Below are positions 1 through 64,000 of a stretch of DNA of 64,000 bases, piece after piece. The stretch's first letter is position 1. Each line of letters opens with the position of its first letter. The DNA is from a virus (lineage: Duplodnaviria; Caudoviricetes), in the IMG/VR virus record IMGVR_UViG_3300020365_000001; one strand, 5' to 3'. A program made the translations under genes and the position numbers. Under the pieces are notes generated by a model. That model was given only the letters and a program-made list of their open reading frames with translations. It was not told the origin of the DNA and searched no databases.

Positions 1-634
1 GAGGCATTGTCTCAAAGTACTCTTCAATTTTTTTGAATTGCTGAGAACTAAGTTGCTCAATAAACTTGACAATTTCAGACTGGGTACAATCTGATGATGT
101 CCACGCTTCGTCTTCTGTGTAGATAGTATCTACACACTTTGCAACTGCTTTGAAAGCATCATCAATCTTTGCTTTTTCTGTAGTATCAACAGTAAAGTTC
201 TGTTCCATAAACTCATGCATGGAAGGATACTTTAGTTGAATACCGATTCCTCCACCAAGATCAATTTTATCTGTGTGGTTATCAGGTACATCAAGACCAA
301 TGTCTGACATATGAATCTGCAAAGGAACCTGAGTCTCAGGATCATCATCACAAGTAATCAACAGATCAACAGTCTCTCCAACAGATTTGCCCCGAATATT
401 CAAAAACAAATATTCAAGATCAAAACTAGGCAAAGTTTCAATTTTGACACGTGAGAGTACACATGCTTTCAAAACTTCCTTTACTGTAGAAATAATGTCT
501 TTTTGATTACCACTTTCTAGAGCAATCAAAAGTGCTTTTTCTTCCTTGACAAGAAACGGACGATATTTGACTGGTTTGCCGGTGGAAAGCAGAGTAACTT
601 CAAAAGTAGGCGCTACGACCTTTGGTAATGGCAT
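1..634 (-). CDS. gp26: Baseplate hub subunit gp26 (3' end runs out of window)
   Basis: Read manually, not in ORF track: MPLPKVVAPTFEVTLLSTGKPVKYRPFLVKEEKALL...FDLEYLFLNIRGKSVGE; late-promoter-like CTAAATA just upstream. Confidence 0.9.
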   Translation of the reverse strand, partial: MPLPKVVAPTFEVTLLSTGKPVKYRPFLVKEEKALLIALESGNQKDIISTVKEVLKACVLSRVKIETLPSFDLEYLFLNIRGKSVGETVDLLITCDDDPETQVPLQIHMSDIGLDVPDNHTDKIDLGGGIGIQLKYPSMHEFMEQNFTVDTTEKAKIDDAFKAVAKCVDTIYTEDEAWTSSDCTQSEIVKFIEQLSSQQFKKIEEYFETMP

Positions 635-658
635 AATTATTCAATTCAGTAACTTTAT

Positions 659-1501
659 TTAGAAGAGATTTTGACCAGTTAGAAACCGAGATCCAAGGTT
701 TGCAATCGCTCCTACTGGATCTCGTAGAGCATCTGATACAAGTTCAATGGCACTACCATCACGTTCAGGCGGTGATTCTTCGCCAGGTGGTTCTTCCCCT
801 GTTGATGGAATAGGAGATTCTTTGACAGTTCCAACTCCACGAGTTTCAATAAAGTAATTTTCGTATTTGAAGGTTACTGTAGTCTTGATTAGTTCTGCCT
901 TGCCATATGCAAGAGGAGCGGCGATAATATTGGTTGGGAATGCTCTTTCAATATGGTAAGTAATAAACTGATTACCACCATCCCTTGACATAGAAGTAAT
1001 CTGCATACCACACTTGTAACTGTTGGGGTATTGCAATCTACGACCAGCATTTCTTGCACTTTGCCGACTTTTCTTATCTGCTTTGGGTTTTGTTCCGATT
1101 TGAATAGGGGAAATAAACTCCATCCAAGCATTGAAAACATCATTAGTAAAATAATCTTGGGTTGTATACCAAGTCAAGTTGATATCTGGATATCTACGAT
1201 ACATTGCATAGTCTTGGGACAATCCTTGGCGGAGTCCATCAACTTTAGAAGTTTGAATCTGAGAACCTGGCAACAATGCCTCAGAACAATGCATTGCTAA
1301 GAATTGACCAGGATCACCTCGTCCATTCCTATCATATTTTTTGACATATGACAACAACGCTCCACCTTCACCATCTCCAAAATTGATAGAGACATCATAT
1401 TGATTGTTGAACGCAGGATTCAACGCTCCATTTTTTGAGGAACCACTGATAATATCATTGGTCGTCAAAATTGCTCTGTCTAATCCGCTGGGCTTTGCCA
1501 T
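659..1501 (-). CDS. Baseplate/tail-tube initiator-like protein (gp54/gp19-fold)
   Basis: CSEALLPG, FNAWMEFI and AFPTNI...LAYG...TVTFKY motifs; synteny between gp4 and gp26. Confidence 0.6.
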   Translation of the reverse strand: MAKPSGLDRAILTTNDIISGSSKNGALNPAFNNQYDVSINFGDGEGGALLSYVKKYDRNGRGDPGQFLAMHCSEALLPGSQIQTSKVDGLRQGLSQDYAMYRRYPDINLTWYTTQDYFTNDVFNAWMEFISPIQIGTKPKADKKSRQSARNAGRRLQYPNSYKCGMQITSMSRDGGNQFITYHIERAFPTNIIAAPLAYGKAELIKTTVTFKYENYFIETRGVGTVKESPIPSTGEEPPGEESPPERDGSAIELVSDALRDPVGAIANLGSRFLTGQNLF

Positions 1502-1536
1502 CCCTATCTAAATATACTATGGTCGTTATACTATGT

Positions 1537-1968
1537 ATGTCCTATCAAGGTCGCTATAGACCATCAAATCCCAAAAAGTATAAAGGGGATTCTAGGAACA
1601 TAATCTATCGCTCATTGTGGGAGCGTAAGTTTATGGTATATTGTGACAGAAAGGAGTCAATCCTACAATGGGCATCTGAAGAATTTCATATCCCATACTT
1701 TGATCCGACCACAAGAAAAGTTCGCAGATATTTTCCAGACTTCTACATCAAATATAAAAATGTGCATGGTCAGATAGTAGAGAAGGTTATTGAAGTAAAA
1801 CCTGCTAAACAATGTGCTCCTCCAACCACAAAAAGGAGAACCAAGAAGCACATCTACGAATCTCTAGAATATGCCAAGAATTTAGCAAAATGGAAAGCAG
1901 CAGAAGAATTTTGTGCTGACCGAAAGTGGGAATTTCAAGTCATGACGGAGAAGGAACTTGGAATATAG
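1537..1968 (+). CDS. gp4: Head completion nuclease gp4 (TnsA-like)
   Basis: MSYQGRYRPSNPKKYKGD...YRSLWERKFM...RYFPDF...EVKP; start moved to ATG 1537. Confidence 0.92.
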   Translation: MSYQGRYRPSNPKKYKGDSRNIIYRSLWERKFMVYCDRKESILQWASEEFHIPYFDPTTRKVRRYFPDFYIKYKNVHGQIVEKVIEVKPAKQCAPPTTKRRTKKHIYESLEYAKNLAKWKAAEEFCADRKWEFQVMTEKELGI

Positions 1969-2383
1969 AGATGAATTCCCAAATTCTACTTTAGTGAGTG
2001 AACCTGCCCCAGGATCTATTTCATTGTTTCACTATACGGCAAAAACTGCCTTGAAACTACCATACTACGACAGAAATCCTCTGTGCTATGTGGTGGCAAG
2101 AGAAGGTAGAAATATTTTCTACGGAATCAACTTACATTATCATCCACCAGCAAGTAGAGAGTCGTTGATACGATATATTGATTCAGGCAGTGACTTTACA
2201 CGTCTCAGGGGTTATCATAAATACCTAAAATCATATGTAAATAGTCCATTTCTTCAAATTTCGATGGAAGAGTGGGGTAAAGCAGTAGCACTCGACTCTG
2301 AGCAATTTGTTAGAGACCTTGGTGCTATTGAGATTGATATTAGTCCCTCCACGGTGTATCGAAAAGGATTTTATAAGGATTAG
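1958..2383 (+). CDS. gp2: DNA end protector gp2-like
   Basis: LPYYDRNPL, FYGINLHY, HKYL motifs; follows gp4. Confidence 0.7.
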   Translation: MEYRDEFPNSTLVSEPAPGSISLFHYTAKTALKLPYYDRNPLCYVVAREGRNIFYGINLHYHPPASRESLIRYIDSGSDFTRLRGYHKYLKSYVNSPFLQISMEEWGKAVALDSEQFVRDLGAIEIDISPSTVYRKGFYKD

Positions 2384-2386
2384 AAT

Positions 2387-4066
2387 ATGACATCATCAGC
2401 ACCACGCAATCCAATACTAAATCCTTCTGGTAACGCTCCTCGACAGGTTTCTACTTGCATTTATAAGAGTAAATGTACTGCAACCAATGGAAAGAAGCGA
2501 AAAGTTACCGTAAATGGCAACGAATATCGAATGCTGCTATCTGCGGACATGAACGATAACAATTTTGCACAGGTCTTGAGTCTGCAAAATATAACTAATA
2601 ATACAGTTTTAGGCAAAACTGATGCAGAGTTTACAAAGGTCATGGCGACCAATTCTGCAAAGAATGGATATATTGCTGCCATTGACAGCATGGCGCAAGC
2701 AGCAGATGAGAGTAAAAGATTACCGGAACTCAAACAAGCATTAGATAGAGTAGGTTTTGGCAATCTCTTGCAATTAGATGCATCAGGAAGACCTATACAA
2801 AATCTAAAAAGATTTGCAGGATCTTTGGCGGATCCAGCAACCCCTTTCTATGGAGATCAACTCGTAAACTCACTGCTGGGGTCAACCCCCATTCCAATCG
2901 GCAGTAGAGCAAAGACAACAGCTCAACTCAATACAACCGAAGTTGAAGATGCACCCGCTACGCCAATTCCAGCAGCTAAAGCTGATAAAATCGTAAACCT
3001 TTCATATCCAGTAGATGCTCTATACAGTAACAGCGAAGATGGTGCAATAAAAGAAGGTAACGACTATATTAGAATTGAAAGGTTTACATATAAACCACCT
3101 CAAGCAGATTTCCTGAATAGTCCTAATAATGCGATCGGGAACGTTCTAGCAGGAGGACTGAAAAGAGGTAGCAATCTATCCAAATTTATTGGTCTTGTCA
3201 AACTACCAATCCCAAATGATTTGAATGTTAGTAATGGTGTTGACTGGGGTGGTGCTAATGCAAACCCAGTTGAGGCAGCAGCATTTTTTGCAGCAAGAAA
3301 TAAAATCAAAGAAACTCTGAATAGTCCTAATAATGCCATACAAAACATTCTTAGTGCTATCGCAACAGGAGTTGGTGGTCTCAAGTCTCTAACACAAGTA
3401 TCAACTAAGAATGTAAACGCCCAAACTGCATTATCTGCTGCTATCGCTAAATTTGCTCTTTCTACAGTAAATATCAATGTTGATCCAGCACAATTTATCA
3501 CTAGAGAAACTGGACAAACATTGAATCCCAATTTAGAACTACTGTTTGCTGGTCCTAAGTTGAGAAATTTTGCTTTCCGGTTTGATTTTGCCCCCAACTC
3601 GGAAAGTGATGCGAGTGCTGCTCGCAAAATTCAACGATTCTTTAGAGAAGGTATGTTGCCCCAAGCAACCACTCCTGTTGGAGGATCAGGTGGTAGTGGT
3701 CCTGAGGATGCTCTCTTCTTAGGATCTCCAGATGTTTTCAGGGTTTCTTACTTCAATGGAGACAGGAGAATTAGAGGTCTTCCCATACATAAAATATGTG
3801 CACTGACGCAGTGTGCAATCAACTTTACTGATCAAGGTGTTTATCAATCATATCATGATTCTAAGGCAGGATCACAACCAGTAAGATCTCAAATGATTTT
3901 GTCGTTTACTGAGTTGACTCCTATATTCCGTGAAGATTACACTGGAGATGGACCAGACAACAAGCAACTGTTTGGTGCTCAAGATGCCAGAAGGAGTACA
4001 TCTTCTGGTATCAAAGGTCCACTTATGGGTGAGAATGACATCACTGAGGAGGACATCGGATTCTAA
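2387..4066 (+). CDS. gp48: Baseplate tail-tube cap gp48
   Basis: NPNLELLFAGPKLRNFAFRFDFAP and LSFTELTPI motifs; long N-terminal extension. Confidence 0.85.
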   Translation: MTSSAPRNPILNPSGNAPRQVSTCIYKSKCTATNGKKRKVTVNGNEYRMLLSADMNDNNFAQVLSLQNITNNTVLGKTDAEFTKVMATNSAKNGYIAAIDSMAQAADESKRLPELKQALDRVGFGNLLQLDASGRPIQNLKRFAGSLADPATPFYGDQLVNSLLGSTPIPIGSRAKTTAQLNTTEVEDAPATPIPAAKADKIVNLSYPVDALYSNSEDGAIKEGNDYIRIERFTYKPPQADFLNSPNNAIGNVLAGGLKRGSNLSKFIGLVKLPIPNDLNVSNGVDWGGANANPVEAAAFFAARNKIKETLNSPNNAIQNILSAIATGVGGLKSLTQVSTKNVNAQTALSAAIAKFALSTVNINVDPAQFITRETGQTLNPNLELLFAGPKLRNFAFRFDFAPNSESDASAARKIQRFFREGMLPQATTPVGGSGGSGPEDALFLGSPDVFRVSYFNGDRRIRGLPIHKICALTQCAINFTDQGVYQSYHDSKAGSQPVRSQMILSFTELTPIFREDYTGDGPDNKQLFGAQDARRSTSSGIKGPLMGENDITEEDIGF

Positions 4067-4725
4067 TGCCTTACTTTACAAATTTCCCCAAGGTTTTACT
4101 ACCTTCATTTTCAGACAACAGGACATCTAGTTTTGACTACGTTGAGACAACAAACATCTTCAAACGAGGTAAAATTCGTGATGATATTTTTGGAAGTCTC
4201 ACCGCATTCAAAAAATTTGTTATTGAGGGAGATGATCGTCCCGACAACGTAGCAAACACCTTATACGGTTCTCCAGATCTTGATTGGATTGTTCTCCTGT
4301 CCAACAACATTATCAACGTCAGGGATGAATGGCCCATGAATGGGTATGATTTCAAACGCTACCTCGACAATAAGTATGGTGGTCCAGAAAATCTAAACAA
4401 TATTCATCACTACGAAACTATTGAACGTAGAAACTCTGAAAATGTCGTAATTCAGACTGCTGGTCTAGAGTGTGATGCAAACCATACTTTTTCATACTCG
4501 GAGAAAGGTATAAACTACACAGAAACTGGATGTGTGTCTGTGTCGAACTTAGAATATGAAGAGAAGAAAAATGATGAAAAACGTCAAATTTTTGCTCTTC
4601 TCCCACAATATATTGGCGTCATCAAAGAAGATATGCGTGAAATTTTGACATATACTGATTCTAGTCAATTTGTCAACCGTAAACTCAAGAAAGGCGATAA
4701 TTTACGTATTGCTAGTCCTCGATAA
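4066..4725 (+). CDS. gp53: Baseplate wedge gp53
   Basis: YFTNFP...DRPDNVA..LYGSPDLDWIVLLSNNI...EWP...IHHYET. Confidence 0.92.
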   Translation: MPYFTNFPKVLLPSFSDNRTSSFDYVETTNIFKRGKIRDDIFGSLTAFKKFVIEGDDRPDNVANTLYGSPDLDWIVLLSNNIINVRDEWPMNGYDFKRYLDNKYGGPENLNNIHHYETIERRNSENVVIQTAGLECDANHTFSYSEKGINYTETGCVSVSNLEYEEKKNDEKRQIFALLPQYIGVIKEDMREILTYTDSSQFVNRKLKKGDNLRIASPR

Positions 4726-5265
4726 ATGTTGAGGATTGTTGGGACTATGCGGAACGTCCCAAACTAGAGAATACCTATCAACAGGCCCTACGTTCTTTGC
4801 AGCGTGGGGTAATTTATTATGGAACCAGAAAAAAGTGCCCGGTGGGACTAACATTTGCTCATCACCGACTCTATACAAATAAGTCCCCTGTAGGGACAAA
4901 TGGTATCTGTCCTTTTTCTTATAATACTCTCCTCGGTCAATATGCTCTCCTACACTGCCTCCGGGCAATAATCGGAAAAATGCTGCTCTGCCCGTTTCGG
5001 TAATATTGTACTTTTTCCAAAATTCATGCACTTTTGGATATAAGTCGTATAATGGGGTTTTTGCTTGTCCCATGGCATCATGAGGATCTTCACCTCTCTT
5101 GACTTGTGCCCAAACAAGGGGTAAGAACCCATATGGGTTTTTGTCGCCACCAATCTTTCTTTGAGTTTGCGTTGCCACCCAATCCCAGTGTTTTGGATCT
5201 ATTTCATCCAAAAACGGTTTTACATCAATATTCTTCTCGATGATAACAATGTTTTTGTATGCCAT
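4702..5265 (-). CDS. Aspartyl/asparaginyl beta-hydroxylase-like 2OG-Fe(II) oxygenase
   Basis: LLPGGSVGEHID...RYHLSL...FWFHNKLPHAAKN..DR.SLVWD. Confidence 0.8.
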   Translation of the reverse strand: MAYKNIVIIEKNIDVKPFLDEIDPKHWDWVATQTQRKIGGDKNPYGFLPLVWAQVKRGEDPHDAMGQAKTPLYDLYPKVHEFWKKYNITETGRAAFFRLLPGGSVGEHIDRGEYYKKKDRYHLSLQGTYLYRVGDEQMLVPPGTFFWFHNKLPHAAKNVGPVDRYSLVWDVPHSPNNPQHLSRTSNT

Positions 5266-5280
5266 AAAAATCTATAGGGG

Positions 5281-5334
5281 CAAAAAATACCCGGAGTTTT
5301 TTTTGCCCTTTTCGGTAAATAAAAAGTCGTTTTT
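5281..5334. repeat. 54-bp A/T-tract element, copy A
   Basis: Ungapped 40/54 identity to 12885-12938; core CCGGAG-T8. Confidence 0.6.
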
Positions 5335-5896
5335 AGTCCAGGATACGAAGATGACATGCTACAGATACCCTGTCCCTATCCGATCTATTCACGTCCACAT
5401 AATGAACCAGGTTACTGTTGAAAAACACCCCATGGTTTGCCTTGGGAGTCAGAACAAGAGCATTCCGATCAGTCTTAGGTCTGACTGATGTATTCCAATG
5501 CTGCTGAGGATATGGGTTCATGATAATCAAATCACCCGACTTCCTAGGTGCTTTCAACCAGAATACTCCACTAATCTCTCCAAAATTATGATGATGCATA
5601 CAGTTTGATGCACCAGGACCATTGACATTTGCAAAGAATGAGGTAAACTCTAATGCATTGACTTTCTCATGCATATTGCAATATTCTAACGCTCTCTGAT
5701 AGATCAAGACCTTCAGGTTCTGAAGTTGGTCTCGACCATTCATCAGTTTCTGCCACCCATCTACGTTAGAAAACCCATCAGATTCAGGTTTCTCATCCCG
5801 AGTCTTATAGATCTCACTAAGAGAAGAGTCCAGGAGGGGGAGTTTATCCCCTTCCCAGACTCCAATCAATTCAGAAAATCTGAATGTCTGCATCAT
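5333..5896 (-). CDS. 2OG-Fe(II) oxygenase (TIGR02466-like)
   Basis: NVN...HHH...ISGVFWL...FFNSNLVHYV..N..D.RVSVA. Confidence 0.8.
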   Translation of the reverse strand: MMQTFRFSELIGVWEGDKLPLLDSSLSEIYKTRDEKPESDGFSNVDGWQKLMNGRDQLQNLKVLIYQRALEYCNMHEKVNALEFTSFFANVNGPGASNCMHHHNFGEISGVFWLKAPRKSGDLIIMNPYPQQHWNTSVRPKTDRNALVLTPKANHGVFFNSNLVHYVDVNRSDRDRVSVACHLRILD

Positions 5897-6798
5897 GCAT
5901 CAGCAAGACGTTGGAAGTAAGACAGAGCATCATCACTGTCGTCTTCAGAAGCAGGAGCACTAGCAGCGGCAGCAACTGTTGCTTTCAACTCAGATTCTGG
6001 TTTCGTGGTGATCTCCTGTTCCTCATCAAAGGTCTCTGGATCCACACGCTTCGGACGTGAGTTGTTCAGCACAGAGTTGAGACGAGTCTCAAGTTCATCA
6101 TAAGACTTGAACTGATCTGGATTGGTGAACTCTTGCAGAGAATACTGCTTCTTCCACAGTGCTTCCAGTGCATCATCATCGTCCAGAAGAGGAGAAGATG
6201 CAGCGAACTCAGAAGAATCGTAGTTACGATAACCTGCAACGTTCTTTGCTTTCAGTTTGAAGTGAGCACCACCCCAGAAATCAAAGGGATCGATTGCTTC
6301 TTCATCTTCAAACTCAGGTTGCATGGCAGCAGAGAGTTTGTCAAAGATCTTCTTACCAAACTTATACAGGAAGACTTTGCCTTCGTTGTGAGGATTAGCA
6401 GGGTCCTTGACAACGTAGATGTTAGCAGTGTAACTGAGTTTACGCTTCTGCTTACGTGCAAGATCCTTGTCAGAATCAGTGCCACTGTTCCACAGCAGGC
6501 GATTGTATTCAGAGACAGGATCTTTCTTACCCAGAGTGGTCAGAGAGTTCTCAATGTACCAACCTCCAGGACCTTGGAAAGCGTGAGACCACACCTTTGC
6601 CCAAGGAAGTTCTTCCCCTTCGGGAGCAGGAAGGAAACGGATAACAGCATAACCGTTGCCTGCTTTGTCAACCTCCAGTTTCCACAAGCGATCATCTGCG
6701 TTGTTGGAACCGGTGGTATTCATTTTTTCAATCTCTTTGGTCAGTTTGGAAGTCAAACTACCAAGTTTGGATTGCTTCTTGAGGTCTGCGAAAGACAT
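5893..6798 (-). CDS. gp32: Single-stranded DNA-binding protein gp32
   Basis: MSFADLKK...DDRLWKLEVDKAGNGYAVIRFLP...FQGPGGWYIENSLTT, acidic tail; start moved to ATG 6798. Confidence 0.97.
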   Translation of the reverse strand: MSFADLKKQSKLGSLTSKLTKEIEKMNTTGSNNADDRLWKLEVDKAGNGYAVIRFLPAPEGEELPWAKVWSHAFQGPGGWYIENSLTTLGKKDPVSEYNRLLWNSGTDSDKDLARKQKRKLSYTANIYVVKDPANPHNEGKVFLYKFGKKIFDKLSAAMQPEFEDEEAIDPFDFWGGAHFKLKAKNVAGYRNYDSSEFAASSPLLDDDDALEALWKKQYSLQEFTNPDQFKSYDELETRLNSVLNNSRPKRVDPETFDEEQEITTKPESELKATVAAAASAPASEDDSDDALSYFQRLADA

Positions 6799-6845
6799 AG
6801 GATTTGTTAGATTCGGTGGATTGTTTGGATTGTCACCGGACACAT

Positions 6846-6874
6846 AGTATAGCGTCCTATTTAGATCCTGTCAA
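6846..6874 (-). promoter_or_regulatory. sigma70-type promoter for gp32, with a late-promoter motif in its spacer
   Basis: TTGACA-17nt-TATACT; spacer contains CTAAATA. Confidence 0.8.
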
Positions 6875-7210
6875 GGAGGAGTCGATCATGCGGTCAATGC
6901 TCCGAGACATGTTGTTGAAAGAATATCCCATGTAGATCTGACCGAAGAGTACAAACAACAGACCAGTACAAGCGATCACATTCATGCGCTTACGATCTTC
7001 GATTGCTCGGTGCTCACGTGGGTTCACAACATTTCCCTTGGAGTCGCGAGCGATATGTGCGTTGTTCAAAATTCCTTCAGTTTTAGGTGGTGTACAATCT
7101 GCTTTTGTCAGAGTAGTTGGTTTGAGATTTGACAGTTTGTTGAAACCTTTAGGCATCAGATACCACATATGATACAAGTGCATTCTAACTTCTCCAGGTT
7201 TATGTGTCAA
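6857..7210 (-). CDS. Hypothetical protein with C-terminal TM helix (GQIY motif)
   Basis: ORF packed in operon; hydrophobic segment. Confidence 0.55.
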   Translation of the reverse strand: MTHKPGEVRMHLYHMWYLMPKGFNKLSNLKPTTLTKADCTPPKTEGILNNAHIARDSKGNVVNPREHRAIEDRKRMNVIACTGLLFVLFGQIYMGYSFNNMSRSIDRMIDSSLTGSK

Positions 7211-7427
7211 GCATGTCGAAAGAATGCTGCATCAACATAGCAGACAGTTTTATTTTTAGAAACTGCAAGAACTCCTGCTCCTCTGGTGGACGAGCAGGTG
7301 ATCCTGGCCAAGTTTTTATCGCATAACAGATGTGATCATGTAGTAATCGAATTTCTTCGATGGACAACCCGAATGAGGCGTACCAATCACTCTCAAACTC
7401 CTCGCTATATTCTGAGTGGAGATCCAT
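7200..7427 (-). CDS. Small hypothetical protein (WPGSPARP.EEQE family)
   Basis: Motif recalled from cyanophage/picocyanobacterial small proteins. Confidence 0.65.
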   Translation of the reverse strand: MDLHSEYSEEFESDWYASFGLSIEEIRLLHDHICYAIKTWPGSPARPPEEQEFLQFLKIKLSAMLMQHSFDMLDT

Positions 7428-7433
7428 GGTGGA

Positions 7434-7763
7434 TCATTTTCTTAGTTGGGTTTGCATTTGCACTAACACATTATGCATGTTGCGGAAGATGGTACCCATG
7501 TCTGCGTTGCCAAATCCCATATCCTTCGACGCTTCCATGAGTTTTTCTTTCATCTCAATCGCTTCAGGATCATCCGACAAGGACATTCTGGTCCACATAA
7601 TCTGCTGTTTTTCTAACAATTCTTTCAAGGTCTCGATGTGTTCCCACTTCGCATCGGAACTCATGTAGGGAAACTTCTGGATAACACCGTACAATTCTTT
7701 TTGTAATTCGTAGATGGTAGTCATCTCACGCATTACATTTTCACTCTCAAAAAAATTGGTCAT
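7434..7763 (-). CDS. DUF1825-family cyanophage protein
   Basis: FFESENV...LLEKQQIMWTRMSLSDDPEA. Confidence 0.8.
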   Translation of the reverse strand: MTNFFESENVMREMTTIYELQKELYGVIQKFPYMSSDAKWEHIETLKELLEKQQIMWTRMSLSDDPEAIEMKEKLMEASKDMGFGNADMGTIFRNMHNVLVQMQTQLRK

Positions 7764-8346
7764 TTAGTTCGGTGATTACCTGGTGCTTGTATTTTTCCTT
7801 GTCGATATTTAGGAAGGGTAGGTACTTGCGAATTTTCATACCGATAGTATGCCAGACAGGATCATCTAGTTTCTTATCATAATCTTTGCAGTATCCAAAC
7901 AGTTGTTCATAGATAACTGCCTCTTCAATACTAAGATTACCTGCTAGATATTCTTTGAGTAGTGGTGGGTGTCCATCCTTTGGTTCAAGGAATACTTGCA
8001 GACCATACTGCTCCATCATATTTTTGTTCGTACCTTTGAAGTTGTAGAACAAACTTTGTTGGCGGCGCTGCCATTCTTTGAAGACACCTTCACCACTACG
8101 GATGATGTTACCAATCCACATACCTGATGGGTTGTCAGTGCTGATGAAGTTAGCAAGGAAGAAGTTCCTGATGTCCTCATCTTTATACTTCCTTGAGGTC
8201 TTCTCAAAAAAGTATCTGTCCTTCCTCTTGTAGAAAGAGTCAAGACTTGCTCTAGACTTACCAGCATACCTAAAGTAATCATACTTCTCCTTAGAGAAGT
8301 GATTTTTGTACGCCAGATACTCCTTGTAAGTATCAAACGGTGTCAT
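7747..8346 (-). CDS. gp59: Helicase loader gp59
   Basis: YLAYKNHF...YDYFRY.GKSRAS..SFYKRKDRYFFEK. Confidence 0.9.
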   Translation of the reverse strand: MTPFDTYKEYLAYKNHFSKEKYDYFRYAGKSRASLDSFYKRKDRYFFEKTSRKYKDEDIRNFFLANFISTDNPSGMWIGNIIRSGEGVFKEWQRRQQSLFYNFKGTNKNMMEQYGLQVFLEPKDGHPPLLKEYLAGNLSIEEAVIYEQLFGYCKDYDKKLDDPVWHTIGMKIRKYLPFLNIDKEKYKHQVITELNDQFF

Positions 8347-9409
8347 AGGTTGCTTCATCATGCATAGCGACGTTCTTTTTCAATTTCGCATCCAACTGTT
8401 TAGTTGCCGTGAACCATACAGGGTTGCGAGGACACATGGAACAGATCCAATGTGGTTTTGTTACCTCATCAAAGGATTGTTGAATCTCTTCTTGGGATGA
8501 GTGTATGCTAGTGGGTTTGTAGGCCAAATACTTCTGCCATTCTGGATCGTCCATCTGATTGGTTGCATCAAGGGACTCTCTCAGGTAGGAGATCATGGGA
8601 CACTTCCAAAGGTGACCGTTATACAGTTGACTGTTCGGGCACGTACAATGAGTGAAACTTTCCTCAGGATCTCCCTCCTCAAAGGGATAGTATTTGATCT
8701 GGTCATCTTTGATATCGTACTTGACAATATCAAACCACTGTCTAGGTTTTCCATCAAGCAGACGGAATGCCTCACTAAATTCTAACAGGTTTTCTGTGTC
8801 AGCGCCACGTTCTTTACAATATCTTATGAATTTTGCTGCGTTCTCCCAGTTTACCGATCCCTGCTTGGTATACCAGGGTTTGTGAAAGGTTACTCGGAAG
8901 TTCACACCCTTCAGCATTTCATCAACGATCCACTCCTTCTCCTGTAAGAGGCGTGAACCGTTGCTAAACAGTTTTATGTTACAGGTCTGCCCAGTTGCTT
9001 CTGCGACCTCTCTGGTGACCTTTACGACCTCTCTCGTGCGGGGTTCTAGTAAAGGTTCGCCACCGATGATACTAATATGACTCCAGACATATACTTTTGG
9101 CAGAAAAGATTTGATGTCATCTATCAACGCATCGATGTCAACACCACTCTTTACACCAAGAAGACTGCTGTTGTGATTACATGCACGACAGGCGAGATTG
9201 CACCCGTTGATAACATGAATACTCAGCAGTCTTGTGGTAGGTCTCTCCGCTTCCAGAGATGCTATCTCTTCAGGAGTAACCTGCTTGAAGTTAGAAATCC
9301 AGAATCCTCTTTGCTCTCTCACATAGTCAACGCTTTTACTAACCTCCAACAATCTTTCTTCCGAAAGATGTTTACACATTTTAGCAAGCGTCCACTCTTT
9401 GAGTTGCAT
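8333..9409 (-). CDS. Radical SAM protein (paralog of 11345-12136)
   Basis: CNLACRAC, IIGGEP, SNG; auxiliary Cys in CTCP..LYNGHLWKCP and ICSMC. Confidence 0.88.
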   Translation of the reverse strand: MQLKEWTLAKMCKHLSEERLLEVSKSVDYVREQRGFWISNFKQVTPEEIASLEAERPTTRLLSIHVINGCNLACRACNHNSSLLGVKSGVDIDALIDDIKSFLPKVYVWSHISIIGGEPLLEPRTREVVKVTREVAEATGQTCNIKLFSNGSRLLQEKEWIVDEMLKGVNFRVTFHKPWYTKQGSVNWENAAKFIRYCKERGADTENLLEFSEAFRLLDGKPRQWFDIVKYDIKDDQIKYYPFEEGDPEESFTHCTCPNSQLYNGHLWKCPMISYLRESLDATNQMDDPEWQKYLAYKPTSIHSSQEEIQQSFDEVTKPHWICSMCPRNPVWFTATKQLDAKLKKNVAMHDEATYDTV

Positions 9410-9693
9410 TAGATACTAAAAAACTTTGCTTTAGATGTCCTCTTCAAGTAATTTAGGTTTGTTGCATTCCCTTTGAGTTTTTCTTTCAAAGGTTTGGTGA
9501 TGAGTTTTGATACTGATTCGATCTCAATGTTGTTGGTCTCACAGTAATGGCAGATCGCTTCGATGTAGTTCATCTCGGCGTTGTCCTTCACCAAATTTTC
9601 AATGTCATTTGTGAATTTGTCCTGACACAGGAACTTTTGCTTCAAAATAGATCGCATTTCAGTTTTGGAACTCATTGATTTTTTCTTCGACAA
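9409..9693 (-). CDS. gp33: Late transcription co-activator gp33
   Basis: MNYIEAICHYCE.N.IEIESVSKLITKPLKEKLK..A..LNYL; start may be 9675. Confidence 0.9.
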   Translation of the reverse strand: MSKKKSMSSKTEMRSILKQKFLCQDKFTNDIENLVKDNAEMNYIEAICHYCETNNIEIESVSKLITKPLKEKLKGNATNLNYLKRTSKAKFFSI

Positions 9694-10339
9694 ATTTCTG
9701 AATGTATTGGATAAGTAGTTTCATGTATTTCATTTTATCATACTCTTCGTACACTTCCACCTCCCCGTTCTGACATGTCATGATGATGACAAGTTTCTTT
9801 ACAGGGATACCAGTACGTTCATAGAACATACATGCATAGGCAGATGCTTGTACGAAATAGTTTTCAATCCAATCCCGTGGTTTGGGTTTTTCTGCTGTCT
9901 TGAAATCAATGATTGCTAACTCAGGTTCGCCGTTCTCACCTGTGTATTCGGCAATACAGTCTACCGTTCCGGCGACCCCAAGTTCTTCACTATACAAGCT
10001 CTTTTCCAGAGCGTATATATTATTTATGTTTTGCAGGGTCTTTTTTGCCTGCTGAAACAACATCTTAGGACCAGGTTCCTTGAACTCAACCTCTTTGTTC
10101 AAGAGAAATGTTTCGATCAAGGTATGAGTTTTTGTGCCACGACTAGTGGCACGTTTAGTGATGCGGTTTGCCTCCGCTTCACCGACTTTCTTCCTCCACT
10201 TGACAAAGACTTCTTTGTTGTAGTGGGAAGTGACCGAGGTGATGGACACCATCGGTCTATCATTGACTGTGTAAAATCGAATCCCTTCAATATTCTTCCG
10301 GGCAAGTGCCGGAAGATCACATTCTACATGCTGAAACAT
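9659..10339 (-). CDS. PD-(D/E)xK exonuclease (RecB/Cas4-like)
   Basis: SITSV, RGTKTH, GVAGTVDCIAEY, IIDFKT, YFVQ..AY. Confidence 0.88.
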   Translation of the reverse strand: MFQHVECDLPALARKNIEGIRFYTVNDRPMVSITSVTSHYNKEVFVKWRKKVGEAEANRITKRATSRGTKTHTLIETFLLNKEVEFKEPGPKMLFQQAKKTLQNINNIYALEKSLYSEELGVAGTVDCIAEYTGENGEPELAIIDFKTAEKPKPRDWIENYFVQASAYACMFYERTGIPVKKLVIIMTCQNGEVEVYEEYDKMKYMKLLIQYIQKFVEEKINEFQN

Positions 10340-11094
10340 TACATACCAAGTTCAATTTTACTTGTGAGATAAGACTTGACCAGACCAGAGCGAACGATAT
10401 CGTTGATACCAAACTCAGTTAGTACGAACTCAGGCATACGCTGAACGATCTTCATGAAATCTAGGATCCCATTCTTCTCGTTAGTCTTGACCAAATCAGT
10501 TTGTGCTACGTCACCACAGAACATAATCTTACAGTTCTCACCAACCCTAGTAATAATACTATCGAGTTCGTGGAAGTTCAAGTTTTGAGACTCGTCCACA
10601 ATAATGATGGAGTCGTCAAGTGTAGTACCACGGATAAAACTAGTGGACCAGAAGGTGACGGACTCTTGTGTCTTCAGGTTACCCCAAAGCATTTCAAACT
10701 CATTGTCAGTAGGGAGTTCAAACATATACTTTACCATATTCTTATAAGGAATTTGGTAAAGAGCAGACTTATCTTCATGGTCTCCTGGCAGGAAACCAAT
10801 CTCGCGTGTAGAAACTAGTGAGCGAACCAGCACCACCTTATTGTAAGGAGTGAATGGATCCAATACCTCACGCAAAGCAAGATAAAGAGTGATGAATGTT
10901 TTGCCAGTGCCAGCAGCACCGTAAAGAAACAAGTTTTTACCCTCATTGTATGCATCAAAGACAACCTTCTGATTGTCAGTGATTGCATCGATAGGGACCA
11001 TCGCCTCTGAGTTGATGGGTTTCTTTCTTCGCATCTGTTTCGCTGTCATTCCAGCGCCGACTGATGACATGATCTTCTTACGACGTGCAGGCAT
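10339..11094 (-). CDS. phoH: PhoH-family ATPase
   Basis: GAAGTGKT, IGFLPG, RGTT, DESQN, GD..QTDL, DIVRSGLV. Confidence 0.96.
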   Translation of the reverse strand: MPARRKKIMSSVGAGMTAKQMRRKKPINSEAMVPIDAITDNQKVVFDAYNEGKNLFLYGAAGTGKTFITLYLALREVLDPFTPYNKVVLVRSLVSTREIGFLPGDHEDKSALYQIPYKNMVKYMFELPTDNEFEMLWGNLKTQESVTFWSTSFIRGTTLDDSIIIVDESQNLNFHELDSIITRVGENCKIMFCGDVAQTDLVKTNEKNGILDFMKIVQRMPEFVLTEFGINDIVRSGLVKSYLTSKIELGM

Positions 11095-11345
11095 TAGGCG
11101 TGTGTGGTTTTCTGGGGTTTGACTTTGGATCCGGGAACTTGTGCGACTTTAGACAGAACTTCGTTCCATCCACCATCTGTTCTGCTATAGACATCGCCAC
11201 ACCCACTAACGGCTGATGCGACGCCTTTAGACCAGTCTTTGTCCCAACCAGGATTGTCTTTCTTCCACTGATCATACTCAGCGACAGTCATGGACAATTC
11301 CTTTGTCTCACCAGTTTCTAAATTTTTTACAGGATAAATGGGCAT
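11094..11345 (-). CDS. Conserved small protein upstream of phoH (FmdB-like N-terminus without Cys)
   Basis: MPIYPVKNLETGE...GWNEVLSKV..VPGS. Confidence 0.75.
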   Translation of the reverse strand: MPIYPVKNLETGETKELSMTVAEYDQWKKDNPGWDKDWSKGVASAVSGCGDVYSRTDGGWNEVLSKVAQVPGSKVKPQKTTHA

Positions 11346-12136
11346 TAGGTTGTAATTGCCTTGCGTTTGGTTTTCTCTTGCAGTGCGGCACTGAACTTGA
11401 GTGGTCTAGCAGTACACATATTGCATACGCTTTCTGGAATTTTACTATTATTACAGAAATTTGTCAATTCATTGTCAGTGCAGTCAACTGGTAGTCCATC
11501 GACGAGATACTCTTGCCAATCTCTATCATCAGATTGTTCAGTCACATACAATAGTTCTTTTAGGAATGCCGTGTTAGGACACTTCCATAACTTACCATTG
11601 TATAGTTGTGTATTAGGACAGGAACATGCTTTGAAACTCTTATCAGGTTTGCCATGGTTGTAAGGATGTACCTTACCACCACTCTTCCTGATTGAGTTGA
11701 ACCAACGGTCCTTGCCAGTGTGATGTTCAGTTACAAGCACCTTAGGGTGATTGAATTTCTTGATCACATCTTCAACTAGATCAACATGGATACTGATTCT
11801 TAGATAAACCCGTGGGTTTTCTAAGCTTTCTTTGATCCACGCTTCATTCTGTAGGAGCAATAGACCATTGCTGTAGAGATAGACAGGAGAATTAGAGTGT
11901 GTTGTACATGCATCGAGGATCTCTTTGCAACGGGGATTCAATAGCGGTTCTCCACCAATGATAGAGATCCGATTTACATCTAACCGTGGAAGTATTGTAG
12001 CAATGTCTTGGAGTAATTGATCCGTATCTATTCTACTGCTAGGAGCAAAATAATTACTGAAATGATTACAACCTTTACACTGCAAGTTACATCCTATTGA
12101 AGCACTTACATCTAAGATGTCAAGTTTTGGTTTCAT
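11345..12136 (-). CDS. Radical SAM protein
   Basis: CNLQCKGC, IIGGEPLL, SNG; CSCP..LYNGKLWKCP and VCNMC. Confidence 0.88.
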   Translation of the reverse strand: MKPKLDILDVSASIGCNLQCKGCNHFSNYFAPSSRIDTDQLLQDIATILPRLDVNRISIIGGEPLLNPRCKEILDACTTHSNSPVYLYSNGLLLLQNEAWIKESLENPRVYLRISIHVDLVEDVIKKFNHPKVLVTEHHTGKDRWFNSIRKSGGKVHPYNHGKPDKSFKACSCPNTQLYNGKLWKCPNTAFLKELLYVTEQSDDRDWQEYLVDGLPVDCTDNELTNFCNNSKIPESVCNMCTARPLKFSAALQEKTKRKAITT

Positions 12137-12935
12137 AGTATGCTAGATACGCTGCTCCAATAGCGGTGCCTCCATCATGAGCAATGGGTTCCACATATAG
12201 ATTTATATGAGGGAACTTCTTCTTCATTTTGTAATTGGCAACACAGTTTAGAAAACACCCACCAGAAACTACTACATTATCTGATGTCCGCATCTCCAAA
12301 AGTTCTTCGTATCGTTGCTCCCACTGTAGTTGTGTGCTGAATGCAGGTTCATCATTGTATGCACTCATACCCATAACTTTACCAGCATCTCGGTGATCCC
12401 ACCCATAGACCAGAGCAGTCTCCTCAAACTGACGCCCACAACCTATACTATCCGGACCAAAGATCCTCTTGTGAGTGGTAGTAAAATTAGGTGCAGAGAA
12501 TATAGATTCTATCTCAAGTCCTTCGCTGGTCTTAGAACCATTGGAGTCCACTACAATACAGGATGCCTTACGAAACCCTGAGTTGTAGTATGCACAGGCA
12601 GCATGAGTCAGGTGATGATGCTTTCTATAATCATGGATCTTTGCATCAGGAAATTGTTTCTTGAACTTCATCAGGTCTTTGATGTTGTCCACCTTCTTAT
12701 TGCCACGCACCCAATGAGAGTCTGCTAATGCAATGTGACTTGCCTGTGGTAAGTATTTGATCAGGGTCTTGACCCGATGATCCCATTTCTTTCGCGTAAG
12801 TCTTTCTGCTTCCAGGTAAAATATTAGCTTGCCCTCATACAATGCACAGATAGATCCATTGTTAGATAGGTTGACCCCTATGACCAAATTTTTGCCGGAG
12901 TTTTTTTTCCGGTTCTCGGGAAATGAAAAGTTCAT
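12120..12935 (-). CDS. Carbamoyltransferase N-terminal (Kae1-like) domain, copy 2
   Basis: EAERLTRKK, HHLTHA, VVDSNG, AGKVMGMSAY, SGGCFLNCVAN, HDGGTAIGAA. Confidence 0.88.
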   Translation of the reverse strand: MNFSFPENRKKNSGKNLVIGVNLSNNGSICALYEGKLIFYLEAERLTRKKWDHRVKTLIKYLPQASHIALADSHWVRGNKKVDNIKDLMKFKKQFPDAKIHDYRKHHHLTHAACAYYNSGFRKASCIVVDSNGSKTSEGLEIESIFSAPNFTTTHKRIFGPDSIGCGRQFEETALVYGWDHRDAGKVMGMSAYNDEPAFSTQLQWEQRYEELLEMRTSDNVVVSGGCFLNCVANYKMKKKFPHINLYVEPIAHDGGTAIGAAYLAYYETKT

Positions 12936-12938
12936 TTT
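12885..12938. repeat. 54-bp A/T-tract element, copy B
   Basis: Ungapped 40/54 identity to 5281-5334. Confidence 0.6.
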
Positions 12939-13528
12939 GAAATGAGTCGCCCGATCTCAGGGAAATAAAGATAAGGTATCTCTGACCCATGGAAGGTTTC
13001 CATTGCATCCTCAGGTGACTCGACTAGAGGTTGACCTGCTAGGTTGAATGAAGTATTGAATAGCATAGGCACACCGGTACTCTTATGGAATGCCTGAATT
13101 AGATCGTAGTAGTGACGATTCTGCCGACCAGTTACCGTCTGGATGCGACAGGTCTTGTCTACGTGCAGCACACCTGGTATCTTATCCCATTGATGAGGCC
13201 AACAGTCCATGGCATACATCATGTGCGGAGACTCCTTCAGTCCTGCCATGTCAAACCAATCGTTTGCATGCTCAAGCATCACACTTGCAGCAAAGGGTCT
13301 GAAATGTTCCCGCTTCTTTATCGTATTGATCTTTGCCTTGGCGTTAGGGTCACGTGGATCATAGAGTAATGATCTGTTGCCAAGTGCACGTGGTCCTGCC
13401 TCAGACCTACCCTGAAAGATTGCAACAGGGTTCTGATTCATCAGCAGGTCTACAACATCTTGCAGACTTACTTCATCACCCTTGATGTGGTTCAGAGTAT
13501 AAACAGGTCCCAAATAGAGTGTCTTCAT
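12932..13528 (-). CDS. Carbamoyltransferase C-terminal (YrdC-like) domain
   Basis: QGRSEAGPRALGNRS, KKREHFRPFA, HVDKTCRIQTV, NTSFNLAGQPLV. Confidence 0.92.
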   Translation of the reverse strand: MKTLYLGPVYTLNHIKGDEVSLQDVVDLLMNQNPVAIFQGRSEAGPRALGNRSLLYDPRDPNAKAKINTIKKREHFRPFAASVMLEHANDWFDMAGLKESPHMMYAMDCWPHQWDKIPGVLHVDKTCRIQTVTGRQNRHYYDLIQAFHKSTGVPMLFNTSFNLAGQPLVESPEDAMETFHGSEIPYLYFPEIGRLISK

Positions 13529-14504
13529 GATGTTCTAGTAACGCTGAACCAATGGAGAGACCTCCATCATAAGAAAGAGGATCGACATAAAGATTTATGT
13601 CTAGTTCTTTCATGATTTTGTAGTTAGCAACACAGTTGAGGAAAAATCCTCCACTAACTACGACGTTTGTTTTTCCGGTTGCAGTGACTGCTTTCTGAAT
13701 GATGCGTAGAGCATGTTGTTCAGCAGATATCTGTAACCGATGTGCCAATTCTATTTTAGTACATTCTGGACCGGTGTATGCGGTACTGTGTGCTTCTGCA
13801 TACAACTCCTTGCTGCATACACTATGGTTGTACTCGACGTTGAATAGATCAGGTTCCTGTTTGGTCTCACAGTATGGTGCCAGACCCATAGTCTTACCTG
13901 CCTCTCGTTCATCAAACCCACAGAAGCGTGACACCCTACGGTACGCTTGACCCACACTGGTGCGGTCACTATAGAAATGATTACCCTCCCAGTAGGGTTC
14001 CTTCAGTTTTGCACACTCATCTTCACTCCAGAAAGTTGAGTAGTGTTTGAAGACAGGAATGAATCCTTGCTTGTCATGCACAAAGATACTCTCAACCTCA
14101 CAGAAGTTCAGTCCATCTTTGACTACATTGGATCCCTTCCCATCCATCACCACACATACAGCATCATCAAACCCTGAGTTGTAAAAAGCACTGGCAGCAT
14201 GACACTCATGATGCCTAGTGCGGTAGTCTACGATGGGGATGCCTAGATCCTTTACAATTCTAGTCAGATTATTTTTCTGCTTGAGTCGTAGGATAAACTT
14301 CTCTGGATAGTATCTGGTATAGCAGTCACAGATAGTAACCTTGTCAATGCTAGAGTCCAGATACTTTTTTGCTACTTGAATAGCAGATCGATCACGTTTG
14401 ATCTTACTCAGTCTTTCTTCTTCCAGATAGAAGAGAACCTCACCGTCTTCTACGATAGCAAGTGATCCATTGTGTGATAAATTTATTCCACAGATTCTTG
14501 CCAT
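13476..14504 (-). CDS. Carbamoyltransferase N-terminal (Kae1-like) domain, copy 1
   Basis: HNGS, EEERLSKIK, HHECHA, MDGKG, AGKTMGLAPY, SGGFFLNCVAN, DGG.SIG. Confidence 0.9.
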   Translation of the reverse strand: MARICGINLSHNGSLAIVEDGEVLFYLEEERLSKIKRDRSAIQVAKKYLDSSIDKVTICDCYTRYYPEKFILRLKQKNNLTRIVKDLGIPIVDYRTRHHECHAASAFYNSGFDDAVCVVMDGKGSNVVKDGLNFCEVESIFVHDKQGFIPVFKHYSTFWSEDECAKLKEPYWEGNHFYSDRTSVGQAYRRVSRFCGFDEREAGKTMGLAPYCETKQEPDLFNVEYNHSVCSKELYAEAHSTAYTGPECTKIELAHRLQISAEQHALRIIQKAVTATGKTNVVVSGGFFLNCVANYKIMKELDINLYVDPLSYDGGLSIGSALLEHHEDTLFGTCLYSEPHQG

Positions 14505-15136
14505 TCCAATGCTTCACTCACCGATGGATACTGTTCAATGAAGATCTCCTTACATGCTTCGGCAACCTCCATGTGTTCTTTCTGTGTGCCGTTGGCAGTT
14601 CTCAAATTGATGTAGTGGATCCACGACCTACATGAACCTGTCATGTAGATTCTGGTGGGCGTGCATAATGGGAGCACATTTCTTGCACACTCCTTTGCCA
14701 CACCACGCTCAAGCATCTGTTGATACAGTGCCATGGAAGAATCAAACAGAGTTTGCATCTGCAACTCTAGATTCTGGACTACGAATGGATCAAGATCATC
14801 AATAGAATTCTGACGATTCTTGTCATCCTGACGACGCAGTTCAGGAATAGGAATAGAATCTCTCAGCAGACTAGAGTCTGCATAGCGTTGTGAAAACTCT
14901 TGGAAAGTAAAACTACGATGCCTCAGTATTTGAGCTGCGATAGCACGGGTAGTATTGATTTCCAGAGTCATAGTGGATTGCTCAAACACAGACCAGTGGT
15001 TGTGCTTGATACAGTAGCGGAGCAACCCAGCATACTTTTCGTTCTCTTGATTAGAAGGGTTGCTCACGCGAGCAATGTACGCCATCATCTGCTCAGCGTC
15101 AGGCGTATTGCTTACCAGTTTTACAGTTGGTTTCAT
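14483..15136 (-). CDS. thyX: Flavin-dependent thymidylate synthase
   Basis: HWSVFE, QILRHRSFTFQEFSQRY, AKECAR.VLP, TQKEH; start 15136 or 15163. Confidence 0.96.
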   Translation of the reverse strand: MKPTVKLVSNTPDAEQMMAYIARVSNPSNQENEKYAGLLRYCIKHNHWSVFEQSTMTLEINTTRAIAAQILRHRSFTFQEFSQRYADSSLLRDSIPIPELRRQDDKNRQNSIDDLDPFVVQNLELQMQTLFDSSMALYQQMLERGVAKECARNVLPLCTPTRIYMTGSCRSWIHYINLRTANGTQKEHMEVAEACKEIFIEQYPSVSEALEWQESVE

Positions 15137-15159
15137 AGATCTTCGTACTGCCAGCGGCG

Positions 15160-15312
15160 TCATGGACCTTCGTAGGTTTCGTCGTAGTCTAACTCAACAG
15201 GGTCGCATTCGTCAAATCGATACGACTCAACGTCGGAGTAGACTTCTGCTTTCAATGCACTAAGCAGCATCTCTAGGTCAGAGATAATAATCTTTAGTTT
15301 GTCTCGTTCCAT
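15160..15312 (-). CDS. 50-aa acidic conserved cyanophage protein
   Basis: Read manually: MERDKLKIIISDLEMLLSALKAEVYSDVESYRFDECDPVELDYDETYEGP. Confidence 0.7.
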   Translation of the reverse strand: MERDKLKIIISDLEMLLSALKAEVYSDVESYRFDECDPVELDYDETYEGP

Positions 15313-15318
15313 ACGTAT

Positions 15319-15347
15319 AGCATAAGATAAAAAAAGAGAGGTGTCAA
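15319..15347 (-). promoter_or_regulatory. sigma70-type promoter overlapping a terminator
   Basis: TTGACA-17nt-TATGCT; the next ATG is 6 nt past the -10. Confidence 0.6.
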
Positions 15348-15357
15348 GACCTCTCTT
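15329..15357 (-). terminator. Intrinsic terminator after the DUF4278 gene
   Basis: AGAGAGGT-CTTGAC-ACCTCTCT followed by a T-run. Confidence 0.8.
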
Positions 15358-15365
15358 AGTATGAC

Positions 15366-15509
15366 TCAGGATTGAGAAGCGAACTTGCGTTCTACCTTGA
15401 CTCCACGATACATGAGGTCATGGTTGTTACGCTGGTCACGTTCTTGAAGAACCTTTGCCTTGTAACCTTCAGCGTCATACTTGACGCCGCGATAAGTGAT
15501 GGTAGTCAT
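15366..15509 (-). CDS. DUF4278-family peptide (two YRG motifs)
   Basis: Read manually: MTTITYRGVKYDAEGYKAKVLQERDQRNNHDLMYRGVKVERKFASQS; SD AGGAG upstream. Confidence 0.85.
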   Translation of the reverse strand: MTTITYRGVKYDAEGYKAKVLQERDQRNNHDLMYRGVKVERKFASQS

Positions 15510-15543
15510 CAGTCTTACTCCTAAAGTAATTGGATTTTTAGGC

Positions 15544-15784
15544 CCGTTCCTTTAGTCGTTTGCGTCCCAAGGACATTCAGGAGTTGCATCCTGAATAGTC
15601 TCGACTAACTCAACTTTGATTTCATTCTTCAGGTACATATCTTTTTGAACTCTGAGGATGATAGCATCCGCATCTTCGCAAAGTATACCCGAGTAAAGTA
15701 GTAGTTCCGCCATGGGATGAACGGCTCCGTTCCGCGACTTACTTGCGTCCAGGCATGGGATATGAAGTCCCTTCTGGATGAACG
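15544..15784 (-). ncRNA. Tandem glutamine riboswitch (glnA/Downstream-peptide family)
   Basis: Two units CGTTCATCC...GGACGCAA...GGAACG (15727-15784 and 15544-15724) with P1 and P2 pairing; lies upstream of DUF4278. Confidence 0.8.
15552..15713 (-). CDS. 53-aa ORF embedded in the second riboswitch aptamer
   Basis: MAELLLYSGILCEDADAIILRVQKDMYLKNEIKVELVETIQDATPECPWDAND; its start and stop coincide with aptamer elements. Confidence 0.6.
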   Translation of the reverse strand: MAELLLYSGILCEDADAIILRVQKDMYLKNEIKVELVETIQDATPECPWDAND

Positions 15785-15791
15785 TATGGTA

Positions 15792-15819
15792 ATTATACCA
15801 CACTATGTATGTCTGTCAA
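15792..15819 (-). promoter_or_regulatory. sigma70 promoter for the riboswitch/DUF4278 transcript
   Basis: TTGACA-16nt-TATAAT with extended TGn; predicted +1 falls at the 5' end of aptamer 1. Confidence 0.8.
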
Positions 15820-16928
15820 CTTCTACACCGCTTAGTACCACAGTAGTCTGCACAGATATGGGGTTTCTTATCCCATGAATCCACTAGAGTATGCTGGAAG
15901 AAAGGAGTCTGCAATACTTCTTCCAGACTGTGGTGCTGTAAGCATATAGATTTGATACCACCCTGGTTTTCGATCAGTGGTATAACATTATCCCAGAATA
16001 CTTTCTGCATATACTCAGCACCCACACCTTTGTTTGGGTTCTTGATGTCCCTGAACTCTGCGGGAGCATCGATGTCATCATGGACATAGAACTGTGGGTA
16101 GAAGAACCTTAGACGTGACTGGTGGAAGCAGCAGGCATGAACCACACCCCGACTATCAATCCTCAGTTGTCCTGGTTTACCACGCTGGTGTTTATATCTA
16201 CAGTCAACAGGACTGTCATCAGCAACAGGATTGTTTTTGAATACGTGAGCAGGATCAGAAACTACTTCTAGTTTTCTGACTGTGCCTTTGTATTCGTAAG
16301 TGAACGTACCATCTCCCTTACCACTAGCATCATACATATCATTGACCTTCGTGTGTTGAAAGTCTTTGAACTTCATCAACCTACTGAGTGTTCTGCAACG
16401 TTTAGTCTGATGCTCATTGTGTTTGAAGACTAGCATCCTCCACACAGCAGGTCCACCAGCGGCAATGAATGCTCTAGCACTACTGATTACTTTGTTGTAG
16501 TCTACACCTACCCTATACTGTTGTATGGTATCTTCTAACCCATCGATAGAGAAGATAAGAAAAGAATCTTTATGCGATGCTCCCATGAGGGCACCAAGTT
16601 TACCCCAAAACTCTTGGTCTCGGGTGCCTCCATTAGTACTCATCTGGAAAATGATATTCCTATTCACATTCAGAGTGTAGGAATATATTTCTAGCAGGTC
16701 CTCACACAATGTTGGTTCACCAAAAGACCCTTGGAAGTACATCATCTCTGTCTTCCTAAGGGTCTCTGGTGGGAACCACTCCTTCCACTGCTCAATGCTA
16801 ATGGAAGAACGATTCATTGATGGGTCCGGTTTCAACACCGCTACCTCATCGTTATAAGATGTCTTGTGCCTGGCACACAGAGGACACTTGGAGTTACAAT
16901 GATCAGTTAGATCAATGAGAAACTTCAC
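15816..16928 (-). CDS. Radical SAM protein with SPASM/twitch-like C-terminus
   Basis: CNSKCPLC, FGEP, STNG, FSIDG, VFKHNEHQ, G.VHACC, C-terminal ICADYC. Confidence 0.88.
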   Translation of the reverse strand: MKFLIDLTDHCNSKCPLCARHKTSYNDEVAVLKPDPSMNRSSISIEQWKEWFPPETLRKTEMMYFQGSFGEPTLCEDLLEIYSYTLNVNRNIIFQMSTNGGTRDQEFWGKLGALMGASHKDSFLIFSIDGLEDTIQQYRVGVDYNKVISSARAFIAAGGPAVWRMLVFKHNEHQTKRCRTLSRLMKFKDFQHTKVNDMYDASGKGDGTFTYEYKGTVRKLEVVSDPAHVFKNNPVADDSPVDCRYKHQRGKPGQLRIDSRGVVHACCFHQSRLRFFYPQFYVHDDIDAPAEFRDIKNPNKGVGAEYMQKVFWDNVIPLIENQGGIKSICLQHHSLEEVLQTPFFQHTLVDSWDKKPHICADYCGTKRCRS

Positions 16929-17374
16929 TTATCACGCCAGTGGATCTCAGGGTATGCTTTCTCTACAACACTGCGGGTGATGCGATACTTGCTTTGCAGC
17001 ATACCGTCCTTGACCAGACAGATAATCTCTGCCTCATCAGCATGAAGACTCTCCAGGAGTTGGACTAGCATAGTCTCACGCTTCATCTGTGACAGGCGAT
17101 CGTTGCCACCACGGATGAAGTTATAAAGGGTGCGCCACTCACTGACGAGACGTGTGTGACCCACTGCATTAGCAGGAGTATCGTTTACCTTGTAAGGTAC
17201 AGGTCCTTCTGGGATAGCACTGAAGATCTTCTTATCAAAGTTCCAGATCAACACTGCCTTTACATCATCCCGCTTATTGTTTGACAGGATCTCTACCTTT
17301 TTGTCAACCGTCTTAGCACCGTGAACTGCTTTGAACAACTCAGATACAAGAGGATTATCAGGAAGTTTTGCCAT
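16925..17374 (-). CDS. Conserved T4-like cyanophage hypothetical protein
   Basis: LIWNFD...IPEGPVPY...KRETMLVQLLESLH.DEAE. Confidence 0.8.
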   Translation of the reverse strand: MAKLPDNPLVSELFKAVHGAKTVDKKVEILSNNKRDDVKAVLIWNFDKKIFSAIPEGPVPYKVNDTPANAVGHTRLVSEWRTLYNFIRGGNDRLSQMKRETMLVQLLESLHADEAEIICLVKDGMLQSKYRITRSVVEKAYPEIHWRDK

Positions 17375-17376
17375 AG

Positions 17377-17607
17377 TTAGTCTTCAAATTCATCTAAATG
17401 TGGAGTGTCACCCTCAAATCGAAAGGAGATAAGTGACTCAGCAATCGGATTGCCGTTCTCGTCAAACATCTCGGGGTGTGTGTACTGTGGGGTTACATCA
17501 TGGATGTATGCCCGAACTAGGTAACCAATTACTAGTCCTAAACCAACGGTCTGTAGTAGGATGACGACACCCATGACTACAAAAACGACTGTGGAATCAA
17601 GAGACAT
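17377..17607 (-). CDS. Small membrane protein (HPEMFDENG family)
   Basis: N-terminal TM helix plus conserved motif. Confidence 0.7.
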   Translation of the reverse strand: MSLDSTVVFVVMGVVILLQTVGLGLVIGYLVRAYIHDVTPQYTHPEMFDENGNPIAESLISFRFEGDTPHLDEFED

Positions 17608-17734
17608 GATTGTTTCTCTCTCTTTCTATATGTAGGGAATATTTTACCCCAAACAATTTGAACAGAGGAATAATTCTTGCGAAGTTTGGTTTCCTTTTGC
17701 GGTTGCGAAGAAGGAGTTCAAACCCCTTGTTCAT
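17597..17734 (-). CDS. Small hypothetical protein
   Basis: MNKGFELLLRNR..., fills the operon gap. Confidence 0.5.
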   Translation of the reverse strand: MNKGFELLLRNRKRKPNFARIIPLFKLFGVKYSLHIERERNNHVS

Positions 17735-17736
17735 GG

Positions 17737-17973
17737 TCAGATCATCTCTCGATCCTGAAGATACTTCAAAGTTTCTTTGCATCCACCTATCGCTTTGTTG
17801 TTGATGGATACTTGAGGAAACGTTGCTGCCTCCTCAAATTCCAGAATGAATTGTTCTCGTGTGAAATCTTTGTCTAGTTTATACTCGATATAATCGATGT
17901 CAACAGAGGCGAAGAGTTGCTTGACCCTATCACACCACTGACAATTATCGCGGGAGTAAACTACTGCCTTCAT
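17737..17973 (-). CDS. nrdC: Glutaredoxin
   Basis: CQWC, TFPQV, IGGC. Confidence 0.92.
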   Translation of the reverse strand: MKAVVYSRDNCQWCDRVKQLFASVDIDYIEYKLDKDFTREQFILEFEEAATFPQVSINNKAIGGCKETLKYLQDREMI

Positions 17974-18151
17974 AAGTCGGTATGCTTTTTATGTAATCGG
18001 AAAATAAATCGGCACCTTCCGTTAGAGAAGATGCCATTTGTCGGAATCCAGTTCCAACATAAATTTGCCCCGCCACCACTGAGACAGTTGCGATGCCCCA
18101 GAAGATGTAATACCATTTAGATTTGACTTGGTGTCGTCTAATCTTTTTCAT
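17945..18151 (-). CDS. Small membrane protein (GQIY motif)
   Basis: WYYIFWG..TVSVVAGQIYVG; directly downstream of a promoter. Confidence 0.65.
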   Translation of the reverse strand: MKKIRRHQVKSKWYYIFWGIATVSVVAGQIYVGTGFRQMASSLTEGADLFSDYIKSIPTYEGSSLLPR

Positions 18152-18171
18152 AATAAGGAGGTCACTCAGGT

Positions 18172-18200
18172 ATTATATCATCTTATTGCCTAGTGGTCAA
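18172..18200 (-). promoter_or_regulatory. sigma70-type promoter
   Basis: TTGACC-17nt-TATAAT. Confidence 0.7.
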
Positions 18201-18478
18201 TAAGAACCAGTGCGTGCTTTTTTCTTTTCGAGTTCAGCAACTTCCATCATCACTGCCTTCTTAGCCAATTCTTGATTGCGCCAGTAGTTCACAGTATCAG
18301 CATGAGCATCTTGCGAAAGTCGTTTCCAGCAACGTTCCCGGAAGCGCCACATAGGAGATGCATTCTCCGGAGGAGTAACATCTTTAGTGCCATCACTATC
18401 CAAAACTTGCTTTGTATGTTTCAGATCAGTACCAGTGTCAGATAGTGTAAGTCTCCTTGATAGTGACATTGATAACAC
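18197..18478 (-). CDS. Hypothetical protein
   Basis: ORF fills the gap between petF and a promoter. Confidence 0.5.
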   Translation of the reverse strand: MLSMSLSRRLTLSDTGTDLKHTKQVLDSDGTKDVTPPENASPMWRFRERCWKRLSQDAHADTVNYWRNQELAKKAVMMEVAELEKKKARTGSY

Positions 18479-18500
18479 AACTATACTACATCAACTTTAT

Positions 18501-18791
18501 TTAGTACAGACTATCCTCTTGAGAGGACAAAATTGTGCAGTCGGAAGTGGGATAGGCAACGCAGGTGAGGACAAACCCTGCTTCAATTTGATCGTCGTCT
18601 AAGAATGATTGGTCGTCTTGATTTACTGTGCCCTCTACCACCTTGCCAGCACATGTAGAACATGCACCAGAGCGGCAGGAGTAATCAAGATCGATGCCTG
18701 CTTCTTCAGCAGCATCGAGCACGTAGGAGTCTTCAGGACAGTCGAAGGTTGTGTCTTCGCCTTCGGGGTTGCGGATTGTGATTTTGAACAT
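18501..18791 (-). CDS. petF: Plant-type [2Fe-2S] ferredoxin
   Basis: [14 protein letters not shown]...LTCVAYP; start moved to MFKITIR. Confidence 0.96.
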
Positions 18792-18796
18792 TGAAA

Positions 18797-19120
18797 TTAT
18801 TGAACGTGAACTGTACCAATCATGCCAGCGCCTTTGTGAGGAGCACACCAGTAGGTGTAGTCACCAACTTCAGGGAAGGTGACATCAAACTCTTCACCAG
18901 GGAGCATTGCAAGTGATTCGTGGGCAAGGTCAGGGCGACCCTCCACAATCACATTGTGAGGTGGTAGCATGTTGTTTACAAAGTGGACTGATTCCCCGGC
19001 AGAGATGGTAACCTCTGCGGGATCAAATACTAGGTTGCCATTGGCACCCATTTGAACGTCCACTGCCCAAACAGGTGCAGCGAGAAAGAGTGTAGCGAAT
19101 AGAGCAATCAGAAGCTTCAT
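18797..19120 (-). CDS. petE: Plastocyanin
   Basis: Signal peptide, [15 protein letters not shown]. Confidence 0.96.
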
Positions 19121-19147
19121 TTGTGATTCGCGGTCCCATTATATAGA

Positions 19148-19215
19148 CAAAAAAAGTAGGGGAGTCCTGGGTTTTGCCAGGATCCCCTAACGCGGCGACG
19201 ATATGTCACTATTTA
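19148..19215 (-). ncRNA. Candidate late small RNA (or only a strong terminator)
   Basis: CTAAATA, then ATATCGTCGCCGC leader, 13-bp bulged GC hairpin and U7. Confidence 0.4.
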
Positions 19216-19393
19216 GGAATTCCTTTTCATTTTGGTAGGGTGTGGTCTCGCCTGTCCAAAGTCTATAACCTTGTATAACTTCAGGAACTAACCATTCATC
19301 AACTCGGTAACAATATTTCCAGTTAGCGGGTTGAATGCAATTCATTACAACTACATTCCAGAACGCTACCAGATGTATCACTAGTGTTTGCAT
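19187..19393 (-). CDS. Small conserved cyanophage protein
   Basis: NCIQPANWKYC...WLVP motif. Confidence 0.6.
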   Translation of the reverse strand: MQTLVIHLVAFWNVVVMNCIQPANWKYCYRVDEWLVPEVIQGYRLWTGETTPYQNEKEFLNSDISSPR

Positions 19394-19547
19394 TCCAGTG
19401 CCTCACCACTCCAGATACGATAAAAGCGTTAGTGACCATGTAACTAACAAAAATAATGGTGCGTACGATAGCAACGTAATCATCATAAGGAGCTGTCTTG
19501 TCGTCACTAAAACTGCCTAGACTATACTTCCAGATTTTGTAAAGCAT
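19323..19547 (-). CDS. Small membrane protein
   Basis: IWKYSLGSFSD.KT..YD...VRT...TN.FIVSGVVRHW. Confidence 0.65.
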   Translation of the reverse strand: MLYKIWKYSLGSFSDDKTAPYDDYVAIVRTIIFVSYMVTNAFIVSGVVRHWNANTSDTSGSVLECSCNELHSTR

Positions 19548-19551
19548 CCAT

Positions 19552-19576
19552 GAAAAAAGGGGGTCGAGACCCCCTC
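19552..19576 (-). terminator. psbD terminator
   Basis: GGGGGTC-TC-GACCCCC followed by a T-run. Confidence 0.75.
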
Positions 19577-19582
19577 AGTATA

Positions 19583-20638
19583 TCACAGAGCGTTGCCTCT
19601 TGGCAATACTTCTTCTGGGAAGATGAAGTTCTCATGTGGTTGGTCGGCAGGTGCCATCCAAGCACGGAGACCTTCGTTCAGAAGGATGTTCTTGGTGTAG
19701 AACGTCTCGAACTCTGGGTCTTCTGCTGCTCTGATCTCTTGGGATACAAAGTCGTAAGCCCTAAGGTTGAGAGCAAGACCAATAATACCGATGGAACTTG
19801 TCCAAAGACCCATAACAGGAACAAAGAGCATAAAGAAATGCAACCAACGCTTATTGCTAAATGCAATACCGAAGATCTGAGACCAGAAACGATTGGCAGT
19901 AACCATCGAATAGGTTTCCTCTTCTTGGGTTGGTTCAAATGCTTTGAACGTGTTTGCCTGTTCACCATCTTCAAACAGTGTGTTCTCTACAGTCGCACCA
20001 TGAATGGCACAGAGCAGTGCTCCACCTAGGATACCTGCTACGCCCATCATGTGGAAGGGGTTCAGGGTCCAGTTGTGAAATCCTTGGAGGAACAACAGAA
20101 ATCTGAAGATTGCTGCGACACCGAAGGATGGAGCAAAGAACCAACTGCTTTGCCCCAAAGGATAGATGAGGAAAACAGAAACAAAGACAGCAATGGGACC
20201 AGAGAAAGCAATCGCATTGTAAGGACGGATACCGATGAGACGTGCCAATTCAAATTGGCGAAGCATGAAACCTATGAGAGCAAAGGCTCCGTGGAGCGCC
20301 ACAAAAGCCCAGAGTCCCCCAAGCTGGCACCACCTGATGAAATCCCCCTGAGACTCAGGACCCCAAAGTAGAAGAAGAGAATGACCCATAGCATCAGCAG
20401 GCGTTGACACAGCCGCTGTAAGGAAATTAGCACCCTCAAGGTAACTACTTGCGAGTCCGTGGGTGTACCAGCTCGTAACAAACGTTGTGCCAGTAAGCCA
20501 GCCACCAATTGCAAGATAAGCAGTGGGAAAAAGAAGTAGTCCAGACCAACCCACAAAGACAAAGCGATCTCGTTTAAGCCAGTCATCCAGGACATCGAAC
20601 CACCCCCTTGTTGGTTGTTGTAGTGTTGATGCTACCAT
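19583..20638 (-). CDS. psbD: Photosystem II D2 protein
   Basis: [16 protein letters not shown]...[10 protein letters not shown]. Confidence 0.99.
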
Positions 20639-20640
20639 TA

Positions 20641-20901
20641 CTATTTAAAACCTCCATTTGATTTTTTCTTGTTTTGTTTCCTATCCAAGACATTTACTTT
20701 GCAGTTGCCCCAGTTACGAACAGATTCAAACCAATATAACCTGAGTTGATCGTAATCATCAAAGATAATTGATTGTCCGTTGCATTCTAACTGGTATTGA
20801 TGTCTATCGTAGGGTTCATCAGAGGTTTGTTCAAACCATGCAGGCAATTCTTTAGGTCCTGCAGATAGAACTCTTTCCTCTGGATCGAGTTTTCCAATCA
20901 T
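20641..20901 (-). CDS. Hypothetical protein between psbA and psbD
   Basis: [10 protein letters not shown] motif, C-terminal GGFK. Confidence 0.7.
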
Positions 20902-20933
20902 GAGAATAAGTAATATTACTTAACATTTGAAGA

Positions 20934-20963
20934 GAAAAAGAAAGGGTCCCGAAGGACCCTCCC
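20934..20963 (-). terminator. psbA terminator
   Basis: AGGGTCC-TTCG-GGACCCT followed by a T-rich tail. Confidence 0.85.
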
Positions 20964-20981
20964 TTAACTATTCAGTTTGTA

Positions 20982-22058
20982 TCAACCGATAGAAGGAGCG
21001 GTGAGTGCTACAGGAGTAGACTCTGCTGCTGCCAGGTCGAGAGGGAAGTTGTGAGCATTACGCTCATGCATAACTTCCATACCCAGACCAGCGCGGTTGA
21101 GTACATCTGCCCAGGTGTTCAGAACACGACCTTGACCATCAATAATGGATTGATTGAAGTTGAAGCCGTTGAGGTTGAACGCCATGGTGGAGACGCCGAG
21201 GGCGGTAAACCAGATTCCCACGACGGGCCATGCTGCGAGGAAGAAGTGCAGCGAACGGGAGTTGTTGAACGATGCATATTGGAAGATAAGACGACCGAAA
21301 TATCCATGAGCAGCAACGATGTTATAGGTCTCTTCTTCTTGACCGAACTTGTAACCATAGTTCTGGGACTCAGACTCAGTGGTTTCGCGAACCAAGGAGG
21401 AGGTCACAAGACTACCGTGCATAGCACTGAACAGTGAACCACCGAACACACCGGCAACGCCGAGCATGTGGAAGGGGTGCATCAGGATGTTATGCTCCGC
21501 CTGGAAAACCAACATGTAGTTGAATGTACCAGAAATACCAAGAGGCATAGCATCACTAAACGAACCCTGCCCAAAAGGATAGACAAGGAAGACTGCTGAT
21601 GCGGCAGCGACGGGAGCGGAGTAAGCAACACAGATCCAAGGGCGCATGCCCAGACGATAGGAAAGTTCCCACTCACGACCCATGTAGGCATAGATGCCGA
21701 TGAGGAAGTGGAAGATGACAAGTTGGAAAGGACCACCATTATACAGCCACTCGTCGAGTGATGCTGCTTCCCAGATGGGATAGAAGTGGAGACCGATTGC
21801 ATTGCTAGAAGGAACAACAGCACCAGAGATGATGTTGTTGCCATACATCAGAGAACCAGCGACGGGTTCCCGGATACCGTCGATATCGACGGGGGGTGCT
21901 GCCACGAAGGCAACGATGAAGCAGACAGTTGCTGCCAACAGAGTAGGGATCATCAGTACACCAAACCAACCGACATACAGACGGTTGTTAGTGGACGTAA
22001 CCCACTCGCAGAAATTCTCCCAGGATGATTGTTGGGAGCGTGAAAGAGTAGCGGACAT
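20982..22058 (-). CDS. psbA: Photosystem II D1 protein (no intron)
   Basis: NRLYVGWFG...[13 protein letters not shown]. Confidence 0.99.
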
Positions 22059-22069
22059 TGAAAAAAGGG

Positions 22070-22200
22070 TTAGGTATGAGTGCGGGGAACACTAGGTAAG
22101 ATATTCCTTCCTCACCCTCAGAGGAAGGTATTAGAGACTGTTGTTTAGTGTCGCTGTTTAGTCCCGGTGAGGCGACAAGTAGGTGAGGAAAACCTCACAC
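22070..22200 (-). ncRNA. Structured psbA 5' leader (PhotoRC-II-like motif)
   Basis: Hairpins GTGAGG/CCTCAC, GTCGC/GCGAC and CCTTCCTC/GAGGAAGG after AGTCTCTAATA; resembles the cyanophage psbA leader motif. Confidence 0.55.
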
Positions 22201-22204
22201 GAGT

Positions 22205-23107
22205 TTATTTATCGTTACAATTATTAGACTCTTGTAACGGCATTGTGGGTCGTACTACATTACGCAGTACAAACTCTGAGAAATCAAACCGAGCATAAAT
22301 CTGATGCATGCCCGTAATATTTCTCAACTCCTTGAGTATAGCAGATCTTTGCTTATATTGCAAGGGGTGTCCCGCTTGAGGATGACGCTTGCGTCGATAC
22401 TGCTTGCCGCGAGACCCAAAAAGTATACCACAACTACCAGGCATGTGCTTGATCGTGCCGTCTGGTTGCTTCTCCCTTGAGATCCAACCATCTTCTATAA
22501 TATTCAGTTCCATCTTAGTCAACTGCCTAGCAGTATCAAAGGAGATCTGATCTCTGTTAGGACCTATCAATGAATACTTCCACCAAAGGTCACCAAACTC
22601 TTCGTACTCATCGTTCATGGTCCTCCAGATGGATGCCAACACTGGACTACAATACTGTTTGAAGTTGTATCCCAGTTCTTTGATGGTCTTTGTGATAAGT
22701 ATCTGATCATCCCAGGTATTCATGGATGCCATGAACCCCTCCAACACTTCATCTAGGTAAGAAAACTTCTCACAGTGCCTCATGATGGTGAATGGTGCCT
22801 GCTCAAAGTAGTTCTTACATTGCTCAGCGTACCTCTCAGTCATCACATAGCATCCATCCAACCACACAGTCTGCTCCCCCTTAGGAAAGACCTTATGTGG
22901 ATTGATCTTGACAAACGCTGACCGTCTACGGTGACATGGATGGTCACAAGGTATCTCCCTGAACTCCCACGGTCCTTTCTTTTCAACAGTCCCGTCAGTA
23001 AACATTACATACTGGATGTCAGGATCGTAGTAATGCTCATCAGGAATCTCATCATACCCATTGGTGATGCAACTGTATATTATCATCCGTGATGCTTCTC
23101 TATCCAT
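22205..23107 (-). CDS. DUF616/TOD1-MUCI70 glycosyltransferase-like protein
   Basis: IYSCITNGYD, YVMFTD, KINPH, VWLDG, NRDQISF. Confidence 0.75.
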   Translation of the reverse strand: MDREASRMIIYSCITNGYDEIPDEHYYDPDIQYVMFTDGTVEKKGPWEFREIPCDHPCHRRRSAFVKINPHKVFPKGEQTVWLDGCYVMTERYAEQCKNYFEQAPFTIMRHCEKFSYLDEVLEGFMASMNTWDDQILITKTIKELGYNFKQYCSPVLASIWRTMNDEYEEFGDLWWKYSLIGPNRDQISFDTARQLTKMELNIIEDGWISREKQPDGTIKHMPGSCGILFGSRGKQYRRKRHPQAGHPLQYKQRSAILKELRNITGMHQIYARFDFSEFVLRNVVRPTMPLQESNNCNDK

Positions 23108-23916
23108 TCGTATAGAAACTCTTTGTTTCTCCAGTGTTTATTGTATAGTATATGGTTCATACCCACAATCTCTTTGACCTGTAGTAACATATCATTCATA
23201 GTCTTCCATTGATCTTTTGATCCTGCTTTTGGATGCTTCTTTCTTCTACCCACATTACCTTCTCTTCCCCTACCCTTACCATCAACACCTCTAAAGTTTA
23301 CTCCTGACTCTAACCAGTCAATAGTATGCCACTCTAGTCCTGTGATTTGTTTTGCTACCACAAATGCTATCTGATCACACCTTGTAGATACCTGTGACAG
23401 ATGCCACCATAGTTCATTGAACTCAGCATTACCAACAGTGTTCCAGAATGATGCCAAGATAGGGTTAGTATATTTTCTAAAGTCGAATCCTATATTGTCA
23501 GCAGATTTTGTGATATTTACTATATCTTCCACAGTATTATATGATGCTATGTAACTCTCTGCTATCTCCTCGTAGTATGTGAAACTCATGGGGTGTCTCA
23601 TGTGTACTCTAGTATGGTTCTCAAATAATTTTTTAGTGTACTGTACATACTCTTCAGTCATAACATAACAACCATCTATCCACACTACCCTATCTCCTTC
23701 AGAGAATAGTTTGTGCTGCATTATCTTAGGATAGAGTGATAACCTTAGAGGACAGTCATGTTTGATTGGTATATCTCTGAACTCCCATGCTCCCTTGTGT
23801 TCAATTGATCCATCTGTGAACATAACATACCTAATGTCTGGATCATAGTAATGATCGTCAGGTATCTCATCATATCCATTAGTAATACATGAGTAGATTG
23901 TTATCCTAGAATCCAT
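23083..23916 (-). CDS. DUF616-like glycosyltransferase paralog
   Basis: IYSCITNGYD, YVMFTD, VWIDG, CDQIAF. Confidence 0.75.
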   Translation of the reverse strand: MDSRITIYSCITNGYDEIPDDHYYDPDIRYVMFTDGSIEHKGAWEFRDIPIKHDCPLRLSLYPKIMQHKLFSEGDRVVWIDGCYVMTEEYVQYTKKLFENHTRVHMRHPMSFTYYEEIAESYIASYNTVEDIVNITKSADNIGFDFRKYTNPILASFWNTVGNAEFNELWWHLSQVSTRCDQIAFVVAKQITGLEWHTIDWLESGVNFRGVDGKGRGREGNVGRRKKHPKAGSKDQWKTMNDMLLQVKEIVGMNHILYNKHWRNKEFLYEWIEKHHG

Positions 23917-24733
23917 TTACTATCACCAAGTTCTTATCATTTCTATTCCAATACCCTGATCTATTTCCAAACAACCAGTCACCTGTCTCCTTCATAATAG
24001 CAGCACGGTATCTCATTTGCATACTGAGTCCTGTAATCTTTGCTAGTTGATCTATGTATGGAGTAGGATCTACTTTTTCTCCCGCATACCTACCACCCTT
24101 GTTCTTCCACCAGGCACCATCGATAGGGTTAGAGTCAGACCACCTATTGATAAACTCACGGGACGCTGACCATCCGTATGGCACGTCAGCAAGTTGCAAT
24201 GCTACCGCAAGAGACAACTGGTCTCTCCTACCACCTTGCATATACCACTCCCACCAAAGACTATCAATACTACTGGGTCCGTTACGCCAGATGACAGTTC
24301 CTAATGGCGAGAAGAATTTAGCAAAGTTATATCCTGAGGTAGAAACCTTGCTGGTAAAATCAATGATTGTCTCAGAGTCAACCAGTCCTCTGTGTATATG
24401 CTCTGCACACTCCTCAAGATAGTAATACTTATGTGGGTGCTGCATCAAAAAGAAGTCATGATTACTCAGGACTTCTTCACTCACCTCTATAAACTTATCA
24501 TTGACAGTGTGTAATTTAGATGCATCAATATAAACACTCTTACCTTCTATAGGACATAATATTTTTGGATGACGTGACAGTCTAACAGGATCATCATGAG
24601 AATACTTTATCTCTCTTAGTTCCCAACCCTCTTGCTCTTCTACAGTGCCATCATGGTAACATATAAAGTGTTCGCCTGATTTGTTAGGTGGTAGTTGGAA
24701 GTATGCATTTGTGATTGCTGTATAGTAAATCAT
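23906..24733 (-). CDS. DUF616-like glycosyltransferase paralog
   Basis: YYTAITNAY, RHPKIL, VYIDAS, RRDQLSL. Confidence 0.72.
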   Translation of the reverse strand: MIYYTAITNAYFQLPPNKSGEHFICYHDGTVEEQEGWELREIKYSHDDPVRLSRHPKILCPIEGKSVYIDASKLHTVNDKFIEVSEEVLSNHDFFLMQHPHKYYYLEECAEHIHRGLVDSETIIDFTSKVSTSGYNFAKFFSPLGTVIWRNGPSSIDSLWWEWYMQGGRRDQLSLAVALQLADVPYGWSASREFINRWSDSNPIDGAWWKNKGGRYAGEKVDPTPYIDQLAKITGLSMQMRYRAAIMKETGDWLFGNRSGYWNRNDKNLVIVNGF

Positions 24734-26313
24734 ATCACTCCATAGTGTTTCATATAGAACCAGTGCTTATCATACTTGGCATACAGTCTGGGATTTAGTT
24801 TAGTAATTGGTTGCAACTTCTTCAGCAAATTATTTGCTGTCATGTATTGATCAAACTTACCCCGCTGAGTATGCTTACCTCTGCGTCCTACTTTATTGAA
24901 GAACCCAAGTTCAATACCACAATCATCTCTGTTGTCATAGAACTCTGGTTCGATACCAGTCAGTTGTCTAGCAACATCAAAAGGAATTGTATCCCTGTTG
25001 AACTTACCACTACCCCACTTATACCATGCCTGATCAAACTCACGTTGCTCGTCAGTCAGTGTTCTCCAAATGATTGTGCACTGAGGACTAGCATATTTTT
25101 TGAAGTCGTAGTCAGTCTCCCCCAATTTTTCCATGAAGTTCATGACACACTGCCTACTATAGAAAGCACATGTGTATCCTTCTAGGAGTTCATCGAGGAA
25201 AGAGAACTTACTACCATGCCTCAGCACTGAGAATGGGAATGACGTTCTACTATTTTCAATAAAGTCCTTTGTGAGTTTGAAGCACCCATCAATCCATACT
25301 GTGTGCGTTCCTTTAGGAAAGAACTCATGCGGGTTTGCCTTTACATAGAAAGCAAAGTCCCTAGGATCTTCTATATCTAAATCCAATTCCACATATTCCC
25401 ATGCTCCTACAGTGGTATCCATCTTCCCATCATGGAAACACACATACCTAACGTCAGGATCATAGTAACTGTCTTCAGGGAACTCGTCGTAGTTATTAGT
25501 GACGCAAGTAAAGACAACCAGATCTTTTACAGCATCACCATACTCATGTGGGATGTTGTCAACAGTCTTGTCGATGATATTCTTTACGAGATCTTTGAAC
25601 CCAAAGATCTGGTGCAGACTGTTCTGCAAGTCAACGATGTCTTTGTTCTTTGGTTTGGTAATAGGATATGATTGAATGTATTCTTTCTTCCTACCACTGT
25701 TGCTCAGATCTATCTGTAAGGGAATCCTATTGATCTTACACTCAGGTACCAGATACTCTGCCATAGAACTAGAGACCTGATCTCTATTCACACCACCCAT
25801 GTACCAGTCACGCCAGGTATTACACCACTTGATTACCTCAGGAGTCAATCTCCTCCACAGAACACAGTTGATAGTCTGCTTATAATATTCACCACGATAT
25901 CCTCTAGAGTGCATTAGTTTTGCCATCTCTATGATCTCAGAATGATCAGAGAAACCATAGGTACATAACTTATTGAATTCTGCGAACAGAGTTCTTTCCT
26001 CAGGATGAATCTGAATCGTAAAGTCAAACTCCTCCATCTTTCTAGAGAACTCTACAAACTCTTTCGTAATAGGATAGGAGGCGTCTATCCATACCGTAAA
26101 CTCACCCTCATCAAAGTAATGATGGGGCAAGTGTTTTGGGTGATAAGATTTTCTTACGAAGCACTCTTCAGTTTCTTCTAAAAGAACGTACTCCCAGGGT
26201 GCTTTCTGAGTTTCGATTGATCCATCATGAAAACAAACATACCTACAACTGGGGTCATAGTATGCATCAGGAACCCAGTCGTAGTCGTTTGTAATACAAG
26301 TATAGAATATCAA
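24730..26313 (-). CDS. Two-domain DUF616-like glycosyltransferase
   Basis: FYTCITNDYD...VWIDAS...RDQ, then VFTCVTNNYD...VWIDG...NRDT. Confidence 0.75.
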   Translation of the reverse strand: MIFYTCITNDYDWVPDAYYDPSCRYVCFHDGSIETQKAPWEYVLLEETEECFVRKSYHPKHLPHHYFDEGEFTVWIDASYPITKEFVEFSRKMEEFDFTIQIHPEERTLFAEFNKLCTYGFSDHSEIIEMAKLMHSRGYRGEYYKQTINCVLWRRLTPEVIKWCNTWRDWYMGGVNRDQVSSSMAEYLVPECKINRIPLQIDLSNSGRKKEYIQSYPITKPKNKDIVDLQNSLHQIFGFKDLVKNIIDKTVDNIPHEYGDAVKDLVVFTCVTNNYDEFPEDSYYDPDVRYVCFHDGKMDTTVGAWEYVELDLDIEDPRDFAFYVKANPHEFFPKGTHTVWIDGCFKLTKDFIENSRTSFPFSVLRHGSKFSFLDELLEGYTCAFYSRQCVMNFMEKLGETDYDFKKYASPQCTIIWRTLTDEQREFDQAWYKWGSGKFNRDTIPFDVARQLTGIEPEFYDNRDDCGIELGFFNKVGRRGKHTQRGKFDQYMTANNLLKKLQPITKLNPRLYAKYDKHWFYMKHYGVI

Positions 26314-27047
26314 TTCAGGTTCTCCCGTGCTTGCTGTTGCTGACCCATTGCCTCACTGATAGTACGCTCAGTCACGTTACCAGGTTCCCTGATAAACCAA
26401 CCAGTGGCAATGTACTTAGACTGTTCGCCAGTCAAGAAAGCACCACGGTGCATGTGGGTGTACGTAGCAGGCCACATAACAATAGTTCCCTTCTTAGGAT
26501 GGAACGTTTTCTCCTGGTGATAGAAGTCAGTACCTCCACCATTCTCCGGGGGGATGTCATTCAGATAGATCATCCACGTCAGCACACGGTCACGGTACAA
26601 GAAGTTACCGTTCTCACAATGCCATACATGGTATCCACCACCAGGATCTGTGCGTTGGATCTTACATGTCCAGGAAGAAATCGGATCACAAGAGTCAACC
26701 AGACCCTTGTACTTCTCCACATAGATCTCAAATGCTTGACCAATACACTGGTTGATTTGTGCAGTGATAGTCTGGTCAGCAAGTTCCAGATACAACTGGT
26801 GATCCTTGCGACCCATACCACCCTTGGCAAACTGACTGTTACCTTTGTTGAAATGATCTAGAGAAAACTCATGACCATCCAACTCAGTTACAGGGTGACG
26901 AGACTCTTCCCCAACAAAATACTTTTTGTTATACCAGAACTCAAATACATCAACAATGCTATCACAGAAGTCCCACTTCACAAAGTTCTCAAAGACACCA
27001 ATGTGTCCGTAGTCCTGCATTTCTGTAAATTGTGGTTGCTCTGTCAT
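26310..27047 (-). CDS. 2OG-Fe(II) oxygenase (prolyl hydroxylase-like)
   Basis: GGYHVWHCE, MIYLND...GGGTDF, WPATYTHMHRG, KYIATGW. Confidence 0.9.
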   Translation of the reverse strand: MTEQPQFTEMQDYGHIGVFENFVKWDFCDSIVDVFEFWYNKKYFVGEESRHPVTELDGHEFSLDHFNKGNSQFAKGGMGRKDHQLYLELADQTITAQINQCIGQAFEIYVEKYKGLVDSCDPISSWTCKIQRTDPGGGYHVWHCENGNFLYRDRVLTWMIYLNDIPPENGGGTDFYHQEKTFHPKKGTIVMWPATYTHMHRGAFLTGEQSKYIATGWFIREPGNVTERTISEAMGQQQQARENLN

Positions 27048-27850
27048 TGTTCTTTTGCTTGGTTTAGATATACAGATGGTGGTATTCTACCACAATACTC
27101 ATCGAGTTCCATGATGTCATCGACAGTGTGTTCGACTGCATCACGTTGCCAAAATTCTGCTAATGCATTCTTACTACCTTTGTGGAAGATGTCAATGTGT
27201 TCTTCATGAATAGCAGAACCCATATCAATTCGGTAGTTGAACAGTGGAGTGGAGTATGACTTACCACTGTCGAGGATCAGATCCTCTGACACTGAACGTG
27301 GTTTGATGTTCTGATCAATCTTCCACAGACTACCACGTTGATGCATCCTCAGTATCTTAGTTGCATGGTGCCTTGTGATCAGGTAACAAGCAGCAGAGAA
27401 ATCATTGATGAATCTATGGTGCAGTTTTAGAGTGATACCATTTGGATTGATGATGGTCAGTTGTAGACAATCAAAGTTGATTGGCACACGACGACGTACA
27501 TCTTTCCAGTTGAACGTCCAATGTTTGGCAGTGCTCAGGTCAACATCATCTTCCATGATGAAGACCTCATCCAGGTCAGTCTCTTCGACAAAGTATTTGA
27601 TTGCCGACAAGTGACTCAACACACAACCAATCTCACCAGAGTTCATGTTGTGTGGGATTGTTCCCTTCAAATATGATGCTGGGTCATCCTCCTTACCATC
27701 AATGCCAACGATGCGGTGATGCTTTTCGATTCCCCAGTAGGAGAACTGCTTCTCCATGTACTCACGACGGTCGGGATAGCGATCAAGGTTTACCCAGAGA
27801 ACAAAAGGAAACCCTTCCAGTTTTTTGAGTGCTTTATTCTTGTCCGGCAT
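27044..27850 (-). CDS. Glycosyltransferase family 25
   Basis: VNLDRYPDRR, GEIGCVLSH, MEDD. Confidence 0.88.
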   Translation of the reverse strand: MPDKNKALKKLEGFPFVLWVNLDRYPDRREYMEKQFSYWGIEKHHRIVGIDGKEDDPASYLKGTIPHNMNSGEIGCVLSHLSAIKYFVEETDLDEVFIMEDDVDLSTAKHWTFNWKDVRRRVPINFDCLQLTIINPNGITLKLHHRFINDFSAACYLITRHHATKILRMHQRGSLWKIDQNIKPRSVSEDLILDSGKSYSTPLFNYRIDMGSAIHEEHIDIFHKGSKNALAEFWQRDAVEHTVDDIMELDEYCGRIPPSVYLNQAKEQ

Positions 27851-28787
27851 CGTTCTTCACCCCGCGAGCGGTCATGTAATCAATATTAGTGTAGTAAGAA
27901 ACTAATTGTTTTCTTGTTTTGATTTTCAACTCTTCCCATAGACTACGGTTCTGTTCAATGTATGGGTTATGGAACCATGAGTTCTCTGATCTGATATGTT
28001 CCATGTGGAACACCAGTTCATTCAACCGCATCACATGGGAACAAGTATTGAATCTATGATACCTCTCATCATCCTCATAACCATAAGCAACAAACCCTTC
28101 GTTCTCTCCACCAAGTTTGATGTACTCTTCAGTGTCAAAGAACTGACAGAATCCAAACTTAGCATCATAAACTTTTGCCTTACCATTGAAGGCATTGAAG
28201 TTGAAGTTTGAATTGATGAACCGAGTCACGTCATTATCATCGATCGTCAACTGACGTTGATAGTCACCATACCCATAAGGATAGATGCACTTGACAGGTT
28301 CAGGTTCACCAACATCATCAGGAGCATATCCATTGATGATAGTATTCTGTGCCAGGATGTAAGTGTTGACTGGTAGTAGGATGTCACAGTCATAGTTGAC
28401 AACTACTGGAGTCTTCACCAACATCAACATGTCATTGAGGAGACGTGTCCTATGAAACGCTGTGTTGTTAGGGTCTGCCTTCTCAAAGATGTGATGAATC
28501 TTCGTCATCTTATCAGGAGGCAGTGCCATGTCCAACATGGGCACCACCTTCGTCAAAAATACTGACTCTAGATCATGCTCTTTGATAATGATCTGAGTGT
28601 CAAAGTTGCGGAGCAGATAGATCAGACACGTTGTGATGTTACGCATCCTATCAGCACTCTCAATCCTCAACGGAATGATGAAGGTAGTCTTGGATAGATC
28701 CCAGGAGTTTACTGGTTGGATTTGAAGATCCTCATACATTCCAAGGTCTTCAATTTCAATTCCTTCCTGTTCAATAGTCTTAGACAC
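27834..28787 (-). CDS. GT2/GT7C galactosyltransferase-like protein
   Basis: TFIIPLR, NYDCD, GGENEGFVAYGYEDDE. Confidence 0.8.
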   Translation of the reverse strand: MSKTIEQEGIEIEDLGMYEDLQIQPVNSWDLSKTTFIIPLRIESADRMRNITTCLIYLLRNFDTQIIIKEHDLESVFLTKVVPMLDMALPPDKMTKIHHIFEKADPNNTAFHRTRLLNDMLMLVKTPVVVNYDCDILLPVNTYILAQNTIINGYAPDDVGEPEPVKCIYPYGYGDYQRQLTIDDNDVTRFINSNFNFNAFNGKAKVYDAKFGFCQFFDTEEYIKLGGENEGFVAYGYEDDERYHRFNTCSHVMRLNELVFHMEHIRSENSWFHNPYIEQNRSLWEELKIKTRKQLVSYYTNIDYMTARGVKNDAGQE

Positions 28788-29568
28788 TTACAACCTCCCA
28801 GTTGTCACAGTATAGATCTGATGTGTTGTGATTCTTTGTGTATCCTGTACCAAACCACCTTTCAGGTGCCAGGATTCTTTTGTTTGGATTCTTACTCAAC
28901 CAGGATCCCCACCAAGAGAATGAAGAGTTTGCAATGATGAAGTCATCACAGAGACTCATCATGCAAAGGTCTGCCACATTGTCTCCGCCTTCCGAAATTA
29001 GAAACCGATCATCTGTAAATTGCTCGTGACACCACACAGGATCGTCACTAAAAACAATACAATTCCGGTCACTATCAAAGTGCGAAAGACACGCATCATA
29101 ATACTCCTTGGTGCAGGGAGGATGGTTGTCACAGTTAGTTAGGTAATCACCGCGACGCACATGTAAAGCGATAGGTCGGTCAACCGAACTAATCATTTCC
29201 ACACAAGGATCATGGATGTCATTCTTGAATTCAAAGTCCTGACGGATCTCAGATTCAATATGCTTGAACCATTTCTCACTCTGCAAATACCCATAGACAT
29301 TGTGTCCGTCAGGAGTATTGTCAAACAGATTCTTGTCAAAGTGAAAGTGTGCCTCTTGAACATAAGGTCCAGGACACACCGCAATATTTGTCAACCCTAC
29401 TAGTTTGAAGCACTCAAACAGTTGGTGGTCATGCCACTCATCCTCAAACTTACTAGGAGGGATACAGAAATCATATCCTTTATGTGCTGCTATGCCACGC
29501 AGTCCAGCATACTGGAACATCTGGTTTCCCAGACGCCCATGTCTGCCGAGGTGGTTGAATCCAATCAT
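28780..29568 (-). CDS. Alpha-1,2-fucosyltransferase-like (GT11)
   Basis: GRLGNQMFQYA, GYLQSEKWF, HVRRGDY, ANSSFSWW. Confidence 0.92.
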   Translation of the reverse strand: MIGFNHLGRHGRLGNQMFQYAGLRGIAAHKGYDFCIPPSKFEDEWHDHQLFECFKLVGLTNIAVCPGPYVQEAHFHFDKNLFDNTPDGHNVYGYLQSEKWFKHIESEIRQDFEFKNDIHDPCVEMISSVDRPIALHVRRGDYLTNCDNHPPCTKEYYDACLSHFDSDRNCIVFSDDPVWCHEQFTDDRFLISEGGDNVADLCMMSLCDDFIIANSSFSWWGSWLSKNPNKRILAPERWFGTGYTKNHNTSDLYCDNWEVVSV

Positions 29569-29954
29569 GATTGCCAGTGATAGTGAAAGAAGTTACCTCT
29601 GTGATGACACATAGGGTCTTGGGATGGAACTCGATATCGGAGCATGGTCTGCCCCTTGAAATCAGTTCGGTCCCCAATAATATTGTATGCCTTCTGCATT
29701 GCTGTAACGTTTTGCAGTCGCTTGACCACTCGTGGATCAGCAGTAGGTCTTCGTCTCAAGAATCCTTCATACTGTCCACGTTGATATACAACGTTGGCAA
29801 CCGTGTTGGGAAAGTGAGGTGACCTGACACGGTTCAAGATTGAAACAGCAACACACAACTCATCTTGAGTGTTACGTGCCGCTTCAACCTGCACTGCTCG
29901 TGCAAGATGATCAAAGTCAAGAGGAGTCAGTGCTAGAAGTGCCTCAAGAAACAT
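29565..29954 (-). CDS. Cell wall hydrolase (SleB/Hydrolase_2)
   Basis: LARAVQVEA...VAVSILNRV.SPHFPNTVANVVYQRGQY. Confidence 0.8.
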   Translation of the reverse strand: MFLEALLALTPLDFDHLARAVQVEAARNTQDELCVAVSILNRVRSPHFPNTVANVVYQRGQYEGFLRRRPTADPRVVKRLQNVTAMQKAYNIIGDRTDFKGQTMLRYRVPSQDPMCHHRGNFFHYHWQS

Positions 29955-30636
29955 TGTGTTTTTCCTTTAGATAATCAATTTCCTTGGGAAGGAGATGCTC
30001 GTGCAGTCTTTGAGTCTGACTGGGGTGTTCTCGGTTAGAGATGTGGTAGTGGGGGAGCAGTGCCGGTTTCCCGTGGTCCTTGTACAACCTATAGAACATA
30101 TCACAATCCATGAGCATAGTCAACTCCTCATCAAAGTAGATGCCCAGGTTGTTACGGACGGCAAGGATGGAAGGGGAACTCAGGGTGTTGACACCTTCCA
30201 ACAATTTGCTGTTCCACACAGGAGTCTTAGGATTGTAATGAGTCTTACCATCATCCAGAGTATGAGCAAATCCTGTGACTGCCCACTCAACTTTAGGTTC
30301 TAGAAAAGCATTGATCAACTCTGCATTGAGATTCCTAGTAAGAATCATATCGTCAGAGAAGATGATCTTTAGAATGCCTCGGTCTGCCAACCGCATAGCA
30401 GAGTTGGTATTGGCAGAAATATTTCCTCGGTCATCTTCATTGCGAACGTAATTGATCTCAAAAAGATCATCATACTCTTCGCATGCCTGCAAGACTTTGT
30501 TAGAGGAACCATGATCAGACACCCACACATTGAAATCCATGTCTGTCTGTAGAGACAGGGCATGAAAAATATCAAACAAATACTGCTGGCACTTTGGATT
30601 TTTATCGTGCGTCGGGATGCAATAACTTACAGACAT
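29944..30636 (-). CDS. Glycosyltransferase family 2
   Basis: SYCIPT, VSDH, FSDD, MDCD. Confidence 0.8.
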   Translation of the reverse strand: MSVSYCIPTHDKNPKCQQYLFDIFHALSLQTDMDFNVWVSDHGSSNKVLQACEEYDDLFEINYVRNEDDRGNISANTNSAMRLADRGILKIIFSDDMILTRNLNAELINAFLEPKVEWAVTGFAHTLDDGKTHYNPKTPVWNSKLLEGVNTLSSPSILAVRNNLGIYFDEELTMLMDCDMFYRLYKDHGKPALLPHYHISNREHPSQTQRLHEHLLPKEIDYLKEKHNVS

Positions 30637-31424
30637 TAGCGAAGATCGCTCATAATTTTTCTAGTGAGGCGTGGAACCACATCGTTGTCACTATGGAATT
30701 GCTTTGCAATCTCATAGTTCTCTTCGATAGCATCCTTTCTCCAATCATACTTGTCTGCATCCAGATGTTTTAGGATCAGTTCAAGTTCTTCCATATCATG
30801 GAAGACAATTACTCCGTCCATATTGAACCAGTCTCCTAGGTTAGGACAACCATAGTAGATGGGAACCGTCTTTGATGCAAAGCAATCAATGACCTTCTCA
30901 GTAAAGTAGTTTCTCTGTCGAGAGTTCTCTACTGCGATATGGAACTTAGCATTCTCGAAGAAATCATTTCTCCTCTCATGGAAGGGAGGAGATTTATGTG
31001 CATAATACTGGAGTCCATTTGAAACGTCAACATTTTTGAGCATTTCAAAAATTTCCAACCGCATACGGTGACCCACAGTCTGATTCTTTTCACTGGTCAC
31101 AAAGGTAACGTTGTTACCCTTGTCAAGAATCAAATCCTTGAAGTCCAACCAACTAGATCCCCACTCAAAGAGTTCGGCCTGTGGATATTTCTCTAGGATT
31201 TTTTCAGTGAACGTGTAGATCTTGTCGAACTGATACGCACTACGGAGTGCACCCTCAGTCACTGTAGGTAAGATAGAATATGGTTCTGCCAGGAACAGGA
31301 TTTTATAATCCGCCCGCACATCATAATCTAAGTTATCGATCGAGATGCTTACACTTTTATCACCCAGGTCAAGATTCTTATCTTGCCATGGGTTCCACCA
31401 CAGAGGATAATATTTTACTGTCAT
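30636..31424 (-). CDS. GT10 (alpha-1,3-fucosyltransferase-like)
   Basis: KFHIAVENS...NYFTEKVIDCF...TVPIYYG. Confidence 0.82.
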   Translation of the reverse strand: MTVKYYPLWWNPWQDKNLDLGDKSVSISIDNLDYDVRADYKILFLAEPYSILPTVTEGALRSAYQFDKIYTFTEKILEKYPQAELFEWGSSWLDFKDLILDKGNNVTFVTSEKNQTVGHRMRLEIFEMLKNVDVSNGLQYYAHKSPPFHERRNDFFENAKFHIAVENSRQRNYFTEKVIDCFASKTVPIYYGCPNLGDWFNMDGVIVFHDMEELELILKHLDADKYDWRKDAIEENYEIAKQFHSDNDVVPRLTRKIMSDLR

Positions 31425-32092
31425 CGTATGTCTTGGAAATGATAATGAAAACCGAAGGTCTCAATACCTTCATGCTCTGGGCACTCTACCTCTTTAGAGA
31501 ACCTAGCGGCAACTTCCACTGGTGCAAAGACGCATCCTTGCTCCTCAAAAATATGCCGGTTGTGGACACAAATGTTGCCGTCCTCATTATATAGTCCGGC
31601 ATTCATATGCTTATAGAAGTCTCCCTGATTGACTTCCCAGGGTACAGTTACACGCGAGGGGACCTGTAGTAACTTTCTGGAACGTAAGGAAAATCCCCCA
31701 TTCCCAACCCGTTGGTTCTTACCCCAGGGGTCGAGGAAGGCATTTGGATCGTCTCTCCAGGGGGCACCGATGTAGTCGTACTGTAACCACGAACTATCCC
31801 AAAGCCAAGGTCGAATAACAAAACCGTCAGGATGGATAAGGAGGCAATGCGTGGACTGAATATGATTGATAAGGTTATATATACAATAAAAATTGAAATC
31901 ATTGATGCTTTGAATTGGATAGGTTTCCTCATACTGTGCTTGGTCGCAGAGACCTTCTGGTCTCCCCTTGCTGCCAAGAAATTTGACAGCACCCCATTCA
32001 ATAGACTCACATGATTTATTTACCGCATAGACAGCTTCAGGAATGTCAACATCTGCTAGCATAAGCAGCGTGACTTCAGGAATTTTTAGCAC
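31421..32092 (-). CDS. DUF5672 glycosyltransferase-like protein
   Basis: DGFV, YDYIGAPW, VGNGGFSLRS, FGFH. Confidence 0.82.
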   Translation of the reverse strand: MLKIPEVTLLMLADVDIPEAVYAVNKSCESIEWGAVKFLGSKGRPEGLCDQAQYEETYPIQSINDFNFYCIYNLINHIQSTHCLLIHPDGFVIRPWLWDSSWLQYDYIGAPWRDDPNAFLDPWGKNQRVGNGGFSLRSRKLLQVPSRVTVPWEVNQGDFYKHMNAGLYNEDGNICVHNRHIFEEQGCVFAPVEVAARFSKEVECPEHEGIETFGFHYHFQDIR

Positions 32093-32993
32093 GTTGCACC
32101 GCTCGGTTGAATACTGGGTATAAGTCTAGCAGATTTATGTCGATATTTCTAGCCCTGTCATATAAGTCTTCGGCATCGAACAGCAGGGTCTTATTGATCT
32201 TACCAAAGTCATCAACCCATAGGACCGGGTAGTCTTTATATAATTCTTGCAGGTACTCATCCTTCAGCATGATAGGAACACGCTTCAGGTACAGCACCTC
32301 CCAGTTCCTATGACAGTCCACAGCATTACCCTGCGGACAGATCATGAACTTATGGTCTTGTAGTTCCCTGATATACTCTCGGTATCCTTGTCGCTGTCCG
32401 ACTGTAGCGTACGAGATTCCACTAAACATCTCACGGATGTTGCCACGGACACTGAGGTTAGTGTGCTCTGAGTGATTGATGTACAGAAGTTTTCTGGGTC
32501 TAGGATCTTCTTCCATTGCTTCCAACAGAAGAGTGTGTCTATGATCTTCTTCATGTAGTTTCCTGCCGACACCATAAGGAAAAGAATAAAGTTTCTCTTT
32601 GAATCCTATTGCGTTTGCTGCAAAGATACCCAGCACATTGTCTGGAATATCTATGTCCTCTTCTACAGGAGTGTCCTCATTATTGCAAAAAATTATGAAC
32701 TTCTTGTCAAGGGAAGCACATAATTTTAGCAGGTCATTCTTCTTCAGTAGGTCATCAACCCACTTCTGATCATTAGCATTATTGCATACGATCTTTCTAT
32801 TATATAATCTAATGTTATCAATAAAGAGAGTCATGATCTCCTTATCAGTCTTAGACACAAGGTCAAGAAACTCTTTGTTCTTTTTGCTGGCGACTTTCAT
32901 GAAAGACCCATGCACTTGACCTATGACCCCTGCCTGATCTCCAAACGTATAGTCACAATGGTTTGCTACTCCAGGTCCGTGGATCAATTTCAT
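32076..32993 (-). CDS. Exostosin/GT47-like protein
   Basis: KFMICPQGNAVDCHRNWEVLYL..VPI. Confidence 0.75.
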   Translation of the reverse strand: MKLIHGPGVANHCDYTFGDQAGVIGQVHGSFMKVASKKNKEFLDLVSKTDKEIMTLFIDNIRLYNRKIVCNNANDQKWVDDLLKKNDLLKLCASLDKKFIIFCNNEDTPVEEDIDIPDNVLGIFAANAIGFKEKLYSFPYGVGRKLHEEDHRHTLLLEAMEEDPRPRKLLYINHSEHTNLSVRGNIREMFSGISYATVGQRQGYREYIRELQDHKFMICPQGNAVDCHRNWEVLYLKRVPIMLKDEYLQELYKDYPVLWVDDFGKINKTLLFDAEDLYDRARNIDINLLDLYPVFNRAVQRAKNS

Positions 32994-33838
32994 AGTGCTT
33001 TCACAAACTTCTTCAGTTTACGATTCTTCTGAGACCGGACATACTTAGGGAAGGTCTCATCAATCTCTACAACAGTTGGTTGATAGAGATATGTTCTACC
33101 ATATGGGTCCAGGTTCTGCTCGATCCTATCCTCCATGCTGGAACGGAACTCTTCCAAGTTGTTTTCTTGGTGCTCATAGGCATCCATCTTCTGACGCACA
33201 GTGTCAGCATCACCAAAGAAACTCCAGTGCCATGATGCATTGGCAAGTTTGTATGCATCCTGGTGTGACTGACGGAGTTTGTCAACACTCATACTCTTCA
33301 GTGTCTTGAAGTCACACACTCGTGTGCCCATCCACTGCTCTTCACACTTCACATTGAGGTAGTAATAGAACAGAGGACCTGTCAAGACATAGTGATGGTT
33401 AGGATCGAACCACTCATCCATACACTTCAGTGCTTCAGGGTTCGCGATCTCGTCAGCATCACTTGTAAGGATGATGTCGTCGTCCTCTGCCTTATCTAAC
33501 AGACCATAAATTGCACTGTCCTTATGAAAGCATGCCCGCTGGTATGGCAGTGGCAGTTGATAGATGTTCTCTTCCAACATGCTCCTGTGATAAGGAATGT
33601 CAGAATAGTATGCCTCAAAGGTTTTGTTATCGTCGATGGTGACGTGGTGGATAATTTTATCCTCCCACTTCTTGAACCGCTTACGATTCTCTTGGAAGAA
33701 AAGTGGTTTGGGTTTACCAGTAAAGGTAATGTTTGCCTCATTGATAACAAAATAGTCCACCGAATCTCCGAGGATGTTCATCCTCAGTTCCAGTAGATCT
33801 AGTTCATTATAAAAAGTAAATACGTCGAAGATTTTCAT
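32990..33838 (-). CDS. GT17 (beta-1,4-GlcNAc transferase-like)
   Basis: FYNELDLLELRM, TFTGKPK, SDADEI, WHWSF. Confidence 0.85.
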   Translation of the reverse strand: MKIFDVFTFYNELDLLELRMNILGDSVDYFVINEANITFTGKPKPLFFQENRKRFKKWEDKIIHHVTIDDNKTFEAYYSDIPYHRSMLEENIYQLPLPYQRACFHKDSAIYGLLDKAEDDDIILTSDADEIANPEALKCMDEWFDPNHHYVLTGPLFYYYLNVKCEEQWMGTRVCDFKTLKSMSVDKLRQSHQDAYKLANASWHWSFFGDADTVRQKMDAYEHQENNLEEFRSSMEDRIEQNLDPYGRTYLYQPTVVEIDETFPKYVRSQKNRKLKKFVKAL

Positions 33839-34377
33839 GGACGATAATTGATGTTCAAGGTGAATCTAACACCAGTAGTTGGAGAAGAACTGGAATGATA
33901 TTGCTTTCCGTCAAAAGTAACCATCTTACCTCGTTCAGGAGACTCTCTATGAATAACATTTTGATCTCCATCAAAGAAGAATGTATCGCCGTCAGCATCA
34001 TTGGGATAATATAATCCTACAATGTGTGGGCGGTCATCATCTACATGTGAGTTGTGTGGAACACCGAATGCTTCTGGTCTTGGATATTGTAAGGTCATGT
34101 GTGACCTAATCATTGGGTTGTTAGGCATCCCAATCTCTTGACCAATAGAGTTCCAAGGGAACTCGCGAAAATATGGTGAGATGTTTCCATCTACACTCAG
34201 CAAAGTAGAACTGAAGTATGGATTCATCACCGTCCGTAGAGGATGATCACGGTTTCCATAAGCACAGTCGTCAAAGTAATAATATGGTAGTTTCTTACAC
34301 AGGTTTTCAATCTGTGCTACTAACCTATTACTAAGTTTATGCCTTGTAAGAAAAGAGGAGTTCTCTTTGCTCATCAC
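33835..34377 (-). CDS. 2OG-Fe(II) oxygenase
   Basis: HVD...LYYPNDADGDTFF...FDG..YHSS...RFTLNIN. Confidence 0.82.
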   Translation of the reverse strand: MMSKENSSFLTRHKLSNRLVAQIENLCKKLPYYYFDDCAYGNRDHPLRTVMNPYFSSTLLSVDGNISPYFREFPWNSIGQEIGMPNNPMIRSHMTLQYPRPEAFGVPHNSHVDDDRPHIVGLYYPNDADGDTFFFDGDQNVIHRESPERGKMVTFDGKQYHSSSSPTTGVRFTLNINYRP

Positions 34378-35110
34378 TGTTGGTCCATTCTCCAGGTTTG
34401 ATGTAGTTATCTAACACCATCATGTTGATAGTGATGTCAGTATTATACAGCATCTGATAGTTTAGATGCTCCATTATATGTAGATTAGTACAGTAGATGT
34501 TCTCTACTGTGTTGCTACACAACGCCGCGGCCATTGCAAACGTTCCTACACCAGAAGTCGCAAGATGTTTTGCATTCAACAGGGTAGCAAAGTCTTCCTC
34601 AACAGTCTTAGATTGAACAGTAACCTTTGGGTTCCATGCCAACTCTTTGACAAGAGGATTATGTGTTGTATCCTCAGTAACTAAGATACACTTGTCGAAT
34701 TGTTCCAACAGTGCATCATAAAAACAAAAAGGATTAGGGACATATTGATCAGGATTAGTAACCCTTTGGTCAAAAACATCTCCACTCCTAAGATGCATAA
34801 CGAGAGTGTCAGGATCAACATCCACTCTAGGGAGTTGTAGTCTAGGGCGAACATACGTCTTACAGAATGAACGCATCTGCGTATAACAAACGCCCTTATC
34901 GATCGGGACTTCTTTGTACGGACCATCCCAGTAGAAAAACTTTCCGGAAGCATCGACTACGTTGTCTCCAAAACTACATGAAAACTTCTGAATAATATCA
35001 TGCTCAAGGTTGTTCTCAAAACTAGTCTTGTACGCTTGAGCACTCATCAACCCATTAGCAACCTGCTGAATGTTGTTGCCTAAACGTCCATACCAATGAG
35101 ATAGTTTCAT
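34337..35110 (-). CDS. Divergent GT11-like fucosyltransferase
   Basis: WYGRLGNNIQQ, HLRSGD, GTF. Confidence 0.6.
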   Translation of the reverse strand: MKLSHWYGRLGNNIQQVANGLMSAQAYKTSFENNLEHDIIQKFSCSFGDNVVDASGKFFYWDGPYKEVPIDKGVCYTQMRSFCKTYVRPRLQLPRVDVDPDTLVMHLRSGDVFDQRVTNPDQYVPNPFCFYDALLEQFDKCILVTEDTTHNPLVKELAWNPKVTVQSKTVEEDFATLLNAKHLATSGVGTFAMAAALCSNTVENIYCTNLHIMEHLNYQMLYNTDITINMMVLDNYIKPGEWTNSDEQRELLFSYKA

Positions 35111-35763
35111 ACAAAGATGTTACGTGCCTCTTGATCAACACACTCAAAGGGTTTCCATACAGATTCTTTGACAACCTTAGGATCTACCCACCAATCTTCA
35201 TAAGGATTCTCTCCGTTACAGACACTGGCACACACCAGTTGATACCCAAGACCTTCCAGGAACTGACGTGAGTGGTCACGAATGGTGTCACCATCCTTGT
35301 ATGAGTCATGCTCAAAGGTGATGACGCTGGCACGATACTTATCGTGGGGGAATGCTTTCAGTGCTTTGAAAGTAATTTGAGGTGGTTCACAGTCAACGGT
35401 AAAGTAATCTACACGTCCCTGCCATTTCTCTTTGGCGATAGCAGCTTCATAGTCGAAGGTGGTAGCGTCCGCCTCATAACAATGGTTCTGCCTAGACATA
35501 TCTCCATTGAAAACCTCACACATAGACTTCTCAATCTCTACAGAGAACCCACGCCAAGCAAATGCAGTCTCTAGAAGAAAAGTATTACTCATATTCTTGG
35601 GGTGGTTAGCACCAACCTCAACATACTTTCCTTTAGTCTTTCCTTTCAGCATAGAAAGAACAAAAAGATCTTGATATGCCTGCGAATAGTTTTGAAAGAC
35701 TTTACTTTGACCCTTGAAGGGATGCTTCAAGGTATCTTTCTCATAGTTATAGAGTGTGTTCAT
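35107..35763 (-). CDS. FkbM-like methyltransferase
   Basis: SQAYQD, YVEVGA..P...SNT..LE, DYFTVDCE, ITFEHD. Confidence 0.72.
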   Translation of the reverse strand: MNTLYNYEKDTLKHPFKGQSKVFQNYSQAYQDLFVLSMLKGKTKGKYVEVGANHPKNMSNTFLLETAFAWRGFSVEIEKSMCEVFNGDMSRQNHCYEADATTFDYEAAIAKEKWQGRVDYFTVDCEPPQITFKALKAFPHDKYRASVITFEHDSYKDGDTIRDHSRQFLEGLGYQLVCASVCNGENPYEDWWVDPKVVKESVWKPFECVDQEARNIFV

Positions 35764-36854
35764 TCGTACTCGCTGGTAAAATCTTTAGCAATTTGAAGCA
35801 TGATCCAGTTGTAGGTCTTCCTCATACCTTCTTCCAAAGTCTGACTGTAATCCCATCCAAGTTTTTCTCGGATGAGATCATTGTTAGAGTTGCGACCACG
35901 TACACCAGTGTGAGGAACGTCTACGTGGTTCTTACCAATTTCTTTGTTGGCAACCTTAGCAGCAATCTCTACCAGTTGGTTGATGGTTACCATCTCTTCA
36001 GAACCAATGTTGACCGGTCCTTCAAAGTCTGATTGCATCAAACGCCAAGTTGCTTCGATGCACTCGTCGATGTAGAGGAAGGACCTGGTTTGGCATCCAT
36101 CCCCCCACACTTCGATTGAGTCCCCTGTGCTGGCGTAGGCGACTTTTCTACAGATGGCAGCGGGTGCCTTCTCCTTTCCACCGAACCAGGTACCATCGGG
36201 ACCAAAGATATTGTGATACCTAGCGATACGAACAGGAACATTATAATTCCTCGCGAAAGCCAGATAGATCCGTTCAGAGAAGAGTTTTTCCCATCCGTAT
36301 TCGGAGTCTGGTGCTGCGGGGTATGCTGATTCTTCACGGCAATCGGGGTTATCAGGATCGAGCTGGTTATGCTCGGGGTACATGCAGGCAGAAGAACTAT
36401 AGAAGATCTTCGTAGGGTTATCTAACTTGGGACGCTTTGCTTCAGTCCACTCTTTATCTACACCATCGAAGGTGAGGTTGAATGCATGAACTGCACCAAG
36501 AAGATTCAGGTTTATACTAGCAGAATTATGCATGATGTCAGCATCATGTTCGCCAGTGAAGATATAACCAGCACCACCCATGTCAGCAGCGAACTGATAG
36601 ATCTCGTCGAACGGACGGATGTACTGATAGGGAACGTCATGATAGTAGTTCCCCTGCTCACCTTTGTACTGAATTACACGTTCTACAAAGTTTTGTTCTC
36701 GCAGATCACCTACGATGAACTCATCCGCTGCCGTGTCAGAGAAGTCAGGATGCTTGAGGTCAACGCCACGGACCCAATACCCTTCCGCCTTCAGACGTTT
36801 GACCATGTGGCTGCCGATAAATCCACCGGCACCTAATACTAGTGCTGTCTTCAT
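35760..36854 (-). CDS. NAD-dependent epimerase, GDP-mannose 3,5-epimerase-like
   Basis: GAGGFIG, FAADMGGAG, SSACMYP, YGWEKL, EKAPAA.CRK, GVRGRNS. Confidence 0.88.
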   Translation of the reverse strand: MKTALVLGAGGFIGSHMVKRLKAEGYWVRGVDLKHPDFSDTAADEFIVGDLREQNFVERVIQYKGEQGNYYHDVPYQYIRPFDEIYQFAADMGGAGYIFTGEHDADIMHNSASINLNLLGAVHAFNLTFDGVDKEWTEAKRPKLDNPTKIFYSSSACMYPEHNQLDPDNPDCREESAYPAAPDSEYGWEKLFSERIYLAFARNYNVPVRIARYHNIFGPDGTWFGGKEKAPAAICRKVAYASTGDSIEVWGDGCQTRSFLYIDECIEATWRLMQSDFEGPVNIGSEEMVTINQLVEIAAKVANKEIGKNHVDVPHTGVRGRNSNNDLIREKLGWDYSQTLEEGMRKTYNWIMLQIAKDFTSEYE

Positions 36855-38155
36855 TGGTAATACTCAGTACAGTAATTGCAAACAACTTCATCTATGTATT
36901 CTAGCATAGGTTCAGTAATAACGGGACTACATCCTACGAAAAATACATTATCCAACACTTTACATGCATTAGGATAATTAGTTGCAGGTTCAATGTGTCT
37001 ATATGCAGGGTGCATCAGGATATTACCTGCAAAATAGTTCCTCGTTTGAACCTTATTGTCCTCTAAATATTTTACAAGTCGGTGTTTGTGTTCTTCACAA
37101 ACGATGGGGACACCGAACCAACTGGTTTCTGCATGCTCTTTCTCTTCAATAACCCGAGCACCAGGGATCTTACAGAAGATCTCATGGAGTCTAGTTTTGT
37201 TGCTACGACGGATGCGATGTATCTCGTCCTGCTTAGTCAACTGCACCAACCCAATAGACCCTTGCAGATCGGCAGGTTTGAGGTTGTATCCTTGAACGCC
37301 AAAGACATACTTATGATCGACATCCTGGTCGTACCCTTCCAACCAGCGATCAAACCTGTTTCCACAGACACCGTTGGCCAGTTTGTTCTGGGATCCTACA
37401 CAATAACAACCTCGCCCCCACCAGGCAAAAGACCTGGCAATCTGGACGACCTCTTCAATGTTAGAGGAGACCATCCCGCCTTCAATCGTGCTGATATGGT
37501 GCGCTGGATAGAAAGAACACGACGCTGCGACGGCATGTTTGGTAAGGAGCTCACCTCGCCACTTGGAACCGAGCGAATCACAGTTGTCAGCGATATACCT
37601 CAGGTTATTCCTATCAACAATGTCGAGGAACTTATCGAAATCATAGGGATTTCCCAGAACAGGAGAAGAAAAAAGCGCAACAGTTCTAGGACTGATCCGT
37701 TGTTCTAACTGTTCCAGATCCCAGTTGAGATCATCGTAGTTGATGTCAACAAAGACTGGTTTGAGTCCGTTCTGGATGATGGGATTGATAGTGGTGGGGA
37801 AACCACAGGTGCAGACGATAATCTCATCTCCATCGTGCCAATCAAAATACTTTTTGAGTGCAGCAATCATCACCAGGTTGGCAGATGATCCACTGTTCAC
37901 CATCACAGAGTGGTCAAACCCAAACTGTTTGGAGAATGCACGTTCAAATTTATTGACTTCCTCTCCAGCAGGCAACCACTTGCCCTGTAGCATGGTGGTG
38001 ATGGCAGCAACGGGTTCCTTCTCATCCCAATAGGGACCAGAGTAGTACACATTGTCACCAGGTTCCCACCCCTTGTTTGCCATGAAGGGGAATAGTTTTT
38101 CTCCGTCTGCCTCTAGCGAAGCAACAAAATCCTCAACCTTACTCTTTACAGACAT
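36851..38155 (-). CDS. rfbH: NDP-4-keto-6-deoxyglucose 3-dehydratase (RfbH/E1-type, DegT family)
   Basis: NSGSSANL, DNCDSLGS, SFYPAHHI (His in place of Lys), GRGCYC...C Fe-S loop, DHKY. Confidence 0.85.
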   Translation of the reverse strand: MSVKSKVEDFVASLEADGEKLFPFMANKGWEPGDNVYYSGPYWDEKEPVAAITTMLQGKWLPAGEEVNKFERAFSKQFGFDHSVMVNSGSSANLVMIAALKKYFDWHDGDEIIVCTCGFPTTINPIIQNGLKPVFVDINYDDLNWDLEQLEQRISPRTVALFSSPVLGNPYDFDKFLDIVDRNNLRYIADNCDSLGSKWRGELLTKHAVAASCSFYPAHHISTIEGGMVSSNIEEVVQIARSFAWWGRGCYCVGSQNKLANGVCGNRFDRWLEGYDQDVDHKYVFGVQGYNLKPADLQGSIGLVQLTKQDEIHRIRRSNKTRLHEIFCKIPGARVIEEKEHAETSWFGVPIVCEEHKHRLVKYLEDNKVQTRNYFAGNILMHPAYRHIEPATNYPNACKVLDNVFFVGCSPVITEPMLEYIDEVVCNYCTEYYQ

Positions 38156-39000
38156 AACGATTCAACCATCTCACGGGTGTCCATACTAGGTTTGAAACCT
38201 AACGATTGTAGTTTACTGGTGTCCAGGTAAAAGTCCTGAGTCTGGACATCCTTATGAAACTTTGGTGGTTCGATACTATCTATATGGGATCTAGTACCAG
38301 TACAACCAGCAGCAATCTCAACGATCTCACCGATTGTTGTGGGTCTACCTGACCCGATATTATATGTGGTGTTCAGGTCACCATCATCAATCACCGTCTT
38401 GATGGCACGACAGACATCATCAACATGCATAACATCACGACGATGACTACCACCATCATAGAGGTTGATTGGTTTATGCTCTTTGAGTTGATTGATCATC
38501 CACATGATTGCATTCTTCTGCTTCGATGCTTTAGGATCATCACCCAAAACATTACACAAGCGAAGGATACGATACTTCATCTTGTACACATCACAGAAAG
38601 ACTTGATCAAGTCTTCTGCACACCTCTTGGTGATACTATAGAACCCAGTAGGATTGCATAGAGAATCCTCAAAGGCAGGGATAGGTCCACCTTTACCATA
38701 CACAAACCAGGAAGAGATGAAGTTGAACTCAATGTCTTCTTTGCGACAATGCTCTAAGACATCACACAGGACACGAAGGTTGGTGTCAACATCTAAACCA
38801 AGATTTTTGTGGACGTTATAGTTGTCCACTGTAGAGATCATGTAAAGGATCTTCTTAGATTGAGGTTTGTATTCATCACGTTCCTGCACCAGCGTATCAG
38901 GATACATCTCAGCATACCTACCACCAACAAATCCAGGACCATAGAGTGTGACTGGACTATTGAATGACTTTACACCATTCCCCATTTTTCTAAGTACCAT
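38146..39000 (-). CDS. NAD-dependent epimerase/reductase (SDR)
   Basis: GPGFVG, ISSWFVYG, YSITK, RDVMHV.D. Confidence 0.82.
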   Translation of the reverse strand: MVLRKMGNGVKSFNSPVTLYGPGFVGGRYAEMYPDTLVQERDEYKPQSKKILYMISTVDNYNVHKNLGLDVDTNLRVLCDVLEHCRKEDIEFNFISSWFVYGKGGPIPAFEDSLCNPTGFYSITKRCAEDLIKSFCDVYKMKYRILRLCNVLGDDPKASKQKNAIMWMINQLKEHKPINLYDGGSHRRDVMHVDDVCRAIKTVIDDGDLNTTYNIGSGRPTTIGEIVEIAAGCTGTRSHIDSIEPPKFHKDVQTQDFYLDTSKLQSLGFKPSMDTREMVESLCL

Positions 39001-39917
39001 GATACAGTTTCGCGTAGTCCGTAATCAAAATCAGTAGTTGGTTTCCACCCAGTAGTTGCAGTTATTTTAGCATGATCCATACCATACCGCTTGTCCTGCC
39101 CTGGTCTTTGGTCAGAAATACCAATGAGACCATAAGGTTTTTTCAAGAGGTCTAGAACTTTTTTAGAGACATCAATATTTCTCATCTCACATGACCCACC
39201 AATGTTGAACTGATCATTGATGATGTTATTCTTTTCCAGAGACCAGATTGCTTCGCAATGATCTCTAACATGCAACCAGTCACGAATCTGTTGACCACCA
39301 CCATACATGAAGGTAGTGGTATCATTCATGGCACGGTGCACAAGTTTAGGTATTAGTTTCTCCTCGTGCTGATGCCTACCATAGTTGTTACTACAGTTGG
39401 TAATCAGATACGGTAGATCATATGTGTTGTGCCAGGTCTTGACATAATGATCTGACGCTGCCTTGCTGGCAGAATATGGATTGCGTGGATCGTATGGTGT
39501 CTCTTCTGTAAACAGTTCTGTGTCATCATACTCCAAAGATCCATACACCTCATCAGTAGAGATGTGATGAAACTTCTCAATGCCAATGTTCAACGAAGCA
39601 TTGAGTAGATTGATAGTACCAATGACATTCGCCTCTAGGAATGGGCGATAGTTTGCAATACTATTGTCTACGTGACTCTCTGCTGCAAAGTGCCAGATCT
39701 TTTTAGGTTTATACTTCTCAAACAGAAACAAGACGTGATCCTCATTAGAGATATCACACCACTCAAAAGCAAACTGCCTGCTCTTAGGTACGTACCCAAG
39801 ATCACCAGCGTATGTCAGATTGTCTAGGACAACAATCGGTTCAGAAGTCTTCTTAGATAAGAAATGTAAGAAGTTACTGCCGATGAACCCGGCACCGCCG
39901 GTCACCATGTATGTCAT
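38970..39917 (-). CDS. rmlB: dTDP-glucose 4,6-dehydratase
   Basis: GGAGFIGSN, AAESHVD, STDEVYG, YSASK, CSNNYG, RPG.D.RY. Confidence 0.92.
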   Translation of the reverse strand: MTYMVTGGAGFIGSNFLHFLSKKTSEPIVVLDNLTYAGDLGYVPKSRQFAFEWCDISNEDHVLFLFEKYKPKKIWHFAAESHVDNSIANYRPFLEANVIGTINLLNASLNIGIEKFHHISTDEVYGSLEYDDTELFTEETPYDPRNPYSASKAASDHYVKTWHNTYDLPYLITNCSNNYGRHQHEEKLIPKLVHRAMNDTTTFMYGGGQQIRDWLHVRDHCEAIWSLEKNNIINDQFNIGGSCEMRNIDVSKKVLDLLKKPYGLIGISDQRPGQDKRYGMDHAKITATTGWKPTTDFDYGLRETVSWYLEKWGMV

Positions 39918-40276
39918 ATTAGCATGTCTAGTAGGGGCATTTTTTGTGTACGACCATAATCATCTTCTAGTCGTACGATGTCACGTTCTTTACAGGTACC
40001 ACGTTGAACCTCAAAGAACGTTAGTCCTTGATCATGTGCCTTTGCACGATGCCGCTGTTCAATGCCAATGGTAAAGGTAGAACCAGGATGGCATTCTACC
40101 TCACAGTTGCCCTGTGTAATGAGACCAGAACCTTCTATGACAATCCAGTGCTCTGTTCTATGTCTATGGAATTGGAGAGAAAATCTTTGCCCTGGTTCGA
40201 GATGAATTTTCTTCACTAAGAAATCATCACCTCTTTCAAGTAATTCAAACCAACCCCAGGGTCGGTATTCTCTCAC
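39914..40276 (-). CDS. Mannose-6-phosphate isomerase cupin (type II C-terminal domain)
   Basis: RPWGWF, SLQFH.HRTEHW, EVQ.G...E.DIVRLEDDYGR. Confidence 0.9.
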   Translation of the reverse strand: MREYRPWGWFELLERGDDFLVKKIHLEPGQRFSLQFHRHRTEHWIVIEGSGLITQGNCEVECHPGSTFTIGIEQRHRAKAHDQGLTFFEVQRGTCKERDIVRLEDDYGRTQKMPLLDMLI

Positions 40277-40503
40277 TGCATAACCCCCGTATTCATCAGG
40301 TCATACTCAAGCTTGTCTAGAACCACGTTGTAATCTTTGTCCTTGTCTCCGTAGAAGTCAAACTCTGCTTCTTGTTTGTAATGACTGATGAGTTCATCGT
40401 AAAGGGAAGGGTGGTCGTACTCTAGATCTACCTTGTCCTCAACTGCATCCACCAGGTGGTGGGTAACATTCTTGAACTTGGCGAGAAACTGTCCTCTAGA
40501 CAT
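40273..40503 (-). CDS. Small conserved hypothetical protein
   Basis: First gene after a consensus promoter; start moved to MSRGQFL. Confidence 0.6.
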   Translation of the reverse strand: MSRGQFLAKFKNVTHHLVDAVEDKVDLEYDHPSLYDELISHYKQEAEFDFYGDKDKDYNVVLDKLEYDLMNTGVMQ

Positions 40504-40524
40504 TGCTGGTATGGTAACGAGATT

Positions 40525-40553
40525 ATTATATGCGATCACACACCTCTTGTCAA
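40525..40553 (-). promoter_or_regulatory. Consensus sigma70 promoter at the head of the glycosylation island
   Basis: TTGACA-17nt-TATAAT. Confidence 0.85.
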
Positions 40554-41090
40554 GAATGAATCGTATTTGTTATGGGTAATAACGTTGATGTTGATCGCGA
40601 TCCGATAGTCCTTGGTTTTTGAAGGCAACGGAGAGTGATAATAAGTAGCGGGGAAAACTAAAAGTTCGCCCTCTACTGGACTATGTATGTGTTTTTCACC
40701 ATCAATTAGAAAAAGAATATCCCCTGAGTCTTTAGGTTTCTTCATATAGAATACCGTAGATAAGTCCCGCGATATTTTTTCTGAGATGTGGTTGTGTAAG
40801 ACACTCACACTTCTCTCCTCATTAGACACGTATGCCCAACAACTTGACGCAAACTTGTCAGGTATTATTGCAGCAGGATATAACTTCCTAACCTCAGAGA
40901 CTACGATGTCAAACAAAGGTTGAAAGTATTTCAGGTTACTAGGTACTATATCAAATACGTATTGTCCCTGTGCGTAGTTTCTCTTACTCCACTTGTGTTG
41001 CAGTATTAGTTTACGGTATAGATCAGTATCGATCCAGTCAGTACCGATGTTGGTGTAGTGTATTGAGTCTGAGAAATCAACGCTCTTCAA
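40536..41090 (-). CDS. 2OG-Fe(II) oxygenase
   Basis: WAY...HNH...STVFYM...LLVFPATYYH...RIAININ. Confidence 0.78.
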   Translation of the reverse strand: MKSVDFSDSIHYTNIGTDWIDTDLYRKLILQHKWSKRNYAQGQYVFDIVPSNLKYFQPLFDIVVSEVRKLYPAAIIPDKFASSCWAYVSNEERSVSVLHNHISEKISRDLSTVFYMKKPKDSGDILFLIDGEKHIHSPVEGELLVFPATYYHSPLPSKTKDYRIAININVITHNKYDSFLTRGV

Positions 41091-41322
41091 AGTTTAGTTT
41101 CCTCACCTTACGATTCCTACGCTCTTCTTGGAACGCAAGATCTTGTCGGGTAAATCCTTGCTTACTTTCTTTCTTGGTAATGTAAGTAACCAGATCAAGA
41201 TCCATAGCAGTGATTACATCACTACGGACTGAAGCAGCGTTAGGACAACCACAGAATACAGGTTTGCCATCGTAATTTAGTTCAACACCACATTGTAGGC
41301 ATTGAATACTAATGTTAGTCAT
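41077..41322 (-). CDS. Small Zn-ribbon hypothetical protein
   Basis: CLQC...CGCPN; C-terminal RKVRKLNFE. Confidence 0.7.
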   Translation of the reverse strand: MTNISIQCLQCGVELNYDGKPVFCGCPNAASVRSDVITAMDLDLVTYITKKESKQGFTRQDLAFQEERRNRKVRKLNFEER

Positions 41323-41821
41323 TGCTCTTACAGAAAATTTGTACGGACATTCTTACTTGTGCTTGTTCACCACCGATTATGGGTGATACAGCATGTCTTT
41401 CGTGATTATTATTTACTATCATCATGTTCTCTACAGGAGAGATACTCTTTAGTTCGTCAGTGTCTTTGTCTTTCCACATGAAAACTCCACCCAACTCAGG
41501 TACCCATGTATTCAGATACAAAGTTCCTCCTGCATCATTACCACCATCATCATGCCAGTTGATACCTGAACCAGGTAACCACACATGATAATTTACATTT
41601 GTAATTGGACTACGGAAGTATTGGTTTAGCGATACCTTGATCTCATTGATGACTTCTGCTGATGGTTTTGTGGATAAACAGTAATTACGCATTCCCTTAG
41701 TAAGGGACTGCCCCCATTTCCATTTACTAAAACCCCATACATCCAGTTTCTGGCGAGAGTGAATCTCTCTAATACATTTCGCCACCAAGTCAGAAGATAC
41801 TGCATCATGAATGAGTTGCAT
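41315..41821 (-). CDS. 2OG-Fe(II) oxygenase
   Basis: INWHDD, TLYLN.W...GG, HAVSP, R.SVQIF. Confidence 0.82.
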   Translation of the reverse strand: MQLIHDAVSSDLVAKCIREIHSRQKLDVWGFSKWKWGQSLTKGMRNYCLSTKPSAEVINEIKVSLNQYFRSPITNVNYHVWLPGSGINWHDDGGNDAGGTLYLNTWVPELGGVFMWKDKDTDELKSISPVENMMIVNNNHERHAVSPIIGGEQAQVRMSVQIFCKSND

Positions 41822-42461
41822 TGGCGATTTCTTCCAAGTTTTTATTGAAGATTTCTAAACCAGCATCAGTCAACACATGCTTGTACATCTTTTCAAATAC
41901 AGCAGGTGGCATAGTGACAATGTGAGCACCGTTGTAGAAGGCACGGGTTACTTTATAAACATCTCTGAGAGATGCAGCGAGGATCTTAGTCCGCACATTT
42001 TGTACTCGGTAAACTTCTGCGATGGAACGAACTACTTCCAATCCAGCAACCGAGTTGTCATCTAATCTACCAATGAAGGGGGAAACATATGTAGCACCAG
42101 ACTTGGCAGCCAGGATTGCCTGTGCTGCGGAGAAGATCAACGTAACGTTGACTCTAATCAAGTCCTTAGTAAGTTCCTTACATACCCAAAGACCATCTGG
42201 AGTACAAGGAACCTTGATCGTTGCTACTGCACCATATTTTTTTGCAAGTCGCCGACCTTCTTCAAGCATTTCCATGGCATTACCACCAACTTCCATGCTG
42301 ATATCAGTCAACCCCATCTCTGCAAGTTCAGCATACACATCATCAGGACACTTCCCACTCCTGACCATAAGTGTAGGGTTTGTTGTAACACCATCGATCA
42401 TACCAGTAGGCAGATGACGATTGATAATTTCAGTGTCGGCAGTATCAAGAAAAATTTGCAT
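41805..42461 (-). CDS. talC: Transaldolase (TalC type)
   Basis: IFLDTA, GVTTNPTL, TIKVP, NVTLIFS, VSPFIGR. Confidence 0.96.
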   Translation of the reverse strand: MQIFLDTADTEIINRHLPTGMIDGVTTNPTLMVRSGKCPDDVYAELAEMGLTDISMEVGGNAMEMLEEGRRLAKKYGAVATIKVPCTPDGLWVCKELTKDLIRVNVTLIFSAAQAILAAKSGATYVSPFIGRLDDNSVAGLEVVRSIAEVYRVQNVRTKILAASLRDVYKVTRAFYNGAHIVTMPPAVFEKMYKHVLTDAGLEIFNKNLEEIANATHS

Positions 42462-42528
42462 GGCAATAAATAACCTTCCATTGTATATAGCATCGGACTA
42501 AATAAGTTCAGACTGTGTAATTTACCAA

Positions 42529-43038
42529 ATGAAAAGAGTCCTTTTTGCAGTTGCGTTAGTGGGGTCCGCCTTCGCACTGCCAGCAAAGGCAGACTTGATT
42601 CATCGCATGACTACCTCTACCCAACTGACTGTTGATGCTGCGGCATCTCAGGCTACTCGGATTGGATCTACGTATTCTACCAGTGGTAATAACATTACTG
42701 CATCCACCTTCGGCGGTCTTACTGCTGCCACTGGTGACAATGCATTGACTGCCCCTGCCACTATGACGGATGGCACCTATGCCATGACTACAGCAGGTAG
42801 TGCGTATAGTTTTTCAGAATCTTTCACTATGGGTGATTCTGTAAATACTGCGGGAACAACTGTCAATACAGGTGTTGTACCTGCACTGCCCGCTTTCGGG
42901 TCGGTGACGACTTCAAGCGGCGGTGTGGCTGGCGATCTAGCTGGAACGATTACGACGGCGGGCGCTGTTACTTTGACCGCTGGCGGAGCTGGCACAAGTG
43001 CTACCGGACAATTCGTGTCCGAGGTGACGGTGAAATGA
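42529..43038 (+). CDS. Secreted T/A/G-rich protein, late operon gene 1
   Basis: Signal peptide ending AKA; CTAAATA about 30 nt upstream. Confidence 0.75.
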   Translation: MKRVLFAVALVGSAFALPAKADLIHRMTTSTQLTVDAAASQATRIGSTYSTSGNNITASTFGGLTAATGDNALTAPATMTDGTYAMTTAGSAYSFSESFTMGDSVNTAGTTVNTGVVPALPAFGSVTTSSGGVAGDLAGTITTAGAVTLTAGGAGTSATGQFVSEVTVK

Positions 43039-43041
43039 CCA

Positions 43042-43488
43042 ATGCCAAAACTAGCACTTGCTCTGGTTGCGATTGTAACTGTCCTTGCAAATGCAAGGAG
43101 TGCAAAGTCTGTTCCTGTGGTGCCTAATTTTACACAAGGAAGTATGACTAGTCACACGGAAACAACTTCCACGGTGACTGAAACTATCAACAGCATAGAC
43201 TATGCTACAGGTTGGACCTATAGCGTGACAGGAAATAATGTTCAACATAATGGAAGCAGTATCTCACCTGATGCTGGTTCAACCCCTAGTAATACTTTGA
43301 ATGGCGTGACATCAACATGGACAGGATTAGATCTGGATCAAAAACCGGACTGGACATTGACAACTCCCGGAGCAGCGTTCCAATTCACGGAACACTACTC
43401 AGGTCCGGGCATGGCAACACAAACGATTATACAAAGAACCACAACCATAAACTCGGTCACAGATACTACAAGTATTTTCTCGCAGTAG
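43042..43488 (+). CDS. Secreted Thr-rich protein, late operon gene 2
   Basis: Signal peptide; VPVVPNFTQGSMTS, AFQFTE.Y.GPG. Confidence 0.75.
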   Translation: MPKLALALVAIVTVLANARSAKSVPVVPNFTQGSMTSHTETTSTVTETINSIDYATGWTYSVTGNNVQHNGSSISPDAGSTPSNTLNGVTSTWTGLDLDQKPDWTLTTPGAAFQFTEHYSGPGMATQTIIQRTTTINSVTDTTSIFSQ

Positions 43489-44207
43489 TTCTTGGTTTAG
43501 GTAACATAGCACCTGCCCTCGCCAACACAGATGTTGGTGGGGTAAGTGCTACTGCAAACCCTGTGGCAAATAGCTCTGGCTCAGTGACCAACCAAGCTAT
43601 CCAGGTATTACAAGGCCCATATATTACCAATACTTATGGAGGAGGGATCAGTTGCCAAGGTCCCACTATGAATATAACCCCATTCGTTACGGGATCACTA
43701 TCCCAAACACACCCATACGAATCAACATTTGATGATCCCGTGTATGACATGAGGGATCTAGATGATGATGGTGCTCCCGATAATCCTGGCTCGATTTTAT
43801 ATTACGTTCCGACGAGAACAGGACAGAAAAATAATAGTAATATATCCCTTGGTTTCAGTGCCACTTGGTCTAGACCAATGGACAGACAACTACAAGATCA
43901 ATGTAAGAAAGCAGCAGCAACACAAATTGCATTGCAAGAACAGATGACTGCCAATAAGAGATTAGATTTTGAGATCGCGAGACTCAAGAATTGTGGAGAA
44001 TTGATAAAGGCAGGAATCATGTTCCACCCTAGGAGTGAGTATGCGAAGATATGTGAAGACGTTATAGTATTGAATAAGAACTACGTCGTACCACACCGTC
44101 ACTCTATTCCTTCCCCTTCAACTTCCGAATCGCGTGGGAACGGATCCGCTGCTGATCTCGGCGGTCCCTTACAGACTCGGGGGGAATCTTCTTCTTCCTC
44201 AAAGTAG
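43317..44207 (+). CDS. Secreted protein, late operon gene 3 (true start uncertain)
   Basis: Signal-like KYFLAVVLGLGNIAPALA near 43469; VSATANP.ANSSGSVTNQAIQ, ISCQGPT, RLKNCGEL. Confidence 0.7.
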   Translation: MDRIRSGSKTGLDIDNSRSSVPIHGTLLRSGHGNTNDYTKNHNHKLGHRYYKYFLAVVLGLGNIAPALANTDVGGVSATANPVANSSGSVTNQAIQVLQGPYITNTYGGGISCQGPTMNITPFVTGSLSQTHPYESTFDDPVYDMRDLDDDGAPDNPGSILYYVPTRTGQKNNSNISLGFSATWSRPMDRQLQDQCKKAAATQIALQEQMTANKRLDFEIARLKNCGELIKAGIMFHPRSEYAKICEDVIVLNKNYVVPHRHSIPSPSTSESRGNGSAADLGGPLQTRGESSSSSK

Positions 44208-44871
44208 CAATCTTTTTGATAATCTTTTTGACTGTTGGTTTGACTGCTTTCAGTACCAGATCTGCTAAGGGTTTTGCCAACAGTGCTGACGTGGTAGCAA
44301 CAACAGCAATACTAGCAGTGGTAGTAACTGATGCTGGAGAAGGTATTGCTTTGACGATTTGATCTGGAATACTAAGTTCAACCTTGACAGGTATACACTC
44401 CTTTCCAACCAATTTATACTCAGTAATTTTTTTACTACCACCATCAGTCAGGGTACCTACAGGTTCTTTCAACTCCTGTGCTTCTGTAGGGCACCTAGGA
44501 ATTTCTGTGGGTGGTGTTGGAGGAGTCTCTGGTGGGTCTGGTGCTGCAACAGGAGGAACTTTCTGATCTTTCTGAAATATCAGATCCTCTTTATTATAAT
44601 CTAGGGGAGTGAAGGATGGTGTATCTGCATCACAGAACACCCTGACACCTCTAGGATCATCGTCAGGTAAGTTCTGCTGCTTGTCATCATCAATGTGTGC
44701 CTCTACACATCCAGGCACGTTTACAATCGGAGTACCAATCTCTACGGTTACCGGTGGTGCTGATTGCTGAACCGATGGTGCCCGTACATTGTTGTCAAAT
44801 ATTCTATTTACATCAGGAATGTCAAGTTTGCGGACCCTAATGGGTCTCACCTGAATATCAATGGGGTCCAT
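44104..44871 (-). CDS. Pro-rich membrane-anchored hypothetical protein
   Basis: PIVNVPGCVEAH, C-terminal TM helix and basic tail; start moved to MDPIDI. Confidence 0.7.
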   Translation of the reverse strand: MDPIDIQVRPIRVRKLDIPDVNRIFDNNVRAPSVQQSAPPVTVEIGTPIVNVPGCVEAHIDDDKQQNLPDDDPRGVRVFCDADTPSFTPLDYNKEDLIFQKDQKVPPVAAPDPPETPPTPPTEIPRCPTEAQELKEPVGTLTDGGSKKITEYKLVGKECIPVKVELSIPDQIVKAIPSPASVTTTASIAVVATTSALLAKPLADLVLKAVKPTVKKIIKKIATLRKKKIPPESVRDRRDQQRIRSHAIRKLKGKE

Positions 44872-45001
44872 TTTCGCGGACATCAATACCAAGTATATAG
44901 TAGACGACATAGAAAACTCCCGCCAGGAGCAGTATGATCGAGAAGATCACACTCCAGACGGGATCGTTTACATCTTGAAGGGGACGTAGTACGAGGTTCA
45001 T
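44858..45001 (-). CDS. 47-aa single-TM protein
   Basis: Read manually: MNLVLRPLQDVNDPVWSVIFSIILLLAGVFYVVYYILGIDVRENGPH; ATGA overlap with the gnd stop. Confidence 0.7.
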   Translation of the reverse strand: MNLVLRPLQDVNDPVWSVIFSIILLLAGVFYVVYYILGIDVRENGPH

Positions 45002-46062
45002 CTCACGTCATGTCCACCAAACATTGCTCGCATACCGTTCAGTATCTTGAAAGCGAAAGCCCCCAGGCGACGCGACCCAAAACGCTCAAACAACGCCGTA
45101 CTAATAACAGGAGTGGGGACACCCAGATCGACAGCGGCATGAACAGTCCAACGACCCTCACCGCTATCGGATACCCCTCCATCGAAATTATCAAGCTCTG
45201 TATTGCCACGAAGTACATCCGCAGTAAGGTCAAGTAACCAACTGCCAACCACGCTACCGCGACGCCACAACTCAGCCACTTCAGCAACGTCAATGTCGTA
45301 GCAGTAATCTTCTGGGTGCTCCATAGGAGCGACCTCTGCGTCTCCTGCTTTGACATACGCACTTCCTGCATTTGCTTCGTGAAGAATGTTGAACCCTTCC
45401 GCATATGCCTGCATCATACCATACTCAATGCCGTTGTGGACCATCTTGACGAAGTGTCCAGCACCAGGTCCTCCACAATGCAACCAACCATACTCAGCAC
45501 TGCGAGTGTAGTCTAGAGGATCAGTTCGTGGTGCGGCACTGAGACCAGGTGCGAGTGCCCTAAAGATAGGAGAGCAGATGGATACTGCGCCACTTGAACC
45601 ACCAACCATAAGACAGTATCCACGGTCCAGACCGTAGACACCACCACTAGTGCCACAGTCAATATACGCGATGCCAAGTTTAGATAATCTTTCGGCCCTT
45701 TTGCGAGAGTCCTTGAAATTGCTATTCCCGTGATCAATAATGATATCTCCAGAACTACAAAAACGTAATAGCTCATCGATAGTTTCCTCTACAGTTTCAG
45801 CAGGTACAACCATCATGAAGATGCCTGGTTGTTCTGTGATGACAGTCTCTCCAGACTTCTCACCATAGATGCTCTTTGTTTCTTTGACTACTTGAACAAG
45901 GCTTTCCACAGAAGTGGTATATCCACTGATATAACCCGCTTCATATTGGTCGTTAGCTTTTTGAACATTGTTTCTGTAACCCCATACTTCGATGTCGGCG
46001 TTCATCATGCGGCGGGACATACCCTCACCCATGCGACCAAGACCAATGATTCCAACTTTCAT
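44998..46062 (-). CDS. gnd: 6-phosphogluconate dehydrogenase
   Basis: IGLGRMG, DCGTSGG, GAGHFVKMVHNGIEYG, DSGEGRW. Confidence 0.97.
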   Translation of the reverse strand: MKVGIIGLGRMGEGMSRRMMNADIEVWGYRNNVQKANDQYEAGYISGYTTSVESLVQVVKETKSIYGEKSGETVITEQPGIFMMVVPAETVEETIDELLRFCSSGDIIIDHGNSNFKDSRKRAERLSKLGIAYIDCGTSGGVYGLDRGYCLMVGGSSGAVSICSPIFRALAPGLSAAPRTDPLDYTRSAEYGWLHCGGPGAGHFVKMVHNGIEYGMMQAYAEGFNILHEANAGSAYVKAGDAEVAPMEHPEDYCYDIDVAEVAELWRRGSVVGSWLLDLTADVLRGNTELDNFDGGVSDSGEGRWTVHAAVDLGVPTPVISTALFERFGSRRLGAFAFKILNGMRAMFGGHDVR

Positions 46063-46283
46063 GATTGAATTTTTTCTAATACTTCCTGAACAACTTCTTT
46101 GATGATACTAACATCAATCCCCAGGAAGGGTGGGATCATGCCAATGGTTCTAAAAAATCCGTCAACAAATAGTGCTAGGAAAATAATACCTAGGACCATG
46201 CTGATCATTGAGGCATTGCGATTGTGCTGAGTGATAGCAGCATCAATCATCTGCTGGACTTCCTCCTTTGTGGGGTTTGTCAT
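46059..46283 (-). CDS. Small membrane protein
   Basis: EVQQMIDAAI..HNRNAS.ISM.LG...GMIPPF. Confidence 0.65.
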   Translation of the reverse strand: MTNPTKEEVQQMIDAAITQHNRNASMISMVLGIIFLALFVDGFFRTIGMIPPFLGIDVSIIKEVVQEVLEKIQS

Positions 46284-46449
46284 GTGAGTTGAATGGTTCC
46301 CAATGTTCCCAACCATATTTGTGAACTGCCCACATACCCAGGATGGGTACGAAGACTAGTAGAGAGGACAATAAACCTAAAGAATATTGGTTATTTAGAA
46401 CCAATGCAGAGAGTCTCCCTGCCGTGTGTGCTATTCCGGATAATCCCAT
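46243..46449 (-). CDS. Small membrane protein
   Basis: TM helix followed by HKYGWEHWEPF. Confidence 0.6.
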   Translation of the reverse strand: MGLSGIAHTAGRLSALVLNNQYSLGLLSSLLVFVPILGMWAVHKYGWEHWEPFNSHDKPHKGGSPADD

Positions 46450-47780
46450 TTGGTGATGAAATCAGTCTTATGAACTGGACCCCAGGCACCTTCATGGTAA
46501 AGATAGGGACTTGTCCTCACAGCACAATTATCGCCGGTGCAGAGCAATTCGTCAACGATTCGCCAGGATTCCAACACTTCTTCTGAATGAACAAAGTGAG
46601 ACTGGTCTCCGTTGATTGCATCATAAAGAAGTTTTTCATATCCATCTACGCCCAACCAATCAGGATAGCGGTGGGTGAGTGTTGCAAGTTCAACCTTATC
46701 ACCAAGTCCAGGAGACTTCACATCAATCTGGATATCAAGGTGAGCATGTGGTTGAAGACGCATCACAATACGTCCAGGAGTTTCACCCTCAAACAATGAT
46801 GACAGTGGAGGGGTCTTGAGTTTGATTACAACCTCCACACACTTGTAGGGCATCTTCTTACCAGTCAGGTAATAGAAAGGAACCCCTTGCCACCTCCAGT
46901 TATCGATGTACAAGTCACCCGCAACAAAGGTTTGGGTATTAGACTCTGGTCCAACTCCCTGCTCCTCACGATAACCTTCATACTGACCAGTAATAAACTT
47001 CTTACCAAGGCGAGTGGCAGAAAGTAGTTTTACTTTTTCTCTACGAACTTCTGTAGCATCCATACGACATGGTGCTTCCATAGCAATCAGTGCCAGGACT
47101 TGCAGCATGTGGTTCTGGAGCATGTCTCTCACGACACCAGCAGTGTCATAGTATTGTGAGCGACCATCACAACCAATAGTTTCAGATGCAAAGATCTGTA
47201 CTTCTTCTACGTAATTGCGGTTCCATAGAGGTTCCAGCAGAACGTTGCCAAACCGAGTAGCAAGAATATTGTTGACAGTATCTTTACCAAGATAATGGTC
47301 AATGCGATAGACTTGTTTTTCGCGTAGATATCTCCCAACCACAGACTGTAGATGATTAGCAGATTCAAGATTGTACCCAAAGGGTTTCTCGATAACCACT
47401 CTGGAGTGGTCTGGGTCGTCAAGGAATCCTGCTTCTTTGAGATTGATGATAGCATTCTCATATCGTTCAGGCGGGACTGACAAGAAGTACGTAGTTTCTA
47501 CAGTTTCATCATGGAGAGCATGAAGACTTTCTTGGCAATCCAAGTCAGCACATTGGAAGTCCAACCAATGTGTGAAGTCTTGAGGATACTCTCCTAAAAG
47601 TTCTAACCATTGATGTCGAGTGTACTCACGACGAGAACACCCGACAACTAAAAGATTCTCCGGCAGTAATTGCTTACGCCACAACTGGAACAGTGCTGGA
47701 ATCAGTTTTCTTTTACAAAGATCACCAGTCGCACCAAAGATAACGATGCGTTTACTAATGTGCTGTTCCGTTTCCATCAT
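46431..47780 (-). CDS. zwf: Glucose-6-phosphate dehydrogenase
   Basis: IFGATGDL, EKPFG, RIDHYLGK, RDMLQNH; start moved to 47780/47777. Confidence 0.97.
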   Translation of the reverse strand: MMETEQHISKRIVIFGATGDLCKRKLIPALFQLWRKQLLPENLLVVGCSRREYTRHQWLELLGEYPQDFTHWLDFQCADLDCQESLHALHDETVETTYFLSVPPERYENAIINLKEAGFLDDPDHSRVVIEKPFGYNLESANHLQSVVGRYLREKQVYRIDHYLGKDTVNNILATRFGNVLLEPLWNRNYVEEVQIFASETIGCDGRSQYYDTAGVVRDMLQNHMLQVLALIAMEAPCRMDATEVRREKVKLLSATRLGKKFITGQYEGYREEQGVGPESNTQTFVAGDLYIDNWRWQGVPFYYLTGKKMPYKCVEVVIKLKTPPLSSLFEGETPGRIVMRLQPHAHLDIQIDVKSPGLGDKVELATLTHRYPDWLGVDGYEKLLYDAINGDQSHFVHSEEVLESWRIVDELLCTGDNCAVRTSPYLYHEGAWGPVHKTDFITKWDYPE

Positions 47781-47886
47781 AATTTTCGGAGTCGTAGTAG
47801 ACATTTTCACCTTTTCGTATCCCGAAATATATCGTGGATAGTACAAAGGGTATTGCTGTCCAAATAAGGACATCAGAGAAGGTCAC
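47755..47886 (-). CDS. ndhP: NdhP-like small NDH-1 subunit
   Basis: Read manually, GTG start: MTFSDVLIWTAIPFVLSTIYFGIRKGENVYYDSENYDGNGTAH; TM helix plus FG...YD...Y.GNG.AH tail. Confidence 0.8.
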   Translation of the reverse strand: MTFSDVLIWTAIPFVLSTIYFGIRKGENVYYDSENYDGNGTAH

Positions 47887-48377
47887 GATTTTTTAGGAGG
47901 TACAACGGGAGGTTCCCCGGATGCAGTGTTGGTTCCAATGGTCAGTGGTGCTTGTTCAATACGAATGGTCTGTGCCGGAGCAGTACGTGCTGCTGCTTCA
48001 ATAAGGCGTTCCATATCTGCCTTACTGATGCCGCCACCGCCACCATTCATAGCACCTTTCTTAGCAGTCTGAACCCCGAACGTAGCTAAAACCCCAGTAA
48101 AGACACTGGCGATAAAGGTCGGATCGAGATCCTGCTTAGGCATCTTGAATGCTTCAGGCAGATCTACATATGCCAGAGTAAGAATACCACCAGACCAGAT
48201 AAGGATACCCAGACGGACTAGCGTAGACAACGCTGCCATCTTCTCATCAGGATCCTTATCATCGTCTTCTTTCTTGGATTTTGCTTTGTCTTCGGGTTTC
48301 TTTTTACCGAAGGGCAACCAACCAGTCTTTTCTTTCTCGTCCTTAGGGGGAGGAGAAGCCGGTCCTTTCTCAGTCAT
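47883..48377 (-). CDS. Two-TM conserved membrane protein
   Basis: LVRLGILIWSG.ILTL.Y...DPTFIASVFTG.LATFGV. Confidence 0.75.
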   Translation of the reverse strand: MTEKGPASPPPKDEKEKTGWLPFGKKKPEDKAKSKKEDDDKDPDEKMAALSTLVRLGILIWSGGILTLAYVDLPEAFKMPKQDLDPTFIASVFTGVLATFGVQTAKKGAMNGGGGGISKADMERLIEAAARTAPAQTIRIEQAPLTIGTNTASGEPPVVPPKKS

Positions 48378-48401
48378 ATGCCAGGATAAGTCTGGCTATA
48401 T

Positions 48402-48662
48402 TTAGAACGGTACTGGTCCTCCAGTGAGTTTGGCCTTAGGTGCAGGCACGGGAGGAAGGACACCACCGGTAGTCTTTGGCAGTCCACCACCGTTGAATTT
48501 ACTAACGATAGCGTCCTGAACGCCCTTGGTTACTTGTGCTTTGATGTTGTCTCGGATATTGTCACGATTCACATACACATAACCAGCAGTGCCTACGACA
48601 CCTACGCTAGTAATGAATGAGAACACTGACATGAGACTAAGAATTTTCTGCATGTTCCTCAA
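48402..48662 (-). CDS. Small membrane-anchored protein
   Basis: N-terminal TM helix, Pro/Gly tail. Confidence 0.65.
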   Translation of the reverse strand: MRNMQKILSLMSVFSFITSVGVVGTAGYVYVNRDNIRDNIKAQVTKGVQDAIVSKFNGGGLPKTTGGVLPPVPAPKAKLTGGPVPF

Positions 48663-48873
48663 TAGGAGTTAGTGTGTACAAAGTTTCTGCACGATTACGA
48701 ATGTAATTCTGGAAGTGTTGTTCAAGTCCAATGGTTGTTTTGTTACCCTGACTTACCCAGTCATGACAGAACTCATACACAAGTCTGCAATGATCATTTA
48801 GGTGATGAGACAATGCACGAAAAACTTCGGCTCGAAGTTGCATGCGTTCTTCAGAGTATCTCCAGTCATTCAT
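48637..48873 (-). CDS. Conserved cyanophage hypothetical protein
   Basis: DWRYSEERM.LR...YEFCHDWVSQGN. Confidence 0.7.
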   Translation of the reverse strand: MNDWRYSEERMQLRAEVFRALSHHLNDHCRLVYEFCHDWVSQGNKTTIGLEQHFQNYIRNRAETLYTLTPIEEHAENS

Positions 48874-49201
48874 GTCGCTGGGATCCAATAAAGCTTTCCG
48901 CATCGAGGACAACGAGAGGTCGTCTGCCATTCTTTTTTATAAAGAGGATTGGTTCGTAATCACCAGAGTTGGCACACGCCTGGTCATATGCATCCCAGAC
49001 GTTTAGTCTCTCTGTGTTCTTGCATTCTACACTGAAAGGGAACTTTTGTCTAGCTGCACGTGCCATGATGATGTCTTCACCACCAGCACCCATAGATCTA
49101 GACTCTACATCCTCAGGATGTACTTCCAACATTTCTATAAGTTTAGTTCTAACCCACTGTTGGAGTCTTCTACCCTTAGCCTTAGCAGACTGAACCCTCA
49201 T
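48866..49201 (-). CDS. Hjc-like resolvase/endonuclease
   Basis: SAKAKGRRLQQWVR, MGAGGEDI, SVECKN.E. Confidence 0.75.
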   Translation of the reverse strand: MRVQSAKAKGRRLQQWVRTKLIEMLEVHPEDVESRSMGAGGEDIIMARAARQKFPFSVECKNTERLNVWDAYDQACANSGDYEPILFIKKNGRRPLVVLDAESFIGSQRHE

Positions 49202-49883
49202 TACCTAGTCGTTCACTTACTATATCTATAACATATTTCGCTATCGTCTTATGACCTTCTACAGAAGGATGTCCATCGTAAGGTATTCTATCAAAAACTA
49301 ATCCTGTTCTACTTGATTGCATCCCTAAGTGCATATCATACTTGTTATCAGTTTCGTGAGGGTTCAGCAATGTACTAAAGAAAGATCTTTCCAATCGTCC
49401 CACAGATGCAAGGTAAGCCTTGAATGAGTTGTATACAACAGTTTCTTGAGTTCTTGCCCCATAATCACTGTACATCCTACTAAATCTAAAATCTATCCAA
49501 TCTGCAAACTTACGTCCATCTACAAGTCCCCACCGTTCTATACATTTAGATTCTAAACCAACATAATCCGATAAACTATATCTCATCCACCTTTTCTTTC
49601 TATCATCATAAAACTCACCTCTGATAGGAACGGTGGTTTGTAGAAAATAAAAGTCATAAACATTAGTAGTAGGTTTATGAAACAGGTTTCTCATAACTGT
49701 TTCATTACAAGCACCACAAGAAGATGCGTTTATTTCCTCAGCACCAAAGTGATCACAGACCAACTTTGACCAGCGATATTTGGTGGGGTCAAGGTGAAGT
49801 ATGTTACCTAATCCACCACCATAGGTGAGGGAGTCCCCATCAAAATAAAATTTCAATCTTTGATACCCTTGATTTTTTTCCAC
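49182..49883 (-). CDS. SGNH/GDSL hydrolase-like protein
   Basis: FDGDSLTYG (block I), NASSCG (block II), DGHPSVEGH (block V). Confidence 0.65.
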   Translation of the reverse strand: MEKNQGYQRLKFYFDGDSLTYGGGLGNILHLDPTKYRWSKLVCDHFGAEEINASSCGACNETVMRNLFHKPTTNVYDFYFLQTTVPIRGEFYDDRKKRWMRYSLSDYVGLESKCIERWGLVDGRKFADWIDFRFSRMYSDYGARTQETVVYNSFKAYLASVGRLERSFFSTLLNPHETDNKYDMHLGMQSSRTGLVFDRIPYDGHPSVEGHKTIAKYVIDIVSERLGNEGSVC

Positions 49884-50002
49884 TTGTTATGCATTGCCTG
49901 AAGGTGCCAAGACTGTGACAGACTCTTGGCACCTTCCTCCAATACTTTTAGATCTCTTGGATCACTAGTGTACTTCTTATAATCTTCTCTCCAATTTGTC
50001 AT
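49853..50002 (-). CDS. 49-aa hypothetical protein
   Basis: Read manually: MTNWREDYKKYTSDPRDLKVLEEGAKSLSQSWHLQAMHNKWKKIKGIKD; ATGA overlap with nrdB. Confidence 0.6.
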   Translation of the reverse strand: MTNWREDYKKYTSDPRDLKVLEEGAKSLSQSWHLQAMHNKWKKIKGIKD

Positions 50003-51171
50003 AGTTGGAATCCGCTGAAGGAATCTTTCTTGACATCCTGCTTGATACCACCCACCACGTAGGACTCCACCTCCGTCTCCTGTGGGGCGACCTGAAGACC
50101 TTTAGAGGAGATCCAGTGCTCAGTCCAAGGAAGTGGGTTATTGTGCACTGGAGCGTCATACAGAGGGGTCAGACCAATCGCTCGCATACGCTTGTTAGCG
50201 ATCCACTCCACATACTTGACGAGGAGTTTGTCATTGAGACCGATCATGCTTCCATCCTTGAACAGATACTGTGCCCACTCTTTCTCTTCTGCCACTGCAT
50301 TGGCAAACATATCGGTTACAGTCTGCTCTTCTTCCTTGATGATCTCCAACATCTCAGGATCATCACCCTTTTGCCATGCCTTGATGATCTGTTGAGTCAG
50401 CACAGTGTGCTGGTTCTCATCACGTGCAATCAGAGAGATGATCTTTGCAGATCCTTCCATCAGTTTCAGTTCACCAAAGGCAAACGAACAAGCAAAGGAC
50501 ACATAGAAACGAATACCCTCAAGGATATTGACGTTTGACACTGCCAGATACAGACGACGCTTCAGTTCCTTACGGGTGTACTCAGCAGTAGGGGAACCAG
50601 CATAGTCTGCTGACCACATATTACCACCACCCCACTCGTTTGCTACTTGCAGGAACTCATCGTATGCCCTTGTCACACTCTTGGCACGTGCCAGGATGCG
50701 TTCATCATCCAGGATGGTGTCAAAGACCTCAGCAGGATCGGGATACACATTCTTGATAATGTATGTGTAAGAACGTGAGTGGATCATCTCCATGAACTGC
50801 CATACATTCATGGCACCTTCCAATTCAGGGAGAGCACAGTATGGAGAGAATGCCATCCCAGGACCACGACCCTGCACAGAGTCCAGGAGGATCTGATACT
50901 TCAGGTTGGAGGTGAAGATGTGCTTCTGCTCAGGACGCAGAGTCTTGTAGTCGCCACGATCTTTCTGGAGAGACACCTCTTCAGGACGCCAGAAGTATCC
51001 CAGCATCTGGTTGGTCAGTTTTTCAAAGACTGGGTACTTATAGGAGTCGTACCGCTGGACACCCAGGGGTGCCCCAAAGAACATCGGTTGTGTTTTAGTA
51101 TCAACGTGATTATCGTTGAATACTGTCATACCTTGAACAGGCATATCTTTTGAATTTTTTCTAAATTGCAC
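49999..51171 (-). CDS. nrdB: Ribonucleotide reductase class Ia beta subunit
   Basis: FWRPEEV, LLDSVQGR, E.IHSRSY, LEGIRFYVSF, RDE.QH; start GTG 51171 or ATG 51144. Confidence 0.97.
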   Translation of the reverse strand: MQFRKNSKDMPVQGMTVFNDNHVDTKTQPMFFGAPLGVQRYDSYKYPVFEKLTNQMLGYFWRPEEVSLQKDRGDYKTLRPEQKHIFTSNLKYQILLDSVQGRGPGMAFSPYCALPELEGAMNVWQFMEMIHSRSYTYIIKNVYPDPAEVFDTILDDERILARAKSVTRAYDEFLQVANEWGGGNMWSADYAGSPTAEYTRKELKRRLYLAVSNVNILEGIRFYVSFACSFAFGELKLMEGSAKIISLIARDENQHTVLTQQIIKAWQKGDDPEMLEIIKEEEQTVTDMFANAVAEEKEWAQYLFKDGSMIGLNDKLLVKYVEWIANKRMRAIGLTPLYDAPVHNNPLPWTEHWISSKGLQVAPQETEVESYVVGGIKQDVKKDSFSGFQL

Positions 51172-53482
51172 AGGATTCACAGGTTTCTTCGTCTTCGTTT
51201 TGAATGGAGGCGATAAGAGAATTCTTATCTGGTACGTTGTCATGCCAGCCAATGGAGTGTGCTGGTTCGTCCATTTCGTCGGACTTCATGTCATGTGTGT
51301 TCTGGTAGTAAGAAGTCTTCCAACCGTATTTGTATGTGGTCAATAGATCGTTTGCCATAACAGACACAGGTACTTCATTGTTGTCATAATCGATAGGATT
51401 ATAACTCCAGTTACCTGAAATTGCCTGATCAAAGAACTTTTGCATCACGGAAACGACGTTGATGTAACCTCGGTTTCCTTTCATCTCCCAGAGGAGAGTG
51501 TAACTGTTCTTCAATCGTTGGTACTGTGGTACCACTTGCTTGAGCGGACCCTTCTTGGATTTTTTGATGGACAGGTAGTCACGCGGTGGTTCGATTCCGT
51601 TGGTGGCATTTGACACAACGGAACTGCTCTCCGATGGCATCTGTGCGGACAGTGTTGAGTGCCGTAATCCGTGTTCGGCGATAGATACCCTAAGACTATC
51701 CCAATCATGTTGCAAATCTACGCAAGAAATTTCGTCAACATCTTTCTTATAATGATCAATAGGCAAGAGTCCCTGAGCATATTTAGTAGCAGGGAAGTAT
51801 TCACATTGACCCTTCTCTTCTGCCAGTTTGTTTGACGCTTTGAGGAGATAATACTGGAACGATTCTGTCAGGGAGTGAACTGCATCCCATGCCTCTTGAC
51901 TGTCATAGTTGAACCCAAGTTTGGCAAGGTAGTGTGCCAGACCAATGAACCCAACACCCAGTGACCGACGTGCTTTTGTGCTGATCTCTGCTGCTTTGAC
52001 AGGGTACTCTTGATAGTCAATGATCTCATCCAGACCACGGACAACCAGGTCACACAAGTCTTCCAGTTCGTCGTCAGACCGTACCTTACCCACGTTGATA
52101 GCAGACAGGATGCACAAGGCAATTTCTCCCGCTCCATCAATGTGCTGGATGGGGTCTGTAGGCAGGGTAATCTCTTGACACAGGTTGCTCATCGACACCT
52201 TGTCAGTGAACGAGGAGTGACTGTTACAGTGGTCGATATTCATGATGTAAATACGACCTGTCTCTGCCCGTTCTTTTAGGATTGAGAGGATGAGTTCCTG
52301 TGCACTGACGGTGGTGCGGGGGATGGACTCGTCTTGTTCGTACTGGCAATAAAGACTGTCAAAAGAATCAGTGCCGAAAGCGTCGAAAAGACCAGGCACA
52401 GCATGCGGACTGAACAATGAAACGGTTTCGTTTTTGATAAACCGTTCGTAGAAGAGTTTGCTGAACTGGATACTGTAGTCAAGTTTTCTTACACGGTTGT
52501 CTTCGGTCCCTTTGTTGTTCTTGAGGACGATGATGTCTTCGATTTCTTGGTGCCAGATTGGAAAGTGAACCGTAGCTGATCCACCTCGGACGCCATTTTG
52601 AGTGCAGCATCTGACAGTTGATTCAAATTTCTTGAGAAACGGAACAACGCCAGTGTGCTGAACTTCTCCGCCTCTGATTTTACTGTTGATGCCACGGATT
52701 GCGCCTGCGTTGATACCGATTCCCGCTCTTTGTGCAACGTATTTGCCAATAGCCATATCAGAGCTAAAGATGCTATCGAGGGTGTCAGCAACATCAACAA
52801 GAACACAACTAGCAAACTGTCTAAGGGGTGTTCGCACCCCTGCCATGACTGGTGTTGGGATGTTGATTCGGTGCTTGCTGATTGCGTCGTAGTATCGTTT
52901 GACATATGACAGACGTGTATCTTGTGGATAGTTGGCAAACAAAGTTGCCGCAATCATCATATACATTTGCTGGGGAGTCTCAAAGACTTTCCCATTGCTA
53001 CGGTCTTGTACCAGATACTTATCGACTACCTGGCGGAGACCAGCAAACGTAAACAAATAGTCACGTTCGTGATCAATGTAACCATTGAGAGTAGCAATCT
53101 CTTCAGGGGTATACTTATCTATAACGGTAGTGTCGTAAACACCACGTTCAATACAGTCCTTGATATGACTCTCTAGCGACGGAATGTCCTCAAGCAGACC
53201 ATACAGTTGCTTACGGACAGAGAACAGAAGCAAACGGGCAGCAACAAATTGATAGTTGGGATGATCGAGATCAATCAGGTCACTCGCAGACCTAATAAGA
53301 ATCTCTTGAATTTCTGCTGTGCTGATGCCATCAAAAAATTGGATACCAGATTGGATCTCTACCTGACTAGCAGAAACATTTGCCAATCCATCACATGCCC
53401 TCTCAACCATGACATGCATTTTGTCCAAATCAAGAAGTTCAATCGAACCGTTACGCTTGACAACTTTAGTACCGTTGCTCAT
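51161..53482 (-). CDS. nrdA: Ribonucleotide reductase class Ia alpha subunit (ATP cone; no intein seen)
   Basis: VVKRNG, PTP, FASCVL, SNLCQEI, MPSESS, C-terminal CESC. Confidence 0.98.
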   Translation of the reverse strand: MSNGTKVVKRNGSIELLDLDKMHVMVERACDGLANVSASQVEIQSGIQFFDGISTAEIQEILIRSASDLIDLDHPNYQFVAARLLLFSVRKQLYGLLEDIPSLESHIKDCIERGVYDTTVIDKYTPEEIATLNGYIDHERDYLFTFAGLRQVVDKYLVQDRSNGKVFETPQQMYMMIAATLFANYPQDTRLSYVKRYYDAISKHRINIPTPVMAGVRTPLRQFASCVLVDVADTLDSIFSSDMAIGKYVAQRAGIGINAGAIRGINSKIRGGEVQHTGVVPFLKKFESTVRCCTQNGVRGGSATVHFPIWHQEIEDIIVLKNNKGTEDNRVRKLDYSIQFSKLFYERFIKNETVSLFSPHAVPGLFDAFGTDSFDSLYCQYEQDESIPRTTVSAQELILSILKERAETGRIYIMNIDHCNSHSSFTDKVSMSNLCQEITLPTDPIQHIDGAGEIALCILSAINVGKVRSDDELEDLCDLVVRGLDEIIDYQEYPVKAAEISTKARRSLGVGFIGLAHYLAKLGFNYDSQEAWDAVHSLTESFQYYLLKASNKLAEEKGQCEYFPATKYAQGLLPIDHYKKDVDEISCVDLQHDWDSLRVSIAEHGLRHSTLSAQMPSESSSVVSNATNGIEPPRDYLSIKKSKKGPLKQVVPQYQRLKNSYTLLWEMKGNRGYINVVSVMQKFFDQAISGNWSYNPIDYDNNEVPVSVMANDLLTTYKYGWKTSYYQNTHDMKSDEMDEPAHSIGWHDNVPDKNSLIASIQNEDEETCESCAI

Positions 53483-54450
53483 ACTCTTTTCCAAGTTTGT
53501 AATTTTAGTTTTGCTTCTAAACCATGATACGTGTTACATTCTAGCAGAGATTGGATGTCCAGTCCAGCTAAATGCATATCGTTGATATCCTTCTGTCGTA
53601 TTTCAGAAGGAAAGATGACTACCTTGTGCTTTTGTTCAATGGCGTGAGAAATTTTAGATACGATCTCCCTGTTTCTTGGCTCGTTGTCGTAGACATAGAT
53701 AAAATCACCAGTGGCAGTGCCAAGAGAAATATCACTGCCGCACATTGCAATAGCATTGACAACAAAGTGGGAGTCGAAGGGTCCTTCGGTGACATAAACC
53801 GGTTTTTCCTTGTCAATTTTGTCCAGTCCGTAGACCTTTGGATGGTCGTCGTCAAGCATCAAGGTGAGATATTTAGGTTCTACGAACTTGTCTAATGCTC
53901 TACCCTGTAACCCAATCAATTTCTTGTTTTCATCATACATTGGTATGACTATACGGTCATGATCCTTATGGACATTTTCGTATGAGGGTTTGAGAGTATT
54001 GCAGAAATGCTTGAACTCTTTGGCATAATAAAAGTCGTTGGGATCTAGATCTCTAGACCTCAAATACTCTGCTGCCCGGTCATTCTCAGACGCTTTGGGC
54101 AGGTTTAGTTTCTTAGCAAAGACGGGTTTCTTGAACTTGAATACCTTGTCAGGAACAGTCGTTCCCTTTCCACTCAGACCTGACTTGTACCTCTCAAAGA
54201 CGTACTGATCATACAACTGTGAGTCCATGTCCTTCAAAAAGTTAGTGAAGGACTTAGACATGCCACAGTTGTGGCACTTGAAGTTGAAACTAGTCTTTAT
54301 TGAATAAAGATACCCTCGGGTTTTGTTCTTGTTCTTCTGTGAGTCGCCACAGTAAGGACACCTGAAGGTATATAAGTTCTTCTTAGTGGTTTTGAACTTC
54401 CCCAGTCTTGCAGATACCAAACTAATATACTTGGTATCGATGTGTATCAT
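53479..54450 (-). CDS. gp61: DNA primase gp61
   Basis: RCPYCGDS...CHNC, TEGPFDS, YDNEPRN, KDINDM. Confidence 0.95.
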   Translation of the reverse strand: MIHIDTKYISLVSARLGKFKTTKKNLYTFRCPYCGDSQKNKNKTRGYLYSIKTSFNFKCHNCGMSKSFTNFLKDMDSQLYDQYVFERYKSGLSGKGTTVPDKVFKFKKPVFAKKLNLPKASENDRAAEYLRSRDLDPNDFYYAKEFKHFCNTLKPSYENVHKDHDRIVIPMYDENKKLIGLQGRALDKFVEPKYLTLMLDDDHPKVYGLDKIDKEKPVYVTEGPFDSHFVVNAIAMCGSDISLGTATGDFIYVYDNEPRNREIVSKISHAIEQKHKVVIFPSEIRQKDINDMHLAGLDIQSLLECNTYHGLEAKLKLQTWKRV

Positions 54451-54456
54451 GGCAAG

Positions 54457-54840
54457 TTAGGGAGATTGTTTGATTATAGCAGGAGGCGTTTGGTCAGTCA
54501 ACACGCCTGCTATCTTTTGACCGATAGGAGACACTACAATACTGATCACTGCCAGGGCACCAGCAATGCTCCATAATTTTTTCTCTAGGGTTCTCAAGCG
54601 TTGATCAATAAGGCGTATGTCTCGCTCACACCCTGCCTTGATAAGGTCTGCTTCTGCATGGAACTCTACTCGTAACTCTTCTACCTTGTCAAAGAGTACG
54701 GCATCAATCCGATCTTGCTTTTCTAGTTTTTCATTGTGAACAGCAAGTAGTTGACCCATCTTCACGGAATTATCCTGAAGAGACTCCACCACTTTTTCTA
54801 GTCTCTCAAGTATTGCTGTGTTTACCTGATCGTTGTTCAC
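54457..54840 (-). CDS. Coiled-coil protein with C-terminal TM helix
   Basis: LLAVHNEKL...RLRTLEKKLW followed by a TM helix. Confidence 0.7.
   Translation of the reverse strand: MNNDQVNTAILERLEKVVESLQDNSVKMGQLLAVHNEKLEKQDRIDAVLFDKVEELRVEFHAEADLIKAGCERDIRLIDQRLRTLEKKLWSIAGALAVISIVVSPIGQKIAGVLTDQTPPAIIKQSP
54473..54501 (-). promoter_or_regulatory. sigma70-type promoter for primase-nrdAB
   Basis: TTGACT-17nt-TATAAT with extended TG. Confidence 0.75.
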
Positions 54841-55022
54841 TTTGGTGTCCAGATTTTACGTGAACGGGGACCTAGATAGGCGTATTTTTTTCTCTTTTTA
54901 TTTTTTATCGGGGGGTCATCCCCTGCCTCTTTAGACCCAGCAATCTTACCACCAGAAATACTGTTTGTAGGGACATCTTCCCTGATAAGATCTAGAATCC
55001 AATTGAGTTTCTTCTCGTCCAT
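54837..55022 (-). CDS. Small basic protein (possibly processed head protein)
   Basis: LIRE-DVPTN, basic C-terminus. Confidence 0.6.
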   Translation of the reverse strand: MDEKKLNWILDLIREDVPTNSISGGKIAGSKEAGDDPPIKNKKRKKYAYLGPRSRKIWTPK

Positions 55023-55393
55023 CAGATTGAGTTGAGAATTACGTTACATTCTTTATCAATTGGAATTCTATCTAGACCAGTCTTAGGATAGTCTGGAATT
55101 CTATTGAGGAAGAGCAAACAAGTGTACAGAACCGACCAATACTCTCTGTCGATTTTATAAAACAACAGAGGGATTGTGCCCTCCCCAAATACATTGAAGC
55201 ATATAATCAAATGATTCAAGATGAGATGATGTTTCAACTCACCTTGAACCTGGTACTTTTTGAGTAATCGTTTGATGTATTTGAATCTCTTTAGATCCTC
55301 CTCAAAATCCTCCATAGTGGAGGCATGAGGATTTTCATAATGTTTTATAGCAAAGAGCAAATAGTTATCATCATTTAGTTCATCAAATTTCAT
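55022..55393 (-). CDS. Conserved T4-like hypothetical protein
   Basis: FAIKHYENP...F.EDLKRFKYIKRL...LILNH.I. Confidence 0.8.
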   Translation of the reverse strand: MKFDELNDDNYLLFAIKHYENPHASTMEDFEEDLKRFKYIKRLLKKYQVQGELKHHLILNHLIICFNVFGEGTIPLLFYKIDREYWSVLYTCLLFLNRIPDYPKTGLDRIPIDKECNVILNSI

Positions 55394-55398
55394 TTACA

Positions 55399-55965
55399 TC
55401 AAGCTGTTACAGTAATAGTTCCTGCTGCTGTGCCAATAGATGCAGCGTTAGTGATCGTGGAGTTGGTGCTAGTACCAGCATCCTTGACCGAACCGCCGTT
55501 CAGTGCCATGGCATTAGCGCCAATGGACAGAACGTCATCAGCATCGGTTGCGGCATTGCCAGCAGCGATGGTGAGGGAGAAGACCAGTTCGTTGGTGCCT
55601 GTGCCTGAGGCATAGGACAACGTGTGGTTAGAGTTGGTGTCGTTCACAACGGTGAGTTGTGGCGTACCAGTAACGTCAACTGCTTCATTGAAACGAACTC
55701 GTACCTGCAAGGTACCACCATCCGACTTATCAAATGCAGTGGTGATGAATTCAATCTCAGTGATGTCAGCAGAACCAATAGACACTGCCAGTCCACTAAT
55801 AGCAACCAGCAACTCTGGATCCGCATCGGTATTATCGTTACCGCTCAGAGCAGAACCGGCTTCCCGAACCCAACCACTTGCGTTTGCAAAAACTTCTTTC
55901 TTCTCCGCAGTAGTCAAATTCTTTGGCTTAGACTCGTCTGCGTCTGATGCTCCCCAGAGTGCCAT
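55399..55965 (-). CDS. Probable virion structural protein (Ig-like beta domain)
   Basis: MALWG, RFNEAVDVTGTP, YASGTGTNELVF; CATAAATA upstream. Confidence 0.7.
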   Translation of the reverse strand: MALWGASDADESKPKNLTTAEKKEVFANASGWVREAGSALSGNDNTDADPELLVAISGLAVSIGSADITEIEFITTAFDKSDGGTLQVRVRFNEAVDVTGTPQLTVVNDTNSNHTLSYASGTGTNELVFSLTIAAGNAATDADDVLSIGANAMALNGGSVKDAGTSTNSTITNAASIGTAAGTITVTA

Positions 55966-55998
55966 GTTCTGTACGTAATTTTGTTGAAATATTTATGC

Positions 55999-56193
55999 TC
56001 AGCGAGCTTTGATCGCTGCGGCAACTGTCTCCAGAAGTTTATCATCCATGTCAGTCTTTGTCAATTTGACTGCTTTACCAAGGATGACCAAACAAACTTC
56101 AATAAGTTTCTCTCCAAGTTCCTCGTTTTCGGGGATCTTGTTTACTGCATCCGAAATAACTTTCGTTGCCAATGGAAGAAGGAATGATAGCAT
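55999..56193 (-). CDS. Small conserved hypothetical protein
   Basis: KAV.LTKTDMDDKL motif. Confidence 0.7.
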   Translation of the reverse strand: MLSFLLPLATKVISDAVNKIPENEELGEKLIEVCLVILGKAVKLTKTDMDDKLLETVAAAIKAR

Positions 56194-56223
56194 GATGATA
56201 AACCAATATAATAATTATATAGG

Positions 56224-56940
56224 TCAGACTCCCCTCAGTAATCGATTCAGCAATTCTGCTCCACGACCTGCTGCACTTTTCTTCTCAAGATTTTTCTTTT
56301 CTTGAGTAGTCATGTGCTTGTTAGCATCATTCTTTGCCCGGATGTCGTCATCAATACCCTCCGGCATGTTGCTCACATACTTACCCTTCGCCTTGTCATA
56401 ACGACGGACCTCACCTTTACGCAAGGGTTTTTCACCAGAGTCTTTACGATAATCTTTCCAAGACTTGCCATGCTTCATACGCATGTCTTGTTCTTTATTA
56501 CTCTTTTCACTTTTCTCAATTCTTTTCATTGCCTTACGGTCTGAAAGAATACTAGACCGAAGTGCTTCCGACTGGAACCGATCACGGAACTTACGGAGAG
56601 GCATAGATTTGTCACGAAACTCTTTCTTAGATTCGTAACCACTAGGTTTAGATCCATCCTTAGTGGATGAACGACGACCCAAAGACTTCCTTTCAGAAGA
56701 CTGACTCATCTTACCAGGTTTACCGTACTGAGACTTGAACTTCTCATCGATGGTACTTTCTTTCATTTTCTTCTTCTCAGGTAAACCTTTGTGTTTGGTT
56801 TTAGCAAATTTCTTTACGCTGGACACACTGGTGGTGGCGGCAATTTGGGAAACCTTAGGCGACGGCGCTTCCAGTTCCCCTTTTTGAGCCGCTCTAACCA
56901 TCCCGAAGAGTCTTTGTTGGGATCGGGACTTGGCGGGCAT
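56224..56940 (-). CDS. Lys/Arg-rich probable internal head protein
   Basis: MPAKS..QQRLFGMV...FAKTKHKGLPEKK; modules separated by xxE sites. Confidence 0.65.
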   Translation of the reverse strand: MPAKSRSQQRLFGMVRAAQKGELEAPSPKVSQIAATTSVSSVKKFAKTKHKGLPEKKKMKESTIDEKFKSQYGKPGKMSQSSERKSLGRRSSTKDGSKPSGYESKKEFRDKSMPLRKFRDRFQSEALRSSILSDRKAMKRIEKSEKSNKEQDMRMKHGKSWKDYRKDSGEKPLRKGEVRRYDKAKGKYVSNMPEGIDDDIRAKNDANKHMTTQEKKNLEKKSAAGRGAELLNRLLRGV

Positions 56941-56943
56941 GGG

Positions 56944-58635
56944 TCAGTCTGACTCCCCTTGGCGTGGTTTGTATGGGTTGTGGTTGGCATTCCTCTTCTT
57001 CTGTGCAAGTTTGCCTTTGATCTTGTCCACAGGGGTTACACCTTTGTAACCTTTCTTACCGGGTTGCTTCTTCTTACCCTGAGGTTGAATAGCTTTACCA
57101 CGGGAGGACATCATACCACCGGTCTTACGCATTTCGCGAGAGACCTTATCGAATGCACTCTTACCATCACGGGTTCCGCCCTTCTCGGACTTGTTCCCAG
57201 TCTTGAAATCCTTTCCAGTTTCCTTAGCGTAACGAGTACGCTCAATCATCTGGAGTGCTTGCTCTTCTACAGAGTCAAGCATAGAGTTGTCAGAACTCTG
57301 AGGGAGGAGAGCACCCTTCATGATGTTCTCCTTTGCCTGCTGACGCTTCTTCTTGGTCTTCGCCAGGATCCGTGCCTTAGCAGCATCGGCATCCTTTTGA
57401 GGAACACGGTACCCATCACGGTCAGTCTTCAGACGTTCCATGGGTTTGTCGGAACAGGCACCCTCGGTCTTCAACTGAGGGTTGATCTCGATCTTGTTCT
57501 TGACGCCGCTAGTCTGAATGTCTAGTTTTTCAGTCTTAGCGGCTTCGGAAAAAAAACCTTCGCCCATCTCCTGACGCCAGTCCGAATACTCCTTGACACA
57601 GTTAGGAACAACGCGACCGTTCTTTTCCTTAGTACCCTTTGCCTTGTAACCTTTCCAGCAGGTGCTAGCGCCCACGTTCTTACGTGCTGCCTTCATGCTG
57701 CCTTCATCGATTGCATCACCTTCGGGTTCAAAGGAGTTGGCAAGTTTTACATGAGGTGCCAACTTGTACAGAGGTTTGCCATCAATCTTGCTCTTCATGC
57801 CCGACTTATAGTTGCGGAATGCAGGAGTATTGCCCTTCACATCAGCATTAGTGATGGTGTATACCTCGCCGCAGAGTTCTACCTCCTCGGCATGCTCCAT
57901 CTCCTCCTTCTTGTACTGAGGATGGTCGTCAACTTTGTGACCACGCTTCTTCTCAAGACGTGCCTTACGCTCTTCAGTTCCCTTCTTAGGATCAGGGTCA
58001 CGTACACCCTCAACGTTCAGAGTCTTGGGATAATCCTTGTCACCTTTCTTGGCAGGTTTTTCACCACGCTTACGCTTGGCATGGATGTTATCCCAGAGAC
58101 CTTTTTTCTTCTCTTCCAGAGTCTCCTCATTACTCATGCTGTTTTGACGCACGGTGTTTGAGGTTTGAGCAGAAGGACGAGCAGTGGGTCGAGGAGTACG
58201 GTTGATCTTTACGCCAATTTTTTCAAGGGCACCTTGACCTGCTTTGGTTGCCTTATCAACCATGCCTGCCAGGTCTTCAGTAATACCGGTCTCCTTATCT
58301 TGGCGACGCTGAGTTCCCACTGCCTTCACGGCACGGGACTTCATGCTCATACCCTTCTTATTTTCTGCCTTGCGGGTAGGACGAGGTGCTTCTCTCTTCT
58401 CTGGCTTTGCTGCCATCGAGAACTTCTCATCAACAGTCTCTACCTCTTCCTTACGGGTGTCATTCCCGTCTGCTTTGCCACCCTTGGCACGTTGAATAGC
58501 ATTATGCACAACGCCAGCGTGTTCTTTGGAACCGCTCTCTACTTTACCGTCTCCATCATAATCTTTCTTCGCCTTCTTCTCTTCGAGATAGGGGCGACGA
58601 AGGTCCTCATATGACTGTGCCCAAGGGTTACTCAT
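56944..58635 (-). CDS. Lys/Glu-rich modular probable internal head polyprotein
   Basis: Basic modules punctuated by (L/I/V)xE; GATAAATA late promoter upstream. Confidence 0.65.
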   Translation of the reverse strand: MSNPWAQSYEDLRRPYLEEKKAKKDYDGDGKVESGSKEHAGVVHNAIQRAKGGKADGNDTRKEEVETVDEKFSMAAKPEKREAPRPTRKAENKKGMSMKSRAVKAVGTQRRQDKETGITEDLAGMVDKATKAGQGALEKIGVKINRTPRPTARPSAQTSNTVRQNSMSNEETLEEKKKGLWDNIHAKRKRGEKPAKKGDKDYPKTLNVEGVRDPDPKKGTEERKARLEKKRGHKVDDHPQYKKEEMEHAEEVELCGEVYTITNADVKGNTPAFRNYKSGMKSKIDGKPLYKLAPHVKLANSFEPEGDAIDEGSMKAARKNVGASTCWKGYKAKGTKEKNGRVVPNCVKEYSDWRQEMGEGFFSEAAKTEKLDIQTSGVKNKIEINPQLKTEGACSDKPMERLKTDRDGYRVPQKDADAAKARILAKTKKKRQQAKENIMKGALLPQSSDNSMLDSVEEQALQMIERTRYAKETGKDFKTGNKSEKGGTRDGKSAFDKVSREMRKTGGMMSSRGKAIQPQGKKKQPGKKGYKGVTPVDKIKGKLAQKKRNANHNPYKPRQGESD

Positions 58636-58667
58636 CTTACAAACGTGTTATACCGTAGTTTTATTTA

Positions 58668-59564
58668 TCAAAAGTCCATTGCGAGAAAAAACCTGTCTAC
58701 CTCTCTTGCTTCAGAGATCCACGCTCTAAAAATTTGCTTGTCCTCAGACATACAAATCAAATGATTTGCACCGCGACGGAAGACTTGTCCAGTCTTTCCA
58801 TTTGATTCAATGATCGATCCATTTTTGAAGATGTCGCCTGCAATATATTGCTCACGAATACTACGCTCATCCACAGGAATCACATTCATCATGACATAAT
58901 TGTAGAGTTTCCCATTACCCTTCATTGCGAGTTCTGAGATTTCTTTTGCTCTTGACTGTCGTACAACGATACTAATTGCATCAAAACCGTTTTCATAGAG
59001 TGAGGAGAGGACATCGTAGATGGTCTCTGCGTTGGTGTCGTCAACGAAGGCATCGCCAATCTCAGGATATGCATCTTTTAGTTCTTGAATGTTTGTATCC
59101 CTGCTAGGGAAAATGTAATAGTAGTCACCACCAGAAACTTCTTCGACCGCTTGAAGAATGTTTACAGTAGTTTCGTCATTGTCAAATTTGTCAAAAGCAA
59201 TAGTCAGGGGTTGATCTCTACTGACTTGCTGTAGTGCTGCTTTGGCCTGACCGTTAGTAGAATTAGGATTAGCGTTGTCAGCAGCAGATCCACCTGCCGC
59301 GCTCTTTTGTTGACCACCATCATCACGACTACTGCCCTTGCGAGCAACCACCTGAGCGGCAGAGGATCCAGGAGTTCCCAATTCATCATCTTTACCAGCA
59401 CGAGCGTCGAACATTTGAAGTTCTCCGCGTACTGTTTTTGCTTTCAGTACACCGGTTCTATCATACCAATCGCCGTGACCGTCCCCGACCAATCCCAGTC
59501 GCCGTGCTTCCTGGGATGCCTTGGTGATCCTTGCTTCTGTTATGAAAGATGAGAACTTTTTCAC
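58668..59564 (-). CDS. Degenerate cytidyltransferase-like protein with a capsid-targeting-like N-terminus
   Basis: GTG start MKKFSSFITE-A; GL.GDGHGDWYD; IREQYIAG.IF..G; HIGH motif absent. Confidence 0.65.
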   Translation of the reverse strand: MKKFSSFITEARITKASQEARRLGLVGDGHGDWYDRTGVLKAKTVRGELQMFDARAGKDDELGTPGSSAAQVVARKGSSRDDGGQQKSAAGGSAADNANPNSTNGQAKAALQQVSRDQPLTIAFDKFDNDETTVNILQAVEEVSGGDYYYIFPSRDTNIQELKDAYPEIGDAFVDDTNAETIYDVLSSLYENGFDAISIVVRQSRAKEISELAMKGNGKLYNYVMMNVIPVDERSIREQYIAGDIFKNGSIIESNGKTGQVFRRGANHLICMSEDKQIFRAWISEAREVDRFFLAMDF

Positions 59565-59763
59565 TGATTTTTCGTAAGATCTCGGAATTATTATTTTGAA
59601 CAAACACCATCAGTGGCGTCTGATACTGTTTATATTTATCTTGTGTCTGCAAGATGCAGTATAGAAACCTTTGAAAGTCTTCGATACGTTTCCTGTTTGT
59701 CATCCTACGTTTACCATAGTTCTCTGCGTAAACGTCGATAGCACTATCCAAAAAATCAATCAT
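59461..59763 (-). CDS. Hypothetical protein
   Basis: ATGA-coupled to the upstream gene. Confidence 0.5.
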   Translation of the reverse strand: MIDFLDSAIDVYAENYGKRRMTNRKRIEDFQRFLYCILQTQDKYKQYQTPLMVFVQNNNSEILRKISEKVLIFHNRSKDHQGIPGSTATGIGRGRSRRLV

Positions 59764-60689
59764 CGTGGGTCTCCTGATAGTTTCATAGCACCGGAAAATT
59801 TGTAGGACTTGAACTTGTAGCGTATGTTGAACAGTGCAGTGGACCCAGCGTTGACAGTGATACTGTTTTTACCTGCCTTGACAAACGTGATGCGTTTCGT
59901 ATTGATAGCATCCATTTTGCTGTTGGCAAGTGGGTCCATTCCAACAGCATTATAGCGTCCTTTCTCCCCGGACCCTGTTATTTTGAGGTATGGTGGGTAT
60001 GCATTTGTTGCATCTAACCAACTACTAATAAGATATTGCCTACGTTGCTGTTGACTGACGATGTTATTGAGTTTGGCAAAGAGTTGATCCCTACAATAAG
60101 TCTCAACCTCAGACCCCTTCTCATTCAAAATTTTGTAACGCTCATCACCTGACTCTTTCCACCTCCTCATCTGCAATGTTCTATTTGCCTTAGTCATTCT
60201 GGCAAAGTCAGGGTAGTCCTCTAGTGCTTCTTCCTCTGCTGCTGCAATATAACCAGCAAGATTCAAACCTAGATCAGCATCAACTGTGCCCACACCAGGG
60301 TTTTTGAAACCAACGTCACCGGAGATAGTTGACTTAGCAGACAGTCCTAAGAATCCTCCCATGGCATACTGAACAAGAATGTCTGCGGGAAACTTTGTTT
60401 GATTTACTTTCACTCCTACTATGGGAAGGAAATCAAATCCAGGTTTGGCAGTCCAGTAGACAGAATCTATAATTGTACCATATCCTTTTCGTTCTGCCAT
60501 CTTGGTAAACTCTTTTACCATTGCTTCAGCACGACCTATCTGATCTTTATACTCTTGATCAGACAATGCTGTCTTCTTTCTATTGAAAGTTTGTTCAGTT
60601 ATACGATCAGGAAACTGATCTCCGTTCAACAAATAAGCACACCAAATTTCATTTACGTCCGCTAACCTGGTGTTGTCTCCTCTTGTCAT
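59760..60689 (-). CDS. Putative restriction-fold (PD...SxK) endonuclease
   Basis: N-terminal NE helix; PADILV...GLSAK. Confidence 0.5.
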   Translation of the reverse strand: MTRGDNTRLADVNEIWCAYLLNGDQFPDRITEQTFNRKKTALSDQEYKDQIGRAEAMVKEFTKMAERKGYGTIIDSVYWTAKPGFDFLPIVGVKVNQTKFPADILVQYAMGGFLGLSAKSTISGDVGFKNPGVGTVDADLGLNLAGYIAAAEEEALEDYPDFARMTKANRTLQMRRWKESGDERYKILNEKGSEVETYCRDQLFAKLNNIVSQQQRRQYLISSWLDATNAYPPYLKITGSGEKGRYNAVGMDPLANSKMDAINTKRITFVKAGKNSITVNAGSTALFNIRYKFKSYKFSGAMKLSGDPR

Positions 60690-61846
60690 TACACCATAGT
60701 TTTAGTATCCTCATCTGTTATATATCCATTCCCATCCATACGTTCAACATCTGGAGTATTAGATCCAAAAGTTTTTTTGATGACTGCAATGTAATCATCA
60801 TTGAGTTCCAAACCAGTGACTGTCTTTTGAAAATTTACTCCCTCCTTTGTGCGTTCTCTATTTGCAGAAGGAGTTTTTAGTTTATTGTCTCTATAGAATG
60901 CATCTCCATTGCTCTCATAGATGTATTTTTTTGATGCCCACTTATACTCCCGCAAATCTCGCCATGCACTATTGGCAGTTTGATGAGTGATAGACCAACG
61001 TTGCCAGTTAGGAGTATCAAAGAATGCCCAAACGTTTTCCTCAGGTTCTACTGGGTGCAAATTATATTGCTTAGCACATCTTAGTGTAACGTACTGATAC
61101 TTTGCCATAAAACTCCATGCCCAATGCCATTGCTTTAGATTTGGATTCTTTGTATTCAGTACCACCGAGACGCACTTGTCAAGTATCTTGATATTTCTTT
61201 CAGGGGTATTCTCTCTAAAGCATTTTTCACGTTCTTCTTCATTGTATATAAAAACCCTACCCGTACCATATATTTGATCACCTACTTCACCAGTAACGAA
61301 AAAGTTATTTGGATCATTGACATATGGAGTAAGGCATTCATCTGGTTTATTGTTTGATCCAGAACAAATGTGAGAAGTCAGAGGAGAAGTAGGATCTATA
61401 TCTGTATGAGCATGTTGAATGGGTGTTGCGAGACTGTGCTTCATAATATCCTTGTAACCAGTCTCACACTCGGCTATAGATCCAGCATCAAAGTGAACTT
61501 GAAAAGGAACTTCTGCTCTAATGAAAGCATATAACGCTACTGTGCTGTCAATTCCACCAGACCACAGTAGGTTTATTGTTCGGCCACGTGCTTTCTCTAC
61601 CAGGATCTCAACAGCGTCTGCACACACCTCTTCCACGGTCATCTCCGTGAAGAAGTTATCAGGCATTGGTGATATGATTTTATAATTACGCTTAGTCTTT
61701 AGTTTTCCAGCTCTACATACAAATCTGGTTTGATAATATCGATCAATATATAATTCATCTGGGTAAAAATTCTTTTCTATTAGTCTGGGGATACCATGGA
61801 AAGATCTAGGTAAATACTCCGCCCCCCAATGCCAGTCAGGATGCAT
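60689..61846 (-). CDS. PP-loop ATPase, asparagine-synthetase C-domain-like
   Basis: LLWSGGIDST, VTGEVGDQIYG; no N-terminal Cys glutaminase domain. Confidence 0.65.
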   Translation of the reverse strand: MHPDWHWGAEYLPRSFHGIPRLIEKNFYPDELYIDRYYQTRFVCRAGKLKTKRNYKIISPMPDNFFTEMTVEEVCADAVEILVEKARGRTINLLWSGGIDSTVALYAFIRAEVPFQVHFDAGSIAECETGYKDIMKHSLATPIQHAHTDIDPTSPLTSHICSGSNNKPDECLTPYVNDPNNFFVTGEVGDQIYGTGRVFIYNEEEREKCFRENTPERNIKILDKCVSVVLNTKNPNLKQWHWAWSFMAKYQYVTLRCAKQYNLHPVEPEENVWAFFDTPNWQRWSITHQTANSAWRDLREYKWASKKYIYESNGDAFYRDNKLKTPSANRERTKEGVNFQKTVTGLELNDDYIAVIKKTFGSNTPDVERMDGNGYITDEDTKTMV

Positions 61847-61863
61847 AATATATCGATAGGTAC

Positions 61864-61890
61864 AAAAAAACCGGGGTATGACCCCCGGTT
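61864..61890 (-). terminator. Intrinsic terminator after the dctP-like gene
   Basis: AACCGGGG...CCCCGGTT followed by a T-run. Confidence 0.8.
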
Positions 61891-61915
61891 ATTTATTAGG
61901 ATGTGAGCGATAAGA

Positions 61916-62860
61916 TCACTTGGTGTTCTTGATACTATCAATCAAACCATCAGAGAACATGTCTGAGAACTGATCATACAGGTATGCAGTTGCATCCTTG
62001 AAACGACCACGCTCTGCGTCAGACATGGTGACAACAGTGATGTCTTCTTCTTTACACTGAGATTTCACAACATCGATGTCTTCAACAGACCAGACACGCT
62101 CAGCACGTGCTGCGTCGAAGGACGCTGCTTCGATTTTTCCTTTCAACTCTTCGTCAAGAGTTTCCCAGAAGTCGCTTGCAACGATGATGGAAGTAAGGAA
62201 GAGACTATGCTCTGCGTCATTGATGGTATCCATGCACTCGTTTTGCTTCAGACCGAAGAAACGAGGATAGGTAGACTCACCACCAACAATCTCACCATCT
62301 TGGACACCCTCATTGATCTGCTCAAGTTCAATGGGGACGGGGATTGCACCAACTGCTTTCAGGGTTTCCTGAGCAATGGGTGATTTGTTACAACGAAGGC
62401 GGACGCCTTCAAAATCTTCAATTGTGTGCAGTTCCGTGTTAGCAGGGATCATGCGGAAACCACCAGAATAGGTGAAGGCAAGACCCTGAACATTGGAATC
62501 CTTATTTAGTCCGTCGAGGAGAGATTTTCCAACCTCACCTTCCAGGACATTTTTCGCGTGGTCGTGATCACGGAACAAGAAAGGCATATCAAGTGCCCAC
62601 ATGTCCCGGTGATGCTTCCTACCAAGTGTAGACGTATACATCTGCGACATCTCTACCTCACCATCCTCCATGAGTTGGAGGAGGTCATGTTTGGTGATGG
62701 TAGCACCGCCCTTGTACTTATCTGAATACTCAGAAAGGGTCAGAATTTCAACGTTTAGTTCTCCAGGAGCACACGCTTCCATGGAAGCTTTGAAACGCTT
62801 TGCTGCTCTGAGGAACAATTCAATCGGTTCATGGGCTAGAACCCAGCGAATTGTTTTCAT
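61916..62860 (-). CDS. dctP: TRAP transporter solute-binding protein (DctP family), no signal peptide
   Basis: LDMPFLFRD, GGFR, DFEGVRLR, GAIPVPI...VQDG.IVG.E. Confidence 0.82.
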   Translation of the reverse strand: MKTIRWVLAHEPIELFLRAAKRFKASMEACAPGELNVEILTLSEYSDKYKGGATITKHDLLQLMEDGEVEMSQMYTSTLGRKHHRDMWALDMPFLFRDHDHAKNVLEGEVGKSLLDGLNKDSNVQGLAFTYSGGFRMIPANTELHTIEDFEGVRLRCNKSPIAQETLKAVGAIPVPIELEQINEGVQDGEIVGGESTYPRFFGLKQNECMDTINDAEHSLFLTSIIVASDFWETLDEELKGKIEAASFDAARAERVWSVEDIDVVKSQCKEEDITVVTMSDAERGRFKDATAYLYDQFSDMFSDGLIDSIKNTK

Positions 62861-62886
62861 CGGATATTATACAGGATTACAGATGT

Positions 62887-62894
62887 ATTTATAA
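62887..62894 (-). promoter_or_regulatory. T4-type late promoter TATAAATA
   Basis: Perfect TATAAATA about 26 nt upstream of the dctP start. Confidence 0.7.
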
Positions 62895-62902
62895 GTATGT
62901 GA

Positions 62903-63157
62903 TCAGATATACACGCGATCACCATCGGCAGTCGTACGACGCTGCCAGTCGTTACGGTTCCACAGACGTTCGTGGAGGATATACAGAGTGGAGTTGATGA
63001 CAAGTGCCATCAGACCGATAGTCAGACCCTTCCAGGGGTTACCAGAGACGATCCAACCAATCACAGAGTTGGTCACCATCATCCAGGAACGCCAGGTAAC
63101 AGCTTTGGTCACGGTACGAGGAAAACGCTCGAACCACTTAGGGGATGCAAAGGACAT
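62903..63157 (-). CDS. DUF2061 small membrane protein
   Basis: RTVTKAVTWR...LYILHERLWN. Confidence 0.8.
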   Translation of the reverse strand: MSFASPKWFERFPRTVTKAVTWRSWMMVTNSVIGWIVSGNPWKGLTIGLMALVINSTLYILHERLWNRNDWQRRTTADGDRVYI

Positions 63158-63224
63158 TTTGTTGCTACAAAAAATTACAGGTATTACATGACGATCTTTA
63201 CTGAGGCGGCATCACTCCTCGTTT

Positions 63225-63911
63225 CTACACCCAGTATTTTACTATCGGATGAACTTGTTCGTCAAGTTCATGATTCTTTGGATACTGGTGGAGCAGAGCA
63301 ATTGATTTATTTGCTCTTAGTGTGAAACTATTCAATTGGTTAGGAGACTCACCATCTCTATATGAGTAGATACAGTGAGGAAGTTGAGTTCTTTTTACTT
63401 TTTCATTATGATAAAAGTCGTCTGTTCCTGCGTACTTCGCCACAAATTCTCGTGGAGACTGCATGAAATATTCGTAAACTCGCGTTGCGTCTCTCCAAAC
63501 AATTACTGATGAATTATATAGTGATTTGCGTGGGTTACGCATTTTGAATGGGACGCCCTTCCAAGTAGAGTAGACTAATGCGAACTCTGCATCATGATCA
63601 AGAACCTCAGTTATATCACCATGTATGATGACATCTAGATCAAAAAAGATCTTTCTTTCGTAGGTAGAAATATCAGGATGGACAAACATTTGGATCTTCC
63701 ACCATGCTGCCCACCAGTTCTCCCACGTTAGGTATTCGGTTACGTCAATAGGGATGACGTTTACCTCTGAGTTGATGTCTGATGCGTCGTCTGTGAAGCA
63801 ATAAAAGGGTGCATCGGTTTGGAGACGCACCATATTATAAAGCTTGTTTACGTACTGTGCATCAAATTTGTCACCGATCTTGATGCAGGTGATGCAGTAA
63901 TCAGATGTCAC
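63225..63911 (-). CDS. Glycosyltransferase-like protein (DxD)
   Basis: CIKIGDKF...YVNKLYNMV, FYCFTDD, WWK, FFDLDVII, YNSSV; probable GTG start at 63911. Confidence 0.7.
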   Translation of the reverse strand: MTSDYCITCIKIGDKFDAQYVNKLYNMVRLQTDAPFYCFTDDASDINSEVNVIPIDVTEYLTWENWWAAWWKIQMFVHPDISTYERKIFFDLDVIIHGDITEVLDHDAEFALVYSTWKGVPFKMRNPRKSLYNSSVIVWRDATRVYEYFMQSPREFVAKYAGTDDFYHNEKVKRTQLPHCIYSYRDGESPNQLNSFTLRANKSIALLHQYPKNHELDEQVHPIVKYWV

Positions 63912-64000
63912 CTTCTTGACGATTCTCCGAATAGAACTCGCTGAACGTACCCTCAGGGAAACGTGCTTCGAGTTTCTTGACATTCATATCTAGCACTTCA
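63901..64000 (-). CDS. mazG: MazG-like pyrophosphatase, C-terminal fragment
   Basis: ...EVLDMNVKKLEARFPEGTFSEFYSENRQEGDI*. Confidence 0.75.
   Translation of the reverse strand, partial: EVLDMNVKKLEARFPEGTFSEFYSENRQEGDI

What the first reader, a model, noticed from the sequence alone, without database searches (positions are those of the whole stretch)
15366..15819. Double glutamine riboswitch whose second aptamer encloses a complete 53-codon ORF, upstream of a DUF4278 peptide
Seen on the minus strand. A TTGACA/TATAAT promoter starts the RNA at unit 1: CGTTC A TCCAG..CTGGA CGCAAGTAAGTCGCG GAACG. Unit 2 follows: CCGTTC A TCCCA [~140 nt] TGGGA CGCAAACGACTAAAG GAACGG. The large P2 loop of unit 2 is an open frame. 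Its ATG overlaps the 5' P2 strand (TCCCATG), and its last codons W-D-A-N-D-stop (TGG GAC GCA AAC GAC TAA) are the aptamer's 3' half. Established: glnA/Downstream-peptide motifs are glutamine riboswitches of cyanobacteria, often upstream of YRG-containing DUF4278 peptides that resemble glutamine synthetase inactivating factors. Inference: a ribosome on the internal ORF must unwind P2 and the 3' junction, and ligand-bound folding would hide its start codon. This would couple translation of one peptide to glutamine sensing and to expression of the next, giving a phage nitrogen-sensing circuit with an ORF inside an aptamer.
Basis: partly seen in the sequence, partly recalled or inferred. Interest (0 to 1): 0.85.

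Follow-up and report, generated by a model that had tools for sequence, protein, structure and literature searches.

The report
Gene nested inside double glutamine riboswitch
This ocean cyanophage starts a small operon with a glutamine-sensing RNA made of two sensor cores, and one stem of that RNA closes around a real 53-codon gene, so sensing nitrogen status and translating that gene must compete on one RNA; hundreds of related phages share the layout and I found no description of it.

Summary
On the minus strand, a perfect sigma-70-type promoter (15819-15792) starts an RNA with two glutamine-riboswitch cores. A 53-codon ORF (15713-15552) has its AUG in one strand of a stem. Its last five codons and stop are the conserved 3' core sequence. 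A DUF4278 peptide gene and a terminator follow.

The layout recurs in about 160 viral contigs and in all seven cyanomyovirus isolates examined. The ORF is a real gene: in-frame dN/dS is 0.36, indels come in threes, it matches PHROG 504, and homologs exist outside any aptamer. Its last five codons show no synonymous change, so RNA constrains them.

The "tandem" reading needs revising. AGUCG of the first 3' half pairs with CGACU of the second: G-C, A-U (26 loci) and U-A (3 loci), with no mismatch. That gives two three-way junctions, one inside the other, sharing helix P3. The inner core is circularly permuted and holds the gene.

The ORF's stop codon also lies in a covarying helix that pairs next to the DUF4278 ribosome-binding site. 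Glutamine binding and the direction of control are inferred, not shown.

Rfam thresholds miss the element (20.6 bits against 35). Earlier agents of this scan found the same layout in other phages.

The parts
15792..15819 (-). Sigma-70-type promoter TTGACA-16-TG-TATAAT. The predicted start is about 15785, one base before P1.
   Evidence: 12 of 12 matches, TG extension. Relatives carry either a similar promoter or a T4-late TATAAATA box at this place.
15780..15784 (-). a1: CGUUC, the 5' strand of the outer P1. It is proposed to pair with c2 at 15545-15549.
   Evidence: Invariant in 110 of 110 aligned loci. The partner is assigned from junction connectivity, not from covariation.
15748..15778 (-). 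Outer P2 hairpin: UCCAG, a 21-nt loop with an inner GGGA/UCCC stem, then CUGGA.
   Evidence: All four basal pairs covary, for example U-A 104, A-U 4, C-G 2. In some relatives this stem also encloses an ORF.
15740..15747 (-). Outer joiner CGCAAGUA. The Rfam RF01739 consensus here is CGGAAGUA.
   Evidence: Invariant. Aligned to the consensus.
15735..15739 (-). P3 5' strand, AGUCG. It pairs with CGACU at 15554-15558.
   Evidence: 100% paired in 110 sequences, with G-C to A-U (7) and G.U. A dedicated scan gave AAUCG:CGAUU in 26 of 26 and AUUCG:CGAAU in 3 of 3.
15719..15732 (-). Inner P1' hairpin: GAACG, loop GAGC, CGUUC. The loop holds the only Shine-Dalgarno-like GGAG before the nested ORF.
   Evidence: The linker is always 3-6 nt. 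The hairpin forms in the minimum-energy fold of 76 of 109 loci and of the window.
15713..15717 (-). Inner P2' 5' strand, UCCCA. Its last base is the A of the ORF's AUG (15713-15711).
   Evidence: Pairs 3-5 covary (C-G 85, U-A 14, U.G 8, A-U 2 at pair 4).
15552..15713 (-). Nested gene of 53 aa (MAELLLYSG...CPWDAND): PHROG 504, a two-Cys helical hairpin of unknown function.
   Evidence: Homologs outside any aptamer.
15565..15569 (-). Inner P2' 3' strand, UGGGA (codons Trp49 and the start of Asp50).
   Evidence: The long-range helix forms in the minimum-energy fold of 97 of 109 loci.
15559..15564 (-). Inner joiner CGCAAA (codons 50-52).
   Evidence: Only the middle A varies (A, C or U). There is no synonymous change in codons 49-53.
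15554..15558 (-). P3 3' strand, CGACU (end of Asn52, Asp53, first base of the stop).
15545..15553 (-). Outer joiner AAAG (the consensus is GAAG) plus c2, GAACG, the 3' strand of the outer P1. The stop codon UAA is 15554-15552.
15518..15526 (-). CUUUAG-GAG. CUUUAG pairs with CUAAAG (15555-15550); AGGAG (15522-15518) is the DUF4278 ribosome-binding site.
   Evidence: The stop codon's middle base covaries with the base before AGGAG: UAA with U 17, with C 0; UGA with C 41, with U 29. The helix is in the minimum-energy fold of 98 of 109 loci.
15366..15509 (-). DUF4278 peptide gene of 47 aa with two YRG motifs (IF17-like).
   Evidence: PF14105, 26.8 bits against 25.3; phrog_5049. The downstream gene encodes a peptide with two YRG-type motifs in the 129 of 136 unique loci where it was translated.
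15325..15357 (-). Intrinsic terminator: 9-bp stem, 6-nt loop and a T run.

Best explanation
This is a self-contained cyanomyovirus transcription unit: promoter, leader RNA, two small genes, terminator. Its leader is a divergent type-I (glnA-type) glutamine riboswitch built as two three-way junctions, one inside the other.

Outer core:
- P1: the first CGUUC pairs with the last GAACG.
- P2: a short hairpin.
- Joiner CGCAAGUA.
- P3: AGUCG pairs with CGACU.
- Joiner (A/G)AAG.

Inner core, a circular permutation that uses the same P3:
- P1' is the local hairpin GAACG-GAG(C)-CGUUC.
- P2' (UCCCA:UGGGA) closes around a complete 53-codon gene.
- The gene's AUG lies in the 5' strand of P2'.
- Its last five codons and stop are the P2' 3' strand, a joiner, the P3 strand and the next joiner.

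Inferred mechanism:
- Without glutamine, CU(A/G)AAG pairs with CUU(U/C)AG next to the AGGAG of the DUF4278 gene and hinders its translation. CU(A/G)AAG is the end of P3 plus the joiner, and contains the nested gene's stop codon.
- Glutamine stabilises outer P1, P3 and the joiners. That releases the region and turns the IF17-like peptide on, as type-I and type-II glutamine riboswitches do in cyanobacteria.
- The folded sensor buries the nested gene's AUG and its GGAG.
- A ribosome translating or terminating on the nested gene must melt P2', P3 and outer P1, and also the occluding helix.
- So sensor folding and translation of the nested gene exclude each other, and translation can itself open the downstream start site.

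Shown: the anatomy, the pairings, coding selection, and restriction to phages. Inferred: the ligand, the direction of control, and the coupling.
For: Conservation:
- The same halves, spacing and reading frame occur in about 160 of 168 loci.
- The spacing between the halves is a multiple of three in all but four of the 161 loci where the 3' half was located.
- All seven cyanomyovirus isolates examined carry it, six placed in different genera of Kyanoviridae and one (S-SKS1, Llyrvirus) with no family given; 386 phage records match some part of the region by BLAST.

RNA pairings:
- On 110 sequences the structure is 93.4% paired. Covariation is 0.127 against 0.047 +/- 0.003 in shuffles (0 of 500 reach it), and every slid register scores far lower.
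- P3 position 2 is G-C, A-U (26 of 26 loci with AAUCG) or U-A (3 of 3 with AUUCG), with one G.U. No mismatch was seen.
- P2' extensions are subfamily-specific: UCCUAUG/CAUAGGA, UCCUCAU/AUGAGGA, UCUAUG/CAUAGA, and 4 + 8 bp in subfamily B.
- Native P2' duplex energy is -9.68 against -8.22 +/- 0.14 shuffled (0 of 2000). For the non-main subfamilies it is -10.2 against -6.9 +/- 0.39.

Fit to the known family:
- The outer core (CGCAAGUA...P3...GAAGGAACG) fits the RF01739 consensus on both sides of P3. Neither 'tandem unit' does (alignment).
- The nested fold is lower in energy than the tandem fold in 100 of 109 loci.
- The c1-a2 linker is always 3-6 nt.

Dual coding:
- Codons 49-53 show zero synonymous change, against 0.2-0.8 in most interior codons.
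- Subfamily-B genes that stop early at UAG inside P2' keep the untranslated 3' core.
- Homologs outside any aptamer lack the WDAND tail.

A real gene:
- dN/dS is 0.36 in frame against 0.88 and 2.7 out of frame.
- C12 is invariant and C47 nearly so across subfamilies.
- The AlphaFold model has pLDDT 82.
- It matches phrog_504, and 310 clusters at 50% identity match the family profile.

Occluding helix:
- It covaries with the stop codon and is in the minimum-energy fold of 98 of 109 loci.

Direction of control:
- Both glutamine riboswitch classes are ON switches for DUF4278/IF17 genes. A pairing that blocks the ribosome-binding site is proposed to be melted by ligand (PMC6212724, PMC6698751).
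Against: - No experiment shows glutamine binding. The Rfam scores are below the gathering thresholds.
- The P1 strands are invariant and identical in both cores. Covariation therefore cannot tell a1:c2 plus c1:a2 (nested) from a1:c1 plus a2:c2 (tandem). The assignment rests on junction connectivity, fit to the consensus and energies.
- The inner core's joiners (CGCAAA and CG) are far from the consensus, so it may not bind ligand.
- The occluding helix covers only 2 of the 5 Shine-Dalgarno bases. In ViennaRNA models the number of unpaired Shine-Dalgarno bases is the same (about 1.8 of 5) in the free and forced-aptamer states.
- In the window's subgroup a second local pairing, CCUAAA:UUUAGG, can also cover the site.
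- The forced nested state costs 8.0 kcal/mol on average above the minimum-energy fold (2.1 in the window). Ligand and tertiary contacts would have to pay this.
- The GGAG before the nested gene is missing in some relatives, whose loops read GUA or GAUU. How that gene is initiated is unclear.
- The covariation counts come from related sequences, so independent events are fewer than the counts suggest.
Confidence: 0.6

Rival explanations
1. Two independent tandem aptamers, as the first reader and the literature's 'doublet' count assume. Here a1 pairs with c1 and a2 pairs with c2 across the ORF. The AGUCG:CGACU pairing is then a kissing or pseudoknot contact between two separate sensors, giving cooperative or pseudo-cooperative control.
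For: - Rfam models align full-length to a1-c1.
- During transcription a1-c1 appears first and could fold on its own.
- The P1 strands are identical, so both registers are possible and may interconvert.
- The tandem-riboswitch survey counts 157 glutamine doublets as pseudo-cooperative (PMC9481103).
Against: - With P3 formed, tandem P1 pairing breaks the canonical three-way-junction connectivity of both units and makes a pseudoknot.
- Neither unit alone carries both consensus joiners. Unit 1 lacks GAAG and unit 2 lacks AAGUA.
- The tandem fold is higher in energy in 100 of 109 loci.
- The 3-6 nt linker fits a hairpin loop.
Confidence: 0.2
2. Only the first aptamer is functional. The 'second aptamer' halves are kept for the protein (a Trp-Asp-Ala-Asn-Asp tail and its translation start region), not as RNA.
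For: Unit 2 gives no covariance-model hit. The WDAND tail is nearly invariant in the protein alignment.
Against: - The last five codons show zero synonymous variation while interior codons vary freely.
- The sequence stays conserved beyond the stop codon.
- Genes that stop early keep the downstream core untranslated.
- Asp53 changes to Glu exactly where the RNA pair changes to U-A.
- Homologs outside any aptamer lack the tail.
- The tail has low confidence in the structure model.
Confidence: 0.03
3. The insert is a non-translated spacer or a structured RNA domain. Its open frame would be incidental.
For: The Shine-Dalgarno sequence is weak or absent in some relatives. The AUG is buried in a stem.
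Against: - dN/dS is 0.36 in frame only.
- Indels come in threes.
- Cys12 is invariant and Cys47 nearly so across subfamilies that differ in nucleotide sequence.
- The family (PHROG 504) also exists as ordinary genes in other phage contigs.
- The structure model is a confident helical hairpin.
Confidence: 0.05
4. The anatomy is the same, but the main control is translational coupling rather than ligand release of the ribosome-binding site. DUF4278 is made chiefly when ribosomes finish the nested gene and open the CU(R)AAG:CUU(Y)AG helix. Glutamine binding then acts by shutting the nested gene off (AUG in P2'). Glutamine would lower, not raise, DUF4278 output, or would swap which peptide is made.
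For: - The stop codon sits inside the occluding helix in nearly every locus.
- The distance from the stop to the next AUG is about 40 nt, with a strong AGGAG.
- Modelled Shine-Dalgarno accessibility does not differ between the RNA states.
Against: - Both known glutamine riboswitch classes turn DUF4278 genes ON with glutamine (PMC6212724).
- Subfamily-B genes that stop 13 or more nt earlier, inside P2', keep the helix.
Confidence: 0.12

Closest known systems
Type-I glutamine riboswitch (glnA RNA, Rfam RF01739), for example the gifB (IF17) leader of Synechocystis (Klahn et al. 2018, PMC6212724)
   Same: - P1 is CGUUC:GAACG.
- P2 is a covarying hairpin closed by UCC:GGA.
- Joiners CG(G/C)AAGUA and GAAG.
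- A P3 helix sits at the same place in a three-way junction.
- It lies upstream of a DUF4278 (IF17-like) gene.
- A pairing next to the ribosome-binding site competes with the aptamer's 3' part.
   Different: - It scores below the Rfam threshold (20.6 of 35).
- P3 is not a hairpin. It carries a second, circularly permuted core.
- One P2 stem (both, in some relatives) encloses a protein gene that is dual-coded with core nucleotides.
- It was found only in phages. The five hits among 185,579 species genomes all carry the complete cassette in draft-assembly contigs, four of them labelled MAGs, and two are of cyanomyovirus genome size.
Type-II glutamine riboswitch (Downstream-peptide motif, RF01704) of marine Synechococcus and Prochlorococcus (PMC6698751)
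   Same: CGUUCA, CGCA and GGAACGG core words. GGAACG is enclosed by a helix whose 3' strand abuts the start site. The host range matches and the downstream YRG peptides are alike.
   Different: It scores below threshold (19.4 of 33 here, up to 29.4 in relatives). The fold here is a junction, not an H-type pseudoknot. Type II has no nested gene.
Tandem ('doublet') glutamine riboswitches counted in surveys (Weinberg 2010, PMC2864571; Sherlock et al. 2022, PMC9481103)
   Same: Two glutamine cores lie in one leader. Phage and marine metagenome sequences are probably among those counted.
   Different: Those surveys describe them as separate riboswitches giving pseudo-cooperative control. Here the two cores share a covarying helix and one holds a gene. 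Neither paper mentions this.
Leader-peptide attenuation and translational-coupling switches (trp and erm leaders), from general knowledge
   Same: A ribosome on a short upstream ORF decides which RNA structure forms and whether the next gene is expressed.
   Different: There the leader peptide is only a sensor, with no ligand aptamer. Here the upstream ORF is a conserved protein family and the competing structure is a metabolite sensor.

Membership tests
Glutamine riboswitch type I (Rfam RF01739) | Covariance-model score at or above the gathering threshold (35 bits) | tested here: not met
   20.6 bits on 15786-15724; 24-27 bits in 20 relatives. The model can see only the a1-c1 stretch, not the outer core that spans 240 nt.
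Glutamine riboswitch type I (Rfam RF01739) | P1 CGUUC:GAACG and conserved joiners CGGAAGUA and GAAG around a three-way junction | tested here: met
   The outer core reads CGUUC-A-P2-CGCAAGUA-P3...P3-AAAG-GAACG (GAAG in most relatives). These are invariant in 110 loci.
Glutamine riboswitch type I (Rfam RF01739) | P2 and P3 helices supported by covariation | tested here: met
   All four P2 pairs covary. P3 is 100% paired with G-C, A-U, U-A and G.U.
Glutamine riboswitch type I (Rfam RF01739) | Selective binding of L-glutamine | not testable with these tools
   Needs in-line probing or ITC.
Glutamine riboswitch type I (Rfam RF01739) | Location in the 5' leader of a DUF4278 / nitrogen-metabolism gene | tested here: met
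   A DUF4278 gene starts 36 nt after c2. In the 129 of 136 unique loci where the downstream gene was translated, it encodes a peptide with two YRG-type motifs.
Glutamine-II riboswitch (Rfam RF01704) | Covariance-model score at or above 33 bits, with the P1-PK-P2 pseudoknot fold | tested here: not met
   19.4 bits here and at most 29.4 in relatives. The second hairpin of that model aligns poorly.
DUF4278 (PF14105), IF17-like peptides | Pfam score at or above the curated cut-off | tested here: met
   26.8 bits against 25.3 for the 47-aa product of 15509-15366. It has two YRG motifs.
DUF4278 (PF14105), IF17-like peptides | Inhibition of glutamine synthetase | not testable with these tools
   Even the host's short IF17-like peptides are untested (PMC6212724).
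PHROG 504 (nested gene) | Full-length profile match | tested here: met
   E-value 3e-22, residues 1-53 on profile positions 1-53. Function unknown.

The most novel reading that the evidence does not exclude
The leader is a single two-input device. Two glutamine-binding cores, one a natural circular permutation of the other, share a helix. Protein genes are written into their stems, using the same nucleotides as codons and as ligand-sensor core. Ribosome traffic on the nested gene and intracellular glutamine would then jointly set which of two small phage proteins is made, letting the phage read both nitrogen status and translational capacity of the infected cell before releasing an inhibitor of host glutamine synthetase. 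This would be the first natural riboswitch aptamer that contains, and is dual-coded with, a functional protein gene.
Probability: 0.35. Interest if true: 0.9.

Novelty: new variant of a known kind. Interest (0 to 1): 0.8.

Why it matters
- Riboswitch aptamers are treated as compact non-coding domains. Here a conserved protein gene sits inside an aptamer stem and shares 18 nucleotides with the sensor core.
- This gives a natural system in which ligand-dependent folding and translation must compete.
- It suggests that what surveys call tandem glutamine riboswitches may, in phages, be one nested structure that includes a circularly permuted core. It also shows that standard Rfam thresholds miss them.
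- The cassette is common in marine cyanomyoviruses, which infect the ocean's dominant primary producers. It precedes IF17-like peptides, so it bears on how phages read and reset host nitrogen metabolism.
- It offers a design principle for synthetic switches, since long inserts are tolerated in P2.

Tried and rejected
- **Rfam at gathering thresholds.** Only PhotoRC-II was found elsewhere in the window, and nothing here.
- **The search for related loci.** I used a DNA pattern instead.
- **Window genome.** No whole genome is held for this window.
- **Nearest relatives.** The nearest isolates share only short stretches.
- **The search for homologous proteins.** It gave only 5 hits because of its word filter. 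The exhaustive profile search gave 310 clusters.
- **Fold search.** Searching the nested protein's model against the PDB gave no match with E <= 0.001, only generic helical hairpins.
- **ESM Atlas.** It gave only unnamed viral clusters.
- **P3 variants.** Scans for variants at P3 positions 3 and 4 found none.
- **NtcA box.** Other agents reported a GTA-N8-TAC box in other phages. It is absent from this promoter.
- **Third CGTTCATCC.** The copy at 56665 lies in a coding region and is chance.
- **Papers not held.** Ames & Breaker 2011 and Ren et al. 2015 are not held. What I say about the type-I 3D fold rests on Rfam's consensus line, on PMC6212724 and PMC6698751, and on general knowledge.
- **Simple occlusion model.** ViennaRNA Shine-Dalgarno accessibility did not differ between the states, so that model is not supported by that measure.
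Full report
**1. What is in the window**

Read on the minus strand, the stretch 15819-15325 is a compact transcription unit.
- A 12-of-12 sigma-70-type promoter with a TG extension lies at 15819-15792. It places the start about one base before the first CGUUC.
- Then come CGUUC-A-UCCAG[21 nt]CUGGA-CGCAAGUA-AGUCG-CG-GAACG-GAGC-CGUUC-A-UCCCAUG.
- A 53-codon ORF follows at 15713-15552. It ends UGG GAC GCA AAC GAC UAA, followed by AGGAACGG.
- The spacer GCCUAAAAAUCCAAUUACUUUAGGAGUAAGACUG leads to a 47-codon DUF4278 gene at 15509-15366 (PF14105, 26.8 bits against 25.3).
- An intrinsic terminator lies at 15357-15334.
- A radical-SAM gene lies upstream and thyX downstream.

The two 3' halves match GGACGCAA-N9-GGAACGG, a pattern never seen in shuffles of the window. 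CGTTCATCC occurs three times against 0.38 expected, twice here.

Rfam's Glutamine and Glutamine-II models both align full-length to the first unit, but below threshold: 20.6 of 35 and 19.4 of 33 bits.

**2. It is a widespread cyanophage element**

- BLAST of the region finds 386 phage records, all of them Synechococcus or Prochlorococcus phages or other marine cyanophages.
- All seven cyanomyovirus isolates examined show the same order of parts. Six are placed in different genera of Kyanoviridae; S-SKS1 (Llyrvirus) has no family in its record. The enclosed ORF is already annotated as a hypothetical protein, 'T4-like gene cluster 430'.
- Of these, 168 hold the junction between the two units. 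In 161 of them CGUUCAUC(C/U)..AUG is followed 153-198 nt later by the second 3' half.
- That spacing is a multiple of three in all but four cases.
- Rfam gives the same sub-threshold hits at the same place in all 20 loci tested. The element is therefore systematically missed at curated thresholds.
- An exact scan of one genome per 185,579 prokaryote species found five copies. All five carry the complete cassette and sit in draft-assembly contigs, four of them labelled MAGs. Two contigs are 194 kb and 188 kb, the size of a cyanomyovirus genome. I read the element as phage-specific.

**3. The enclosed ORF is a real gene, and its end is constrained as RNA**

- All enclosed ORFs (49-66 aa) align as one family. 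Cys12 is invariant and Cys47 nearly so.
- Among 56 distinct 53-codon members, in-frame dN/dS is 0.36. The other two frames give 0.88 and 2.7.
- AlphaFold2 with the family alignment gives a helical hairpin at pLDDT 82, with low-confidence termini.
- The protein matches phrog_504 end to end.
- An exhaustive profile search finds 310 clusters at 50% identity.
- Some of these lack the WDAND tail. They sit as ordinary tightly packed genes with no CGUUCA or GGAACG nearby. The protein family therefore exists independently of the aptamer.
- Most interior codons show free synonymous change: 0.2-0.8 of same-residue pairs differ.
- Codons 49-53 show none. They read GAC, GCA, AAC or CAC, GAC, and never GAU, GCN or AAU.
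- Subfamily-B genes that stop early at UAG inside the stem (CAUAGGA) keep the untranslated GACGCAAACGACUGAAGGAACGG.

The C-terminal tail is therefore a by-product of an RNA constraint.

**4. The stem really closes around the gene**

- UCCCA:UGGGA is present throughout, and its pairs covary. Pair 4 is C-G 85, U-A 14, U.G 8, A-U 2. Pair 3 includes U-A with UCU...AGA.
- Different gene subfamilies extend the helix with different sequences:
  - UCCCAUGG/CCAUGGGA
  - UCCUAUG/CAUAGGA
  - UCCUCAU/AUGAGGA
  - UCUAUG/CAUAGA
  - UCCU-A-UGUUAUCA/UGAUAACA-AGGA
- In the last of these, a synonymous Leu codon change covaries with residue changes near the C-terminus.
- Native strand pairs are more stable than shuffled partners. 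The means are -9.68 against -8.22 +/- 0.14 kcal/mol (0 of 2000 shuffles). For the non-main subfamilies they are -10.2 against -6.9 +/- 0.39.
- The long-range helix appears in the unconstrained minimum-energy fold of 97 of 109 loci and of the window.

**5. Tandem or nested**

Earlier agents of this scan had read the same layout in other phages as two cores 'one inside the other' sharing a helix. I tested that here.

- AGUCG in the first 3' half is complementary to CGACU in the second.
- In my first data set the rare variants all kept pairing: AAUCG:CGAUU, AGUCG:CGAUU, AGUCG:CGGCU and GGUCG:CGACU.
- A scan aimed at non-G at position 2 returned 33 loci. AAUCG went with CGAUU in 26 of 26 readable cases, and AUUCG with CGAAU in 3 of 3.
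- These cases span several gene subfamilies and linker types. In the AUUCG loci the last codon changes from Asp to Glu to keep the pair.
- On 110 aligned sequences this helix is 100% paired. The whole five-helix structure is 93.4% paired, with covariation 0.127 against 0.047 +/- 0.003 in shuffles (0 of 500). All slid registers score far lower.

With this helix in place, the canonical connectivity of a type-I three-way junction is P1, A, P2, CGGAAGUA, P3, GAAG, P1. It is met only if the first CGUUC pairs with the last GAACG. This outer core then reads CGCAAGUA...P3...(G/A)AAG-GAACG and matches the Rfam consensus on both sides.

The middle GAACG-GAG(C)-CGUUC must then form a hairpin. That makes an inner core which is a circular permutation: P1' is capped, P3 is open, and P2' holds the gene.

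Indirect support:
- The linker is always 3-6 nt.
- The hairpin forms in the minimum-energy fold of 76 of 109 loci.
- The nested fold beats the tandem fold in 100 of 109 loci.

Because both P1 sets are invariant and identical, covariation cannot settle the P1 partners. A tandem register with a kissing contact remains a rival, and the two may interconvert.

**6. The expression platform**

- The stop codon lies in CU(A/G)AAG, which is the last two bases of P3 plus the joiner.
- This hexamer is complementary to CUU(U/C)AG, which overlaps the first two bases of the AGGAG of the next gene.
- Among unique sequences, UAA goes with U 17 times and with C never. UGA goes with C 41 times and with U 29 times, the latter as G.U.
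- The helix is in the minimum-energy fold of 98 of 109 loci and of the window.
- It excludes P3 and the outer joiner.
- Both cyanobacterial glutamine riboswitch classes are ON switches for DUF4278/IF17 genes. The proposed mechanism is ligand-driven release of a pairing that blocks the ribosome-binding site (PMC6212724, PMC6698751).

By analogy I infer that glutamine stabilises outer P1 and P3 and frees the DUF4278 start region.

Caveats:
- Only two Shine-Dalgarno bases are in the helix.
- Modelled Shine-Dalgarno accessibility is the same in both states.
- In the window's subgroup, CCUAAA can also pair with UUUAGG.

**7. Consequences for the nested gene (inference)**

- In the folded sensor, the gene's AUG is in P2' and the only GGAG is in the P1' loop, so folding should hinder its initiation.
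- A ribosome on its last codons covers P3, the joiner and outer P1, and sits in the occluding helix. Translation must therefore unfold the sensor, and could open the DUF4278 start site by coupling; the gap is about 40 nt.
- Which effect dominates, and whether the inner core binds glutamine at all, cannot be decided from sequence.
- The GGAG is absent in some relatives.

**8. Comparison and novelty**

- The element works like, and is evidently derived from, the type-I glutamine riboswitch. It fails the curated score test but meets the structural features (see the membership table).
- Published surveys note that glutamine riboswitches are often tandem, with 157 doublets counted, and that cyanophages carry glnA RNAs (PMC2864571, PMC9481103, PMC9964418).
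- Seven full-text searches found no description of a shared-helix nested architecture, a permuted core, or a gene inside the aptamer.
- Ames & Breaker 2011 and Ren et al. 2015 could not be read, so an earlier remark there cannot be excluded.
- The scan itself has found the same layout in at least 45 other genomes. My tests agree with those notes on the nested reading.

I class it as a new variant of a known kind.

Noticed in passing
L190, L208, L113, L189, L214, L073 (about 210 nt upstream of their GCAAGTAA..GGAACGG): In some related phages the outer P2 stem also encloses a complete ORF of 65-68 aa (for example MHGLALLVLMFAEHDASHWELSCNEW...CEAWHIGRK). Its ATG lies in CGTTCATCCAATG. It ends either as Gly-Arg-Lys-stop encoded by GGACGCAAGUAA or at a stop inside the stem. 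Both stems of the nested sensor can therefore carry genes.
   Followed up: partly
window 22093-22190 (-): PhotoRC-II RNA (RF01717), 52 bits against a threshold of 39. It is the only Rfam hit above threshold in the window and is typical of cyanophage photosynthesis-gene regions.
   Followed up: no
L001 (S-SSM5), L003 (ACG-2014b), L007 (S-CAM22) versus the window, L002, L004, L005: The cassette's promoter type differs between phages. Here and in S-SKS1, S-SSM4 and S-RIM44 it is sigma-70-like, TTGAC(A/T)...TAT(A/C)AT. In S-SSM5, ACG-2014b and S-CAM22 there is instead a T4-late-type TATAAATA box, which suggests different timing of expression.
   Followed up: no
Many loci, for example L011, L021, L037, L039, L059, L096 (between GGAACGG and the AGGAG of the next gene): An optional insert of about 30 nt, CGGAUC-[covarying GNRA or UUCG hairpin]-GA(G/A)AAGGUUAA, sits between the sensor and the ribosome-binding site. 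It is absent from the window and its role is unknown.
   Followed up: no
L008-L171, downstream genes: The controlled gene comes in two main types, both with two YRG motifs. One is the 47-aa MTTITYRGVKY...MYRGIKVERKFASKS type found here (DUF4278). The other is a 55-aa MNTLNLIKKQI..HDAQI..YRGVEY..HGTFCYRGKTYTK type.
   Followed up: partly
L172 (JBJBBP010000001.1, 193,981 bp, 'Synechococcus MAG'), L173 (Nonlabens xiamenensis contig, 188,235 bp), L174-L176: The only five 'cellular genome' hits to the 3' core carry the complete phage cassette. Two contigs are the size of a cyanomyovirus genome, so they look like phage contigs binned or assembled with cellular genomes.
   Followed up: partly
window 15160-15347 (-): A second promoter-like site (TTGACA-17-TATGCT, 10 of 12 matches) overlaps the terminator loop. 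It precedes a 50-aa ORF (15312-15160, phrog_878, unknown function) whose stop overlaps the thyX start.
   Followed up: no
window 56665-56673 (-): A third CGTTCATCC lies inside a long basic, lysine- and arginine-rich coding region. It has no matching 3' half and is a chance match.
   Followed up: yes
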